The notes under the pieces: generated by a model | What the model was told of the DNA's origin: nothing | What the model saw: only the letters and a program-made list of their open reading frames with translations | Database searches by the model: none | Shown: piece by piece, positions 1 through 64,000 of the stretch | Layout of the letters: the number at the start of each line of letters is the position of its first letter | Numbering within the stretch: position 1 is the stretch's first letter | Translations under genes and position numbers: made by a program | Assembly: GCA_965602015.1 (NCBI GenBank) | Contig: OZ271918.1 | Span: 3,712,001-3,776,000 of the forward strand | Length of the DNA: 64,000 bases | DNA from: Salinispira sp. | GTDB taxonomy: Bacteria; Spirochaetota; Spirochaetia; DSM-27196; Salinispiraceae | Direction: 5' to 3'

Positions 1-1
1 G

Positions 2-1594
2 GCCTACAAGCCGAGCAGCTCCCCCTACGCCTTTCACGGATTGGGCGAGCAAGGCCTGGCATGGTTGCGTGAAGCCGGCGAACGCTACGGAATGCCCCTG
101 GTCAGCGAAATTGTATCTCCGGATCAGCTCGAGCAAATGAAGTATTACGTGAACCTGCTCGAGATTGGCGCGCGGAATATGCAGAATTTCGAATTGCTGA
201 AGGCAGTAGGGTCTTCCTCTTTGCCGGTTATGCTCAAGAGAGGACCCGCAGCCCGAATCGAAGAGTGGCTGATGTCTGCCGAATACCTCATGGCTCACGG
301 AAACGAATCGGTCATTCTCTGCGAACCGGGCATCCGGAGCTTCGAAACCTATACCACCAACAGCCTTGACCTGTCCTCCATACCGGTAGTCAAAAAGCTC
401 AGCCATCTGCCGGTCATCGTGGATCCGAGCCAGGCGACGGGAATCAGGGAAAAGGTAATGCCCATGGCCATGGCTGCGGTGGCCGCCGGGGCCGACGGGC
501 TCAGCGTTGCGGTCCACCCCGACCCGGAGAGCGCCCGCAGCGACGGCGCTCAGAGCCTCTTTCCCCCGATGTTCGAAAGACTGGTGAGGGACGTCCAGGC
601 CCTCTGTCCGGTTCTCCACAAGGAGCTGTATCAGCTTCCCTACGGGTTCCCCGGTGCTGACGGAGGAGCAGCAGACCTGATTCGCGGCGAGGCCGGGAAG
701 ACGAGCACGGGGAATCTTCCGGTAGGCATCGAACAGGATCGGGATACACGCGTTTCCGTTGCCTTTCAGGGCGAAGCCGGAGCCTACAGCGAAATGGCGC
801 TCCAGCGCTACTTTGCCAGCGACGGAAGGACCGCCGAAGGCCTTCCCTGTCCTCAATTCAAGACGGTTTTCGACCGGGTGCTCAGCGCCGAGGCGGAATT
901 CGGCATACTGCCGATAGAGAACGCCCTTACCGGATCGATTCATGAAAACTACGACTTATTGATAGAATACCCGGATCTCCACATCTGCGGTGAAACCCGC
1001 ATACGCATCCAGCACAGCCTTATCGGCTTGCCTGACGCAGACCTCGACGATATCCGAATTGTGTTTTCCCATCCCCAGGGCCTTGCCCAATGCTCAAGAT
1101 TTCTCGACAGGCATCCGCAGATTGAGCGGAGACCCTATTACGACACTGCGGGATCGGTTGCCCATATCGCCAGGGAGGGCAACAAGGGGCTGGGAGCCAT
1201 AGCCAACAGCCTGGCCGCCGGGGTGTACGGCATGAAGACCATTAAGGAAGGAATCGAAACCAATCCGGTGAACTATACCCGCTTTGTCATAATCCGGCGC
1301 GGTCCGAGCGTCCCTGAGCTTTCCCGTGATTCAGGCCCGGCCGACAAGGCCTCTATGGTGTTCAGCACACAGGACAAACCCGGCGCCCTGCTCAAATGCA
1401 TGGAACATCTGAGCAGGAGGGAGTTGAATCTCCGGAAAATTGAGTCCCGGCCCATTCACGGTAAGCCTTGGGAATACATGTTCTATCTCGATGTGGACAT
1501 CCGCGGAAAAGTTCCGGATTTTTTTGAAGCCGTCACTGCCCTGGAGGAGTTCGCCATGGATATCAGGGTTCTCGGCCTCTATGCCAGCGGATAA
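2..1594 (+). CDS. pheA: Type I-beta DAHP-synthase-like domain fused to prephenate dehydratase + ACT domain; 5' end outside window; DAHP active site degenerate
   Basis: Frame open from base 2 (AYKPSSSPYAFHGLG). DAHPS motifs IGARNMQNF and LKRG. PDT motifs AFQGEAGAYSE, PIENALTGSI, SHPQGLAQC, NYTRF. ACT motifs DKPGAL and IESRP. Confidence 0.9.
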   Translation, partial: AYKPSSSPYAFHGLGEQGLAWLREAGERYGMPLVSEIVSPDQLEQMKYYVNLLEIGARNMQNFELLKAVGSSSLPVMLKRGPAARIEEWLMSAEYLMAHGNESVILCEPGIRSFETYTTNSLDLSSIPVVKKLSHLPVIVDPSQATGIREKVMPMAMAAVAAGADGLSVAVHPDPESARSDGAQSLFPPMFERLVRDVQALCPVLHKELYQLPYGFPGADGGAADLIRGEAGKTSTGNLPVGIEQDRDTRVSVAFQGEAGAYSEMALQRYFASDGRTAEGLPCPQFKTVFDRVLSAEAEFGILPIENALTGSIHENYDLLIEYPDLHICGETRIRIQHSLIGLPDADLDDIRIVFSHPQGLAQCSRFLDRHPQIERRPYYDTAGSVAHIAREGNKGLGAIANSLAAGVYGMKTIKEGIETNPVNYTRFVIIRRGPSVPELSRDSGPADKASMVFSTQDKPGALLKCMEHLSRRELNLRKIESRPIHGKPWEYMFYLDVDIRGKVPDFFEAVTALEEFAMDIRVLGLYASG

Positions 1595-1607
1595 AAGAAC
1601 CCGGCGT

Positions 1608-3008
1608 TTATTGAATACCGAGTTTTTTTAACTGATCCCGTTCTTCTTTTTTGGCGACATACTCGTGCTTTTTCTGACTTGCGTTATGAAGATTTCCCTT
1701 GACCGCCGCCACCTCGTTTTTTACTCCCCGGATTTTATCCCTCTCATAGCGGTTCACTTCGGTTTTGAAGAATGTGTCCAGGGCATCCATTGTCCGATTG
1801 ATGTCGGAGATATCACGGGATGATTTATCGAGAAAGGAGAACAGCTGGTCTTCCGATGCCCCCATGAGCTTCTGGTAGAGGGCCGAACCCTTGGTCAGTA
1901 TTCCGTTCAGGTTCTTCGTCTTTTTTATCGACGACGTCATAAATGATTCAAAATCAATGTTTTTGGTCACGTGCATGCTTGTTGCCGGATCGATGATTTC
2001 CAGTTCGTAGACGAGCCTCTCGGTTTTTCCCGAGGTCATCGAAACGATCCATTCCTTGAACTTTTCCATGAACGACTTCGGCCGGTTTTCGATAAGCGAC
2101 GAGTTGCTGCGAATTTTGTCAAGAGCCGTATCGATATGCCGGGTGGAGTTCGCAAGAATCCTCAGCGCGTCAACCAGCATGGGTCTGAGATCCGCATCGG
2201 CCTTTTTTAAGGCGTTGGCCTGTTTTTTTACCTGGAGGGACGAGAGCACCTTGTCCTGAAGCAGGGCGCCGTCGGAGGTGAAGCTTTCCTGATAAATCTC
2301 CTCAATAAGTTCGGGATAGAACGGAATCGGCAGGCGCCGACGCTGGAATTCCTTTTTGATCGATTTGGTAAAAATTTCATGGGGCACCGAATTGCCCATA
2401 TCGATCTGATCGAGTACCTGTTCCCGGACCTGAAGCTTGTACTCCTCCCGCTTGAACTGGGAAAGCTCCTTGAGGTTTTTTTCAAGGCGTTTCATGATCT
2501 CGCCGAGCTGATTAATGCTCGACTGAATGGCCCCGGCGGCCAGCTGATCGGAGCCCTTTTTCACCTTGTCTATTACCTCAGCAAGGGCCCTGGTGGTGTT
2601 TTTTGTCGAGTTGGTGGAAAAATCCGCAAAGCGGATAAAATTGAGGGTGGCGTGCAGCTTTTTTATCTGTTTGAGATCCATGGAATCAACGCTGAACGAG
2701 CTGTAATGGTTGATGTAATCCAGCAGCGAGGTGAACTCCGAGAGGCGGACGCTGAGTTCGTCCTCCTTGTATGATTCCCCTAACGGCGCATCCTTGGGCG
2801 GGACGATTTCAGCTATCTGATGGTCTTTTTTGTAGGGATCCTCACGGAACAGTCCCTTTTTTATCAGCAGCGAATACACGGACTCGAGATTAGTCTGATA
2901 CGAACGCCAGTTCTCCTTCATCTCCGCGGTAGCGGTGGAGCTGAGCTGTTGGGCTTTGGCGGCGATGAGGCTGCGCAGTTGAAGAGTGAAATTCTCGGGC
3001 TCGGACAT
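1608..3008 (-). CDS. Hypothetical helical/coiled-coil protein
   Basis: Long Lys/Glu-rich ORF. ATG at 3008 chosen because TATACT lies 6 nt upstream; the ORF track extends to 3080. Confidence 0.75.
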   Translation of the reverse strand: MSEPENFTLQLRSLIAAKAQQLSSTATAEMKENWRSYQTNLESVYSLLIKKGLFREDPYKKDHQIAEIVPPKDAPLGESYKEDELSVRLSEFTSLLDYINHYSSFSVDSMDLKQIKKLHATLNFIRFADFSTNSTKNTTRALAEVIDKVKKGSDQLAAGAIQSSINQLGEIMKRLEKNLKELSQFKREEYKLQVREQVLDQIDMGNSVPHEIFTKSIKKEFQRRRLPIPFYPELIEEIYQESFTSDGALLQDKVLSSLQVKKQANALKKADADLRPMLVDALRILANSTRHIDTALDKIRSNSSLIENRPKSFMEKFKEWIVSMTSGKTERLVYELEIIDPATSMHVTKNIDFESFMTSSIKKTKNLNGILTKGSALYQKLMGASEDQLFSFLDKSSRDISDINRTMDALDTFFKTEVNRYERDKIRGVKNEVAAVKGNLHNASQKKHEYVAKKEERDQLKKLGIQ

Positions 3009-3080
3009 GATTATAGTATAATCAAATTTTCCGGTATTGAAAGACCGCGTCCTGCCCATGAGATTTCCCGGATTCCCCAC

Positions 3081-3106
3081 AAAAAACGCCGCCTCAAGGG
3101 GCGGCG
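3081..3106 (-). terminator. Intrinsic terminator downstream of leuS
   Basis: Minus strand CGCCGCCCCTTGAGGCGGCG hairpin followed by TTTTTT. Confidence 0.7.
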
Positions 3107-3173
3107 CAGTTTACTGTGACGTTGATATTACAGGCGGAGCTTCTGCAGGATTGGCTTCTTCTTTTAGCAAGCC

Positions 3174-5744
3174 TTATTGGGCGACGATATTCACCAGCTT
3201 GTTGGGCACCGCAATAACTTTGCGGATGGTCTTTCCCTCGGTCAGTTCCCGTATGCGCTCGTTCTCCAGGGCGAGTTTCTCCAGCTCATCCTTCGGCGTG
3301 TCGGCAGGTACCGTCAGTTTGGCCCGGACCTTGCCGTTGACCTGGAGAACCAGCTCGATTTCATCGTCTTTGGTCAGCGCCTCATCGTATTCCGGCCAGC
3401 TCTCGAGAGCCGTGCTGCCGGTGCCGCCGGCCATTTCCCACAGTTCCTCGCTGAGGTGAGGCGCGTAGGGGCTCAACAGCAGGATAAACCGCTTCCATAT
3501 GTCAATATTGATGGTTTCTGCCTTGAAGGCCTCGTTGATAAAAATCATCATCTGGCTGATTGCCGTGTTGAAGTCCAGATTTTGTGTGTCCTGGCCGACT
3601 TTTTTGATGGTTTTGTGGAGGATTTTTACCAGATCCGCATTCGGTTCAGCGCTATCCATGGGTTTGTGGGCGGTTCTCCAGACCTTGTCGAGAAAACGGT
3701 GTATGCCGATGAGGCCCTGGGTCGACCAGGGTTTTGACTGCTCCAACGGTCCCATAAACATTTCGTAGAGGCGCATGGAGTCGGCGCCGAACTCCCGAAT
3801 GATGTCGTCGGGGTTCACCACGTTTTTAAGGCTCTTGGACATTTTGGCGATGACCTGCGTCACCGGCTTTCCGGTTGCTTTTTCAATGTATTTTCCCTGG
3901 GATACTTCTTCCACCTCATCAGTGGGTACCAGGGTGGAATCATCCCGCTGGTATGCATGAGAGGTAATCATTCCCTGATTCACCAGCCGGGAAAAGGGCT
4001 CCTTTGTATTGACCACTCCGATATCGTAGAGGACCTTGTGCCAAAATCGGGCGTACAGCAGATGCAAGACCGCGTGTTCGGTTCCTCCGACATAGAGATC
4101 CACCGGCATCCAGTAGCGGATTTTTTCCGGGTCGGCCAGGGCTGCGCTATTGCGGGGGTCGATGTAGCGCAGGTAGTACCAGCAGCTGCCGGCCCATTGG
4201 GGCATGGTATTGGTTTCCCGTACACCTTTCTCACCGGGTCTTCCGGGCACCTCGGCTTCAACCCAGCTACGCACATTCACCAGAGGGCTTTCGCCGGTTC
4301 CCGAGGGTTTGTAGCTTTCGACCTCAGGCAGGGTGAGGGGCAGTTCGGTTTCGGGAATGGGTATGAACTCGCCCTCGGCGTCCTGTACCAGGGGAATGGG
4401 CTCACCCCAATAGCGCTGACGGCTGAAAATCCAGTCTCTGAGCTTGTAATTTACCGCACGCTCGCCCCGGCCCTGTTTCTCGAGCCAATCGATAATGGTC
4501 GATTTGGCCTCGTCGGTCGGAAGACCGGTAATAAGCCCCGAGTTCACTGAAATGCCTTTTTCGGTGAAAACCTCGCTCATGTTCGGGTGAAAGTTGCTTA
4601 ATTCTACGGAGCTGGTGTCGCTGATATCCGCGGGATCCGCGACAACCCTGATAATCGGAAGCTGGTATTTTGTCGCGAATTCCCAGTCTCTCTCATCGTG
4701 TCCCGGCACGGCCATAATGGCGCCGGTGCCGTAACTTATGAGGATGTAGTCGGAAATCCAAATGGGTATTTTCTGATCATTCACCGGATTGACCGCATAT
4801 GCGCCGGTGAACACCCCGGTTTTGTCTTTGGCGAGATCGGTGCGCTCCAGGTCGCTTTTGAGGGATGATTTGCGGATGTACTCTTCAACGGCGCTGCGCT
4901 GATCATCGGTGGTGATTTCGTGAACCAGCGAGTGCTCGGGAGCCATCACCATGTAGGTGGCACCGAAGAGGGTATCCGGCCGGGTGGTGTACACCTCAAG
5001 GATGTCATCCCGCCCGTCCAGGGAAAATTTGACGTTTGCCCCTTCACTGCGGCCGATCCAGTTGCGCTGCATGGCCTTGAGGGATTCGGTCCAGTCGAGG
5101 TCTTCCAGGTCTGCCAAAAGCCGCTCGGCGTACTCGGTTATTTTGAGCATCCATTGGCGCAGCGGGCGCCGCTCAACGGGGTGCATCCCCCGCTCGGAGC
5201 GGGGACCGTCGGGGGTGGTTATTACCTCTTCGTTGGCGAGAACCGTGCCGAGCTTTTCGCAATACCACATGGGTATTTCATCGACGTAGGCCAGACCACG
5301 CTCGTACAGTTTGAGAAAAATCCATTGAGTCCACTTGTAATATTCTTCCGTGTGGGTGGCGATTTCCCGGTCCCAATCGTAGCTGAAGCCCAGTTGCTTG
5401 AGCTGACGGCGGAAGGTGTTGATGTTGTTTTCCGTTGAGGTTCGCGGGTGGGTTCCGGTTTGTATGGCGTAGGTCTCCGCCGCCAGACCAAAGCTGTCGA
5501 AACCCATGGGGTGGAGAACATTGTGACCCGTCATGCGCAGGTAGCGGCAGAAAATATCCGTCGCCACATATCCTTCGGGATGTCCGACGTGAAGTCCGCT
5601 TCCCGAAGGATAGGGGAACATGTCCAGAACGTATTTGCGTTTTTCCGGCGGAAAATTCGGGTCTTCGCTGACCGCGAAGGTTTTATGATCTTCCCAGTAC
5701 TTCTGCCATTTTTTTTCAATTTCCGCGAAGGGGTACTTTTTCAC
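3174..5744 (-). CDS. leuS: Leucine--tRNA ligase
   Basis: [14 protein letters not shown] (HIGH-like), [21 protein letters not shown]-terminal [11 protein letters not shown] start with GAGGA SD. Confidence 0.98.
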
Positions 5745-5836
5745 CGCTGATTCCTCGTACGGACCGCCGTCGGGACCGCGGTGCCGAATATCAATTAGAC
5801 GAAATATAATGAGCGGCTATAGTAGCGCAAGAGTTT

Positions 5837-6004
5837 AAAAAATAAAACCCCCGGGTAAGGAGGTGAAACCCGGGGGCGCACTGTCGTTCCGGGGCCAGGC
5901 GCCTAAGATCGCCGAAATTGCGGATGACAGAAAGAAGCATGTGATGTCAGCAAATGCCGTTTGCTCGTTGATGACATTTTTACATGGCCGCCCTATCAGG
6001 GCGG
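5837..6004 (-). ncRNA. Candidate ~165-nt structured small RNA ending in a terminator whose loop is anti-SD (UUCACCUCCUU)
   Basis: Minus-strand TTGACT(6034-6039)-17 nt-TAGGTT(6011-6016) promoter. Four consecutive stems. Terminator stem 5848-5856/5868-5876 plus U tract. No convincing ORF. Confidence 0.55.
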
Positions 6005-6096
6005 AGCAGTAACCTAAACCATCGGCGAATAATAGTCAACATGCTTGGCGAGTAAATTTCTATGTTGTGATGATTTATTTCGGCTTCTTCCCCAGA

Positions 6097-7368
6097 CTAG
6101 CGGGAGCCATTCTCCGCCTCCGGGTGGTAGGCTGCGGGCCGGTATTTCATGAGCTGAACTGCCTTGCTGCCCATTGCCTGTATGATGAAGGTGCCTATTC
6201 GCGTCTCGATTTTTTGGCCCTTCACCGGAAGCCCGGTAAGCTGTTCGAGCACGTAGCCTCCGACGGTTTCGGAGTTCCTGTCGTGTTCGATTTCCGTACC
6301 CAGCACGTCTTCGAGAATGTAAATCGGCGTATCGCCCTGGATGCTGTACCAGCCTTCCTGGCTGTTTTTGAATATCTTTGCGCCGTCGGGTTCTTCATCT
6401 TCATCGTAAATTTCTCCGATGATTTCCTCCACCAGATCTTCCATGGTTACGATGCCCGCCAGGCCTCCGTACTCGTCGAGGATAATTGCCAGGTTGAGCC
6501 GTTCCTCCTTGAGTCGGCGAAAGACCCGGTAGACCTTCCAGGTTTCCGGGAAATATACCGGCGGGAGCATGACGTCCGCCAGGCAGCCCTCGGTTTCGCC
6601 CCGGGCGGCCATGCGGGTCAGATCCTTTTCGAGAACCACACCGACGATATTTTCCGGATCATCCTGGTACACCGGAACCCTCGAGTGCCCCTGGTCCGCA
6701 ATAAGCGGCAGGGCTTCGTCGATCTGGGTTTTCTGTTCGAGGCTAAAAACGTCCTTCCGGTGGGTCATGATTGCGTGGACCGTCACATCACTGAAGCGGA
6801 ATACCGATTTAACCATGCGGGATTTGTAGTTCTCCAGAATGCCTATGTTCTCGGCGTGTTTTACCATGTGGAGGATTCCGTCCAGGGTGAAATAGTCCCG
6901 GGCCTTGGAGCGTCCGAAGCGGCTGATAAGCCGGGAGAAGGCATTGATGAACACGATGACCGGAAAAAACAGGAAGGACAGGCTCTTGATAATGCCTGCG
7001 GTCTGCAGGCAAATCCACTCGTTGTTGCGGATTGCGAACTGCTTGGGGAGCACTTCGCCGAATATCAGAATAGCCATGGTGAGGACGCCGGTGACAATGG
7101 CAAGGGGTATGTTGCCGAAGAGTCTGATGGATAGTTCCGACGTAATAACCGATATTGCCACGTTTACCAGGTTGTTTCCGATCAGAATGGTGGTCAGCAG
7201 CTTGTCGGGGTGCTTGTGCAGGTTCTCTACTATTTTGCCTCGGCGGGGATAGTGAACCTTGGTATGTTCTATCTGCATTAATGAGAGACTGGTAAATGCG
7301 GTTTCGCTTGAACTGAAAAAAGCGGAGAGAAAAAGCAGGAAAATCAGACCGGCCAGGCTGGCGATCAT
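6097..7368 (-). CDS. HlyC/CorC (CNNM/DUF21-CBS-CBS-CorC) family membrane protein
   Basis: FFSSSETAFTS, LIGNNLVN, FGEVLPK, HSRVPVY, DEYGGLAGIVTMEDLVEEIIGEI. Confidence 0.93.
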   Translation of the reverse strand: MIASLAGLIFLLFLSAFFSSSETAFTSLSLMQIEHTKVHYPRRGKIVENLHKHPDKLLTTILIGNNLVNVAISVITSELSIRLFGNIPLAIVTGVLTMAILIFGEVLPKQFAIRNNEWICLQTAGIIKSLSFLFFPVIVFINAFSRLISRFGRSKARDYFTLDGILHMVKHAENIGILENYKSRMVKSVFRFSDVTVHAIMTHRKDVFSLEQKTQIDEALPLIADQGHSRVPVYQDDPENIVGVVLEKDLTRMAARGETEGCLADVMLPPVYFPETWKVYRVFRRLKEERLNLAIILDEYGGLAGIVTMEDLVEEIIGEIYDEDEEPDGAKIFKNSQEGWYSIQGDTPIYILEDVLGTEIEHDRNSETVGGYVLEQLTGLPVKGQKIETRIGTFIIQAMGSKAVQLMKYRPAAYHPEAENGSR

Positions 7369-7452
7369 GCGCCGGCCTCCGGTCCGCGGACCAGGGCCGA
7401 GCCCTGTGGAAATACAGGATGCTCGGAGACCCCGGGACCGGATTGTTGTTCG

Positions 7453-7815
7453 CTATTCAACGTCGAGAACGTCCTTCATGGCCTTCAGCAGGGTTTCCTT
7501 GGGCAGGGCCCCGGCGGCCATTTGAGGTTTGTCACCGGTGGGAATAAAGAGGAGTGAAGGGATGCTCTGAATGCCGAAGGCAGCGGACAGCTCCTGTTCC
7601 TCATCGGTGTTGACCTTGTAGATATACATTTTGCCGTCAAACTCTTCCGAGAGTTCGTCGAGCACCGGCGCCACCATCTTGCAGGGACCGCACCAGTCGG
7701 CCCAGAAATCGATGATGGCGGGCTTGTCGCCTTCGTATTTCCACTCTTTATTTTCTTCGTAGTTGAAGACTTTCTCAAGGAAGCTTTCCTTGGTCAGATT
7801 AATTGTTTTGCTCAT
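7453..7815 (-). CDS. trxA: Thioredoxin
   Basis: DFWADWCGPCK and IQSIPSL; start MSKTINL with upstream AAGGA. Confidence 0.95.
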   Translation of the reverse strand: MSKTINLTKESFLEKVFNYEENKEWKYEGDKPAIIDFWADWCGPCKMVAPVLDELSEEFDGKMYIYKVNTDEEQELSAAFGIQSIPSLLFIPTGDKPQMAAGALPKETLLKAMKDVLDVE

Positions 7816-7890
7816 GTTACACATCCTTATATATTGATAATCATATATATAACGGTTTTTACATCAAAAGTAAAGCGATACCACAGGTGT

Positions 7891-8652
7891 TCACTGCATA
7901 CTATCGAATTCCACGGGAATATTCACCGCCTGAGACAGAAAAGTTGAGAAAAATGCCGAAAGGGAACGTCGGGCCTCTTCCCGGGCTTCGCGTATTTCCG
8001 GAACGCCCTCGACGTAGTCCCGTACGAAACCGGCAATGCGCCTCCAGTTTGCCTGATCCAGTGCGAGATCCGGGTAGGGGTAATTGCTGCTGTCCGGGTC
8101 TTCTATGCGAATATTCAGGATTTGAGCCGGCGGCAGTTCGACCCGCAGGCCTTCCCCGTTACCGTCCTGGCTGGTAATACGGATATCGTCAGCCAGTTGC
8201 GCCACGTCGTAGCCCAGTTCCACATGTGCGCTGATGACCAGGAAGTCGAAGGATCCGCTGAGGGGCTGGAGCCCAGCGTCCCTCGCGAGAAAATATGCCC
8301 GGTAGTGGCGGTACTCCTCGGGGCTCAGGGCTTCCTGAACGGTGGACCCGCCGCTGCGGCTGCGCAGCAGCAGCTCTTCGAGACTCAGGTCCCTGACAAA
8401 AAAATCCTGGGGGAACACCAGCTTGTAGATAAACTCCACGGTTTGCAGCTCACTGAGGTCGCGCATTTCTTCCAGCACCGCCTGGTGGGAAGCGTTGATT
8501 TCACTGCTGGTAAGCCTAAGTGACAAAAGGTCGATGTACGGTCCCCCGAAAATCGGCGTAAAAAGCACCGCGGCGGCGGAGGCCAGGATCAGAATGAGCA
8601 CCAGGATGAGTAGTATCCGGTTGGCCAGAGGATGGCGTTTGGGCCTGCTCAT
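7891..8652 (-). CDS. DUF4230-like membrane-anchored protein
   Basis: N-terminal TM helix, LSELQTVEF, GYD and LRVELPPAQI motifs; ATGA overlap with upstream paralogue. Confidence 0.6.
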   Translation of the reverse strand: MSRPKRHPLANRILLILVLILILASAAAVLFTPIFGGPYIDLLSLRLTSSEINASHQAVLEEMRDLSELQTVEFIYKLVFPQDFFVRDLSLEELLLRSRSGGSTVQEALSPEEYRHYRAYFLARDAGLQPLSGSFDFLVISAHVELGYDVAQLADDIRITSQDGNGEGLRVELPPAQILNIRIEDPDSSNYPYPDLALDQANWRRIAGFVRDYVEGVPEIREAREEARRSLSAFFSTFLSQAVNIPVEFDSMQ

Positions 8653-9257
8653 GATTCGCCTCCGTCCCTCGGAGCGGTCCGCCGTATCTCCACATCCATG
8701 GGGTAGTCCTCCAGCAGCTCCCGTATAATCCGTTCGGCCTGACGGTCCGCCCTGGACAGTATGCCTCGTGCGACGGCGTCCTCCACAATGTCGTTTTTGG
8801 CGTTGGCGATAACATCCTGAACTTCAATAAAGCTTATCTCCCGGCCGCTTTGCCTCAGGAAGTATTGGAAAATGGTGTCTTCCATGGCGTCTGAATACAG
8901 CACTTCGGCGGGGGGAAGGGTAATTCGGAGGGTCCTGGGGCCCGTGGTCTCGACGGCGAATCCCCGTTGAAGATTGACTCCGGCCCGCACTGCAATGTTT
9001 ACGGAAAACAGTATTTCCCTGCTCCCCGCCGGAATAAAACCCAGGAACTGACTCTGTTCTCCGAAGTAAATAACATCCCGGTATATGTACTCGGCGGTAT
9101 GAAGGGTGAGTACCGAGGTGATGCGCTGTTCCACGCCCCCTCTGATGGCTTCGATTCGCGCGGCCCCTCGGCAGCCTGCGCTAATAAGCGACGCGATGAC
9201 AAGAAACAGTCCACAGAGTACAATTGATGCAGATGTCGCCGGCGATTTGATCTTCAT
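8649..9257 (-). CDS. DUF4230-like protein, possible lipoprotein
   Basis: ISAGC lipobox-like signal, VRAGVNL, LRITLPPAEV, GILSRA. Confidence 0.7.
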   Translation of the reverse strand: MKIKSPATSASIVLCGLFLVIASLISAGCRGAARIEAIRGGVEQRITSVLTLHTAEYIYRDVIYFGEQSQFLGFIPAGSREILFSVNIAVRAGVNLQRGFAVETTGPRTLRITLPPAEVLYSDAMEDTIFQYFLRQSGREISFIEVQDVIANAKNDIVEDAVARGILSRADRQAERIIRELLEDYPMDVEIRRTAPRDGGES

Positions 9258-9311
9258 GCTCGTCTTCCGAGTATAGCATACCGGCACGGGGGTTGCCATG
9301 CGGCCCCGGGG

Positions 9312-10697
9312 ATGGTGGCAATGCAGAATCACATGATAGATGCTCAAAATTTACAGCAGCCCGACGGGGCCTCCGAGAGTTTTGACACCAAGCAGGTCGA
9401 ACTCATCAGGGAAGTCTTTCGTTACGCCCGCCGCTTTGTGGGCAAGCGCTTCGTCTTTCAATTGTCATCCACAGTCATCAACGGCGATGGTTTTCCCGGA
9501 TTGGTCAAGGACCTGGCCATCCTGCACCATGCGGGGATTCACGTCATTCTGATTCCCGGAGCCGGAGAGCGGATCGACCAGCTTCTCGCCCAGTTCGGAC
9601 GCGAGCGGGAATTCGCCCGGGGAATCCGGGTCTCCCACGAGGACAGCATCCCCATTATCAAAATGGCAGCATTCGATTCTGCGAATCATATAATGACCGA
9701 GCTCTCGAGCCACCAGGTGAGCAGCGTTATCGGCAACTGGGTGCGCGCCAGGGCGCTGGGGGTGGTGGACGGTATCGATTATCAAATGACCGGATCCGTA
9801 GAGAAAATCGCCTTTGCCCAAATTGAGCGCATTTTAGCCGACGGGCTTATTCCCATCCTCCCCTGCATCGGGTGGAACTCCGTCGGGCGCGCATATAACA
9901 TTTCCACCAATGAGCTGGCATCCCGGCTGGCCATCGGGCTCGGGGCGGAAAAACTCTTTTTTATCAGCACGGATTTTGAGCTCAAGGCCCGGGATTACTC
10001 CCTGGACATAGAAAATCCCATAGTCGACTCAGGCCGGATTACCCGCTTCGGCATTCAGGACGCCCGACGGTTCATGAAAATAAATGCCGATACCCTTCCC
10101 GGCCTCTGGCATGACATGATTCTCCAGGCCACCGATGCGGCGGAAAAGGGCGTGGACCGGGTCCATATTCTGGACGGCACTATCAACGGAGTGGTGCTGC
10201 GGGAAATATTCAGCACCAGGGGCAGCGGCACCCTGATCCACGTCGACCCCTTCGAGTCGATCCGGCCGATGGAGAATGAGGACATCGGTGATGTGCTGCG
10301 CCTCATGGCCCCGGGCATCGCCTCGGGTAACCTCATACCCCGGAGCCGCGAAGATCTGCAGGCGAGCCGCCGGTACTTCGCGGTGTTCGAGACTGACGGC
10401 TCGATCCGCGGTTGCGGAGCCCTGTTTCCCTGGCAGGATAATCGCGGTGAAATTGCCGGAATGGCCGTTGATCCCGAGGCGGGACACCTGGGAATTGGAA
10501 ATAAAATTCTGCGCTACTTCATCGAACAGGCCAGGGAAACCGGGCTCGACGGACTTTTCGCCCTCACCACTCAGGCCTCGGACTGGTTTCAAAACATGGG
10601 CTTCGAGAGGGGTAGATTGTCCGATCTGCCGGAAGAAAAGCGCAGCACCTATAATGAGGACAGAAACAGCAGAATTTATATCCTGCGGCTGGGCTAA
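9312..10697 (+). CDS. argA: Amino-acid N-acetyltransferase (N-acetylglutamate synthase), AAK + GNAT domains
   Basis: GVVDGIDYQMTGSV, GVDRVHILDG, EIFSTRGSGT, GNAT domain, terminal RNSRIY. Start uncertain (9312/9321/9333). Confidence 0.92.
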   Translation: MVAMQNHMIDAQNLQQPDGASESFDTKQVELIREVFRYARRFVGKRFVFQLSSTVINGDGFPGLVKDLAILHHAGIHVILIPGAGERIDQLLAQFGREREFARGIRVSHEDSIPIIKMAAFDSANHIMTELSSHQVSSVIGNWVRARALGVVDGIDYQMTGSVEKIAFAQIERILADGLIPILPCIGWNSVGRAYNISTNELASRLAIGLGAEKLFFISTDFELKARDYSLDIENPIVDSGRITRFGIQDARRFMKINADTLPGLWHDMILQATDAAEKGVDRVHILDGTINGVVLREIFSTRGSGTLIHVDPFESIRPMENEDIGDVLRLMAPGIASGNLIPRSREDLQASRRYFAVFETDGSIRGCGALFPWQDNRGEIAGMAVDPEAGHLGIGNKILRYFIEQARETGLDGLFALTTQASDWFQNMGFERGRLSDLPEEKRSTYNEDRNSRIYILRLG

Positions 10698-10742
10698 GGC
10701 GAAGGCATTGCCCCGCGGCCTGGTAATCAGCGGAGGTAGCGA

Positions 10743-11984
10743 ATGTTTGGAAAAAAACGATCAGCCAAGGAACCGACCACTTCGGAACACGCTCCGGATA
10801 CAGCGCCAGCCGAGGCTCAGGAAAAGCTCAGCGCGCCCCAGCAGGAAATCTCCAGCGAGTCGGGGAAGCGGAGCGCCAAGGACATCCAGCGCTGGAATTT
10901 CGCAGTTCATCTGTTCAAGCGCTTTCGCGACGGCGAACGGGGCTTTCTCGGCAACGGTATTCAGGGAATTCGGGATGAGTACCGGGAATACCGGGAATTA
11001 AAAGACCAGACGGCGCAAAAATACGAAACCTATGACACGGTTTTAGCCAACGCCACCGACACCAGCGAGTATTATGTGCTTCTGGTACTGTCCTGCCTAA
11101 TCGCCACCTTTGGGCTGCTCGCCGATTCCGCCGCCATAATAATCGGGGCGATGATTGTGGCTCCCCTGATGGGGCCGATATTGGGATTCAGCGCCGCAGT
11201 GCTCTGGGGAAAGGGCCGGGATCTCTGGGAAACCATTACCACCCTGATCAAGGGCGCGGTGCTGGTGCTGGCCATTACCTCGGGGCTGACCTTTATACTG
11301 CCCTATGTGCCCATCGGCGAGCAGATCCTGCTGAGAACCCAGCCCGGACTCATCGATATCGGGGTGGCCATCGCCAGCGGATTGGTGGGGGCGTACGCCT
11401 ATGCAAACCGGAAGATCAGCACCAGCCTAACGGGTGTGGCGATTTCCGTGGCCTTAATGCCGCCGCTGTGCACCGTGGGCATCGGGATAGGAACTCTCAA
11501 CTGGCAGATGGCCGGAGGGGCGGGCCTCCTGTTCGCAATAAACATGCTGGGCATTTCGTTCGCCGCCCTGGTGGTGTTTTTCCTGATCCGCCTGCATCCC
11601 CAGGTCACCATGGACGAGGGAGAGAAAAGCCGTTTTGTCCGCAGGGCCCTGGGTCAGGCCCTGTTTTCACTTATTCTGCTGCTGGCGATTGCGGTTCCCA
11701 TGGTTTTTCTCTCCTACCAGGCTATTGAGATCAACAGCCAGCGCTCGCAGATTTCCGAGCATATCGAACGGCGAATCCTCGAGCAGTTCCCCGGAGCGGA
11801 ATTCGATCTGAGCGTTGAGTACGGCGAGGGCGGCTGGTCTGTGCGCACCCTCATTTACGCATCCGGCGGGGCGGAACTGACAGGTGCACCCGGGGCTTTG
11901 TCCGACAGCTTGTCCAGGGAGTTAACCGAGACCGTTACCGACCAACCGGTGGATCTGGGACTTTTCCTGTTTGATCGTCTATAG
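10743..11984 (+). CDS. DUF389 / TIGR00341 family membrane protein
   Basis: IATFGLLADSAAIIIGAMIVAPLMGPI and GVAISVALMPPL; GGAGG SD. Confidence 0.9.
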   Translation: MFGKKRSAKEPTTSEHAPDTAPAEAQEKLSAPQQEISSESGKRSAKDIQRWNFAVHLFKRFRDGERGFLGNGIQGIRDEYREYRELKDQTAQKYETYDTVLANATDTSEYYVLLVLSCLIATFGLLADSAAIIIGAMIVAPLMGPILGFSAAVLWGKGRDLWETITTLIKGAVLVLAITSGLTFILPYVPIGEQILLRTQPGLIDIGVAIASGLVGAYAYANRKISTSLTGVAISVALMPPLCTVGIGIGTLNWQMAGGAGLLFAINMLGISFAALVVFFLIRLHPQVTMDEGEKSRFVRRALGQALFSLILLLAIAVPMVFLSYQAIEINSQRSQISEHIERRILEQFPGAEFDLSVEYGEGGWSVRTLIYASGGAELTGAPGALSDSLSRELTETVTDQPVDLGLFLFDRL

Positions 11985-13113
11985 CTCCAAGGGCTGAGCT
12001 ACCCCGGCAGGTCAAAATGCGTTTGCCCGACGCCCGTTCATTCATCAGTTCTTCGTGGGCCCGCCCGGCTTCCGTCAGGGGGTATTCCCGGGTGATAACC
12101 GGATTGATGTCTCCGGTGGCTGCGGCTTTTTCCAGCTCCCGGTGAATTAGCAGGTTTTCCCCGTCGCTGTTTCGAAACAGCACAACGCCCCGTACATCCG
12201 CTTCAATGCCCATGGTTTTCCGGGGTGTGACGGTGGTTTCTCCCCGGCTTCCCACTACCATTACCCGGCCTCCCGGGGCAAGCATGCTCAAATCCGCCTC
12301 AAGATTACGATCCGCCCGCATTTCGACAATGACGTCGAATCCGCCGATGCCCCCGGCCAGGGCCGCAAGCTCCCCGGGCCTGCGGTGATCCGCCGCTTCC
12401 CGGGCTCCCCAGCGGCGAACCAGCTCGAGTCCCGCCTCAGACCCGGCGCTTCCCCAAACCGGGTTTCCCAGGTAGCCGCACCACTGCAGACATGCCAGCC
12501 CGACCCCGCCGCTGGCCCCGTGGACCAGCACCTTTTCGCGGGGAACGAGACCGCCCCGGAGAACCAGGGCGCGGTAGGCGGTGAAATAGTTGACGAAAAG
12601 GCCGGCGGCCTTGTTCATGCTCATGCCCAGCGGGACGGGAAAAACCTGGGAGCTTTTTGCCAGGCACCACTGGCCGTATGTCCCGCTGATGGTCCATCCA
12701 GCATAGACCCGGTCGCCGGGCTTGAAGTCAAAAAGCGAGTCTGCGGTGCCCGCGGCGGTAGCTGTGCCCGCGCCGGTAGCTGCTAAATCGGCCGCTGCGC
12801 CAGCCGCCGTGCCCGCGCCGCCTGATGCGCCGGGTCCGCCGGCGGGGTTCCGGACCGGGTCTGTGGCCTGAGTCTCCCGGGCAGCCGACGGGGGTCCCAC
12901 AGCCAGGATTTCACCGGCTCCCTCGAAGCCCGGGCAGAACGGCAGGTCCGGAGTATAGCCCTGGCTGCCCTGGCGCCGGTATACGTCCACGGGGTTTATA
13001 CCCGCGGCGTGAAGCCCGATGAGTATTTCCCCGGGGCCCGGCCGTGGAGCTTCGCTGTCCTGGAGCTCCAGGGCTTCCGGTCCGCCGTAGCGTTCAACAA
13101 GTATTCGTTTCAT
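11935..13113 (-). CDS. NADPH:quinone reductase (zeta-crystallin/MDR family) with Ala/Gly-rich insertion
   Basis: GINPVD, PGFEGAG, VLVHGASGGVG, C-terminal AHEEL...GKRIL; GGAGG SD. Confidence 0.9.
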   Translation of the reverse strand: MKRILVERYGGPEALELQDSEAPRPGPGEILIGLHAAGINPVDVYRRQGSQGYTPDLPFCPGFEGAGEILAVGPPSAARETQATDPVRNPAGGPGASGGAGTAAGAAADLAATGAGTATAAGTADSLFDFKPGDRVYAGWTISGTYGQWCLAKSSQVFPVPLGMSMNKAAGLFVNYFTAYRALVLRGGLVPREKVLVHGASGGVGLACLQWCGYLGNPVWGSAGSEAGLELVRRWGAREAADHRRPGELAALAGGIGGFDVIVEMRADRNLEADLSMLAPGGRVMVVGSRGETTVTPRKTMGIEADVRGVVLFRNSDGENLLIHRELEKAAATGDINPVITREYPLTEAGRAHEELMNERASGKRILTCRGSSALGAIDDQTGKVPDPPVGR

Positions 13114-13208
13114 CGGGTCCTCCTCTGTGCCGGCTGCACGTTCACAGCCGCCTGCTTTGTCCAGTTTACCCTATTTCCCGCTGTTTTTTTTGCCGGGCTG
13201 AGGATACT

Positions 13209-15617
13209 ATGCAGGGTATGCGAACAGTTGTGCCAATAAATGATAAGTGGAAGTACGTCCCGGATTTTTCCGAGGGCTTTACCGCCCGGGGGTTTGATGA
13301 TTCCGCCTGGGATGACATTACTCTCCCTCACAGCAACATCGAGCTGCCCTATAACGGCTTTGATGAGGCCGATTATCAGTTTGTCAGCTGCTACCGGCGA
13401 ATCCTGCAGGTTCCCCCGGAGGCCGCGGGAAAGCGGATCGCTCTCCACTTCGAGGGGGTCATGCTGAGCTGTACGCTGTGGGTCAACGGACGCGAGGCCG
13501 GCTCCCATTACGGGGGATATACCCCGTTTACCATCGACATAAGCGCTTTGGTGAATCCCGGCGAAGACGCCGCTCTTTGCCTCATGGTCGACTCCCGGGA
13601 GCAGGCGGATATTCCCCCTTTCGGCAAGGTAGTGGATTTCCTGACCTACGGGGGCGTCTACCGTGAAGTTCAGATGATAATTTCCGGGGAGAAGTACATC
13701 GAGTCGGCGAGACTGGCGGAATTCATGCGGAGCGCCGAGGGCAGCTACCGGGGGCGATACCGGGTTGAGCTGGGAGGTACCACCGGGGAGGATTGCCTGG
13801 TGCGTTTTCGCCTGAGCAGGGAAGGTCGGGAGCTGCTATCGGTAAATGCTCCGGCCTCCGAGGGAAGGGCGGAGGTAAGCGCCGATCTCTACGGCATCGA
13901 ACTGTGGGACATTGATGCCCCTACGCTCTATGACGCGAGCTTCGAACTGCTCGTGAATGGAGAACTCAATGACTGCCTGGAGATGCGGACGGGCTTTCGT
14001 TTCGCCGAGTTCCGGGATGACGGATTCTACCTCAATAACCGCAAGCTTTCCCTGGTGGGCCTTAATCGGCACCAGAGCTACCCTTACGCGGGATATGCCA
14101 TGCCGGAACGGAACCAAAAAGACGACGCGGACATCCTCAAGTTCCGGCTGGGAGTTAACATGGTCCGCACCAGCCATTATCCCCAATCGAGGCACTTCCT
14201 GGACCGCTGTGACGAGATCGGCCTTGTGGTTATGGAAGAAATTCCCGGCTGGCAGCACATCGGGGAGGGCGTGTGGCTGGATCGGAGCGTGGATGAAACC
14301 CGGGATATGGTGATCCGCGATGCCCACCATCCGTCGATTGTGCTCTGGGGCGTGCGGATAAACGAGAGTCCCGACCACCGCGAACTGTTCAGCCGCACCA
14401 ACGCCGCTGCCCGCCGGCTCGATCCGCTGCGGCAAACAGGGGGCGTGCGCAACTTTGCCGGCAGTGAAGTGCTGGAAGACGTGTACACCTTTAACGACTT
14501 CACCCATGACGGCAGCGCCGGCCCCGTCAGGAGCCGTAAGCAGGTGGCCGGGCGGTCCATGCCCTACCTGATAACCGAGCACAACGGCCACATGTATCCC
14601 ACCAAACGCTTCGATCAGGAACAGCGTCTGACCGAACACGCCCTGCGCCACGGCCGGGTTATCGCCGCGGCGCGCCGGGCGGGAGACGTGGCCGGCGCCA
14701 TCGGCTGGTGCGCCTTCGACTACAACACCCACCGGGAGTTCGGCTCGGGCGACCGGATTTGCTATCACGGGGTTATGGACATGTTCCGCATCCCGAAGTA
14801 CGCCGCCGCCCTCTATGCCAGCCAGATTGATCCGGCTCGGCGCATAGTTATGAAACCCGCCAGCGTGTTCGCCATGGGCGAGAGAAATGAGGCGAAGAAC
14901 CTGCCGGTGTACGTGTTCACCAATTGCGACTACATCAAGGTATTTCGGAACGGCGAGGAGCTGGGAACCTACCGGCGTAATTCCGCTGAGCTGAAAGGTC
15001 TGGCGTACCCCCCCATTGTGATAGACCAGATGGTGGGAAGCAGATTGGAGCGCCATGGTTTCTCAAAAAAAGAGATGGACAGTCTCAAGTCAATTCTCAG
15101 CCTGATATACCGAAGCGGGACTTCGGCTCTTTCGCCGCTGAGGTGGCTTCGCCTGGGTCTGATATTTCTGCGCCATGGCATATCCTTTACCGAAGGCGAG
15201 CGAATTCTCCAAAATGCCAGTACCGGCTGGGGCGACGGCGAACAGCGCTACAAAATAGAGGGCTGGTTCGACGGGCAGTGCCGCAGCGTCCGGGAGTACG
15301 GTTCGTCGGTTGCCGCTCGCCTCAGTGCCCGGGCTGACCATAGCTCTCTTGTGTCCTGCGTTGGGGGCAGGGCATGGGATGCCACCCGGGTTGAGTTCCG
15401 CCTTGAAGATCAGTTCGGCAACCTTATGCCCTTTGTCAACGAGTATCTCGAACTCGAGCTCCAGGGACCTGGCCGAATTATCGGGCCGGAGAAAACCGCC
15501 CTGACCGGAGGGGTTATGGCCGCCTGGGTGAGGGCAGGCAGTCTGCCCGGCACCCTGGTTCTGCGGGCCCGCTGCGGTCGCTTCGCCGCGGAGCCGGTGC
15601 GAATTACCGTAGAATAG
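13209..15617 (+). CDS. Glycoside hydrolase family 2 beta-galactosidase
   Basis: FEGV, HYGGYTPF, GLNRHQ, NMVRTSHYP, HPSIVLWGVRINES, ITEHNGH, GWCAFDY. ATG at 13209 after GAGGA. Confidence 0.92.
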   Translation: MQGMRTVVPINDKWKYVPDFSEGFTARGFDDSAWDDITLPHSNIELPYNGFDEADYQFVSCYRRILQVPPEAAGKRIALHFEGVMLSCTLWVNGREAGSHYGGYTPFTIDISALVNPGEDAALCLMVDSREQADIPPFGKVVDFLTYGGVYREVQMIISGEKYIESARLAEFMRSAEGSYRGRYRVELGGTTGEDCLVRFRLSREGRELLSVNAPASEGRAEVSADLYGIELWDIDAPTLYDASFELLVNGELNDCLEMRTGFRFAEFRDDGFYLNNRKLSLVGLNRHQSYPYAGYAMPERNQKDDADILKFRLGVNMVRTSHYPQSRHFLDRCDEIGLVVMEEIPGWQHIGEGVWLDRSVDETRDMVIRDAHHPSIVLWGVRINESPDHRELFSRTNAAARRLDPLRQTGGVRNFAGSEVLEDVYTFNDFTHDGSAGPVRSRKQVAGRSMPYLITEHNGHMYPTKRFDQEQRLTEHALRHGRVIAAARRAGDVAGAIGWCAFDYNTHREFGSGDRICYHGVMDMFRIPKYAAALYASQIDPARRIVMKPASVFAMGERNEAKNLPVYVFTNCDYIKVFRNGEELGTYRRNSAELKGLAYPPIVIDQMVGSRLERHGFSKKEMDSLKSILSLIYRSGTSALSPLRWLRLGLIFLRHGISFTEGERILQNASTGWGDGEQRYKIEGWFDGQCRSVREYGSSVAARLSARADHSSLVSCVGGRAWDATRVEFRLEDQFGNLMPFVNEYLELELQGPGRIIGPEKTALTGGVMAAWVRAGSLPGTLVLRARCGRFAAEPVRITVE

Positions 15618-15729
15618 CGTGTGCCCTCAGACCGCGGGGAGGCCCGCCGCCGACCCGAACACAGTCAGGCAGCCTATGGTCTTCCGGCGGACTATCTCGC
15701 TTTGTATCGTATTTCCGACGATTTTCCAT

Positions 15730-15758
15730 TTGGCACGAATCACTCATTTTGGTATATT
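15730..15758 (+). promoter_or_regulatory. Sigma70-type promoter of htpG
   Basis: TTGGCA-17 nt-TATATT with a TG upstream of the -10. Confidence 0.5.
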
Positions 15759-15873
15759 CTACCCGCCGCGGCGATGATGGGCTTCTGTGTTATCATCTGC
15801 GGTCCGCTCGACGCTCGGCAGGTACCGGCGCAACTTATTACCATACAAAACAAAAACGAAAAGGAGATTCACG

Positions 15874-17769
15874 ATGGCAACCCATCAGTTTCAGACCGAA
15901 GTAGGTCAGCTTCTTCACCTCATTACCCACTCCCTGTATTCTCACAAGGAAATTTTCATCCGCGAGCTGGTTTCCAATAGCTCGGATGCCCTGGACAAAC
16001 TCAAGTACCTCACCATCACCGACGATGCCATGAAAGAACTGTCCTTCGATCCCAAAATTCATCTGGAGTTTACCGAAGGAGAGAATCCCAGTCTCACAGT
16101 CACCGACAACGGCATCGGAATGAACGAATCCGAGCTCGGTGAGAACCTGGGAACCATCGCCAAAAGCGGCACCAAGGCCTTCCTGGGCCAACTCACCGGC
16201 GACAGCAAGAAAGACAGCAACCTGATCGGTCAGTTCGGTGTGGGATTTTACTCGGCATTTATGGTCGCCGACCGCATTGACGTGTACTCCCGCAAGGCCG
16301 GAGAGGAAACAATCTGGAAATGGACCAGCGACGGCCAGGGCGAGTTCAGCGTGGAAGAGGCCGGCGGAGATGACGCCGAAGCCGCGAAGCTCGAAGCCCA
16401 GGGCACCCGCATCGTCTGTCATTTGAATGACGAGGGCAAGGAGTATGCAAGCCGCTGGAAGGTTCAGGATGTCATCAAGAAATACTCCAACCACATCGCC
16501 TTCCCCATCTTCATGACGTACGAGAAGACCAATTACGACGACAAGGGAAAGGAAACCGGGAAAGAGACCGTAACCGACCAGGTAAACTCAGCCAATGCCC
16601 TGTGGAAGCGCAGCAAGTCGGAAATCAGCGACGAGGATTACAAGGAATTCTACAAGACCATCGGTCATGATCAGGAAGACCCGCTGTTTTGGCTTCACAC
16701 CCAGGCCGAAGGCACCATGGAGTACACCACCCTGTTCTATGTCCCCAAAACCGCACCCATGGACATGAATTATGCCGACTACAAGCCCGGGGTCAAACTT
16801 TATGTGCGCCGGGTATTTATCACCGACGACGAGAAAGAGCTGATGCCCACCTACCTGCGCTTCCTGAGGGGGATTATCGACAGCGAAGATCTGCCCCTGA
16901 ACGTGAGCCGGGAAATCCTGCAGCAAAACCGGGTAATGGCCAATATCAAGAGCGCCTCGGTTAAAAAAGTGCTTTCGGAGCTCAAGCGCATCGCCCTTGA
17001 AGACGGGGACGCCTACAAAGCCTTTATTGAGCAGTACAACCGCCCGCTCAAGGAGGGTCTCTACACCGATTTCGGCCATCGGGAAGATTTGATGGAGCTG
17101 GTCCGGTTCAAGTCTACAAAGGCCGACGGATTTGTCAGTCTGGCGGAATACAAGGACCGTATGCTGCCCGATCAGAAGGCCATCTACTATATCACCGGCG
17201 ATAAGGAATCAACCCTGCGCAATTCGCCGCTCTTGGAAGCGTACAAGAAAAAGGACATCGAAGTTCTGGTGATGGATGACGACATCGATGAAATCGTTGT
17301 TCCCGGGCTGATGAAGTACAAGGAAATCGATCTGAAGGCGGTGAACCGTTCTGATGCCGGCGAAGATCTCAATGAGAAGGCCGATAAAAAGAAGGAAAAG
17401 GAAACCAAGCCGGTGGTCGAAAAGGTCAAAAAGGCCCTTGGCGACCGGGTGAAGGATGTGAAGGTTTCCGTTCGACTTGCCGACAGCCCCAGCTGCATCG
17501 TTGTCGATGAAAACGACCCCACATTCCAGATGCAGTCAATGATGAAGGCCATGGGCCAGGGCGGCGAGGTTCCGGACATCACTCCCATTCTGGAGATCAA
17601 TCCGGATCATGAAATCGTTACCAAGCTCAAAAATATCGAAGACGAGGACAGAATTGCCGACGTAGCCAGCCTGCTTCTCGACCAGGCTCTTCTGGTAGAA
17701 GGGGTTCAGCTCAAGGATCCGGCGGACTTCGTGAAGCGATTGAACCGGGTTATGGGTAACTCGCTGTAA
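15874..17769 (+). CDS. htpG: Molecular chaperone HtpG (Hsp90)
   Basis: SLYSHKEIFIRELVSNSSDA, DNGIGM, GTIAKSGT, IGQFGVGFYSAF, LPLNVSRE; AAGGAG SD. Confidence 0.98.
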   Translation: MATHQFQTEVGQLLHLITHSLYSHKEIFIRELVSNSSDALDKLKYLTITDDAMKELSFDPKIHLEFTEGENPSLTVTDNGIGMNESELGENLGTIAKSGTKAFLGQLTGDSKKDSNLIGQFGVGFYSAFMVADRIDVYSRKAGEETIWKWTSDGQGEFSVEEAGGDDAEAAKLEAQGTRIVCHLNDEGKEYASRWKVQDVIKKYSNHIAFPIFMTYEKTNYDDKGKETGKETVTDQVNSANALWKRSKSEISDEDYKEFYKTIGHDQEDPLFWLHTQAEGTMEYTTLFYVPKTAPMDMNYADYKPGVKLYVRRVFITDDEKELMPTYLRFLRGIIDSEDLPLNVSREILQQNRVMANIKSASVKKVLSELKRIALEDGDAYKAFIEQYNRPLKEGLYTDFGHREDLMELVRFKSTKADGFVSLAEYKDRMLPDQKAIYYITGDKESTLRNSPLLEAYKKKDIEVLVMDDDIDEIVVPGLMKYKEIDLKAVNRSDAGEDLNEKADKKKEKETKPVVEKVKKALGDRVKDVKVSVRLADSPSCIVVDENDPTFQMQSMMKAMGQGGEVPDITPILEINPDHEIVTKLKNIEDEDRIADVASLLLDQALLVEGVQLKDPADFVKRLNRVMGNSL

Positions 17770-17813
17770 TTCGGAGCGCCATGGGCCTCGCCGAAATGAG
17801 GCCGTCCGATTCT

Positions 17814-17841
17814 ACGCCGCGCCTTGTGTGCGGCGTTTTTT
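17814..17841 (+). terminator. Intrinsic terminator after htpG
   Basis: ACGCCGCGC-CTTGT-GTGCGGCGT followed by a T tract. Confidence 0.75.
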
Positions 17842-17888
17842 GTGCCTAAAACTTGCCGCAGCCGCGCTCTTTGCCGTAGAATCAGCCC

Positions 17889-18857
17889 ATGAAACGGATA
17901 TCTTCCCTGCTGCTCCTGCTTATTCTTTTCCCCGCGCTGTTAAGCGGGCAGGATAATCCTTCCTCCTCGGACAGGTTTATCAACACCCTTCTGCCCGGCT
18001 GGTACCAGATTCAGGACGGAAGAACCCTGGAGGGCGCCCTGTATATGAGCGGGTTGCCCATGCTCATCGGCGGGCAGCTACTCGCTGTGCTGTGGGCAGA
18101 AGAATTAAACGCCGACGTCGAGTTCTTCAAGGAAGTGGATGGCCGCCACTATTTTATGTATTCGGAAAGTTTCCGGTCCGGCGGGAACGATCTGCTTTTT
18201 TTTGCGGCGAACGCCGCTACTCTCTGGGGAACATTGCTGTACAGCTACAGCCAGTACGATGTGGCGGTGCGGGAATCCTCAGGCGTCGCGGAATCTCATA
18301 CCCAGCTCGGATTGGGCGAAATTCTGCTTGCTCCATGGCAGCCAAAAAACGTGTTTAATCCCCAGGTGCTGCCGGTGCTGGTCCTGACGAATCTCGTTCC
18401 GCTGTACAGTATTGTTATGGATGGTGAGGCTGAAGCGTTTTTTACCCGGGAGACCGTCCCCTTCCTGGGGCGCCAGGTCAGCCCCGCTTTGGCCTTCGGG
18501 GGCGCCCTGGCGGGCAGTCTTTTCCTTGTGAGCGCCAACGCAGGTTGGGAGGAAATCGTGTTTCGCGGACCCGTTCTCCAACGGCGGGGTCTGACCGCCT
18601 CGTCCCTGCAATTCGGCCTGGTTCATGCGCCTAATGCCCTTGGAACAAATGTGGCAGTGGAAGATACCGCCGGTCAGGTACTGTTCGCCACAGCCTTCGG
18701 ATTTTACGCGGGATACCTGACCGAAGCCAACGGATATGATTTCAGGAGAGCGATGGCTCTCCACTTTTGGCACAATGTTGTTGCCTTCCTTGCGGACTAC
18801 ATCAGCAATCCTGACGAATCACTGATGTTCCGGATAGAACTTAATCTCCGGCGCTGA
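17889..18857 (+). CDS. CPBP (CAAX/Abi) family intramembrane metalloprotease with signal peptide
   Basis: WEEIVFRG, FGLVH and HFWHN motifs. Confidence 0.85.
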   Translation: MKRISSLLLLLILFPALLSGQDNPSSSDRFINTLLPGWYQIQDGRTLEGALYMSGLPMLIGGQLLAVLWAEELNADVEFFKEVDGRHYFMYSESFRSGGNDLLFFAANAATLWGTLLYSYSQYDVAVRESSGVAESHTQLGLGEILLAPWQPKNVFNPQVLPVLVLTNLVPLYSIVMDGEAEAFFTRETVPFLGRQVSPALAFGGALAGSLFLVSANAGWEEIVFRGPVLQRRGLTASSLQFGLVHAPNALGTNVAVEDTAGQVLFATAFGFYAGYLTEANGYDFRRAMALHFWHNVVAFLADYISNPDESLMFRIELNLRR

Positions 18858-19791
18858 CAAGCGCTGACTGGGAGAGAGCAGACACCGGTGACCGGCGGGC
18901 AGCTAGTTTCCGGTGGAGAAAGATTCCCGCAGGATAGAAAATTCCCGCGTACAGAATCCCCGCAGGAATATCCACAAAATAATGGTACCCGCAGTATACC
19001 GCCGCGACAAAAACCAGCAGGCCATTTACCACCACCAGTGAGCGCAGGGGAATTTTGCAGCGCAACGCCGTTATTATCAGCGCCATGGACAGGGCCGCGT
19101 GGGTACTGGGGAAGGCCGCCCCGAAGTGGGGCGTTCGCCGATACAGTTCAGCCATCAGCCTGGTAAAGGAACCGTGCCTGAAGGTTTCGGTGATCGCCAT
19201 AATTTCCGGATCGAAGCGCCCGCCGGCAACCGGAAGCACCAGATAGGTAACGGCGGAAGCGTAAAACACCGTGACCATAGCAAAAATAGATTCGTTGAGC
19301 TTCTCCCGTTTCGCGAAAAACAGATAAAACGGAACCAGTCCGAGAGCGAAGTAATACAGGAAGTATGCTGCGTGAAGGATTTCGGAAATCCAGAAAGAAT
19401 CATAGCGCTCCATCCAGACCCGTGCCGGCTGATACCCGAATAAGAACTGATCAGCGGCGGCGAATGCCGGATCCAGCAATTCGGGAAAAAACAGATTATC
19501 GTAACGGTATATCACCACGTAGAAAAAGAGCATGGTCATTAAGGGGTACCCCAGGCGGAACACGTCGAACACGCTCCGGGCGATACATGCCGGGCCGGTC
19601 AATTTTTCCGATTTCGGGAAGTATGCGTCCCCCCGGGCGAAGACAGGAATCGCCGCCAGGAAGGCCAGCGAGGGTAATAATAGTGACCATAAGTCATTTA
19701 TGGATTCCGCACTGAGAAGTATCGCCGCTATGTTTAGGGCGAAGAACGCCGCGCTGATAAAATCTACCGGTAGAAAATTGAATTTGGGCAT
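18841..19791 (-). CDS. PAP2-family membrane phosphatase/phosphotransferase (AUR1-like)
   Basis: AFPSTH and GYHYFVDI motifs; multiple TM segments. Confidence 0.85.
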   Translation of the reverse strand: MPKFNFLPVDFISAAFFALNIAAILLSAESINDLWSLLLPSLAFLAAIPVFARGDAYFPKSEKLTGPACIARSVFDVFRLGYPLMTMLFFYVVIYRYDNLFFPELLDPAFAAADQFLFGYQPARVWMERYDSFWISEILHAAYFLYYFALGLVPFYLFFAKREKLNESIFAMVTVFYASAVTYLVLPVAGGRFDPEIMAITETFRHGSFTRLMAELYRRTPHFGAAFPSTHAALSMALIITALRCKIPLRSLVVVNGLLVFVAAVYCGYHYFVDIPAGILYAGIFYPAGIFLHRKLAARRSPVSALSQSALVSAGD

Positions 19792-19846
19792 GGGCGATTC
19801 TATCAGCGTTCATCCTGCAGGAGAATGGCTTAATTAACGAAATTCC

Positions 19847-20338
19847 CTATGCCGGCGTTTTTTTATTCATGTAATATCCGTGAGCGTAGGTGCCGACCAG
19901 GAAGCCGAATATGGTGAACAGGCTGCCAAGTTTGCCTTCGCCCAGCATCGCCAGGGCGGTTCCCGGACATGCGCCAGCAAGTCCCCAGCCGATGCCGAAA
20001 ATCAGGGAGCCGGGCACCAGGCCTTTTTTCCAGGGCTTTCCGGGGTAGCGGGCGGGCTTGAAGCTGATGAGGGTCTTTGCCTTGACCGCCTTGAGTATGA
20101 GATTTCCCGCAAGGCCGACCCCTGCGGCCACCGCGATGACCCACAAAAGCTGCAGGTCCTGAAAGAGGAACAGTTTCGGGTAGAAATCATAGGTGGTGGC
20201 CCCCGCCCGGCTGAGCAGGAAGCCGAATAACGCGCCGAGGGCAATAAAAAGGATGCGCCCGGTCAGGGACTTGCCCGCTACGATGCGCGCCCTGCTGTCT
20301 TCGCCTGCGTTGGCGGCGTTGTGGGTTATGTCGGACAT
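19847..20338 (-). CDS. YeeE/YedE family sulfur-compound transporter subunit
   Basis: GSLIFGIGWGLAGACPG motif. Confidence 0.88.
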   Translation of the reverse strand: MSDITHNAANAGEDSRARIVAGKSLTGRILFIALGALFGFLLSRAGATTYDFYPKLFLFQDLQLLWVIAVAAGVGLAGNLILKAVKAKTLISFKPARYPGKPWKKGLVPGSLIFGIGWGLAGACPGTALAMLGEGKLGSLFTIFGFLVGTYAHGYYMNKKTPA

Positions 20339-20339
20339 A

Positions 20340-20864
20340 TCAGCCTCCTATTCCCAGAGCCGGGAGAATATTGAACAAGAACTGGACGATAATTATCCCT
20401 CCGGCAAAGAAGCCCGCCGATGCGACTATGCTGGGAGGATTAAGCAGGGCCAGGCCGCTGATTGAATGACCCGATGTACAGCCTCCGGCCATCCGACTTC
20501 CCAAGCCGATAAGGACACCGCCTGCGCTCAGCACCAGGGCTCTGAGGGGAAGGGCGGCGGGAAGAACCGAATCGTACAGCTCTCCCAGTGAAAAACTCGG
20601 CACAATGGGCCCCGGACTGGTCAGCGCGGCAATGAGTCCTCCCAGGGGAATTCCAATGATGAACCACAGACGCCAGTTGAAATTATCCTCAAAACTTCCG
20701 CGGTGGAAAAACGGCAGCCGGGAAAACATGCCGCACACATTGCCGAAGGCGGTGCTGACGCCCAGCGGATGTCCGCTGATAATGAGTTGGAACAGCAAGT
20801 ATGAACCGATGGCGATGCCGCCGACCCAGCCCTGCCAGAATATTACGGTGGTGATTTCACTCAT
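20340..20864 (-). CDS. YeeE/YedE family sulfur-compound transporter subunit
   Basis: GGVLIGLGSRMAGGCTSGH motif; AGGAGG SD. Confidence 0.9.
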   Translation of the reverse strand: MSEITTVIFWQGWVGGIAIGSYLLFQLIISGHPLGVSTAFGNVCGMFSRLPFFHRGSFEDNFNWRLWFIIGIPLGGLIAALTSPGPIVPSFSLGELYDSVLPAALPLRALVLSAGGVLIGLGSRMAGGCTSGHSISGLALLNPPSIVASAGFFAGGIIIVQFLFNILPALGIGG

Positions 20865-20938
20865 AATCCCTCCTGAGCATATATTGTGACCTGTTTCTAA
20901 TATTCTTAGAATACAGTATGAATATAATAAACCCGGAA

Positions 20939-20956
20939 TATATACTCAAGTATATA
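20939..20956. promoter_or_regulatory. Perfect 8-2-8 palindrome, candidate repressor operator
   Basis: TATATACT-CA-AGTATATA in the AT-rich divergent intergenic region. Confidence 0.45.
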
Positions 20957-20991
20957 AATAGGGTAAGTCGACAATATGCGGGGAGGACTGG

Positions 20992-22122
20992 GTGATCCAG
21001 GCTTTTTTGCGATTAATAGGATTCACTCTCCTGGGCTACCTGATTTTCTCCCCACGCAGCCTGCGCGAACGGCTCCTGCCGGCCCTCACTTTTGCGGTAG
21101 TGAATGTTCTCTTTCCCCTGTACTCCATAACCCGATACGGCATGAACTGGGATTCCGCTGTGCGCGCCGGAGGGTCCTGGCTTGTGTGGTTTTTTTTCAT
21201 CGGCATTGGGACCCTTTTTATCCAGTACGTTTTGGGAAGGTGCCTGCTCCTGCGGCCCGGGGTTTTTCCCGCGCTGCGGGACGCGCATCGACGGGAGTTC
21301 CTACTGCTGTTCTCGATTCACAATGCGGGATACATTCCCCTGCCCATCCTCCAGGCAATAGCTCCGCCGGAGGTGACGGTGTACATGTTTTCCTATGTTC
21401 TGGCATTTCAACTGGTCTTCTGGAGCCTCGCCGTCAGCATCTTTGTCGGCGGGGGCCGTACCGACGGTGGCGGACAGACCGACGGCGGGGGCTGTACCGA
21501 CGGTGGCGAACAGACCGCCGACCACGGCGCAGGCCTGGAATCCGGCGGGAGGGCATCGCTTGTGAATGAGCCGCACAGGCAGGCCGATGCCCGGCAAAGC
21601 CCCCGGATTCGGTTCAAACTCACCATGCCCCTGGCTGGACTGGCGGCGGGCCTGATTCTCGCATCAAGCGGGGTGTATCAATTGATGCCGCGGGCGCTTC
21701 TCCGGCCGTTGGAAATAATAAGCGGATATGCCATGGATGGGGTTCTTGTGGTCCTGGGCGGCATCCTGGCGGGCATACCGCACCAGCGCCTAGGCGAGCA
21801 TCGCGAGTTTGTTTCGTTTATTTACATCAGGCAGCTCGCCTTTCCGGCGGCGGTGCTGGGATTAATGCTGGTGCTCCGGCTGATATTCGCTCCCGCCGGC
21901 CTGGCTTCGGGCAGGCCGATAGGTATCGGCGATACCTGGCGCTGGCTCCAACTGGTTCTGGTGCTGGAAGCGGCGGTTCCCCCGGCGACAAACCTGGCCA
22001 TTGCCGCCCGAGCCTACGGCAGCCGGGAACAGCTTGAGTACACCGGAACCGGACTCATCCTCAGTTACCTGGCAAGCGCCGCGGGAATCCCGCTGTTCGT
22101 GGTGCTCGCCATGCTACTTTAA
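20992..22122 (+). CDS. AEC (auxin efflux carrier) family transporter
   Basis: NAGYIPLPI and LEAAVPPA motifs; about 10 TM segments; GGAGG SD with GTG start. Confidence 0.85.
   Translation: MIQAFLRLIGFTLLGYLIFSPRSLRERLLPALTFAVVNVLFPLYSITRYGMNWDSAVRAGGSWLVWFFFIGIGTLFIQYVLGRCLLLRPGVFPALRDAHRREFLLLFSIHNAGYIPLPILQAIAPPEVTVYMFSYVLAFQLVFWSLAVSIFVGGGRTDGGGQTDGGGCTDGGEQTADHGAGLESGGRASLVNEPHRQADARQSPRIRFKLTMPLAGLAAGLILASSGVYQLMPRALLRPLEIISGYAMDGVLVVLGGILAGIPHQRLGEHREFVSFIYIRQLAFPAAVLGLMLVLRLIFAPAGLASGRPIGIGDTWRWLQLVLVLEAAVPPATNLAIAARAYGSREQLEYTGTGLILSYLASAAGIPLFVVLAMLL
21448..21517 (+). repeat. In-frame 18-bp tandem repeat in the central loop of the AEC transporter
   Basis: ACCGACGG at 21460, 21478 and 21496, degenerate at 21514; encodes TDGGGx repeats. 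Confidence 0.85.
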
Positions 22123-22821
22123 GCTGATGATGTCCCAGTCGCCCTTTTTGGCGTGACGGCGGAGCACCGGGTCGGGATTTGTGGCGACGGGATAGCCGAC
22201 CTTAACCATCATTCCCAGGTCGATTACGCTGTCGCTGTAAAATGCCGTCTCTTCCAGAGGAATATGCCGCTCCCGAAGCAGCTCGTTGGTCCGCCGAAGT
22301 TTCTCGAGTCCGTAACAGGGGCGGCCGTCTACTTCCCCGGTGCAAATTCCGTCCCGGTATTCCATTTCGGTGGTGACCACATGGCTGGATGGAATCTTAA
22401 GGAACTCCGCAAGCGGGCGGATAATAAAATCCAGGCTGGCTGTGGCTAAAATAATGAGGCAGCCCCGGGCCTGGTGCTGCCTGATGAGGGCGATGCCGTC
22501 GGGGTATATCGACTTGATGATGAAGCGTAGAAATACCTCATCCGCCAGGTCATCGAGAAGACTCCGGGGAAGGTCGCTGAGAAACGGCAGGCTTCGGGGA
22601 AGATTTGCCGTGGAGGCAATGCCGTATTTAACCTGAAAGTGGAGCCACGCCGAGCGCAGCAGCATCCGAGGGGGAATCAGGCGGTGCTTCAAGGCCACCC
22701 GGGCGAAGGCGATGGTGCTGGAGCGCTGCAACAATGTGTAGTCCACATCGAATACCGCTGCCCTGGCCTGCATTGCCCTGATGTGTTGGAAAGAGTTGGA
22801 GGGGTATTCGCTAGTCTTCAA
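22114..22821 (-). CDS. HAD-IB family hydrolase (SerB-like)
   Basis: AVFDVDYTL, ATAS, YSDSVIDL, VATNPD. Start uncertain. Confidence 0.88.
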   Translation of the reverse strand: MKTSEYPSNSFQHIRAMQARAAVFDVDYTLLQRSSTIAFARVALKHRLIPPRMLLRSAWLHFQVKYGIASTANLPRSLPFLSDLPRSLLDDLADEVFLRFIIKSIYPDGIALIRQHQARGCLIILATASLDFIIRPLAEFLKIPSSHVVTTEMEYRDGICTGEVDGRPCYGLEKLRRTNELLRERHIPLEETAFYSDSVIDLGMMVKVGYPVATNPDPVLRRHAKKGDWDIISLK

Positions 22822-24157
22822 GGATGGCCGCGTCCTCCTGCTGCGTCGAGCCGTCGGCAGCGCTATTGAGCAGATCGAAGAATCCCGGAAAGGTTACCGC
22901 CGCCGCCTCGGCGTCGGTGACCCTCATTTCACCGTCGCTTGCCAGACCGGCAATGGAGCAGGCCATAACGATGCGGTGGTCGCCGTGTCCCTCCACCAGT
23001 GCGCCGCGGACCGGGCCGCCCTTAATGACCATGCCGTCGGACAACTCCCGGCAGTCCACAGTCATTTTTTTGAGTTCTCCGGTCATACAGGCAATGCGGT
23101 CGGTCTCCTTTAGTCGGGCCTGAGGGACATTTACCAGCCATGTCTCGCCCCGGGCAAAAGCGGCGGTGACCGCCAGGGCCGGAAGGCTGTCGGGAATGTC
23201 GTTGAGATCGAAGGTCCCGCCCTTCAGCGACCCCGCCGGTGGTCCTTCCACCACAATGCCGTCGCCCTCCGATTCGATGCCGCATCCCATTTTTTTCAGG
23301 ATGTCGAGCACCGCCTTGTCTCCCTGGCTGTCGTTGAGGTCCAGGCCGCGGAGCACCAAGCGGCTGCCGGTGACCGCAGCGGCGCAAGCGAAAAATGTCG
23401 CCGAGGAGAAATCCCCGGGAACCGCCTTTTCAAATGCCCGGTACCGTTGGCCTCCGGGGATGATGAGGGTTTTCCAGTCCCGGTTCTCGTACTCGATGCC
23501 CTGCTCATCGAGCCACGCTGCGGTGAGTTCCGCATAGGGTTTTTCCATCAGCAGCGGCACATCTATCTGAGCCAGGCTGCCCTTGCTCATCAAGGGGCAG
23601 GCTAGCATCAGGCTCGAGAGAAACTGGCTCGTGGGGCATTCGATGCTGGTCCGGCCTCCCTTCAAGGGGCCCCGGACCACGAAGGGCGCGGCGTCGACTT
23701 CACCCCGTGTGGTGTAGGCTTCGGCTCCCAAATCCTCAAGGGCCGCAAGGAGCCGGCGAATGGGGCGCGAACGGATCTGTTCGTCGCCTGTAAAAACGCT
23801 GTAGCCCGGCGACAGGGCCGCAAGGCCTGCGGAAAGATACAATGTGGTTCCCGAGTTTCCCGTATCGATTACATCATCGGGAGCTTGATGAAGTATTCCG
23901 CCCTTTTGTCCTCCGACCCCCCGTATTCTCAGGGCGTTGGGAAAACCCAGGGCGCCGCCGGGTATCTCCTCCACCTCAGCGCCGAAAAGCCTCACCGTAT
24001 GAATGCAGGACCGGGTGTCCCGGCTGTCCAGGGGGTTGGCGACAACGCTCTCGCCGTCGGCCATTGATGCGATCAAGAGGGCGCGAATGGTGTGGGATTT
24101 GGACGCGGGAATAAGAACGCTTCCGTCCAGCTTTGATTGTGAGATGCGGGCGAACAT
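22811..24157 (-). CDS. aroA: 3-phosphoshikimate 1-carboxyvinyltransferase (EPSP synthase)
   Basis: PASKSHTIRA, GNSGTT, TSQFLS, RLKETDR, DHRIVM. Confidence 0.97.
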   Translation of the reverse strand: MFARISQSKLDGSVLIPASKSHTIRALLIASMADGESVVANPLDSRDTRSCIHTVRLFGAEVEEIPGGALGFPNALRIRGVGGQKGGILHQAPDDVIDTGNSGTTLYLSAGLAALSPGYSVFTGDEQIRSRPIRRLLAALEDLGAEAYTTRGEVDAAPFVVRGPLKGGRTSIECPTSQFLSSLMLACPLMSKGSLAQIDVPLLMEKPYAELTAAWLDEQGIEYENRDWKTLIIPGGQRYRAFEKAVPGDFSSATFFACAAAVTGSRLVLRGLDLNDSQGDKAVLDILKKMGCGIESEGDGIVVEGPPAGSLKGGTFDLNDIPDSLPALAVTAAFARGETWLVNVPQARLKETDRIACMTGELKKMTVDCRELSDGMVIKGGPVRGALVEGHGDHRIVMACSIAGLASDGEMRVTDAEAAAVTFPGFFDLLNSAADGSTQQEDAAILED

Positions 24158-24178
24158 GACTGTTGTCCTTTGCTTCTT

Positions 24179-24568
24179 CTAAATATAGCCCCGATACCCC
24201 ATGTCGGTTTCCCGGATGTGATGGAGTATCCAGTCTTTTAAAAAGTTCAGGGTTTCAAGGGTGAGAAACTTTCCGCCGTCTTCGAAGCGTTCTTTAAGCT
24301 CAAAAACGTCTATCATGAGCTTTTTATGTTCCCTGGCATGGGCGTCTTTCTCGGGATAGTCGGTGAGATTAAACAGCATTTCTTCGGTGCGGAAATGCAT
24401 TTCCACGTATTCCGTCAGGGAGGTAAAAACATGGGAGAGGGCCTGTTGACCCTTTCCGCTGTTCATCGCTTCGTGAAGTTCATTTATCAGATCGAGGAGT
24501 CCCCGGTGCTGGGCATCGATGGCGGGGTTTCCGACGCTGTATTCATCGCTCCAGACTAAGAACGCCAT
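24179..24568 (-). CDS. Bacteriohemerythrin
   Basis: WSDEYSVG, IDAQH, HFRTEE, HAREH, HHIRETD; GGAGG SD. Confidence 0.93.
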   Translation of the reverse strand: MAFLVWSDEYSVGNPAIDAQHRGLLDLINELHEAMNSGKGQQALSHVFTSLTEYVEMHFRTEEMLFNLTDYPEKDAHAREHKKLMIDVFELKERFEDGGKFLTLETLNFLKDWILHHIRETDMGYRGYI

Positions 24569-24652
24569 GATAAACCTCCTCCGGCTGTGTATGGGGTGCA
24601 AATAGGGCCCATAGGTCCTATGATCTTTTTATTATATTCCGATAATAAAGCC

Positions 24653-25897
24653 ATGGAAAAGACGATGCGCAGATTTTTTGTCCTGATTCTGATATTGATA
24701 ATGACGGCTTCCGCGGCCCTGTCCGCCGGGGACGTGTACAGTGAAGATTTTTTCTGGGCCCTGAATCTTACAGAGACCTGGGTGCTCCTCGATTACGATG
24801 GGGAGAACGGCATTGTGTCCTTTTCCGACCGGGAGGGCCACGCGATAATGCAGGTAATGGTGCGCAATCCCGATGTGACCGATGATGCCTCCCAGCTGCT
24901 CGACACGGTGGTCCAGGGCCTCGGCGCCCAGGGCGACATTGCTCCCTTTGCTTTTTCCGGGCACGGAGCATCACTGGCCGACGCCAGCTGGAACGCCGGC
25001 TCGGTTCCCGTGCGGGGCTACCTGGTGGCCATCGACGACAAGCCGCTGGATTCCGGCGCCGTCCAATATCCCTACGATTACATCATTATGGTGTTCGCCC
25101 TGGAGGGCGAATACGACGTGTATCACGATTTCCTCTTGAGCAACCTGGACGGATTTGCGCCGCTGGAGCGGGAATACCACATGCCCGGTGCGGTGAGCCA
25201 ATTCATCCGCTCCACCGGGGGAAGCCCGGTATCGGTCTTTGATCCCCAGCCCCCGGCTGAACCGCCGCTCTCACTGTCGCCCGAGCGCTTTAGTCCCATG
25301 GCGGCCCTGCCCATCGGCGGCGGTACCCAGGCCGACGTGGAAGCCGCCTGGGCCACCATAGAGCGCGAGGGCCGTATTCTGCAGCAGTTCGCCAATGCGC
25401 CGCCTGAAATCCGCACCATGGCCTGGCGGCGCTACTACCAAATGCTGTACACCGATGCCTACTACGATATGAGGGCGCCGGCCGAGGTAATCTCCGGCAG
25501 ACTGGAAGCCCATGGGGTCATCCACAGCGAACTTCCGGCTGAAATCCTCAACTGGCTGCAGGGCTTCGGCTACCAGAGATCCGGGGGAATAAGCGATGTG
25601 GAACCCGCCTGGGTCTGCATCGCCAATGAGTCGGGAGACTGCGACTCATTGGGTCTGATGTACATGGCCCTGCTGCAGCACCTGGGCATTGATTCGGTGC
25701 TGATGATAAGCGAGGTCCACGCCCACGCCATTGTCGGGGTAGACACCCCGGGGCCTGGCGCCCGTTTCCCCTTCCTGGAAAAGCAATGGCTGGTGGCCGA
25801 GCTCACCGCCGAGGTGCCTATCGGTATGATCGCCCCCGACCAGGCCGACCCCGTGGACTGGATGGGCTTCGATCTGGATTTCCACCCAGAGTGGTAG
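24653..25897 (+). CDS. Secreted protein with C-terminal transglutaminase-like (Cys-His-acid) domain
   Basis: Signal peptide; SGDCDS...HAIVGV...WLVAELT pattern. Start 24653 or 24665. Confidence 0.7.
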   Translation: MEKTMRRFFVLILILIMTASAALSAGDVYSEDFFWALNLTETWVLLDYDGENGIVSFSDREGHAIMQVMVRNPDVTDDASQLLDTVVQGLGAQGDIAPFAFSGHGASLADASWNAGSVPVRGYLVAIDDKPLDSGAVQYPYDYIIMVFALEGEYDVYHDFLLSNLDGFAPLEREYHMPGAVSQFIRSTGGSPVSVFDPQPPAEPPLSLSPERFSPMAALPIGGGTQADVEAAWATIEREGRILQQFANAPPEIRTMAWRRYYQMLYTDAYYDMRAPAEVISGRLEAHGVIHSELPAEILNWLQGFGYQRSGGISDVEPAWVCIANESGDCDSLGLMYMALLQHLGIDSVLMISEVHAHAIVGVDTPGPGARFPFLEKQWLVAELTAEVPIGMIAPDQADPVDWMGFDLDFHPEW

Positions 25898-25930
25898 GCT
25901 ATGAATCGCGCATAGACGGTTCGAAATGCA
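25856..25930 (+). repeat. 75-bp direct repeat, left copy (includes 3' end of upstream gene)
   Basis: Matches 28287-28361 with 4 mismatches. Confidence 0.92.
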
Positions 25931-26115
25931 ATGGGCCCGGAAATTTCATCCTAATTTTCTTTTTCAATATTTGCCAATTTCTAAAGTGATAGTGTTAAAT
26001 TTTTTTTTACTATTACAGCCATAACATGAAAAAAATAGTATATAATCCTATCGGTCAGTAATAATTGCAATGGAAATTGTACTATTCAGTTTTTGATATC
26101 CTGATAGGAGAAGCT

Positions 26116-28095
26116 ATGAGATTAAATGTAACTAACTGCGTTATCGGAATATTGGCGTTAATAATGCTGCTAATTATAGGCTGTGATTTCGGTCCGACGA
26201 ATCCCCTAAATGAAACCGGTTCAGTAAAAATCAACATAACCGAGCGAGTATCCAGGAGCATCCTGCCTGATATCTCTATGGATCCGACCAGCTATCGCAT
26301 TAAACTTACCGGACCAGATGGGCTTTTGGAAGAGCAAATAGTCAATATCGGAGAGGCCCTCTTCGAAGATCTTCGGTTCGGCGCTTGGGAAGTTCAGGTG
26401 GTCGCCTATAATTCAGCCGATATTTCAATCGGACATGGGGAGCAAACCGTTGAGGTTTACCCCAATGAAACTTCTCAGGTGCAAATCTCAGTTATTCCCT
26501 ATGAAGGATTCGGAAGTTTGGATTTGGAAATCTTATGGGAAGCGGATGAGGTGAGCCACCCCGAAATCTCAGCAAACCTTACCCCTTCAAGCGGCACTGC
26601 ACGCGAACTAGAATTCACCTTGGGATCAGCGAATGCGCATTATTTTGCCGACGATGTTCCCACAGGATATCATACGCTTATAATTCAGCTTTTGGATAAT
26701 GGCTTCCTCGTTTCAGGAGCGGTTGAAGTCGTCCGGATTATCGACCAGCAAACCAGCGCAGCCAGCCTTGAGTTTTATGACATCAATCAGGCAACCGGCG
26801 TACTGGACATCAGCATAAATACCGATCTGCAGAATCCCCTTGAAGTTAGCATCAGTGGTGCTGGAGAAACCAAATTAATAAATGAATCCATGGAACTCAC
26901 TGCGTCCGTTGAGGACTATTCGGAAAATATTGTCTATGTATGGTATATAAACGGCGAAGCAGTCGGAGCTGGTATAGATTTCACGCTCGGGGACGCTTTA
27001 CCGATTGGGTATTATAACGTGGATGTGACAGCATTTTCTATCGACGGTAAACAGGCGGGAAGTGCGAATGCAAAAATTCAGATTGTCGATAGTATCAACC
27101 TCGATTTTAATGACGCGTCGAACTATACCTTTTTACCATCATCCTACGGAAGATATTTAAAATTTTGGGAAGACTATGCATTTGTTGTGGACCATAATCA
27201 AAACAATGCTTTGTTGGTTTTCGATATCAGTAATCCTGATTCGCCGCAACTTCTTCAGACACACAGCAGGATTCCCGGCGTCGCCTGGCACAATATCTGC
27301 ATAATTGATGGCTACATCTATGCTGCGAATTCTAAACCTCAAGGGACTGCTGAATATTCAACGGTATCGGTGTATCGTTTAGAATCGAATGGTGAGCTAC
27401 AACATGTAGACTCATTAATATTCACTGCAAGAGATTCCGGATCAAAATACTGGTCATATATCTTTGAGGATAATGGGTTTCTCTATGTCTTTGACAGAAA
27501 TGCCGCCGACGCATTGATGAAGTACTCGATTGATCAGTCTGGCAGCCTATCTTTTGAATCTGAGATACCCATACCCAATTTGAGGACTCCTGATGAGTTT
27601 CAAGCTATTAGGGTTGGGGCAGGGAATTTTTCGCTATCATGGCGTTTTCTGAGTGGGCAGACGTATGTTTATCGGACTTCATTTTATAGCTTGGCTGGAA
27701 ATATAATTGAATATCTTTCTACCTTGGATAATGTTAGCAAAGCCATGCCTGTGCTTGATGGCTACTTCCTGCTCTCAGCTAATTATGATTTATATGATCC
27801 CTATACTGATACGCGGATTCCCCAAGATATAAGCTCCTATGATTCGGAAATTTACGCAAATCTACGATTTGGAGGGCACCCCGAGGATTCAAGGATGCGA
27901 GGAATTGATGAATTACTCTTCCGCGGCTTTAGAAATCCAGAAACCAACTCCCTGCAATTTCTCGTGCGGAAAATTAGTGAGAATGGTGTTGTCACAGTAA
28001 TTGCTGATGAAGCGGAGGTCCCGGGGAATCATTACTCAATTGTTACTGCGAAGGTATACCGAGGTCGGGTCTATTTTACTTCGGGGAGCACATAA
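26116..28095 (+). CDS. Lipoprotein with Ig-like N-terminal domains and probable LVIVD-like beta-propeller
   Basis: AGGAG SD, LIIGC lipobox, YVWYING, YAFVVD...LLVFDISNPDSP. Confidence 0.75.
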   Translation: MRLNVTNCVIGILALIMLLIIGCDFGPTNPLNETGSVKINITERVSRSILPDISMDPTSYRIKLTGPDGLLEEQIVNIGEALFEDLRFGAWEVQVVAYNSADISIGHGEQTVEVYPNETSQVQISVIPYEGFGSLDLEILWEADEVSHPEISANLTPSSGTARELEFTLGSANAHYFADDVPTGYHTLIIQLLDNGFLVSGAVEVVRIIDQQTSAASLEFYDINQATGVLDISINTDLQNPLEVSISGAGETKLINESMELTASVEDYSENIVYVWYINGEAVGAGIDFTLGDALPIGYYNVDVTAFSIDGKQAGSANAKIQIVDSINLDFNDASNYTFLPSSYGRYLKFWEDYAFVVDHNQNNALLVFDISNPDSPQLLQTHSRIPGVAWHNICIIDGYIYAANSKPQGTAEYSTVSVYRLESNGELQHVDSLIFTARDSGSKYWSYIFEDNGFLYVFDRNAADALMKYSIDQSGSLSFESEIPIPNLRTPDEFQAIRVGAGNFSLSWRFLSGQTYVYRTSFYSLAGNIIEYLSTLDNVSKAMPVLDGYFLLSANYDLYDPYTDTRIPQDISSYDSEIYANLRFGGHPEDSRMRGIDELLFRGFRNPETNSLQFLVRKISENGVVTVIADEAEVPGNHYSIVTAKVYRGRVYFTSGST

Positions 28096-28286
28096 TAAAT
28101 ACTGCGAACTAATGAAATCTCTGATATCTCTAATATTTGTATTAGGAACAATTTACTAACAACTCGCTGGTTTGTATCGAAACGTTTTGTAGTTTGATGA
28201 TCTCCTTAGGGAGAGCCACAAAGATTCATGAGATTTGCAGAGAGCATTGCAAGCAACGATGGTACATGTGACATATCCGACCTGCC

Positions 28287-28361
28287 GACTGGATAGGCTT
28301 CGATCTGGATTTCCACCCCGAATGGTAGGCTATGAATCCCGCATAGACGGTTCGAAATGCA
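28287..28361 (+). repeat. 75-bp direct repeat, right copy
   Basis: Encodes an orphan DWIGFDLDFHPEW-stop, duplicating the C-terminus of the 24653-25897 product. Confidence 0.92.
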
Positions 28362-28486
28362 TAATAGCCCCGGAATATCCGTCCGGGGCTGCAAATGATA
28401 AATCCTCGATATTGGAATGTTTTTTTCCTCGTTATATAGTTATAGAGACAAGTTCCGCACAGCTCAGGTCTCATTAAGGAGTACTC

Positions 28487-31400
28487 GTGCCCAGCGCTCA
28501 CAGTACCGGCAAAACCCCTTTCTCCACTGTTTTTCTCCTGCTATCGGTCGTTCTCGCCATATTGGCCCCCGGAGCTTTGTGGGGGCAAAGTGCCATCCCC
28601 AATGATGCGAACAACTATCTTGCGGTTACGGGAGCTACTGCAAACGGAGATCCTGACGGTCTGCAGGTTGTGTTTTTTCGCATTCCACGTACTGAAAACA
28701 GCAGATTGTATTTTGCAGCCTATGACCCAGACCTAAATGATGCCGATACAGCAAATAACGAGCAACTAAATCCCCCGGATTTTGATGATGGTGGTGGCGC
28801 CCCGGTTTCTACGACTTTCTATTTGGTAGGCGGCGAAGGGGCATATACCAATCCACTCTCCAGGCAAACGGATTTCAGCCTTGGCAATGGTCTGGCCGAT
28901 GCCCTCATTGGCAGCGGTCAACTCGGTTCCACGGCATACACCCGGAACACCTTTCCACAGCAATGGCAATACTTCGCATCAGCACTCCCAGCTGACGGGG
29001 AAGAGGTCGGCGATTATATATATTTCAAGGTCGTCGTCTCCGCGGATGCAAATGTCCAAAAGAACGGATTCAGGCTGGATGTCTCGCTATCAGATGCAGA
29101 CAACTCAGCAATCGTTCCGGTTCCCGGTGCCCAAAGCTTTGCCTATAGTTGGAATCTGTCCCTCGTTCAAGAAACGCGAACATACAATCTTTATCCCTTT
29201 ATTCCCGAAAACACCACCGGCAATATCGTCGCATTCAATTTTGACGCGGATGCTCAGGCAGGAGGAATCGCCTCTCTTACCTTGTTTGACGGAAGTGAAA
29301 GTACAAATGCTGCGATTCCAGCCTCAAACTCAGACGTCGCCCAATCAGGACCACTCGCTATTTCAGGACCAGCCGAGACTAATCGGACCTGGCGATATGA
29401 GATTGTTGAACCAGCCGGTGCGGTGTATGTGAATCCCGCAGAATTTTGGGTTGAAAATCAGGCTGGAGACCCTCTTGCAATTTTCTCTTCGGGATTTGTA
29501 GAAACAAGATTTCCGGACCATGTTGAATCGAGTCCTGCAGCAGTACAAACCGCAACCGGTGACGTGCAGAGGATTACGCACCGGGTGGTAAGCGAAACTG
29601 GTGAAGTGTTGCCGTATATTCGCACATTCAGGGTGACTTCTGATGTTGGAAACGCCATAGTTGCCGACAGCAGTGGGTGGACGGGAACAGCGACATTTCG
29701 CGACGTATCATCCGACGGTGCAGGGCTGGCCTGGGTGGAAGTCAGCAGAGGAACAGCTGGGGATGTAAATCTGAGTATCAGCGATGTGGATCCATTTCCG
29801 GAAATAGTTGCTCATTCGGGCTCGACTATTACCTTTAATGACAATCCGCCTCCGGTGCTCACTGGTCAGAACCTGCTGTTTGTAGAAAATCAGGCGATGC
29901 CGGTTCCCCCTTATCTCACGCTGACAATAACGGACAGCGGAATCAATGATCTCGTAGCGGGAAACACCTTAGAGATAAGCCTACCGGGTTCGCTCAGCGG
30001 TCTGCAGTTTGACACCTTGCACACACCTGTCGCGAGTGTACAGGGCGGGCCTACCGGTGTCGTCGGCGCAGCAGTCTGGAACGGTACAACCCTCGAAATT
30101 CCCATTACCTTCAGTCTCGATATCGCCGGCGGAGAGTTTATTCAAATAGCCGATGTTCGCTTTCTGGATAATCCGACGCCGGCGGGCTCAGGCAATCTTG
30201 TATTAAATGAAGCTGCACCTCCCGCATTCCCCACGGTAAACGATGTTCGCACAATGACCGTCGCATCGCCCAGTTCAGTTTGGGACGGAGATACAGACAA
30301 CGATTGGGAAACCGCGACAAACTGGGTCGGTGATGTTCTGCCGGGTGACGGATTTGATGTTCTGATTCCCGACACAAGCGCGGGTAGCGGGAGGTATCCA
30401 GTTCTCACTGCGACGCCAGCCAATAGCGTCAGGAATTTACGCGTGGTGGCGAACGCCCGGCTTACCCTCGGTGGATTCACCATTACAAACACGGGAACCC
30501 TCGTTAATGAAGGACTAATTTTTTCCGATGGAACTGGTCCAGGTCTCGATTTTGATACCAACACTGGTACGGTGCGGTATACCGGGGGCGCAACGTTAAA
30601 CGTCACTACCGGCGGGGCGCAGTCTTATGGGAATCTGGAGATTCAAGGGGGTGTTTTTACTACGCCTGGAACCCTCTCATCCACCGGGGATTTCACTCTT
30701 TCCGGCAGCTCAAGCCTGACACTAGGCGCTGATATGTCAGTTAGCGGAGATACGACCTTATCGGACGCCGACTTGAATCTTGACGGTTTCGATTTTACCC
30801 AGGACGGTGGGACCCTGATTCAAAATAACAACCTGGGGTCAGTTACTTCCGCAGGTGGCTCACTGATTCTCGACGGGACGGTTTCTATTGATATGGATGA
30901 CGGCGGGGCTGTAGAAGCTCTCCCGAATTTGGTGATAACTGGGGCGGTGACATTAGCCAGCGATATTGCACTCACCGGTCTTCTCTCTATAACTGCGGGC
31001 GGTTCCCTTGATGTTTCCCCCGCGAATCACGGTATCGAATTACAGGGCAACTGGAATGTGGACGCTGCGGCTACCTTCACATCAAGAAGCGGAACCGTGA
31101 CTTTTAGCGGCGCGAACGTCCAGAATGTCGCCACCGGCGGCAGCGACGCGGCCCACGATTTTACAACCATAGCATTTGACAAGGCCGGGGGATCAGTAAG
31201 CTTTACCGAAGCGCTTGCTGTTACCTCCCTGAGTTTTCCCGGGGCGCTCGCATTTGACCTGTCTATGATCGGCGGTGCTTCCATAACTAATGCGGTGACT
31301 TTTTCTAACACCGGAACGCTGACTATCGGTGATGCAGCAGGTGATACATCGACGTTTACCAGCGGCCTGACGGCCACCGCGCCAGGTTCCAAGAGCCTGG

Positions 31401-34400
31401 CGGGCACAATATCTTCGACCGATCAGGATCTCAATTTCGGTGGTAATGCCGTCACCTTGGGCGATGATACAACTATAAATAGTGGCACAGGGACCGTCTC
31501 GCTGGCGGACGCCAACGGCGCCTTTATTCTGGAACTCATTAGTTCGGCGTCACCGTCAGTGGGCATCGTAAACGTCAACTCATTCGATATCGATCAGATA
31601 ACGGCGAACTTCTCCACGGCGTCCAGCCTGACCGCCGGTACGCTGAGCGTGAACAACGGGGCGGTTGACCTGAGTTTCACCGGCGGCATGAGCATCACAA
31701 ATGCTGTGACCTTCCCTAACAGCGGAACACTGACCATCGGTGACGGGGCAGGGGACAGTTCAACCTTCACGGGCGGTTTGATCGCCACCGATCCCAGCGG
31801 AAAGAGCATCGCCGGAAACATAGAGGCTGCGGGAACCGGAGTCATCAATTTGGGGGGCGCTGCCACCAGTGTTACCGCCAATGCACTCCTGGGAGATACC
31901 TCCACCGGGCAGATTACCCTTGCAGCTGTCACCCTGGCCGACGGCGTCACATTGACCCTGGGCGCCGGGGCTGCAACGCCGATTACCACCGGGGCTATCG
32001 ACAATACGACAACAGCGAACTCCTCGAACTTGACCATAAATACTACCGGCGCGGTGAGCCTGGGAGCTTTGGGGGCCACCCAGCCCATGAATGTGGTGAC
32101 GATAACCCAGTCCGGCGGTACGGCTTTTACGGGCAGCGTGGATGCTGCGACCGTCACCCTGACTGATACCACCGGAACCATCGACTTTCAAGGATTGTTG
32201 ACCGCTACTGCCCTTAACACTGCGTTACAAGGCTATAACCTGATTATTGACGGCGGTGCGTCGATTACCAACCAAGTTGATTTCGACAACAGCGGAACCC
32301 TGACCATCGGCGACAACCTTGGCGATACATCCACCTTCACCGGTGGCTTGGTTGCTACGGCGCCCAGCTCAAAGAGCATCGCCGGAAACATAGAGGCTGC
32401 GGGAACAGGAGTCATCAATTTAGGGGGCACTGCCACCAGTGTCACAGCGAACACACTCCTGGGCGATACGTCCACCGGACAGATTACCCTTGCAGCTGTC
32501 ACCCTGGCCGACGGCGTCACGTTGACCCTGGGCGCCGGGGCTGCGACGCCGATTACCACTGGGGCGATCGACAATACGACAACAGCAAACTCCTCTAACC
32601 TGACCATAAATACTACCGACGCGGTGAGTCTGGGAGCTTTGGGGACAACCCAGCCCATGAATGTGGTGACGATAACCCAGTCCGGCGGTACGGCTTTTAC
32701 GGGCAGCGTAGATGCGGCGACGGTCACCCTGACCGATACCACCGGCCTGATTGACTTCCAGGCGTTGCTCACCGCCGGAACCCTAAACACTGCTGCGCAG
32801 GGCTATAACCTGACCATTGACGGCGGCGCAACGATTACCAACAATGTGACCTTCAACAACAACGGCACCCTAAGCATCGGCGACAACGTGGCCGACACCC
32901 ACAGCTTTGCAGGTGGATTCACCAGCGCAGGTCCCTCCGGCGCGCCTGCGATTAGCATCTACGGCGATTTAGACAGCACCAACGCAGATCTCAGCTTTGG
33001 CGACGCCGATACGGACGTACGTTTCTATACAAATACGACCATTAGCAGCGGTACGGGAACCATCACCCTCTATGACAGCCAAGTGGATGACGCCACCACC
33101 CTCACGCTGTCCGGTGATGAAATTGACTTGCTCGGCGGAGCGTCTTCCCTGAGTCCAGGCGGAGGAACCGCCGCTCTTATCCTTCAGGCTAGCGCCGATG
33201 GGGTGACTACCGGAGTCGGCACCGGTTCTGGAGCCAGCCTCGACCTGACCACCGCTGACCTGGGGGCAATCGCAGCCGGGTTCTCTTCGGTGACCATTGG
33301 GCGGGCAACTTCGACCGCAGCTCTGACAATCGTCGGTGGGGATATCCTTTCCAACACCACCATCCAGTCGGGCAGCGGCAGTATAAATTTGACGGGCAGC
33401 ATCGGAGATGCAGCAGGCGCTATTAATCTCACACTTGATTCCTCTGCGGATATTGTTTTCGATAATGGATCCGGAATCGACGTGACAGGCGTCATTAGCG
33501 TAGATGCGGATAACAATATCGCCACGGTGGCAGCCGGCGATGTCGTAACGATCGCCTCCAACGGCGGTAATATCAACATGACTGCCGACGCGGACACATC
33601 GGGTGCAGGTGGAATCGATTTTTCCACGGATTTTACCGTCAACGCCGGGGCCGGCCAGGTCAGCCTTCAGGCCAACGATAATATTGATGTTACGGGTTTG
33701 ACGTCCACCTACGCTGCAGCGGGCGATGCGGTGAGCATTGACAGTACTGCCGGCGCAGTTACCGACGCGGGCGACACGAACACCGACATATCTGGCGGCT
33801 TAGTCAATATCACGGCGTTTGGTTCGGTTGGAGCTTCAGGTGTTGGGAACGAAATCGAAACCTCAGCTGGAAGTTTGAACATCTCAAGCACGAATGCCGG
33901 CGGCATCTGGATAAACGAAACCGATGCTGTGACCCTGATTGATATCGACACTGCCAACGGGCTTATTGCCATCACAGCCGGAGCAGCCATCGACGCCATT
34001 GATGTGACCAGCCTGACAGACAACGATGCTAACGACATAACCCTCACCGCTGCAGCCGGAAATATCGAAGTTGACGTCATCAATGCCGGGCTGGCTGCCG
34101 GCGATGTGAACCTGATTGCCGACACGGCGGCTGGACAGAGCGTGACCGATGCCGATAACAACTCCCTGGTAACTGCGGATGTAGTAACCATCACGGCTCG
34201 GGATTCCATTGGAGGGGCAGCCGGACTTGATATCAATACCAGCGCGGTAAGCATCGATGCCAGTTCTACAGAGCTTGCCGATGCCGGAGACATTTGGATA
34301 AACGAAAGCGATGCTGTGACCCTGAGTGACATCGACACAGTAGCAGGGGACATCACCATTGCAGCCGGCGGGGCGATCACCGCTACCGACGTGGTAGCCA

Positions 34401-35389
34401 CCGGCGGGTTGGTAAGCATTTCAGGTGGCGGGCAAGTTGATGCCGTTTTGGTAACCACCACGCCTGATAACGACGCCAACGACATCAGCATCAGCACCAC
34501 AAACGGTAACATCAATGTGACCACCGTCACTGCCGGAACCGGCGCGGCCTCGGACGTTAGCTTGACGGCCAATACGGCGCCTGGCCAGAGTGTGGTCGAT
34601 GCCAACGGCGCGGCGGCCAATATCACCGCAGAGGTGCTGACCATCACGGCTCAGGGATCAATTGGAGCCGCCGGGGCTGGCAACGATCTGGATACCGCGG
34701 CGGTAAGCATGGATATCTCCAGCAGTAACGCCGGCAGTATCTGGATAAACGAGACCGACGCTGTGACCCTGAGTGATATCGACACTGCCAACGGACTTAT
34801 TGCCATCACAGCCGGGGGAGCAGTGATTGCCACCAATGTGGCGGCTACCGGAGGTCTGGTGAACATCGCAGGCGGTGGTCAGGTTGATGCCGTTTTGGTG
34901 ACCACCACGCCTGATAACGACGCCAACGACATCAGCATTAGCACCACAAACGGAAACATCAATGTGACCACCGTCACTGCCGGAACCGGTGCGGCCTCGG
35001 ACGTTACCTTGACGGCCAATACGGCGGCTGGCCAGAGTGTGGTCGATGCCAACGGCGCGGCGGCCAATATCACCGCAGAGGTGCTGACCATCACGGCTCA
35101 GGGATCAATTGGAGCCGCCGGGGCTGGCAACGATCTGGATACCGCGGCGGTAAGCATGGATATCTCCAGCAGTAACGCCGGCAGTATCTGGATAAACGAG
35201 ACCGACGCTGTGACCCTGAGTGATATCGACACTGCCAACGGACTTATTGCCATCACAGCCGGAGCAGCCATCGACGCCATTGATGTGACCAGCCTGACAG
35301 ACAATGATGCTAACGACATAACTCTCACCGTTCAGCCGGAAATATCGAAGTTGACGTCATCAATGCCGGGCTGGCTGCCGGCGATGTGA
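28487..35389 (+). CDS. Giant secreted repetitive adhesin-like protein, N-terminal part (frameshift at ~35330)
   Basis: AAGGAG SD + GTG, signal peptide, WDGDTDNDWETATNW motif, Thr/Ala/Gly/Asp beta-rich repeats; frame lost within a repeat. Confidence 0.85.
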   Translation: MPSAHSTGKTPFSTVFLLLSVVLAILAPGALWGQSAIPNDANNYLAVTGATANGDPDGLQVVFFRIPRTENSRLYFAAYDPDLNDADTANNEQLNPPDFDDGGGAPVSTTFYLVGGEGAYTNPLSRQTDFSLGNGLADALIGSGQLGSTAYTRNTFPQQWQYFASALPADGEEVGDYIYFKVVVSADANVQKNGFRLDVSLSDADNSAIVPVPGAQSFAYSWNLSLVQETRTYNLYPFIPENTTGNIVAFNFDADAQAGGIASLTLFDGSESTNAAIPASNSDVAQSGPLAISGPAETNRTWRYEIVEPAGAVYVNPAEFWVENQAGDPLAIFSSGFVETRFPDHVESSPAAVQTATGDVQRITHRVVSETGEVLPYIRTFRVTSDVGNAIVADSSGWTGTATFRDVSSDGAGLAWVEVSRGTAGDVNLSISDVDPFPEIVAHSGSTITFNDNPPPVLTGQNLLFVENQAMPVPPYLTLTITDSGINDLVAGNTLEISLPGSLSGLQFDTLHTPVASVQGGPTGVVGAAVWNGTTLEIPITFSLDIAGGEFIQIADVRFLDNPTPAGSGNLVLNEAAPPAFPTVNDVRTMTVASPSSVWDGDTDNDWETATNWVGDVLPGDGFDVLIPDTSAGSGRYPVLTATPANSVRNLRVVANARLTLGGFTITNTGTLVNEGLIFSDGTGPGLDFDTNTGTVRYTGGATLNVTTGGAQSYGNLEIQGGVFTTPGTLSSTGDFTLSGSSSLTLGADMSVSGDTTLSDADLNLDGFDFTQDGGTLIQNNNLGSVTSAGGSLILDGTVSIDMDDGGAVEALPNLVITGAVTLASDIALTGLLSITAGGSLDVSPANHGIELQGNWNVDAAATFTSRSGTVTFSGANVQNVATGGSDAAHDFTTIAFDKAGGSVSFTEALAVTSLSFPGALAFDLSMIGGASITNAVTFSNTGTLTIGDAAGDTSTFTSGLTATAPGSKSLAGTISSTDQDLNFGGNAVTLGDDTTINSGTGTVSLADANGAFILELISSASPSVGIVNVNSFDIDQITANFSTASSLTAGTLSVNNGAVDLSFTGGMSITNAVTFPNSGTLTIGDGAGDSSTFTGGLIATDPSGKSIAGNIEAAGTGVINLGGAATSVTANALLGDTSTGQITLAAVTLADGVTLTLGAGAATPITTGAIDNTTTANSSNLTINTTGAVSLGALGATQPMNVVTITQSGGTAFTGSVDAATVTLTDTTGTIDFQGLLTATALNTALQGYNLIIDGGASITNQVDFDNSGTLTIGDNLGDTSTFTGGLVATAPSSKSIAGNIEAAGTGVINLGGTATSVTANTLLGDTSTGQITLAAVTLADGVTLTLGAGAATPITTGAIDNTTTANSSNLTINTTDAVSLGALGTTQPMNVVTITQSGGTAFTGSVDAATVTLTDTTGLIDFQALLTAGTLNTAAQGYNLTIDGGATITNNVTFNNNGTLSIGDNVADTHSFAGGFTSAGPSGAPAISIYGDLDSTNADLSFGDADTDVRFYTNTTISSGTGTITLYDSQVDDATTLTLSGDEIDLLGGASSLSPGGGTAALILQASADGVTTGVGTGSGASLDLTTADLGAIAAGFSSVTIGRATSTAALTIVGGDILSNTTIQSGSGSINLTGSIGDAAGAINLTLDSSADIVFDNGSGIDVTGVISVDADNNIATVAAGDVVTIASNGGNINMTADADTSGAGGIDFSTDFTVNAGAGQVSLQANDNIDVTGLTSTYAAAGDAVSIDSTAGAVTDAGDTNTDISGGLVNITAFGSVGASGVGNEIETSAGSLNISSTNAGGIWINETDAVTLIDIDTANGLIAITAGAAIDAIDVTSLTDNDANDITLTAAAGNIEVDVINAGLAAGDVNLIADTAAGQSVTDADNNSLVTADVVTITARDSIGGAAGLDINTSAVSIDASSTELADAGDIWINESDAVTLSDIDTVAGDITIAAGGAITATDVVATGGLVSISGGGQVDAVLVTTTPDNDANDISISTTNGNINVTTVTAGTGAASDVSLTANTAPGQSVVDANGAAANITAEVLTITAQGSIGAAGAGNDLDTAAVSMDISSSNAGSIWINETDAVTLSDIDTANGLIAITAGGAVIATNVAATGGLVNIAGGGQVDAVLVTTTPDNDANDISISTTNGNINVTTVTAGTGAASDVTLTANTAAGQSVVDANGAAANITAEVLTITAQGSIGAAGAGNDLDTAAVSMDISSSNAGSIWINETDAVTLSDIDTANGLIAITAGAAIDAIDVTSLTDNDANDITLTVQPEISKLTSSMPGWLPAM
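31721..32860 (+). repeat. Two tandem ~570-bp (190 aa) intragenic repeats
   Basis: AAAGAGCATCGCCGGAAACATAGAGGCTGC at 31801 and 32371. Confidence 0.88.
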
Positions 35390-38133
35390 ACCTGATTGCC
35401 GACACGGCGGCTGGACAGAGCGTGACCGATGCCGATAACAACTCCCTGGTAACTGGGGAAGTAGTAACCATCACGGCTCGGGATTCCATTGGAGCGGCAG
35501 CCGGACTTGATATCAATACCAGCGCGGTAAGCATCGATGCCAGTTCTACAGAGTTCGCCGATGCCGGAGACATTTGGATAAACGAAAGCGATGCTGTGAC
35601 CCTGAGTGACATCGACACGGTAGCAGGGGACATCACCATTGCAGCCGGGGGAGCAGTGATTGCCACCAATGTGGCGGCTACCGGAGGTCTGGTGAACATC
35701 GCAGGCGGTGGTCAGGTTGATGCCGTTTTGGTGACCACCACGCCTGATAACGACGCCAACGACATCAGCATTAGCACCACAAACGGAAACATCAATGTGA
35801 CCACCGTCACTGCCGGAACCGGTGCGGCCTCGGACGTTACCTTGACGGCCAATACGGCGGCTGGCCAGAGTGTGGTCGATGCCAACGGCGCGGCGGCCAA
35901 TATCACCGCAGAGGTGCTGACCATCACGGCTCAGGGATCAATTGGAGCCGCCGGGGCTGGCAACGATCTTGATACCGCGGCAGTGAGTATGGCTATCTCC
36001 AGCAGTAACGCCGGCGGCATCTGGATAAACGAAACCGATGCTGTGACCCTGATTGATATCGACACTGCCAACGGGCTTATTGCCATCACAGCCGGAGCAG
36101 CCATCGACGCCATTGATGTGACCAGCCTGACAGACAACGATGCTAACGACATAACCCTCACCGCTGCAGCCGGAAATATCGAAGTTGACGTCATCAATGC
36201 CGGGCTGGCTGCCGGCGATGTGAACCTGATTGCCGACACGGCGGCTGGACAGAGCGTGACCGATGCCGATAACAACTCCCTGGTAACTGCGGAAGTAGTA
36301 ACCATCACGGCTCGGGATTCCATTGGAGCGGCAGCCGGACTTGATATCAATACCAGCGCGGTAAGCATCGATGCCAGTTCTACAGAGCTTGCCGATGCCG
36401 GAGACATTTGGATAAACGAAAGCGATGCTGTGACCCTGAGTGACATCGACACAGTAGCAGGGGACATCACCATTGCAGCCGGGGGAGCAGTGATTGCCAC
36501 CAATGTGGCGGCTACCGGAGGTCTGGTGAACATCGCAGGCGGTGGTCAGGTTGATGCCGTTTTGGTGACCACCACGCCTGATAACGACGCCAACGACATC
36601 AGCATTAGCACCACAAACGGAAACATCAATGTGACCACCGTCACTGCCGGAACCGGTGCGGCCTCGGACGTTACCTTGACGGCCAATACGGCGGCTGGCC
36701 AGAGTGTGGTCGATGCCAACGGCGCGGCGGCCAATATCACCGCAGAGGTGCTGACCATCACGGCTCAGGGATCAATTGGAGCCGCCGGGGCTGGCAACGA
36801 TCTGGATACCGCGGCGGTAAGCATGGATATCTCCAGCAGTAACGCCGGCAGTATCTGGATAAACGAGACCGACGCTGTGACCCTGAGTGATATCGACACT
36901 GCCAACGGACTTATTGCCATCACAGCCGGAGCAGCCATCGACGCCATTGATGTGACCAGCCTGACAGACAATGATGCTAACGACATAACTCTCACCGCTT
37001 CAGCCGGAAATATCGAAGTTGACGTCATCAATGCCGGGCTGGCTGCCGGCGATGTGAACCTGATTGCCGACACGGCGGCCGGACAGAGCGTGACCGATGC
37101 CGATAACAACTCCCTGGTAACTGGGGAAGTAGTAACCATCACGGCTCGGGATTCCATTGGAGCGGCAGCCGGACTTGATATCAATACCAGCGCGGTAAGC
37201 ATCGATGCCAGTTCTACAGAGTTCGCCGATGCCGGAGACATTTGGATAAACGAAAGCGATGCTGTGACCCTGAGTGACATCGACACGGTAGCAGGGGACA
37301 TCACCATTGCAGCCGGGGGAGCAGTGATTGCCACCAATGTGGCGGCTACCGGAGGTCTGGTGAACATCGCAGGCGGTGGTCAGGTTGATGCCGTTTTGGT
37401 GACCACCACGCCTGATAACGACGCCAACGACATCAGCATTAGCACCACAAACGGAAACATCAATGTGACCACCGTCACTGCCGGAACCGGTGCGGCCTCG
37501 GACGTTACCTTGACGGCCAATACGGCGGCTGGCCAGAGTGTGGTCGATGCCAACGGCGCGGCGGCCAATATCACCGCAGAGGTGCTGACCATCACGGCTC
37601 AGGGATCAATTGGAGCCGCCGGGGCTGGCAACGATCTTGATACCGCGGCAGTGAGTATGGATATCTCCAGCAGTAACGCCGGCGATATCTGGATAAACGA
37701 AACCGATGCTGTGACCCTCACTACCATCGACACGGTAGCCGGGGATATCACCATTACCGCTGGCGGAGCAGTGAACGCCGCTAATGTGGCGGCCACCGGC
37801 GGTCTGGTGAATATTGCAGCCGCAGGCTTGCTTGAAGCAGTATCGGTAACGACCACGCCGGATAATGATGCCAACGACATAATTCTCAGCACGACCATTG
37901 GGAATATCGAAGTCACGACCGTCACTGCCGGGCTCGGATCGGCGTCGGATGTCACCCTGACGGCGAATACGGCGGCTGGCCAGAGTGTGGTCGATGCCAA
38001 CGGCGCGGCGGCGAACATCAGTGCTGATGTGCTTACCATCGATGTTCAGGGGAATATTGCTGCGGCGACAGCTGACGATGACCTGGATATCAATGCAAAC
38101 GCCCTGGACGTGGCAAGTACCAACGCCGGGGGC
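33905..38133 (+). repeat. Modular tandem array of 387-bp (X) and 447-bp (Y) units, order X-Y-Y-X-Y-X-Y-X-Y-Y'
   Basis: IWINE-coding anchors at 33905, 34292, 34739, 35186, 35572, 36019, 36406, 36853, 37240, 37687 and 38134. Confidence 0.92.
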
Positions 38134-41100
38134 ATCTGGATCAATGAGACGAATGACCTGACGGTGACCGGAGCCGATACCGCTTCAGGCGACGTGGTTT
38201 TGAACGTCGGCGCAAGCGTTACCCTCGATATGTCCGCCGCCGATACCATGACGGTTAGCGGCGGAGACGTCACCGTCAACGCCGAACTGGAAATCCTGGC
38301 TAGCGGGATTCCCAATGGAAACAGTCACATTTTCACCGACGGAAGTGTGAATCTCAATACAAACGGCACAACTGGTCAGGCAATAGGGGAAGGCCCGGCG
38401 AACGCCTTCCCTTATTCGTTGCCCTACAGGCCCATAGTTTTTGAGGATACGCTGAATGAGCTGAACATCAGCGGGCGCTTGACCAACGGCGCATTTATCA
38501 TGGGAAATCCCGGCGAGCTTGCATTGGGGACGGTAAATATCACCGGAGCTATCTCCTTCGATATTTACAACGGTGGCACGATTTACCTGACCCGGGATTT
38601 GACGACCAACGGCGCTGGTATCAGTTTCGTTCAGCCGGTCCGGCTTCGTCCGACGGTGGGCAACCAGATCAACATCGCCACTTCAGGCGGAGCAGTGACA
38701 TTTACCGGCACCCTCGATGACGACGATGTGGCCGGCCCGGGTACTAATATACTGGCCATTAATACAACAGCGGGAGGTCTGACATTTACCGGTGCCGTGG
38801 GATCCAACGACGCGCCTTTGGGCCTCGACCTGACTGCGGGAGCCGTCTCCATAGACGGGGGCATGAACCTCGATGCCAACGGCCTCGATGTCACCCATTC
38901 GGGGATTCTCGACATCGCCGATATCACCAATGCGGCCGACACCGCGACCTTTGATGTGATTTCCGCCGGAGACGTCACCAGCACAGGAACCGGAACGGCG
39001 ACAATCGCAGGCGACATCCGCCTCACTGCCGGTAACCTAACTTTCAACAGGCCGGTAACCCTCACCGGCGGCGTAGCCCTGGAGTCCGCCGGAAACCTTA
39101 CGGTCAATAACACCCTGGACGGCGCCCAGGACCTTATTCTCGACGTCGCCGGCGCTGCGCAGTTCAACGCGGCTGTTGGAACCGGTACGCCTATCGGCGA
39201 CGGTACCGGCGCGGCGTTAACGGTTAACTCCGCCGGAACCACCGAGTTTGTTTCTACTCTGGAAACGGCTGAAGGGTTGAATCAGGATAACGCCGCCGGG
39301 GAAATCACATTCCGGGAAAATGTAGATATAAATGCCGGGGGCACCGCCACGGCCTTTAATGCGGACCTCACCCTGGACGGCATGACCCTGACCTCCGCCG
39401 GAGCAGTGAGCTTTGGCAATGCCCCGGGCGACATTTTGACCCTGTCTACCGCTGCGGTAGCCGTCGACACCTCGGCGAACAATTCTACGGTGACCTTTGC
39501 CGGCGACGTTCTCGGCAACGGCATAAACCTGACGGTCGACACCGGGCAAAGCGGCGGGGGTACAGTTAACGTGCTTGCCGATCTCGGTCAGGCTGGAAGC
39601 AGAATCGGAACGTTGGAGATAATCTCTGACCTTATCAATCTCGGCGGGTCAGGAATTTACAGTACAGGCGATCAAGTTTACGACACTGAACCCGGTGACT
39701 CCGGCACCCCGGTCGCCGATACCGAGGGAACGGGAACGACACTGGAGTTCGCCGCCAACGGAGCCATAGACGCCGGTGGGTCCGATATCTATTTCGACGA
39801 CCTGTACATCGACATGACGGGAATTACCGTTACCCCGGCTAATGTCGGAACCATTTACACCGACCGCTTTACCTTCTTCAACGGCAGCCTGGACCTGGCG
39901 GCCGCGACACCGACCATCCGAACCAGCGACGACTTTGTCGTTCTGGGATATGCCCTGTCAAACGCCATCGATGACCCGGAACGGGGCCCTGCAGTAAACG
40001 AATGGGAATACCCGGAAATGGCAGATTTCGGGGCCTTTGACCCCGGTCTACCGTACACAGCAAGCTTCGCAGGCGGCCCGGGATTGAACGGCATTACCCT
40101 CATTGTCGATTCCGACGGATCGGCGGGTCCCGCAGGCGATGATGCCGGGGATTTTTACGTGAACGGCACCGACCTGGCGGCTACGGCGAACTGGACCCTC
40201 ACGCTGCCGGACAACAGCGCTTCCCAGCCCCTGACCTTTGGCCCCTGGGGGCGACCATACGCTGTCGTGCTAAACAGCGCGGTTAGCCGGTCCCAGCTCG
40301 GGGCCGGAGTTACCGCGGTCATCAATGCCGGCGGCGAAACCGCGGCTGGCATAAGCACCGACGGCGGAAACAACACGAATTATGATTTCGCTGCGGTGTA
40401 CACCCAGCCGTCGATTGCCAACGGCTACGCTGCCGTGGCGACACCCGCGGCGGGAAGCGGCTACTACGGCTGGGATTTCACCCAGACCGATGTGGAGTCG
40501 GCGGCCATAGTCAAGGACGACCTTCTGCGGGTTACATTCAACAAGCCGCTTATCAATGTCAACGGCGAGCTCAACAGCGCCGTTGCCGGCGGACTCTTTG
40601 TAGCCGACCCGGCGGACGACGCCGTAGCCTTCCTCCAGGCCTTTCTGGACGGCGATGCCGCCGCCGGTGATTCGCCGGTCGTTGACCCGGTTCAGGATAT
40701 TGCCGGCCGAAGCGACTATATGCTTAAAACCATCTATCTCAGGCTGCCGGCGGCTTCCAACAGCAGCTGGCGCACCGACGCCACCGGCTCTGCGGCCCCC
40801 GGGGCACAGAACGGCGGACTCGGCTGGGCAAGCAGTACCGATTCCCTGGGCCGGCGAGACCTGCCGGCTGCGGCAACCGACTTCGGCGACCTGATACCCG
40901 ACCTCCGGTTCATAAAGGGCGGCGTGTACGGCTCTGGCGGCGGCGATTACGTCATCGCCGATGAAGCCAACTCCGATGATATATTCAACCTTGCGCTGGA
41001 TGAAGCCGGCCCGGTTCTCTGGCGCATCGAGGTGGGCAGGGCGGACCATGCGGCCGACACCCTGGTTCCCGCCGACACGGCGGACGCCCACAACTACTTC

Positions 41101-43581
41101 CGTCTGTTCTATTCCGAAGACGTGGCATTCGGGGACAGCGACGGCGAAGCCGGAGCGGCGGCGGCCGCAGCGGGCTTCAGTTACGATGACGCCCAGCCGG
41201 CGGCGGTCTATACCGACGCCGAACTGACGCTGGCAGCCGACGGCGAGCTCGGCGGGGAAATCCGGCACCTAAGCGACGGCGGGGCAGCGGTGGCCGAAGC
41301 GGTGGAAGTCAGCGGCTACTTCCGTTACAGCAATTCCCAATATTCCGCCCAGTCCGACTTCCACATGATAAAGGGCTCCCGGGACGGCTCTCCGGTGACC
41401 GATACCCTGAGAAAGAATGCGACGAATCAACTGGAGATCTTCCTGGCAGCCCGCTTCGACGCTTCAACCGCCGGACGGGAACACTGGCCCGGATGGTTTT
41501 TCAACGCGCTGGACCCCTACGGAACCGATGACGACGCCATCGAGGTATTGCGCAACAATTTTATCAGCGACCGCAGCGCCAACGCCATTGATTACCTGGA
41601 CAGCACGTTCAGCATCAGCACTGCCGACAATAACTACGGACCGGGAGTAATGGATTTCACAGCGGACCCCGCGGCTACGTTTGACTTCTGGGACGTGGCG
41701 GCTCCGGGAGTCAGCAGCTTCTTTGTCCAGAGCGCGCCTTTTATCCGAGGGGATTTTACCCCGCCTGCAAGCGACTGGTCGCAGAATCACATTCCTACGA
41801 CCCATGAAATAATCATCGGCGATCAGGACTCGGACCAGCAGATGGATCGGCTTGAGCTGTTTATCCAGGACAATTTCTACGCAAAACCCTGGGACTTCGT
41901 CAGCAGCGAAGACAACAGTTTCGCCGACGGTACCTGGAATCCCAATACCGAACACCCCGACACCCGGACCATTGCCGACACCGGCGCGGCAGCCGCTGCA
42001 GTCCCCAGAGGGGTACGGGACAATTCCTTTGGATATTCCGGGACCGGTGCCGAACTGGAGGGTTTCCGTATCGGCGTCATCGGAGCCTCCCATTCCGACG
42101 CCCGGGCGGTGGCGGATTTTACTACCCAGTCATTCGATACCCAGATTCAGAATGCCCTGTTTAACCGAATCATTCCGAATATTATCTCGGTGAGAAGCGA
42201 CCCCTACTTTTCCCTGAACTTTGAGGAATCGGACTTCTCGTGGAACACCGAGGTGGAACTGTACATGACCTACAATGCCTCCCGAGGCTGGGTGACGGAC
42301 CTGGCGGGAAACCTCATGCCTTCCTCGGGTTTTACCCCGTCGGGCGCCGGCGATCCCTTTGAGAACCTGCTTACGCCGGCCCGATACAGCCAGAATCCCT
42401 TCGAGGATAATCTGGGAGAGTCGGGGAAACTTATCGCCATTGAGCGTACGCCCCCGGAAATTCTTTTGACCCTGGGAGCCGTAGGCGGACGGCGCATATT
42501 TCTTCAGTTCACCGAGCCGGTTTTTGGCAGTCCGGCCCTCGACGAGCAAATCGCCGCCAACGATTTCCTCTTCGAGGACGGCAGCAATTCGGTGGTCGGC
42601 ATCGAGTTCGTCGATACCAACACCGACATCGGAAGCGTTCCCGGGGTTGAGAGTCTGTATCTGATACTCAGTAATCCCCTGACCCCCGATATGATCATGA
42701 AAACCAGCATCATAGAGGCTGCGGCCAACGGAGAAATCTGGGACAAGGCCCAAAACTCATACCGGGACGCCGACAGGAAGCCTGTAAGCGATGTGGGCAT
42801 CGGTATAATCGAGCCGGTGTTCGCCACTGACGGAATCCAGCAGGACGACAGCAGGGGCGGCGGTTTTACATCACTCCGGGAATTCGACGGCGAGGGCTTC
42901 CTGGACGATTTGGATATTACACTCTCGGCCTCCTTCGTAGAGGATTTCCCCGCGGATCTCATCGATCTGCCGGTGAACCTGCTCTACGATTTTTCCGTGG
43001 CCGACTCATTTCTGAGCCTGCTTCCCGGCGGAGGCCGCGGCGAGTTCTGGTCGCCTGTGCTGGTACCCGCTCTGGTTACCGCGCCCAACACTTCCGCGCG
43101 GCGGGCCTCCTCCCTGGGAGTTGACGGGGCAATTCGGGACTACCGGATTAATGCCGGCGACCCGGAGATGCAGCGCGGCGAGCTGTTGGAGTTTATTTTT
43201 GAGGTCGGCAACCTGCCGGCGGCCACTGTTGACGACCCCGACGACCCGCTGTCCCTCCGGCCCTGGCGTATCGCCATCGGTGGCATAGTCGAGCAGAGGG
43301 GCGGGGCGACCATTTTGAACAACGTGATCAATCCGGACAACGGCGATCAGACCGTGCTGAATTACCGTATTGACCGCCCCGGCATGGTTGTAATAAACGT
43401 GTTCACCCTGGACGGCGATCTTGTGAGAATTCTCCAACGCGGTCGTCAAGGCGAAGGCCTCTACAACATCGCCTGGGACGGCACCAATAATTCGGGAGAC
43501 ATCGTAGCCCGGGGATTCTATTTCATCCGCATTGTTGCCCCGGGAGTCGATGAAGTCAGAAAGGTATTAGTCGTGAGATAG
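35386..43581 (+). CDS. Giant adhesin-like protein, C-terminal part ending in a FlgD-Ig-like domain; continuation of the 28487 gene
   Basis: Begins mid-repeat without signal peptide; ends INVFTLDGDLVRIL...WDGTNNSGDIVARGFYFIRI...KVLVVR. Confidence 0.85.
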   Translation: MNLIADTAAGQSVTDADNNSLVTGEVVTITARDSIGAAAGLDINTSAVSIDASSTEFADAGDIWINESDAVTLSDIDTVAGDITIAAGGAVIATNVAATGGLVNIAGGGQVDAVLVTTTPDNDANDISISTTNGNINVTTVTAGTGAASDVTLTANTAAGQSVVDANGAAANITAEVLTITAQGSIGAAGAGNDLDTAAVSMAISSSNAGGIWINETDAVTLIDIDTANGLIAITAGAAIDAIDVTSLTDNDANDITLTAAAGNIEVDVINAGLAAGDVNLIADTAAGQSVTDADNNSLVTAEVVTITARDSIGAAAGLDINTSAVSIDASSTELADAGDIWINESDAVTLSDIDTVAGDITIAAGGAVIATNVAATGGLVNIAGGGQVDAVLVTTTPDNDANDISISTTNGNINVTTVTAGTGAASDVTLTANTAAGQSVVDANGAAANITAEVLTITAQGSIGAAGAGNDLDTAAVSMDISSSNAGSIWINETDAVTLSDIDTANGLIAITAGAAIDAIDVTSLTDNDANDITLTASAGNIEVDVINAGLAAGDVNLIADTAAGQSVTDADNNSLVTGEVVTITARDSIGAAAGLDINTSAVSIDASSTEFADAGDIWINESDAVTLSDIDTVAGDITIAAGGAVIATNVAATGGLVNIAGGGQVDAVLVTTTPDNDANDISISTTNGNINVTTVTAGTGAASDVTLTANTAAGQSVVDANGAAANITAEVLTITAQGSIGAAGAGNDLDTAAVSMDISSSNAGDIWINETDAVTLTTIDTVAGDITITAGGAVNAANVAATGGLVNIAAAGLLEAVSVTTTPDNDANDIILSTTIGNIEVTTVTAGLGSASDVTLTANTAAGQSVVDANGAAANISADVLTIDVQGNIAAATADDDLDINANALDVASTNAGGIWINETNDLTVTGADTASGDVVLNVGASVTLDMSAADTMTVSGGDVTVNAELEILASGIPNGNSHIFTDGSVNLNTNGTTGQAIGEGPANAFPYSLPYRPIVFEDTLNELNISGRLTNGAFIMGNPGELALGTVNITGAISFDIYNGGTIYLTRDLTTNGAGISFVQPVRLRPTVGNQINIATSGGAVTFTGTLDDDDVAGPGTNILAINTTAGGLTFTGAVGSNDAPLGLDLTAGAVSIDGGMNLDANGLDVTHSGILDIADITNAADTATFDVISAGDVTSTGTGTATIAGDIRLTAGNLTFNRPVTLTGGVALESAGNLTVNNTLDGAQDLILDVAGAAQFNAAVGTGTPIGDGTGAALTVNSAGTTEFVSTLETAEGLNQDNAAGEITFRENVDINAGGTATAFNADLTLDGMTLTSAGAVSFGNAPGDILTLSTAAVAVDTSANNSTVTFAGDVLGNGINLTVDTGQSGGGTVNVLADLGQAGSRIGTLEIISDLINLGGSGIYSTGDQVYDTEPGDSGTPVADTEGTGTTLEFAANGAIDAGGSDIYFDDLYIDMTGITVTPANVGTIYTDRFTFFNGSLDLAAATPTIRTSDDFVVLGYALSNAIDDPERGPAVNEWEYPEMADFGAFDPGLPYTASFAGGPGLNGITLIVDSDGSAGPAGDDAGDFYVNGTDLAATANWTLTLPDNSASQPLTFGPWGRPYAVVLNSAVSRSQLGAGVTAVINAGGETAAGISTDGGNNTNYDFAAVYTQPSIANGYAAVATPAAGSGYYGWDFTQTDVESAAIVKDDLLRVTFNKPLINVNGELNSAVAGGLFVADPADDAVAFLQAFLDGDAAAGDSPVVDPVQDIAGRSDYMLKTIYLRLPAASNSSWRTDATGSAAPGAQNGGLGWASSTDSLGRRDLPAAATDFGDLIPDLRFIKGGVYGSGGGDYVIADEANSDDIFNLALDEAGPVLWRIEVGRADHAADTLVPADTADAHNYFRLFYSEDVAFGDSDGEAGAAAAAAGFSYDDAQPAAVYTDAELTLAADGELGGEIRHLSDGGAAVAEAVEVSGYFRYSNSQYSAQSDFHMIKGSRDGSPVTDTLRKNATNQLEIFLAARFDASTAGREHWPGWFFNALDPYGTDDDAIEVLRNNFISDRSANAIDYLDSTFSISTADNNYGPGVMDFTADPAATFDFWDVAAPGVSSFFVQSAPFIRGDFTPPASDWSQNHIPTTHEIIIGDQDSDQQMDRLELFIQDNFYAKPWDFVSSEDNSFADGTWNPNTEHPDTRTIADTGAAAAAVPRGVRDNSFGYSGTGAELEGFRIGVIGASHSDARAVADFTTQSFDTQIQNALFNRIIPNIISVRSDPYFSLNFEESDFSWNTEVELYMTYNASRGWVTDLAGNLMPSSGFTPSGAGDPFENLLTPARYSQNPFEDNLGESGKLIAIERTPPEILLTLGAVGGRRIFLQFTEPVFGSPALDEQIAANDFLFEDGSNSVVGIEFVDTNTDIGSVPGVESLYLILSNPLTPDMIMKTSIIEAAANGEIWDKAQNSYRDADRKPVSDVGIGIIEPVFATDGIQQDDSRGGGFTSLREFDGEGFLDDLDITLSASFVEDFPADLIDLPVNLLYDFSVADSFLSLLPGGGRGEFWSPVLVPALVTAPNTSARRASSLGVDGAIRDYRINAGDPEMQRGELLEFIFEVGNLPAATVDDPDDPLSLRPWRIAIGGIVEQRGGATILNNVINPDNGDQTVLNYRIDRPGMVVINVFTLDGDLVRILQRGRQGEGLYNIAWDGTNNSGDIVARGFYFIRIVAPGVDEVRKVLVVR

Positions 43582-43593
43582 CCCGCCGGATTT

Positions 43594-44949
43594 CTACTGG
43601 TCTTCGATATCCGGCGTGTAGGTCAGTGAAGGACTGGCCACAAGAATGCTGCCGGCGTCCAGAAGGTAAACGCTGTCTCCCTGGCTCGGGGAGTAGGGGC
43701 CTGTTCCAAGGGCCGAAGCGCTAATCGACAGTTCAATGACCGCTTCCCGGGGGTCCGCCGGCATGGTTGAAAGCAGGTTCGGCGCGTCGATGGTTATTTC
43801 CGTCCATCCGCCGGATGCATCGGTTGTGGAAAAATTGGCGCTGTAGCTGCGGTTGGCCAGGCTGTCGCTTTGTATATTGCGGATGCCGATGTTTACCGCC
43901 TCTGAGGCGAACCGGTTCGCCGTTGCGGCTGCCGACGGGTCCTGGAGAATAAACAGGGAAAAGGTATAGGTTCCTCCACCGGCCAGGTCCGGCCGGCCCT
44001 CGGCGGCGAAGGGAATAAGCAGCTTAACCGAGTAGTCGGCTTCCGCGGCCAGGAACCGGATATTATCCAGTTCAGCAATAAAGCGCTGGGTTCCCAGCGT
44101 ATCTCCAAGGTAAAGCCTGCGGTATGCAGCATCGGCCTGCATGAAGTTCCCTTTTTCTTCGGGTAAATCTCCGGGAAAAAACACCGCCTGATTGTCTCTG
44201 ATGCCCGGGAGGTCGAAGGCGTAGGGAGCCGGGTTGGCGTCTGCAGTTCCCCCTCCGGCAAAGCCGATGGCGTCGCCGTCGTCGAATTGAAAGACCAGGG
44301 GGTTTTCGCTTCGGAACAGGAAATCCATATGGAAAACATAGCTGTTAACCAGGGGATCTGCCCACGAGCTGACATTAGCCGAGAGGTCGACGAAAACCCG
44401 CTCCAATTCGGTGTCGCCGTCTGTGTCATCCAGATCGACGAAATTTAGCCGCAGGTCACCGCCGCCGGCGTCCAGTATGGAATAGTTTGCGTTGTCGTCG
44501 TCATAGCTGTCGAACCATGAGGCGGCATTTGGTCCGATATTGGCGTCGTCGCTGCCCAAAAACCCCGTGCTTGACTGCTGGAAATCCCCGTTGGCGAACT
44601 GATTCTTCACTTCCAAACGGTAGATTGCCGGCGCTCCTCCCCCGGGACCCTCCGGCAGCTCCGTATACCCGGCGGCTGCCTGGGCGCTGATAAGGTCGGG
44701 GCCGCTGAGGGGTTCAAAAGTGACGAAGTTATTACCCGCTGTCTCAGTGGTTTGATTCGTATTGTCCCAAGAATAGGAAGCGAACCAGCCGCTGTCGGAA
44801 TCGGCTCCCGAACCGAACGGGAAATCCCCGATGAGATTGAGACCTTCATATTCAGCAAAACGGTTTACCGGGTCGCATGACAGCAGGGCTGCCGAGGCAA
44901 GGAGGATAAGGCATGCGTACAGTAATACCGCGGCGGGTTTTTTCATCAT
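43594..44949 (-). CDS. Hypothetical acidic lipoprotein
   Basis: MMKK...ALLSC lipobox; FANGDF motif reminiscent of carbohydrate-binding beta-sandwiches. Confidence 0.75.
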   Translation of the reverse strand: MMKKPAAVLLYACLILLASAALLSCDPVNRFAEYEGLNLIGDFPFGSGADSDSGWFASYSWDNTNQTTETAGNNFVTFEPLSGPDLISAQAAAGYTELPEGPGGGAPAIYRLEVKNQFANGDFQQSSTGFLGSDDANIGPNAASWFDSYDDDNANYSILDAGGGDLRLNFVDLDDTDGDTELERVFVDLSANVSSWADPLVNSYVFHMDFLFRSENPLVFQFDDGDAIGFAGGGTADANPAPYAFDLPGIRDNQAVFFPGDLPEEKGNFMQADAAYRRLYLGDTLGTQRFIAELDNIRFLAAEADYSVKLLIPFAAEGRPDLAGGGTYTFSLFILQDPSAAATANRFASEAVNIGIRNIQSDSLANRSYSANFSTTDASGGWTEITIDAPNLLSTMPADPREAVIELSISASALGTGPYSPSQGDSVYLLDAGSILVASPSLTYTPDIEDQ

Positions 44950-44983
44950 ACTAAAGTATATATCATTTAACGGAATGGATTTC

Positions 44984-45078
44984 AAAAAAAGAGGCCGCAT
45001 CCTTCAGCCCTTCAAGGAGGATAAATGAACCGAAACGGTGAAATCCTAAGAATCAGTTCTGCTGAAGTATGCGACCCC
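44984..45078 (-). ncRNA. Candidate multibranch structured RNA/terminator with CCUCCU loop downstream of bcp
   Basis: 18-bp outer stem 45061-45078/44991-45008 (one mismatch, two GU pairs), short inner hairpins, 7-U tract. Confidence 0.4.
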
Positions 45079-45134
45079 GGGCCATGAGCGGAAGGTAACC
45101 ATCCCACCGCCTGCCGGCGCTGTGTAGCGCTTAC

Positions 45135-45602
45135 TTAAATATAATTCAAAACTTCTTCGCCGTGGGAATCAGTCTTTACTTTTTTAAAGACTTTTTGTAT
45201 AATCCCGACCTCATCAATGACAAAGGTATAGCGAAACGCTCCTTCGGTCACCTTTCCGTACATGTTCTTTTCCCCGTATGCTCCGAAGGCCTTGTGAATG
45301 GTCAGATCCTTATCAACCAGCAGATCAAAGGGGAGGGAGAATTTCTCAATGAAGTTCTGGTGGCTTTTTTCACCGTCCCGGCTGACCCCAAGGACTACTG
45401 CGCCGCGGCTTTGAATTTCACCGTAGTTGTCCCTGAGTGAGCAGGCTTCTTTTGTGCAACCCGGGGTATTGTCTTTCGGATAAAAGTACAGCACCACTTT
45501 TTTTCCTTTCAGATCAGACAGGCTGACGGTTTCTCCCCGCTGATTTGTTCCGCTAAATTCCGGGGCTTTTTGACCGGCCTCGGGTACAGGAAGTTTTTCC
45601 AT
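45135..45602 (-). CDS. bcp: Thioredoxin-dependent thiol peroxidase Bcp
   Basis: LYFYPKDNTPGCTKEAC; AGGAG SD. Confidence 0.95.
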   Translation of the reverse strand: MEKLPVPEAGQKAPEFSGTNQRGETVSLSDLKGKKVVLYFYPKDNTPGCTKEACSLRDNYGEIQSRGAVVLGVSRDGEKSHQNFIEKFSLPFDLLVDKDLTIHKAFGAYGEKNMYGKVTEGAFRYTFVIDEVGIIQKVFKKVKTDSHGEEVLNYI

Positions 45603-45781
45603 GATTTTCTCCTAGAGATTATGTGACAGCGTGAAATATACTGAGGCCCGGGCGCAGGGCATAGGGAATTTCCCGCAAAAACACCGCGCCGGCTGCGGCG
45701 CGGTTTCGGCGCGGTGAGGGAATGTTGATTACATGCTGCGGCGGGGTCTTGGCGCCCGGCCGCGGAGGCGCGCGGAGGCCG

Positions 45782-46090
45782 GACCTTAGCGTTGCCCCGC
45801 ACAGGCCGCGCAGTAGAGGAACCGCGCGTGGCCCAGACCTTAGGGTTGCCCTGCACAGGCGTGGCCGTAGCGGAACCGCGCGGTGGTCCGGACCTTAGGG
45901 TTGCCGCGCACAGGCCGGGCAGTAGCGGTGCCGCGCAGTGGCGTGGCAGTAGCGGAACCGCGCGTGGCCCAGACCTTAGGGTTGCCCCGCACATGCCGGG
46001 CAGTAGCGGAACCGCGCGGTGGCATGGCTGTAGCGGTGCCGCGCGGAGGCCCGGCCAAAGCGGAACCGCGCGTGGCCCAGACCTCAGCGC
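45782..46090. repeat. Degenerate ~27-bp-period intergenic minisatellite built from two unit types
   Basis: GACCT(T/C)AG at 45782, 45836, 45891, 45972 and 46080 (spacings 54, 55, 81, 108), interleaved with GTAGCGG(AA/TG)CCGCGC units. Confidence 0.85.
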
Positions 46091-46111
46091 CGGGGCAGAG
46101 AGGCCGGCGGG

Positions 46112-47158
46112 CTACTTGAAGAGATTGCTGAAAAACTCCTCGGCCTGTTTTGCGGCTTTTTCTACCCCTTCCTGGAGGTTTTCCCCGAGATTGTTGAGGG
46201 TTTTCGCCAGCGGATCCTGACTGCGCTTTAGGTCGTCCTTGTACTGCCGGTATGCCTGCTCAAAGTCTCCCTTGAAATTGTAGCCCTCATCGGAGTCCCG
46301 GCGCAGATAATTGTCCGCGAGAATTTCGGCGTATTTTCCGTCGTCAACCCAGTTCTTTAGCTCCTTTACCCGCAAGACGGGAAACGGATGGGTCTGGCCC
46401 AGGAGATTGAGCAGCTTGTAGACTCCGTCAATCAGGTTCCCGTGAGATTCGTACTCATCGGCCTGGGTCATAAAGTCGTCGATGTTCATCTGCTCGCTTT
46501 CCACTCCTCCGGCGAATTTCATCAGCTTTCCGTACTGCACTTCGGGTTTTTGAAGAACCAGCAGCGCCGCCCGGTCGCAGCTCAGTTCGCTTTTCCGGCT
46601 CCATTCCAGGAGGGCGATGCTGACAGCGAGCAGTACAGCCCGGCTGAAGGGAAGCATTTGAAGTATGCCGGCGCCGGCGGTCAAAAGGAGCTGGCGCAGG
46701 ATGTATTCCATGGTCTTGTACAGCGAATGGCCGCTGAGGATGTGCCCCATTTCATGGGCTATTACCCCCAGAAGCTCGTCCTCGCTGAAATGACGGGCCA
46801 GATCGCTATTGATAACGATAAAGGGCTTATCAACTCCCACCGCAAAGGCGTTGAGAACCGGGGCATTGGTGACAAAAATATCGGGCACGTAATCGCTGTC
46901 CAGAATGCGGGTGGCCTCTCCGAGCATGGCGTGCACCTTCGGATACTGGGTTTCGCTGCAGCGCACGGCGCCCCCCATAAAATACAGCCACAGGCGCTTT
47001 TCCCCCGCCAAACCGATGATGAACTTGATCACCTGGTCAAAACCCGGCACTGCCCGCAGGGCATTCAATGCGGCCCGGTCCGCAGGATGTTCCCAAGCCT
47101 TGGGTGAAATGCCCGTCAGAATTCTGCGTTCTCCGTCGATTATCTTTTTTTCAGCCAT
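46112..47158 (-). CDS. M48 family Zn metallopeptidase
   Basis: NAFAVG, AHEMGH, ELSCDR, THP; GAGG SD. Confidence 0.9.
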   Translation of the reverse strand: MAEKKIIDGERRILTGISPKAWEHPADRAALNALRAVPGFDQVIKFIIGLAGEKRLWLYFMGGAVRCSETQYPKVHAMLGEATRILDSDYVPDIFVTNAPVLNAFAVGVDKPFIVINSDLARHFSEDELLGVIAHEMGHILSGHSLYKTMEYILRQLLLTAGAGILQMLPFSRAVLLAVSIALLEWSRKSELSCDRAALLVLQKPEVQYGKLMKFAGGVESEQMNIDDFMTQADEYESHGNLIDGVYKLLNLLGQTHPFPVLRVKELKNWVDDGKYAEILADNYLRRDSDEGYNFKGDFEQAYRQYKDDLKRSQDPLAKTLNNLGENLQEGVEKAAKQAEEFFSNLFK

Positions 47159-47195
47159 GTATCCTCTCCGTCCCATGTGATGTACAATTCGCCCC

Positions 47196-48122
47196 GTGGC
47201 AAAGACCGGGGCCGTATCAGTAATTATACCCTTCTATAATCGGGTCAACTACCTCGAAGACGCGCTGCGTTCGGTTTTTTTCCAGACCGGGGGAGATATC
47301 CAGCTTATCCTGGCGGACGACGGCTCGAACGACGGTTCCCTGGAACGGGCCCTCGACTGCTGGAAGCGGCTGTCCGCCGAGCATCCATCTCCCGGCGGCG
47401 AGCGCGAGTTGGCATCCTGCACCCTGGAACACAGCGGCATGCCCGGCCTCGTGAGAAACCGCGCCGCCGGTATGGCCGGCGCAGATTTGCTGGCCTTCCT
47501 CGATTCCGACGACTATTGGCTTCCGGAAAAACTTGCCCTCCAGCTGCCCCTTCACCGGCGAACAGCCGGGAGGGCTCCCTTTTTGATATCCCATACCAGG
47601 GAGCAGTGGCTCCGAATGACCGGTGACGGGTCGTTTCGGGAAATCAGTCAGAAGAGTCAGCGCCATCAACGGCGGGGAGACCTGTTCTCCGACTCCCTGT
47701 GGAAGTGCATAATCGGGCCGAGCACCACAGTGATTGACCGGGAATTCTTCCTTAGCCTGGGGGGATTTCGGGAGGATATAAACGTGGCGGAGGACTACGA
47801 ATTCTGGCTGCGGGTAACCGCCGGGGTTCAGGTAGGTTATATTGATACCCCCTGCACGGTAAAACGCGCGGGAATGGCCGGTCAGGATCAACTGTCCGAG
47901 CGCTACGGCCAGATTGAAGGTTTTCGCATCAAGGCTCTCAAGGAGCTGCTGGACCAGTTTGAAGCCCACTTTACCGCCGCCCAGAGACGGGAAGCTCTCA
48001 CGGTTCTGGGGAGAAAGGCGGAAATCTATGCCCAGGGTGCGAAAAAACGCGGGCGGATGGCCGAGTATGAGGACATGATTGCGTTGGCCCGCCGCTGCAC
48101 CCAGCGCAGTACAGAACAATGA
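47196..48122 (+). CDS. Glycosyltransferase family 2
   Basis: VSVIIPFYNR, DDGSNDGS, AFLDSDD, AEDYEFWLR. Confidence 0.93.
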   Translation: MAKTGAVSVIIPFYNRVNYLEDALRSVFFQTGGDIQLILADDGSNDGSLERALDCWKRLSAEHPSPGGERELASCTLEHSGMPGLVRNRAAGMAGADLLAFLDSDDYWLPEKLALQLPLHRRTAGRAPFLISHTREQWLRMTGDGSFREISQKSQRHQRRGDLFSDSLWKCIIGPSTTVIDREFFLSLGGFREDINVAEDYEFWLRVTAGVQVGYIDTPCTVKRAGMAGQDQLSERYGQIEGFRIKALKELLDQFEAHFTAAQRREALTVLGRKAEIYAQGAKKRGRMAEYEDMIALARRCTQRSTEQ

Positions 48123-48135
48123 GGAAAACAGCGTG

Positions 48136-48912
48136 ATGAATCACAATCAAAGCCCTGCCCGCCGACTTTTCGCAGCAGTATCTGCCCTGATAGTAGTCCT
48201 GACCGCATCGTGCAGCGCAACGGCAACCATCGACCTTTTATCTGAACCCTCTGGTACGGCACTTTTGTCCGTGGAAGTTTCCCCTGTCCTCGATGAGTAC
48301 TATCGGGACATCAGCGGGGATTACCAGAGCCCTTCAATTATTGCCGAGGATGCTGTCCGGGAGGGAATGGCCGGCCGCAGCTCGTTCCGTCTGGTATCAT
48401 TTGCCCTCCCCGAACCGCGCAGAGCGGTCATGGCATTGAGCTTCCCTGACATCGCAGGGATTCTGGAAGATGATGAAGGCGCCGCAGAACTCGATTTTAT
48501 TGCTGTGGAACCCGTAGCAGGCGGGGGAAGCCGTTTGTCGATTACCCTTAATGAAGAGAGCGTGCCGGCAATCCTCGGTCTGGGACCGGTGAGTTCAAAC
48601 GTTCTCAGTTCCTACCTGCTCCCGCTGCCCGGCAGCAGCCCGGACCCCCGGCAGTACCGGGAGGATCTGGCATGGGCTCTCGGCGATTATCTCGATGAGG
48701 CTGCGGTGGAAAGTCTGCTCGATACATCTGATCTCATCCTGCGCATCCTGCTGCCCCGGGAACCCCGGGCTGTGGAGGGCGGAGATATCATGAGCGCCGG
48801 AGAAAAACGCCGGGCAGGCCTGCCCGAAAGCCGTCACGCGGTCCAGTTTAAGGTCAATATTATCGAACTCATAACATTATCTGCACCGGAGCAGTTGGCT
48901 GTAATATACTGA
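48136..48912 (+). CDS. Hypothetical lipoprotein
   Basis: VLTASC lipobox; co-directional with neighbours. Confidence 0.7.
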   Translation: MNHNQSPARRLFAAVSALIVVLTASCSATATIDLLSEPSGTALLSVEVSPVLDEYYRDISGDYQSPSIIAEDAVREGMAGRSSFRLVSFALPEPRRAVMALSFPDIAGILEDDEGAAELDFIAVEPVAGGGSRLSITLNEESVPAILGLGPVSSNVLSSYLLPLPGSSPDPRQYREDLAWALGDYLDEAAVESLLDTSDLILRILLPREPRAVEGGDIMSAGEKRRAGLPESRHAVQFKVNIIELITLSAPEQLAVIY

Positions 48913-48916
48913 TTCT

Positions 48917-51466
48917 ATGGCTCCAAGCAGGACAGCCGTCGTACTATCGCAGCAGAATCTGGATAACAGCGTACTCATCAACGCCCTGCCCGAAGCGGGG
49001 TACCGGGCACTGCTGTTGCTCAGCGGTGAGGACGACGTTCAGACCGCCATTGACGGGGTCCCCGAACATGCGGACCTGATTATCGTCAATCTCTCTTCCT
49101 TGTCGGATAAACGCCGGCGCGCATTCATTGCCGGGAGGCTATCGGCCAGAGCCGTCCCGCTTCTTTTCTGCCTGTCCGAAGAATCGCTCAAACAGGTCCT
49201 TCGCGACGGCGAGTTGGGCGAGCTGGGCTATTACGTGCTGCCGACACCCTTCACTGCAGCCTCCGCCCATTTGAAAGTCCTCGAGATCCGGGACTGTCTG
49301 ACCGACCGGGGAGAGAAGAGCGAAGGCCCTTACCGCGATTTATTCAGAAACCACAACGACGCGATTCTCATTCACGACGGCGGCGGCTTGATAGTGGAAG
49401 CCAACCCCCAGGCCGAACGCCTGCTCGGCGTTGGAGAAGGCGACCCCAGGGGCGCGAATTTGGCGGACTTCGAGCCCAGCGAGTTCACCGGTGTTTTCAG
49501 GGAAATGATGGAGAGCACCCTGCAGCACGGCGTGGTGCGCCTGGAGGTGCTTCTCCAAAACTCCCGCAATATGGTGTTCTCCGCCGAGGCCTTTACCGGA
49601 CGGATCAGCGGCCTCCGCGACGAGTTTTATACGGTTATTCGGGACATCTCCCAGAGAAAGATGATCGAGGATAAATTCAAGCAGCGGCTCACCATGGAAA
49701 GCGCTATGAGCCTTATTGCCGCCCACTTCATCAGCAATGACAAGCCACGGGACATGCTGGTGGAAGCCCTCGGGCAAATCGGCGACCTTTGCGACGCCGA
49801 TTCGGTGCGGTTGGAATTCTACGATGATGATTTCCGGATTTTCCCCGAGGAGTCCCTGAGCTGGATACACCGCCGGAAAATCAGTGGAGCCATGAATCTC
49901 CGGGTCGAGGACGATCTGTACGGGGAAATAATCGAAGAGATAAAAGATCGGGAGTACGTGTACACCGAGAGCTGGAAGGGGCGAAAGGTGCCGCGTTTGT
50001 TTGTCCTTCCGTTGAAGTATGACGGCCGGCTGATTTCCGCCCTGTGGATCCACCAATTGGAGCGCCCCCTGGTGTACGAAGACCGGGTGCTCTTTGTGAT
50101 GATCGCCGAGATGTTCAAGTCATACTACCTGCAGCAGGTAAATGCCGAGCAGCGCCGGATTCTCATCGGCAATCTTGAAGATAAAATCCGGCAGCTCGAC
50201 TGCCTGTTCAGCATAAACCACATGCTCAGGGAGGATTACGACGATTTGGCCGTACCCCTGACCCGCGCGGCGGAGATTCTCTTTACCAATCTCAAGGCCC
50301 GGGACTACCGGGAAATCCGGATGACCTTCGCCGAGCAGCTGATATGCGTGGGGAACTGCAGCGACGGCGATGCTTCGGATTCGGACTCTGAGCTGCGGGA
50401 TGAGCGGGTGTTATTCTCCCGGGAGGCCGAGTATTTCGGCTTTATCATGAAGGTGTCTGCCCGCCAGACCGCCAGCCCTCCGGAAACCGATCTGGAACTC
50501 TTTCGGGCGGTGTACAATGAACTCTGCAGCTTTCTGGAGCAGGCCCACCTGAAAATACAGCGCAGCCTCATGGAAGTGCAGCTCCGCCACACCCAGCGAA
50601 TCGAGGCCATGGGCCAGCTGGCTTCGGGAATCGCCCATGAAATGAATACCCCGAACCAGTACATACAGGACAATTTAAACTTCATTCGGGACAGTTTGGG
50701 CCAGATTACGCCCATGGCTGAGCGCCTGATGGTCAAGCTCGAGATCTGCGAGCGGGATGTTGCCGATTTGCCCTACCAGGATGCGGTGAACCTGCTCTCC
50801 GGGCTTCGGGAACTCGAAATTCCCTTCCTGTTGACCGAACTGCCCGCCGCCATTTCCCAAAGCCTGGAAGGGGTTTCGAAACAGCGAAGCCTGATTGACG
50901 CCATGAGGTCCTATTCCCATCCGGGAAGCGGCGGCAAGCGGGTGCTCAGCAACATCAACCGGATAATCGGCGAAGCCCTGGCGCTATCCCGATACGAGTG
51001 GGTGCAGGTCGCCCAGTGCGAGCTCGATTTGAGCGAGGACCTTCCTGAAATTCCCTGCTATCCCCAGGATATCAGCCAGGTTCTCATTAACATTCTCGTA
51101 AACGCCTCCCACGCCATAGCCGAACGCTTCCCGGATATCGGCGAAACGCCGGGGCAAAAGCCCGGCGTCATCCGCATTACAAGCCGGAAGCGGGAAGAAA
51201 CCTGCGAAATAAGCATCGGAGATAATGGCATAGGCATCCCTGAGGACCGGATGAATCGGATTTTTGAACCCTTTTATACGACAAAAGAAGTCGGAAAAGG
51301 CACGGGTCAAGGGCTTGCAATTGCATACGAAATCATTGAAAATCGCCATAAGGGTCAGATTCTGCTGCACAGCGAGCCGGGAGCCGGGAGCGAATTCCGT
51401 CTCCTCCTGCCTATCTCTGAACATAGCGAACAGAATGAGCCCGAGAAGAAGCGGGGGAAATCATGA
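48917..51466 (+). CDS. Cytoplasmic sensor histidine kinase (pseudo-REC, PAS, GAF-like, HisKA, HATPase)
   Basis: GIAHEMNTP, NILVNASHA, DNGIGI, FEPFYTTK, GTGQGL; PAS segment VEANPQAERLLG...IRDIS. Confidence 0.93.
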   Translation: MAPSRTAVVLSQQNLDNSVLINALPEAGYRALLLLSGEDDVQTAIDGVPEHADLIIVNLSSLSDKRRRAFIAGRLSARAVPLLFCLSEESLKQVLRDGELGELGYYVLPTPFTAASAHLKVLEIRDCLTDRGEKSEGPYRDLFRNHNDAILIHDGGGLIVEANPQAERLLGVGEGDPRGANLADFEPSEFTGVFREMMESTLQHGVVRLEVLLQNSRNMVFSAEAFTGRISGLRDEFYTVIRDISQRKMIEDKFKQRLTMESAMSLIAAHFISNDKPRDMLVEALGQIGDLCDADSVRLEFYDDDFRIFPEESLSWIHRRKISGAMNLRVEDDLYGEIIEEIKDREYVYTESWKGRKVPRLFVLPLKYDGRLISALWIHQLERPLVYEDRVLFVMIAEMFKSYYLQQVNAEQRRILIGNLEDKIRQLDCLFSINHMLREDYDDLAVPLTRAAEILFTNLKARDYREIRMTFAEQLICVGNCSDGDASDSDSELRDERVLFSREAEYFGFIMKVSARQTASPPETDLELFRAVYNELCSFLEQAHLKIQRSLMEVQLRHTQRIEAMGQLASGIAHEMNTPNQYIQDNLNFIRDSLGQITPMAERLMVKLEICERDVADLPYQDAVNLLSGLRELEIPFLLTELPAAISQSLEGVSKQRSLIDAMRSYSHPGSGGKRVLSNINRIIGEALALSRYEWVQVAQCELDLSEDLPEIPCYPQDISQVLINILVNASHAIAERFPDIGETPGQKPGVIRITSRKREETCEISIGDNGIGIPEDRMNRIFEPFYTTKEVGKGTGQGLAIAYEIIENRHKGQILLHSEPGAGSEFRLLLPISEHSEQNEPEKKRGKS

Positions 51467-52326
51467 GACAGCGAATTCTTTTTGTGGATGATGATCCGAA
51501 TCTCTTGGATTCATTTCGAAGAAATCTGAGAAGGAGCTATGACTGCCACACCGCCAGCGACCCTGAACAGGCGCTCCAGCTGCTCAAAGAAGAGGACCCC
51601 TTCAGCATTGTCGTCGCCGACATGAGAATGCCCGGAGAAAACGGCATCGGTTTCCTTGAAAAAACCCGCGAACTGTTTCCCAATACCATCAGGATCATGC
51701 TCACCGGCTACGCCGACATGAACACCGCCCTTGACGCGATAAACCGCGGCGGGGTGTTCCGCTTCCTTCAAAAACCCTTTGATACCGGCGATTTAAGCCA
51801 CGTCCTCGAAGACGCCACCGCCGAGTTTCAGCGGATTCAAAGCATCCACATGGATAGCCTCACCGATCCCCTCACCGGGCTGTACAACCGGCGATTCATC
51901 CACCGCGAGTTTTCCCGTCTCATGGAGCTCGCCCGCCGCAATGATCAGGATTTTTCGGTGATATTCGGCGATCTCAACAACTTCAAAATGGTAAACGATC
52001 ATTACGGGCATGCAGTGGGCGACGAGATGCTCAAGGCCGTGGCCGCCATGCTGGTACGCACCAGCCGGGGCTCCGACCTGGTGTGCCGTTACGGCGGCGA
52101 TGAGTTTCTCATTGTCCTGGAATCCACCAAGAAACCCCAATCATTCAGGCTTATCGAGCGCATCCAGGAAGCCGCCGCCGAGGTCAGCTTCGAAAGTCAG
52201 CCGGACCTGCGCCTGTCCATTTCTCTCGGCCACGCCTCCTATCCGGAAGACGGATATGAAATGAAGGAACTGATCGAAAGCGCCGACCGGAGAATGTACG
52301 AAGCAAAAACCCGCTCAAAATCCTAA
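51463..52326 (+). CDS. Response-regulator diguanylate cyclase (REC-GGDEF)
   Basis: FVDDD, ADMRMP, KPF; DPLTGLYNRR, RGSD I-site, GGDEF; ATGA overlap with the kinase. Confidence 0.95.
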   Translation: MRQRILFVDDDPNLLDSFRRNLRRSYDCHTASDPEQALQLLKEEDPFSIVVADMRMPGENGIGFLEKTRELFPNTIRIMLTGYADMNTALDAINRGGVFRFLQKPFDTGDLSHVLEDATAEFQRIQSIHMDSLTDPLTGLYNRRFIHREFSRLMELARRNDQDFSVIFGDLNNFKMVNDHYGHAVGDEMLKAVAAMLVRTSRGSDLVCRYGGDEFLIVLESTKKPQSFRLIERIQEAAAEVSFESQPDLRLSISLGHASYPEDGYEMKELIESADRRMYEAKTRSKS

Positions 52327-53584
52327 GAAAGTGCCCCCAAAACAGCTGATTTCCCGCTCCTCAAGCCACCGCATAATCGGGAAGATCGATCTTCAGCGCA
52401 CTCACCGGCGTCTTCCAGATCCGATGCCAGGTCTTCCATTGGCTGATGTCCAGCACCAGATGATGAACGAAGGCCCGCTGTGTAAACATGCTTTTTGCCA
52501 ACGTGAGTACCCTCTTTCGGTCAAACCCGGCAACCTCACCATGGCTGATATCGTTACGTCCGTTTATCCGATACGGCTTGAGCAGGTTATGATAGGCGAT
52601 GTAGATCATCATCCGCTCCATGCTGTTGTTCACCGATTTTGACCACTGCACGCTCTGGCGGACATGACAGGATTGATCCTTTCGTATCTCCCGGTCCAGG
52701 TAATTCACCGGAAACAGGGGGTTCTCAGTGGTCCTGACCACCCTTGATGAGGTTCGGTGATGGATAACCCGCCCTGCATTTTCCAACGCCGCCCAGTCCC
52801 GATGAGCGCACAGCTCACGGCGGTATTCGAGTTTTTCATCGCTCAAGAGATAGCATGGCCTCTTCGATGAATAAGCCTTCCATCGGGGAAGAATGGTATT
52901 CATCACATCCCGGAAAGATCGCGCAATTTGTCCCCCTGCAATAGGATACTGGCGATTGAGCTCATCGCGCCGGCGCTTTTGTGCGGGGGTCATCCGCCCT
53001 TTACGCCGCATCTGCGCATAGTCGCACGCATAGACAACCTGGCTGTCGGAACCCACCGCGAGAGTGAAGTTGCTCGGCCAGTATTGGCTATACACAAAGC
53101 TTTCAAACCCATCAACGGCAATATCCTCATCGATTGTATGATCATTCGATAACTGGGCCATGGCAGCGATTGCCTGACGGGACAATCGGCTCAGCCGATT
53201 GAGAATGACCTTGTCGGTGACATAAAACTCCCGGGCAATATCGCGAATGCCGGAGGCCGAGTTGATTGAAGAGAAGATGCGCCGGTAATCGAGGCGATGA
53301 TGTGCGCGATAATCGAGGTGGAACGCGCTTTCGCAGAAGTATCGACGGCAATGCTTGCAGCGATAGCGCTGGGAAGAACCGAGGCGGCGGCAGTGATAGT
53401 GGCCGTTTCGGACAAACCAGCACCGGCTTGATTCTCTGTCGCGATGATGCTGAGAACAGTCCGAGTACGGACAGAAACGAGGGATTAATGCCATGCTAAT
53501 CTCCTATGAACTGGTAATCGTGTCATAGAAGACTACTGGCAAAAGAGTTATGTTGATTCGATCAGCTGTTTTGGGGGCACTCTT
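52326..53584 (-). mobile_element. Insertion sequence (~1.26 kb), IS1-like
   Basis: Perfect 21-bp IR AGTGCCCCCAAAACAGCTGAT at 52330-52350 and 53561-53581; direct repeat AAATCCTA at 52318-52325 and 53585-53592. Confidence 0.9.
52361..53494 (-). CDS. Transposase, IS1-like (Zn ribbon, HTH, DDE-like domain)
   Basis: CPYSDC...RNGH...QRYRCKHC; GIRDIAR HTH; VDGFE, SDEKLEY and NYLDREIR acidic motifs; lies inside the IRs. Confidence 0.85.
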   Translation of the reverse strand: MALIPRFCPYSDCSQHHRDRESSRCWFVRNGHYHCRRLGSSQRYRCKHCRRYFCESAFHLDYRAHHRLDYRRIFSSINSASGIRDIAREFYVTDKVILNRLSRLSRQAIAAMAQLSNDHTIDEDIAVDGFESFVYSQYWPSNFTLAVGSDSQVVYACDYAQMRRKGRMTPAQKRRRDELNRQYPIAGGQIARSFRDVMNTILPRWKAYSSKRPCYLLSDEKLEYRRELCAHRDWAALENAGRVIHHRTSSRVVRTTENPLFPVNYLDREIRKDQSCHVRQSVQWSKSVNNSMERMMIYIAYHNLLKPYRINGRNDISHGEVAGFDRKRVLTLAKSMFTQRAFVHHLVLDISQWKTWHRIWKTPVSALKIDLPDYAVA

Positions 53585-53595
53585 AAATCCTAGAT

Positions 53596-54006
53596 CTACC
53601 AGCTCTCCCGGGGAAGATCGATAATCCACTCATTGTTGATAAGGGAAGCCCGAAGGGTGAAGGTCTGCGTGCCCGAAGTGAAATACAGTTCAATGACGTC
53701 CCGGTTTCCGTCTCCACTGCCGCTCTGGCCGGTGAAAATAATTGGGTCATCGGCGCCGGGAATCGGAAGGGACAGTTCCTGCCTGGTGGAAGCCTGGGCG
53801 GCGAGCATTTCCTCGATGATGTACAGTATTCCCGCCGTGCTGTCCCCGCTGATCTGCCGGGCGGCGGCAAAATCCCGCTGCTGAAGGGCTGCGAGAAAGT
53901 CCTTACCCCGTTCCCGGGCGGTCAGGCTGCGGGTATTGCATGAAGCAATCACAATAACACCGACGATTACAACGGTAAGCGGCAAAACTCGCTCAAACAG
54001 TTTCAT
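53596..54006 (-). CDS. Small hypothetical lipoprotein
   Basis: VIASC lipobox; AGGAG SD; ATGA overlap with the upstream gene. Confidence 0.7.
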   Translation of the reverse strand: MKLFERVLPLTVVIVGVIVIASCNTRSLTARERGKDFLAALQQRDFAAARQISGDSTAGILYIIEEMLAAQASTRQELSLPIPGADDPIIFTGQSGSGDGNRDVIELYFTSGTQTFTLRASLINNEWIIDLPRESW

Positions 54007-54992
54007 ATGCCTGACTCCTGGTTCATTCTTGCATCGGATAAGTATACAGCAAGGGCGCTTCCCCTCAGCAGATGGCGTCCGTAATCCAAAATCACCGAAA
54101 CCCGCTGGGAGGGATCGGGGGCTTGCGTGCCGTCGAACTGCCCCAGGCGGGAAACCTGTTCAGTGATATTTTCCGCAAACGCCGGTCCCAAAGCGGTTAA
54201 CGGGGAGGCGATATGCAAATTTCCCCGCTTCTCGATGTGGAGAATATTCAGGGATATTACTGAGAGGGTCCGGGCCAGTCCGTCGGCGAACTCCACAGCC
54301 GGAGCGTCGTTTCGTCTGTACGCATGGACGAGTTTTTTTATCGGGAAGGTTTGAGTGACCTCCGCCCCAATTGATCGGCAAAACTCATCCATAAGATTGT
54401 TGATAATCGCCCCCAGTGACCCCCGGGGAAAGTCGCTGCGCAGTGATCCGCCGCTGTCGATAATAAGTTCAGAAAGGTCCAGGTTTCTGAAACGTATGGT
54501 GCCATTTGCGTCGGTCCGGGCGCTGCTCATTGAGGTGCGTCGAAACGGATGAAGCATCATGCTTCGTCTCGGTGGGGGTGAAGGCGTATCGGCCAACTGA
54601 GAGAGAAGAATTGCCATTGCGGGATCTGCGCTCAGCGGGGCGGACATACCGGGCAGTTGAGAGACCGCCTCCTGAAGGATCCGGCGCTCTTTCTCTTCCA
54701 GGCCGGTGAACAGCAGTCGCGGGGCCGATCCGTCCCTGCCGTGAAGGGCTTTTTGGAGACGGTAGAGTATGCGCGGGAGGGCTTCTTCAAGGTAATCGAG
54801 GGAGGTGGACGGAACATCGGTTTCGGTTATTTCGAGGCCCGGTGACAGGAGATGAAAACTCAGACGGCCCTGATCGGCCAGCCCAATGAGGATGGATTCG
54901 CTTATGCCCCGCTGTGCAAAGTAATGCCGCACTGCCTCGTGATCGCCGGAGGCCAATAACTGCTGATATTCGGCGGATATCCCAGGTCTCAT
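54003..54992 (-). CDS. Hypothetical protein; C-terminus loosely ROK-like
   Basis: ORF from MRPGISAE, with extended -10 (TGcTATTGT) 6 nt upstream. ROK resemblance is weak. Confidence 0.6.
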   Translation of the reverse strand: MRPGISAEYQQLLASGDHEAVRHYFAQRGISESILIGLADQGRLSFHLLSPGLEITETDVPSTSLDYLEEALPRILYRLQKALHGRDGSAPRLLFTGLEEKERRILQEAVSQLPGMSAPLSADPAMAILLSQLADTPSPPPRRSMMLHPFRRTSMSSARTDANGTIRFRNLDLSELIIDSGGSLRSDFPRGSLGAIINNLMDEFCRSIGAEVTQTFPIKKLVHAYRRNDAPAVEFADGLARTLSVISLNILHIEKRGNLHIASPLTALGPAFAENITEQVSRLGQFDGTQAPDPSQRVSVILDYGRHLLRGSALAVYLSDARMNQESGI

Positions 54993-55092
54993 GGATCGAC
55001 AATAGCATAGCGACGGAAAAAGAACCATCGGAAAGAAATAACCTAAAATATGTATTTTCCTTGAAATTGAATAAATCTGTACTATACTATGC

Positions 55093-55167
55093 CGTACGAG
55101 GGTTGAATTAGGTTTCCCCCCAGAGGGTTGCTTCGCGCCCGGCTCTTTATGAGCCGGGCGTTTTTTT
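55093..55167 (+). ncRNA. Candidate ~75-nt small RNA or attenuator leader
   Basis: TTGAAA(55061)-16 nt-TATACT(55083) promoter, then CGCCCGGCTC/GAGCCGGGCG terminator + 7 T, between divergent genes. Confidence 0.5.
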
Positions 55168-55247
55168 ATACACTGTGCCTGCGGATTTCCGGGGGTCAGA
55201 GAGTTCCTCCGGGAATCGGTATTATATTTGCAAAAACCGGAGGAATC

Positions 55248-56153
55248 ATGAAACCCACACTGGTCATTCTCGCTGCGGGAATGGGAAGCCGATACGGCGG
55301 AATCAAGCAAATCGAGCCTGTCGGGGTAAACGGAGAAATCATTCTCGAGTATTCGATTTTCGACGCAATTCGGGCGGGATTCGGAAAGGTCGTATTTGTC
55401 ATCCGGCGGGACATTCAGGATGATTTTGATACCCACGTTTTGCCCCGTTTCTCATCCAGAATTCCCTGCGAATATGTGTTTCAGGACATGACAGACCTGC
55501 CCGAAGGATTCGAGGTTCCCTCCGAGCGCAAAAAACCCTGGGGTACTTCCCATGCGGTGCTTGCTGCTCGGGCGGCGATTGAAGAGCCCTTCGCAGTAAT
55601 AAATGCCGATGATTTTTACGGCCAGGATGCTTTTCGCGTCATGGGCGAATTCCTTGCCTCCCTCGACCCCAAGGAGGAGCGCTATGCCATGGTGGGGTAC
55701 CGGCTTAATAAGACCGTAAGTGAAAACGGGACGGTTTCCCGGGGCATCTGTACAGTCGATGAAGAGGGTTTTCTCACCGGTATGGAAGAACACACCAAGC
55801 TCGAAAAAAGTGCAAGCGCGATTCTCAGCCACCGGGATGACGGGAGTGTTGAGAAGTTCGAGGGCAGCGAACCGGTTTCCATGAACCTGTTTGGATTTAC
55901 CCCGGCGATTTTGCCAGTAATGCAGGATCTTTTTCGCGATTTTCTCAAGAACACCGGACCTGATTTAAAGAGCGAATTCTATATTCCTACGGTAGCCAAT
56001 CACGTCGTCGGGAGTTCGAACTCGACCATGAAGGTGCTGCGTTCCGACGCCGAATGGTTCGGGATAACCTATCAGGAAGATCGGCCCCAGGTTGTGGAAT
56101 CAATACGTCAGCTGGTCAAAAACGGCGTATACCCCCAAGCCCTGTGGGCCTGA
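55248..56153 (+). CDS. Sugar-phosphate nucleotidyltransferase family protein
   Basis: LAAGMGSRYGGIKQ, KPWGTSHAV, INADDFYG; GGAGG SD. Confidence 0.9.
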   Translation: MKPTLVILAAGMGSRYGGIKQIEPVGVNGEIILEYSIFDAIRAGFGKVVFVIRRDIQDDFDTHVLPRFSSRIPCEYVFQDMTDLPEGFEVPSERKKPWGTSHAVLAARAAIEEPFAVINADDFYGQDAFRVMGEFLASLDPKEERYAMVGYRLNKTVSENGTVSRGICTVDEEGFLTGMEEHTKLEKSASAILSHRDDGSVEKFEGSEPVSMNLFGFTPAILPVMQDLFRDFLKNTGPDLKSEFYIPTVANHVVGSSNSTMKVLRSDAEWFGITYQEDRPQVVESIRQLVKNGVYPQALWA

Positions 56154-56213
56154 TGCGTCCTCGCTAAATCGATTCCCCTAAAGCCGGGTAAAATGCTCAG
56201 AAATATATGCCCG

Positions 56214-56248
56214 AATGCCCTCCGCGCTTGATCGGAGGGCGTTTTTTT
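56214..56248 (+). terminator. Intrinsic terminator
   Basis: GCCCTCCG/CGGAGGGC stem followed by a T tract. Confidence 0.7.
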
Positions 56249-56262
56249 ACTATTCTCTTGCC

Positions 56263-56763
56263 ATGGTAGCAGAAAAAAACACGCAAATAACAATAGAGTA
56301 CAGTTTCAAAACCAGTGACGGTATTGAACTGGGGGACTCAAAGCAGAGCGGTCCCTTTTCGTTTATTCTCGGACGGGGGGACGTGGTTCCCGGACTCGAT
56401 GCCCGCCTGGAAGGCGCCAAGGCCGGAGATGAGCTGCAGTTTACCATTCCGGCGGACGAGGCCTACGGTGAGCGCAGAGAGGACCTGGTGTTTACGGTTC
56501 CCAGCGAGCGATTCGAAGGCTTAGACGGCCTGGCCGTCGGTGCCCGGGTACAGAGCACCATTCACGGCCGGCCAGCCGAGCTCACCATTACGGAAATCGA
56601 AAATGACGAGGTAACCCTGGATGCCAACCATCCGCTTGCGGGCATGACCCTCGATTTCGATGTCAAGGTGATGGAGGTTTCCGAGGTGCCGGAGCACCTT
56701 CTCCATGCCCATGATCACGGTGGCTGCGGTTGCGGCGGGGGCTGCAGCTGCGGAGGTCATTAA
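56263..56763 (+). CDS. slyD: FKBP-type peptidyl-prolyl isomerase SlyD
   Basis: EAYGER, LDANHPLAGMTLDFDV, His/Cys/Gly-rich metal-binding tail. Confidence 0.93.
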   Translation: MVAEKNTQITIEYSFKTSDGIELGDSKQSGPFSFILGRGDVVPGLDARLEGAKAGDELQFTIPADEAYGERREDLVFTVPSERFEGLDGLAVGARVQSTIHGRPAELTITEIENDEVTLDANHPLAGMTLDFDVKVMEVSEVPEHLLHAHDHGGCGCGGGCSCGGH

Positions 56764-56794
56764 AAAAAACCGGCGGGGTTCCGCCGGTTTTTTT
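56762..56794. terminator. Bidirectional terminator between slyD and glgP
   Basis: A tract-CCGGCGG-GGTT-CCGCCGG-T tract; second hairpin at about 56811-56837. Confidence 0.85.
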
Positions 56795-56850
56795 ATGCCC
56801 TCTGTAAAATAAAAACGCCCGGCACATGCCGGGCGTTCCAATCTGTGTGC

Positions 56851-59415
56851 TTACTTCCGCAGCGTCGCTTCGATGAGGGTATCATCGCCTTCGACGTTGA
56901 GTTCGATGGGGCAGGGCTTCACATTCCAAATATCGTCGGCATACTGGGCAATGGTTCGGTCTGAACTGAACTTGCCGCAGCCGGCGATGTTGTTGATGGC
57001 CATTTCCAGCCACTTTTTCTGGGTCTTGTAAGCCTCGACAATGCGCTGGTGGGCGTCGGCGTAGGACCGCAGGTCCGCCAGGTGCATGTAATTGTCGCCG
57101 TTCTCGAAGAGGGTCTGGCGGATCGGCTCGAAAATACCCGGCTCGCCGAAATTGAAGTATCCGCTGAATAGTAGGTCCAGGGCTTCCTTGATTTCTCCGT
57201 CCTCGAGATAGAACTGGTAGGGATCGTACACCGGCCGAAGCTTTTCAACTTCCTCGGCATCCATTCCGAAGATGAAGATGTTGTCATCTCCCGCTTCTTC
57301 TTTAATCTCGATATTCGCTCCGTCAAGGGTACCGATGGTCAGGGCGCCGTTGGCCATGAACTTCATGTTTCCCGTACCCGAAGCTTCGGTTCCCGCGGTG
57401 GAAATTTGCTCCGACACGTCGGCGGCGGGAATAAGGCGCTCGGCCAAACTCACCCGGTAGTTGCCCAGGAAGTAGACCTGTAGGTACTTGTTCACGTCGG
57501 GGTCGTTGTTGATTACCGTCGAAATATTGTTGATGAGCTTGATGATGAGCTTCGCCATCTGATATCCCGGAGCCGCCTTGCCACCGAAGATAAAGGTTCT
57601 GGGAACCAGATCCTTGGTGTCGCCTTTCTTTATGCGGTTGTAGAGCATAATAATGTGCAGGGCGTTCAGCAGCTGTCGCTTGTACTCGTGGATACGCTTA
57701 ATTTGGATATCGAAGATGTGGCTGGTATCGAGGCTAATCCCGTACTCTTTCTCGACCGCTTCGGCAAGACGCTTCTTTGCATCGAGCTTGACGGCGGCGA
57801 CTTTTTTCTGAAACGCCGCGTCTTTGGCTTTGCCCCGCAGCGCTTCCAATGCCGAAAGATCGGTAATCCACTTGTCGCCCACGGCTTCGTTGAGCAGGGC
57901 GGCGAGGGGAGGATTGGACTTCAGGAGGAAGCGGCGTTGGGTGATGCCGTTGGTCTTGTTGTTAAAGCGCTCCGGCCACATATCAGCGAAATCCGGAACG
58001 AGTCGGGCTTTGAGCAGCTCGGTGTGAAGGGCGGCGACCCCGTTAACCGAGTGTGAACCGACGATGGCCAGGTAGGCCATGCGGATCATTTTGGGCTCTC
58101 CTTCCTGAATGATGCTCATGGCCCGCAGTTTTTCCGAATCTCCGGGGAATTTTACGGCGACTTTGCTGAGGAAGCGGTGGTTGATTTCGAAAATAATCTG
58201 GAGGTGACGGGGAAGCAGTTTTTCAAACATGGGTACCGACCACTTTTCCAGTGCCTCGGGCATGAGGGTGTGGTTGGTGTAACCCATGGTGTTTACCGTA
58301 ATATCCCAGGCCTTGTCCCAGTCCAGATGCTCTTCGTCGATGAGGATGCGCATCAGTTCGGCAACAGCCACCGAGGGGTGGGTGTCGTTGAGCTGAATGG
58401 CTGCCATCTCGGGCAGCTTGCTCCAGGCTTTGCCGGACTTTTTGAACCGGCGAATAATGTCCGCCAGGGAACAGGCGACGAAGAAGTACTGCTGCTTGAG
58501 ACGGAGTTCCTTTCCGAGGTAGAGGGTATCATTGGGGTAGAGAACCTTGGTGAGGTTTTCCGCCTGCACCCGGTCGGCCACCGCTTCGGCGTAATCGCCG
58601 GCATTAAAGTCGTAAAAGCTGAATTCTTCGTTGGCCCGGGCGCTCCACAGGCGGAGGGTGTTCACTGTCCGGCCGCCGTAGCCCACGATGGGCTGGTCAT
58701 ATGCCACGCCGATTACCGTGTCCGCATCAATCCATCGGTAGTTGATCCTGCCGCCGTCTTCGGTGGCAACCACCCGCCCGCCGAACTTGACGTCTACCGA
58801 GATGTCCGGCCGCTCGATTTCCCAGGGGTTTCCGTTGCGAAGCCAGTCGTCGGGGTGTTCAACCTGGAAACCGTTTTCAATGCCCTGACGGAAAATGCCG
58901 TAGTCGTAGCGAAGTCCGTAGCCGAAGGCCGGAAGATCCAGAGTGGCCATGGAATCGATGAAACAGGCGGCAAGGCGTCCCAGACCCCCGTTGCCCAGTC
59001 CCATGTCAGTTTCCTGGTCGCGAAGTTCTTCGAAGTCATATCCGAGTTCTTCCAGGGCCTGTCGAACGGCGCCTTCTATTCCGGCGTTGATGACGTTGTT
59101 GCCCATGGCCCGTCCCATGAGGAATTCCAGGGACAGGTAATAGACCCGCTTGACGTCCTGTTTGTGGTGGGTCCGCTGGGTCTGGAGCCACTGGTTTATG
59201 AGCCGGTCCCGGACCGCATGGGCGAGAGCCATGTATCGGTCGTGCTCGGTGGCGGAATAGCTGTCCACACCCATGGTGTATTTCAGGTTCTCAGCGAAAT
59301 CCCACTTGACGGTTTCGGCGCTTAATCCGCTGCGGATATTCTCCGGTGCGGAGCTGCTTACCTTTTTTGCGGTGGTTTTCTTTGCTGAAGAAGGGGTACT
59401 GCTTTGCTTGGCCAT
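56851..59415 (-). CDS. glgP: Glycogen/starch phosphorylase
   Basis: GLGNGGLGRLAACF, QLNDTHP, KRIHEYKRQLLN, EASGTGNMK; AAGGAG SD before MAKQ. Confidence 0.97.
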   Translation of the reverse strand: MAKQSSTPSSAKKTTAKKVSSSAPENIRSGLSAETVKWDFAENLKYTMGVDSYSATEHDRYMALAHAVRDRLINQWLQTQRTHHKQDVKRVYYLSLEFLMGRAMGNNVINAGIEGAVRQALEELGYDFEELRDQETDMGLGNGGLGRLAACFIDSMATLDLPAFGYGLRYDYGIFRQGIENGFQVEHPDDWLRNGNPWEIERPDISVDVKFGGRVVATEDGGRINYRWIDADTVIGVAYDQPIVGYGGRTVNTLRLWSARANEEFSFYDFNAGDYAEAVADRVQAENLTKVLYPNDTLYLGKELRLKQQYFFVACSLADIIRRFKKSGKAWSKLPEMAAIQLNDTHPSVAVAELMRILIDEEHLDWDKAWDITVNTMGYTNHTLMPEALEKWSVPMFEKLLPRHLQIIFEINHRFLSKVAVKFPGDSEKLRAMSIIQEGEPKMIRMAYLAIVGSHSVNGVAALHTELLKARLVPDFADMWPERFNNKTNGITQRRFLLKSNPPLAALLNEAVGDKWITDLSALEALRGKAKDAAFQKKVAAVKLDAKKRLAEAVEKEYGISLDTSHIFDIQIKRIHEYKRQLLNALHIIMLYNRIKKGDTKDLVPRTFIFGGKAAPGYQMAKLIIKLINNISTVINNDPDVNKYLQVYFLGNYRVSLAERLIPAADVSEQISTAGTEASGTGNMKFMANGALTIGTLDGANIEIKEEAGDDNIFIFGMDAEEVEKLRPVYDPYQFYLEDGEIKEALDLLFSGYFNFGEPGIFEPIRQTLFENGDNYMHLADLRSYADAHQRIVEAYKTQKKWLEMAINNIAGCGKFSSDRTIAQYADDIWNVKPCPIELNVEGDDTLIEATLRK

Positions 59416-59500
59416 ATATACTCCTTTTGCGGCTTCGGCGGACTGTCCCTGAAAAGCACTGTACAGGTAGCGGGAATCCGGCCTCTGATATGGATGCCCC

Positions 59501-59530
59501 ATACTAATAAAACCGGTTTACCGCTGTCAA
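59501..59530 (-). promoter_or_regulatory. Sigma70-type promoter of glgP
   Basis: TTGACA-18 nt-TAGTAT on the minus strand; spacer contains palindrome AAACCGGTTT. Confidence 0.55.
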
Positions 59531-59594
59531 GCTAAGCCGCCGGGGGCACAATGGGGGCTGGAAACACGGGCGCCTGTCGGACTACACTTGAATA

Positions 59595-60689
59595 GTGGAA
59601 GAGAAACGCACGCCGATACAGGGTCCGCTGATCATCGGCCTACACGATGACGGCGTGGCTATACATCTCCAGAACAGGCAAAAAGTCGGCAAGGTGAGGA
59701 TGTTCGACGGCCTGGAAATCTACGGCTATGAAATACCCTCCGCCGATGCCCGTCAGCTCCAGCAGATGGCGGTAAACGGTTTTATGAGCCGCACGGAGTT
59801 CAGTACCGACAATATCTCCCGGGACCGCAAGAATCTTATCGACATCACCAAGTTGCTTACATACGGCATGCTCTACCGACAGTTCGACGCCCGTATTTGG
59901 GACATCATCATGGAATCCGGCATGACCACCATGTGGAACCGCCAGTTTCCGAAGGTTTCCATCGGCTTCGGCATGAACGTGCGGAACGCCGGCATCATGG
60001 CGGTCATCAAAAAAAACGAAGCGGCAATAACGGCCTTCAAGCAGGGCCTGCTCAAATCTATACAGCAAAAGGTCGTCAACAACCCTAATACCCTTGATGA
60101 CGAAAAGCGCAAGAAAATGTACCTGGCAATCCGCTATCTGAATATGGTCGATCCGGTGGTCTGGCTCCTGCTGACGGTATACCGCGAGCATCCCGAAGCC
60201 CAAATGCTGCTGGAGGAACTGCGGACAAGCCTTGGGGTCTATCTCGACCGCTCCGATAGCCCCGAATATCTTGCGCTTATGCTCATCGAGATGATCATAA
60301 TCGTCGGGGGAATAATGTCCGAAGGGGGCGGCGCGGCTGAGGCCGCCCTGGGCCATCAGTCGGTACGAATATCCATGGATTTCTCTGCTAAAAAACGGGA
60401 GAAGGGCGAGAGGACCAAGATGCGCATCCTCATCGCCCGCAATGAGCAGGACTTCGAATCGCTGCGCGACAGGGTCGACTCGAAGTCGAATATCAACCTC
60501 AAGGAAAAAAGTCTCGACAACTTCTTCGCTATGGGAATAGGTTCGGAAATGCAAAACAAGGACCTCGGACTGTACTACCTGTCGTATCTTAAGGATGCCT
60601 GTAAAAAAATGAATATCAGCTTTGAATCCTTCGTCAACTATATCCCCAGCAGCCGGCAGAGCATGATGAATCTTATTTTGACGTTTTAA
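59595..60689 (+). CDS. Hypothetical protein, possible degenerate GHKL/HATPase C-terminus
   Basis: 364-aa ORF with typical codon usage; DLGLYYL near the C-terminus; followed by a terminator. Confidence 0.75.
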   Translation: MEEKRTPIQGPLIIGLHDDGVAIHLQNRQKVGKVRMFDGLEIYGYEIPSADARQLQQMAVNGFMSRTEFSTDNISRDRKNLIDITKLLTYGMLYRQFDARIWDIIMESGMTTMWNRQFPKVSIGFGMNVRNAGIMAVIKKNEAAITAFKQGLLKSIQQKVVNNPNTLDDEKRKKMYLAIRYLNMVDPVVWLLLTVYREHPEAQMLLEELRTSLGVYLDRSDSPEYLALMLIEMIIIVGGIMSEGGGAAEAALGHQSVRISMDFSAKKREKGERTKMRILIARNEQDFESLRDRVDSKSNINLKEKSLDNFFAMGIGSEMQNKDLGLYYLSYLKDACKKMNISFESFVNYIPSSRQSMMNLILTF

Positions 60690-60763
60690 TCCGCTTCTCC
60701 CTGCGTAATCCGACGGCGGCCGATCCGCGCGGGTATTTGTTCTTATCTTCGCCCTCAATACAT

Positions 60764-60794
60764 AAAAAAACCGCAGCGATGTGCTGCGGTTTTT
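60764..60794. terminator. Bidirectional intrinsic terminator
   Basis: AAAAAAA-CCGCAGC-GATGT-GCTGCGG-TTTTT between convergent genes. Confidence 0.85.
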
Positions 60795-60897
60795 GGATCT
60801 CGCGGGAGTGCTGCCGGTAATTGGCCAGCGACCCGGGCGCCTGGCGGTCTGCGGCCGCGGCAAAAGTGCCGGGCTGCCGAAGCGCGGCCTTACGGCG

Positions 60898-61431
60898 TCA
60901 CACTTCCAGGCGCTTCTTCTCGAAATGCTTACCGACGGCGACGGCGTTGCGCTTCTCGTTATAGACCATGCCCTGGTCCCAGTATTCCATGGCGGCGAAC
61001 AGGGCGTTTCCCCCGTCGTGTTCGTCGCTGCGGTCGGTGCGGAAGCTGACAAAATTGTCCAGCTCATCGAAATTCCGCTCCTGAAGACACTTGATCCGCT
61101 GGCGGTTGAATTCATTCCACTTGTCGAGGTTCTTGAATCCCTCGCCCTCGTCTTCGACGATGAGCCGGGCTTCGTTGGTGGAGAAAGAGAACCACACGTG
61201 AATGCTCTTGCTGGGGTCGTTGCGGTTTCCATGCTTTACGGCGTTCTTGAGAAGCTCGGATATCTGCTGTTCCAGCAGGTTGATCTCGTGGATTTCCGGC
61301 GGAGCCTTTTGCACCACCACCAGGGCGAAGTAGCGGATCTGCCGCTGGTCCGAGGCGAACTTCTTGTAGAACATGTTGGTCTTGTCAAAAAGCTTGTGAT
61401 TTTCGTCGACGATTAACTGCTTGGCTTCCAT
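60898..61431 (-). CDS. RsbW/SpoIIAB-like anti-sigma factor kinase (HATPase)
   Basis: ELLKNAVKHG N-box and VEDEGEGF G1 box. Confidence 0.85.
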   Translation of the reverse strand: MEAKQLIVDENHKLFDKTNMFYKKFASDQRQIRYFALVVVQKAPPEIHEINLLEQQISELLKNAVKHGNRNDPSKSIHVWFSFSTNEARLIVEDEGEGFKNLDKWNEFNRQRIKCLQERNFDELDNFVSFRTDRSDEHDGGNALFAAMEYWDQGMVYNEKRNAVAVGKHFEKKRLEV

Positions 61432-61433
61432 GA

Positions 61434-61778
61434 TTACTCCGCTGCTCCGAGTTGTTCGAGGGCTTCTTCCTGGGTGCGTACGATGGGGAAATAGTCGTCC
61501 AACTTCGTCAGTTCGATGACTTTCTTAACTGATCCGTGGATATTGGTAAAAAGGATCTTGATTTCCCGCTTTTTCGACTCCTTGAAAATGTTCAAGAGGG
61601 CGCCGATGCCCGAACTGTCGATATAGGTGACGTCCTGGAAATTCAGTACGATTCTTTTGTGGGAGGATTCGAATATCTTATTAAAATATAATTTTAACTT
61701 ATTCGCGTGAAACAGATCGATTTCTTCCTGCAATTCAACAAGAAGGATGCCGTTCTTATTCTTGAGTTTTACTTCCAC
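61434..61778 (-). CDS. STAS-domain anti-sigma factor antagonist (RsbV/SpoIIAA-like)
   Basis: YIDSSGIGAL phosphorylation motif; AAGGAG SD + GTG. Confidence 0.93.
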   Translation of the reverse strand: MEVKLKNKNGILLVELQEEIDLFHANKLKLYFNKIFESSHKRIVLNFQDVTYIDSSGIGALLNIFKESKKREIKILFTNIHGSVKKVIELTKLDDYFPIVRTQEEALEQLGAAE

Positions 61779-61874
61779 GTATAGCTCCTTGGTTTAATTA
61801 CATTGCTATTATAAACGAAAATCCGGCCTTTGTCTGAGAGAATTTAACAGAATTGCCGGTCCGCTGATGCCCCG

Positions 61875-63821
61875 TTAGGCCTTCATGACGATGAGGGTTT
61901 GGTCGTCATGTTGTTTCGCCGAGCCGACGAAGGCGTCGATGTCGTCCCTTATGGCCTGGAGAATATCGCTGGAAGAGCGCTGGGCGTTGTTCACGAAAAT
62001 TGTCTGGAGCCGATCCTCTTCGTACTGTTCTCCCTGGGGGTTCATCGCTTCGATAATTCCGTCGGTGTAGAGCATTATGGCGTCGCCGGGCATGAGCCGG
62101 GTATGCTTGCGCTCATACTTCGCGTCGCGCTCCAACCCGATGGGCAAGCCCTGCGAGTCGATTTTTTCGATTCTCCCGTCTTCCGCTCGTAGAATTACCA
62201 GCGGGTGATGGGCGGCGTTTGAGTATTCCAGTTCATTGGTATTGGGGTCGAAGGTAATGTAGCTCAGGGTGGCAAATCGCTCGATATCGATACGGCCGGC
62301 GATACCCCGGTTTATCCAGCGTACCACCTTCGAGGCGTCGTTAGTCGATCCGGCGACCAGGTGAATAATGGTCCGAATCATGACCATGATCAGCGAAGCC
62401 GGCACTCCCTTTCCGGCGACGTCGCAAATTACCATGGCGAGCTTCCCGGAACGGTTAAGGGTGATAATATCGTAATAGTCTCCCGAGACACCCTTGGCGG
62501 GTTGGCTCCAGGCGGACACCATGTCCCTGATTCTCCGGGGCATCCTGCCGGGCAGGAGTTTTTTCTGAATTTCACCGGCGATGTTTACTTCCCGTTCAAT
62601 TTCCTGCTTCTCCAAAAGTTGGGAATAGCTGTACAGCGAGTCCAGGGTCAGCGAGGCGTACTCGACGAACACCTTACAGCGCTCGAAGTCCAGTTCGCTG
62701 AACAGTTGCCGTTTTGTCCGATGGATAACCGATACGATTCCGAACACCTCGCCGTTTACCACCAGTGGAATGGCGATGAGCGAGGAAATGAACATGGTGT
62801 TTTCTTTTATGTTGGCCAGCATCCGGCCGTCGTCCACAGTATTACGGATGTATACCGGCTCGTTCTGCAGAGCGGCTTCGCCGATTACCGTTTCGCCCAG
62901 CTTTATCGGCGTGTTTTCAAAATAGGTTTCCACCGATGCAATTTTGGTGGCTACGATTTGGGGGAGTTCGTAGGGTGGGGGGAAGTATCCCTCGCGGCAG
63001 GTAAGCTTGAGGGTTTCGTCTTCCGTATCCCTCAGCAGCACGATGCCCGCCTCGGCGTCGGTGTACTGAACGATGGCCTGCATGACGTATTCAAGAACCG
63101 CCTTTACCTCAATCCTCTCGGTCATTGCGGTACCAATGGTCTGCATAAAGTCGAACAGGGAGTTGAGGTACTGGCTGTTGAACTCCTCATTGTCTACCTG
63201 CAGGCTGTAATAATATCTATCGTACTGAAACATGAAGTAAATGGGCGGCACCAGGGTCAGGGGAATGAGAATGTACTCCGCAAAGACCGTCGTCAGGGCC
63301 GCATCGAACAGCAGGGCCACTCTGGCCATCATGAGCAGAACGAATATCATCACCCGGTTCTGGATGACAAAGCCACCCTGGTCGGTGTTGTACTCCGATA
63401 CGTCGTTCATCAGGAAGAAGAACAGGGCAATCATGACCGAAAGGTGGAGATTGAGGGCGATGAGTATAAGGGTGAGGCTGGGAAAAAACTCCCAGAGCAC
63501 CAGCAGCGGAATGGTCACCGCCAGGATGAGAATGGTATAGGTGATGGTGGTTTTCCGGTGTTTTGAGTAGCTGTGAAGCCACCAGAGGTAAATCACCAGA
63601 ATTACCGCGTCGGTGAGGTAGTAGATGCTCGGGGTAAAATAAAGAGCCGCGACGATTTCCCGCACAATGATGAGCAGGGGGATGCGCTTCAGCACGTTGA
63701 TAAACGGGATCTCGTATTTGAGGGAGATCTGATTGGTCATCGCCAACAGGACCGCGGCGATTATTATTCTGAGCCACTCGGGCCCCGAGAGGAATTCACT
63801 TAAAAATGGTATAACTTGCAT
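61875..63821 (-). CDS. Membrane-bound GAF + SpoIIE/PP2C (RsbU-like) phosphatase
   Basis: Multi-TM N-terminus, GAF domain, VSGDYYD, DVAGKG, YTDGIIE, DDQT. Confidence 0.93.
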   Translation of the reverse strand: MQVIPFLSEFLSGPEWLRIIIAAVLLAMTNQISLKYEIPFINVLKRIPLLIIVREIVAALYFTPSIYYLTDAVILVIYLWWLHSYSKHRKTTITYTILILAVTIPLLVLWEFFPSLTLILIALNLHLSVMIALFFFLMNDVSEYNTDQGGFVIQNRVMIFVLLMMARVALLFDAALTTVFAEYILIPLTLVPPIYFMFQYDRYYYSLQVDNEEFNSQYLNSLFDFMQTIGTAMTERIEVKAVLEYVMQAIVQYTDAEAGIVLLRDTEDETLKLTCREGYFPPPYELPQIVATKIASVETYFENTPIKLGETVIGEAALQNEPVYIRNTVDDGRMLANIKENTMFISSLIAIPLVVNGEVFGIVSVIHRTKRQLFSELDFERCKVFVEYASLTLDSLYSYSQLLEKQEIEREVNIAGEIQKKLLPGRMPRRIRDMVSAWSQPAKGVSGDYYDIITLNRSGKLAMVICDVAGKGVPASLIMVMIRTIIHLVAGSTNDASKVVRWINRGIAGRIDIERFATLSYITFDPNTNELEYSNAAHHPLVILRAEDGRIEKIDSQGLPIGLERDAKYERKHTRLMPGDAIMLYTDGIIEAMNPQGEQYEEDRLQTIFVNNAQRSSSDILQAIRDDIDAFVGSAKQHDDQTLIVMKA

Positions 63822-63875
63822 GTTTTTCCCTGTGCGCAGCTGGTCGCGACGGATTTTTACCTTTATATGATCGGA

Positions 63876-63904
63876 ATTATACCGTGAGAATTAAGTGTGC
63901 ACAA
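63876..63904 (-). promoter_or_regulatory. Sigma70-type promoter of the RsbU-like gene
   Basis: TTGTGC-17 nt-TATAAT on the minus strand. Confidence 0.6.
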
Positions 63905-63955
63905 GAAAATGAAGACCATGAGCCGCCCGCAGGTCTTGCAGGCGGCGCGAAGGTC

Positions 63956-64000
63956 TTAGCGGCAGCCGTCTTCTTCACCGACAATGCCGAAGTTCAGCAA
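63956..64000 (-). CDS. Possible C-terminal fragment of a gene entering from beyond the window
   Basis: Open frame LLNFGIVGEEDGCR-stop followed by a GC hairpin; too short to confirm. Confidence 0.35.
   Translation of the reverse strand: MLNFGIVGEEDGCR

Follow-up and report, generated by a model that had tools for sequence, protein, structure and literature searches.

A predicted small RNA with an anti-Shine-Dalgarno terminator loop between corC and leuS of Salinispira, and its terminator family in spirochaetes

The RNA described here resembles the LhrC small RNAs (sRNAs) of Listeria monocytogenes, RepG of Helicobacter pylori and the cuckoo RNAs of Alphaproteobacteria, and is a member of none of them. 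LhrC1-5 are multicopy sRNAs described as carrying redundant CU-rich motifs at three kinds of site (a hairpin loop, a single strand and the terminator loop), which pair with the Shine-Dalgarno (SD) region of their targets and block translation; in that account Hfq is not needed and envelope stress induces the RNAs (PMC4132741). As in LhrC, many members of the family reported below join a single-stranded (A)CCUCCUUUU to the motif in the terminator loop. The LhrC motif, however, is CUCCC/UCCC rather than ACCUCCUU, the phylum is another one, there is no relation in sequence or in Rfam, and the copy in the window has one full motif only. RepG is a further precedent for a seed located in a terminator loop, as its published description has it (PMC8295292), but according to the same source its pairing partner is a G-repeat within a 5' UTR and not a canonical SD site, and it is a single-copy RNA of one species; its sequence is unrelated. 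The cuckoo RNAs (the CcsR / RSs0680 group) are described as two to four hairpins side by side that each display CCUCCUCCC in the loop (PMC4615179). The likeness is that, on that description, a single anti-SD-like loop motif, invariant across members, defines the family, with stems free to vary and architectures that differ. In contrast to the cuckoo RNAs, the RNAs here belong to another phylum, and their motif, ACCUCCUU, has a single place in the terminator loop, to which some members add one single-stranded copy. With this single motif hairpin and with Rfam negative both at the gathering score and at E ≤ 10, membership in the cuckoo RNAs was rejected. A comparison of a different kind is offered by MicA, RybB and MicL of enterobacteria, which are sigma-E-dependent sRNAs (PMC4102768). 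As described, these are the sRNA arm of an ECF response, and the likeness is that a second copy in our genome and 38 of 94 family members have an ECF-like box; they differ in being Hfq-dependent with 5' seeds, and in that the window copy has a sigma-70-type promoter.

Held at the sequence level against the class of anti-SD sRNAs (LhrC, RepG, RsaE and the cuckoo RNAs), the leuS-linked units all have their own predicted promoter and an intrinsic terminator (6 of 6), and the SD-complementary motif is displayed unpaired in the window RNA and five homologues, in six of six minimum-energy folds. We regard the element as a new RNA family inside a known kind of regulator, with expression and targets that are predicted. 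It is a concrete and easily testable regulatory RNA candidate, belonging to a family that occurs in most of the genomes searched in the order and in one further family, and it adds a lineage lacking Hfq to the bacteria that place an anti-SD seed in a terminator loop. At 10-12 letters of the 16S tail, the predicted seed is unusually long. To our knowledge, almost no regulatory RNAs have been described from free-living spirochaetes, and a full-text literature search found no description of an RNA of this type in spirochaetes.

The corC-leuS spacer and its predicted RNA

The stretch of DNA that was analyzed, referred to as the window, comprises 64,000 nt of a Salinispira sp. genome. All features of the locus described here are on its minus strand, and are given in window positions. 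A corC-like gene (6097..7368; CNNM, CBS and CorC_HlyC domains in a domain search) is the upstream neighbor and leuS, encoding leucyl-tRNA synthetase (3174..5744; Pfam tRNA-synt_1_2, tRNA-synt_1 and Anticodon_1), the downstream neighbor of a spacer of 352 nt. The original prediction had placed in this spacer a promoter TTGACT-17-TAGGTT with a start at about 6004. The boxes were found as described and are kept in relatives: 17 nt separate the -35 box TTGACT (6034..6039), which has the corC-like stop codon 58 nt ahead of it, from the -10 box TAGGTT (6011..6016), and +1 is thereby placed near 6004. A promoter scanner did not return these boxes and gave an overlapping, weaker TTTACT-16-TATTAT at 6056-6029; conservation in relatives favors the predicted pair. 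With the promoter and the terminator as bounds, the predicted non-coding RNA is ~167 nt long (5838..6004).

The 174-nt stretch folded at -60.7 kcal/mol (z = -2.75), and 2 of 200 shuffles folded equally well. At its 5' end the hairpin CCGCCCU-GAU-AGGGCGG of 7 bp (5988..6004), which had been said to coincide with the predicted start, indeed opens there and by itself gave -12.6 kcal/mol (z -2.25). The terminator, for which 9 bp and a U tract had been claimed, also stood up well: a hairpin of 9-10 bp (5848..5876), seen on folding and matched by the covariance model described below, has the arms CCCCCGGGU (5876-5868) and ACCCGGGGG (5856-5848) around the loop UUCACCUCCUU, the U tract UUUUAUUUUUU follows (5837..5847), the z-score of the terminator alone is -3.5, and the structure is kept in relatives. 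The two middle domains fared less well. Their pairings, an interrupted stem CAUGU...ACAUG (5938..5986) that includes the motif CAUGUAAAAA, and a domain closed by CUGUC/GACAG (5881..5930) with the inner hairpin loop AUCUUAGG (5902..5909), were located, but with z-scores of -1.1 (not significant) and -1.0, respectively, they fold no better than shuffled sequence, and these parts of the described structure therefore lack support by energy alone. The motif CAUGUAAAAA (window 5976-5985) consists of an AUG directly followed by UAA, with no SD ahead, and is shared, near the RNA 5' end, by the three genomes of the window's genus and a single sister-genus genome. A 49-codon frame from 5940 was rejected as coding, as it has no SD and no ATG stands at the matching place in two same-genus homologues.

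The exposed 11-nt terminator loop UUCACCUCCUU (5857..5867) is the predicted seed. Both 16S genes of the genome have the 3' end ...GGAUCACCUCCUUUCU, and the loop therefore repeats UCACCUCCUU, 10 nt of the anti-SD tail, so that the earlier equation of the loop with the 16S 3' anti-SD holds letter for letter over these 10 positions of the genome's own 16S. In a whole-genome scan that returned 1397 terminator-like hairpins, only 2 had CACCUCCUU in the loop; the distribution of loop sizes among these hairpins was too noisy to mark an 11-nt loop as unusual. The second such hairpin, at G000 2438976-2439010, is 1.28 Mb away from the window copy and belongs to a second copy of the RNA (G000:C1 ~2438963-2439090, minus strand; locus L242 ~1501-1625). 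Its loop, UUUCACCUCCUUU, has 12 letters in common with the 16S tail, with UCUCCUUUUU just upstream and TGTTAC-N17-TGTT ahead. This copy stands after a 362-residue gene without a Pfam match and converges on topA.

The original prediction had recognized no known family, and the catalogue searches agreed: Rfam 15 at the gathering score gave no match in the whole window, and there was likewise no Rfam match for 8 other loci of the anti-SD-loop terminator family. At E ≤ 10, positions 5700-6150 returned only two weak generic-terminator alignments and one unrelated lncRNA fragment. Anti-hemB (15.8 bits) and NsiR1 (15.3 bits) were rejected, since they align to the generic terminator only, far under their gathering scores. 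Two other memberships were discarded, that of the T-boxes (no match at E ≤ 10 in 5700-6150) and that of the Hfq-dependent sRNAs (no Hfq or ProQ detected in the genome).

Conservation at corC-leuS

When the spacer was compared by BLAST with 61 genomes, the source genome of the window among them and the other 60 being relatives, chiefly the terminator aligned; in one genome of the same genus the alignment covered 116 nt and extended ~55 nt further upstream. Conservation was also assessed by synteny in 8 genomes of the family, in all of which leuS was located independently of the loop. Six of the eight, from three genera, have a promoter, a variable body and a terminator with the ACCUCCUU loop between corC and leuS, a corC-like gene being upstream in the two other genera as it is in the window. 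Two genera of the family are without the element, and one of these has just ~50 nt separating corC from leuS. All six leuS-linked units have the promoter TTGACW-17/18-TAnnTT, the -10 boxes of the homologues being TAAATT, TAATTT or TATATT with unchanged spacing, and body lengths range from 170 to 300 nt. The six bodies could not be aligned with MAFFT: of 37 invariant columns, 27 are in the terminator and U tract (window-sequence positions 135-171) and 10 are scattered over the body. In one genus the stem is CCCCUCGGG/CCCGAGGGG in place of CCCCCGGG/CCCGGGGG, a compensatory change under an unchanged loop. The terminator loop is the best-conserved part of the RNA.

Two of the checks that had been proposed for the original prediction are addressed by these comparisons. 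Conservation of the loop was borne out, with the core ACCUCCUU kept in six genomes of three genera while the body diverged. Covariation was seen in part, as the terminator stem shows compensatory changes and the body was not scorable from six unalignable homologues, because full-length alignment and consensus folding failed outside the terminator. Within the window's genus, a 5' hairpin is present at the predicted start in three of three genomes with a sequence that differs among them, the motif AUGUAAAAA occurs in the same three genomes and once more in a second genus, in a single genome, and a second loop, UCUUAGG, is kept in the three on different inner stems. This recurrence of the 5' hairpin, AUGUAAAAA and UCUUAGG within the genus, in three sequences, is suggestive. 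The sister genera have a single-stranded (A/G)ACCUCCUUUUU before the terminator, which the window copy is without.

Downstream of the RNA, and outside it, the box TACTAT (5819..5824) is the -10-like element of a promoter of leuS itself. That leuS appeared to have its own promoter was part of the original prediction and is upheld by the relatives, as the -10-like GCTACTAT lies between terminator and leuS in both genera compared, and GCTACTAT or GTAGTAT is kept at this place. The leuS leader of the window's genus is ~75 nt long and contains the SD GAGGAA. In three sister genera (loci L224 ~1470-1500, L024, L025 and L223) the ATG of leuS is 7-8 nt past TACTAT/TAGTAT, with TTGACG/TTGCAC 17-18 nt upstream of that box, so placed that leuS looks leaderless there.

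The terminator family and its promoters

A strict pattern of loop and inner stem matched 20 of the 99 genomes of the order, and its reversed control matched none. In the species collection the pattern was present in 64 contigs, 39 of which have spirochaete names in their titles (among them Alkalispirochaeta, Spirochaeta, Salinispira, Sediminispirochaeta and Treponemataceae); the rest have no U tract or fall within coding sequence. We built a covariance model, R1, from 63 unique terminators. The model holds just 6 consensus pairs because MAFFT slipped the stems, and the stems of the family were assessed by reading sequences. R1 scored the window terminator at 55.9 bits (E 7e-12), and at E ≤ 0.01 matched 85 of the 99 genomes of the order, representing 24 of 26 genera. 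In an even sample of the phylum, at E ≤ 1e-5, there were matches in 10 of 151 genomes including the window's own; seven of these were in one other family, in which R1 matched 7 of 14 genomes.

The best R1 match was read in 20 further genomes, and each was a terminator hairpin (20 of 20), with CCUCCUU in the loop of 18. The stems read included CUCAGG/CCUGAG, CCCAGG/CCUGGG, CCGGAGG/CCUCCGG, GGCAGG/CCUGCC and CUGCGGGG/CCUCGCAG, and there were 68 different 5' arms in 97 unique examples. The motif is conserved while the stems supporting it vary. Many members have U for C of UCACC, or lack the A (UUUCCUCCUUU). As the family searches were keyed to the loop, its invariance among the matches is partly built in, and for this reason a second synteny test was added, which examined the sequence following msrB in another family (22 genomes). 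This sequence ended in such a terminator in 15 of the 21 genomes that were evaluable, with outer pairs that differ. Both the leuS and the msrB test are small and their genomes are mutually related. A generic search for CCGGG...CCCGG terminators found that such stems carry many other loops.

The sequence ahead of the terminators was also surveyed in the 97 examples. A masking GGAGG occurs within 80 nt upstream in one of them, and a second CCUCC within the same distance in 24 (shuffle mean 5.8, maximum 13). These upstream second motifs are SD complements, for instance GACCUCCUUUUU and CUGCCUCCAUU; the counts are descriptive and no proof of selection, because related genomes are not independent. 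In metagenomes, 93 of 120 matches were without a U tract and were rejected, most of them being one repeated gut-sample element unrelated to the window RNA. An element near-identical between gut samples and Clostridia, GCCGGGGCAATAATGGGGCGGGG-CCGGGGTTCACCTCCTTACCCGG-TCAAGGGTGCAATTCC..., has the same loop-like string without a U tract, is very widespread and has no relation to the spirochaete RNAs (L098, L104, L105 and ~70 others among the metagenome contigs; L038 and L096 among the genome contigs). Six other metagenome loci (L101, L103, L112, L170, L199 and L204) contain very short units in which a GATATTATTAAG-type -10 region is followed by ~40-50 nt that close with GCCUGACCGGG-UUUCACCUCCUU-CCCGGUCGGGC plus a U tract; these units look like minimal members of the same kind.

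Promoter types were counted in 94 family examples having 200 nt of upstream sequence. An ECF-like box, GTWAC-N14-19-TGTY, is present in 38, mostly 57-85 nt ahead of the hairpin (shuffle mean 1.8), and a sigma-70-like TTGAC-N17-19-TAnnnT, which includes the window type, in a further 14 (shuffle mean 1.0). The tighter pattern TGTWAC-N15-17-TGTT is not enriched in the window's genome, having 14 matches against 31 for the reversed control. Of the 14, one is ahead of the second RNA copy and another immediately ahead of an ECF sigma gene (176 residues, Sigma70_r2 and r4_2; G000:C1 ~2522833-2523392, minus strand; locus L279 1534-2064). Directly ahead of the ATG of this gene is TGTAAC-N17-TGTT, the same box as before the second copy. 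This suggests an ECF regulon that would take in the second copy and many relatives. Neither of the two genes that follow the sigma gene (232 and 190 residues) matches Pfam, and an anti-sigma factor might be encoded among them. The window copy, by its boxes, has a housekeeping-type (sigma-70-type) promoter and not an ECF-like box. Housekeeping and ECF-like promoters on one shared 3' module offer a way to study the rewiring of such regulators.

Proposed mode of action and rival explanations

With moderate confidence, we interpret the element as encoding a predicted trans-acting, chaperone-independent sRNA that covers SD sites. The trans-acting translational repressor of the original prediction is thereby supported to the extent that computation allows. 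The predicted unit would be transcribed as a discrete RNA from ~6004 to 5838 on the minus strand, and the exposed terminator loop UUCACCUCCUU would serve as the seed that pairs with the SD sites of mRNAs. Pairing could proceed without a chaperone, through contact of the loop with a single strand over 8-11 G/C-rich pairs, and ribosomes would be kept off the paired SD sites, the outcome being translational repression. Specificity would need the U-rich flanks and the other conserved loops, because the loop core fits any full AAGGAGGU site. Searches for Hfq (PF17209) and ProQ (PF04352) gave no match in this genome, which is 99.7% complete, while the controls were positive; CsrA is present. Helicobacter pylori, too, is not known to encode Hfq. 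By analogy, an unmasked G/C-rich motif of 8-11 nt in a large loop, on stems that change across the order, fits a class of chaperone-independent sRNAs that cover SD sites.

Other explanations of the stretch were weighed against this one. It may be the 3' UTR of corC together with its terminator, any sRNA then being derived by processing of the corC mRNA and still able to act via the loop. The first terminator-like hairpin to follow the corC stop (6097) is the one at 5876-5848, and corC is upstream in all three genera having the element; with no terminator between the corC stop and the promoter, the same sequence is therefore probably also corC 3' UTR. As the sole account of the element this is nevertheless rather unlikely, given that TTGACW-17/18-TAnnTT is kept in six of six units although their surroundings are unalignable, that a 5' hairpin lies exactly at the predicted start in three of three genomes of the window's genus, and that other family members follow unrelated genes or have boxes of their own (38 of 94 ECF-like and 14 of 94 sigma-70-like). 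We give hardly any credence to an ordinary terminator that resembles the anti-SD by chance and belongs to no RNA gene. The middle of the RNA, which is not clearly structured, is what such a terminator has in its favor, but by our estimate a 9-mer in a loop of ~11 nt would be expected in ~0.02 of the 1397 terminators and two were seen, and the loop is kept order-wide on many stems, whereas the reversed pattern was found in 0 of 99 genomes.

It is very unlikely that the element serves leuS in cis, as a T-box-like or other leader or attenuator whose terminator would control read-through. Such a role would account for the position of the element, always directly upstream of leuS in three genera, and it agrees with a weak -35 region of leuS that overlaps the terminator U tract in the window's genus, and with the presence of the leucine codons CUU and UUA in that genus's conserved loop AUCUUAGG. 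Yet neither a T-box nor any other leuS leader in Rfam matched 5700-6150 even at E ≤ 10, a result that also bears on the original prediction, for which a match to a known cis-regulator of leuS had been named as a refuting outcome. GCCCCGG could alternatively pair with the 3' arm, but this would leave the terminator closed and one same-genus homologue lacks the pairing, and reading of the same-genus homologues found no conserved alternative structure able to open it. Moreover, loci unrelated to leuS have the same terminator module, the second copy in this genome being one of them; in two genera of the family leuS is present and the element is not; and the -10 box of leuS itself is kept downstream of the terminator. 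The loop could also be a decoy for a protein that recognizes the 16S 3' tail (a maturation or decay nuclease, a tail-binding ribosomal protein or factor, or a toxin) rather than an antisense seed. The part identical to the 16S tail measures 10 nt in the window copy and 12 nt in the second one, and most known SD-targeting sRNAs have C-rich seeds of 4-6 nt, which are shorter than this. We consider a decoy unlikely, however, as the upstream second motifs are also SD complements, no candidate binding protein is linked to the loci, and the invariant part is the SD complement CCUCCUU and not the 16S tail, because many members vary the C of UCACC to U or drop the A.

For the favored interpretation, a trans-acting sRNA that covers SD sites, target prediction had been proposed as a check, and it yielded nothing specific: in a duplex scan of 11,346 candidate starts the top ranks were mostly inside genes. 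The complement of the 11-nt loop, with up to 2 mismatches, has 28 matches in the window against 14.9 expected, none of which stands out at a start codon, and the only exact match in the window is the opposite strand of the loop itself. The genome has 70 AAGGAGGU sites, 16 of them 2-10 nt before the start codon of a frame of at least 50 codons; among these 16, seven are at one repeated 123-codon gene and three have signal-peptide-like starts. The neighboring genes corC (GGAGG) and leuS (GAGGAA) allow just 4-5 nt of pairing with the loop. A repeated element with a 10-nt match proved to sit inside a small frame. In a broader and doubtful extension of the proposal, the RNAs would be mimics of the 16S tail that compete with ribosomes for all strong SD sites, in an order-wide, chaperone-free system driven in part by an ECF stress sigma factor and in part, as in the window copy, by the housekeeping machinery, and translation would be shifted to mRNAs that have weak SD sites or are leaderless, such as sister-genus leuS.

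Elsewhere in the genome, a strong terminator with a C-rich loop, CCGCGGCCC-UCCCUCCC-GGGCCGCGG followed by U9, is located at G000:C1 3517775-3517800 on the minus strand, and may be part of a further SD-complementary RNA.
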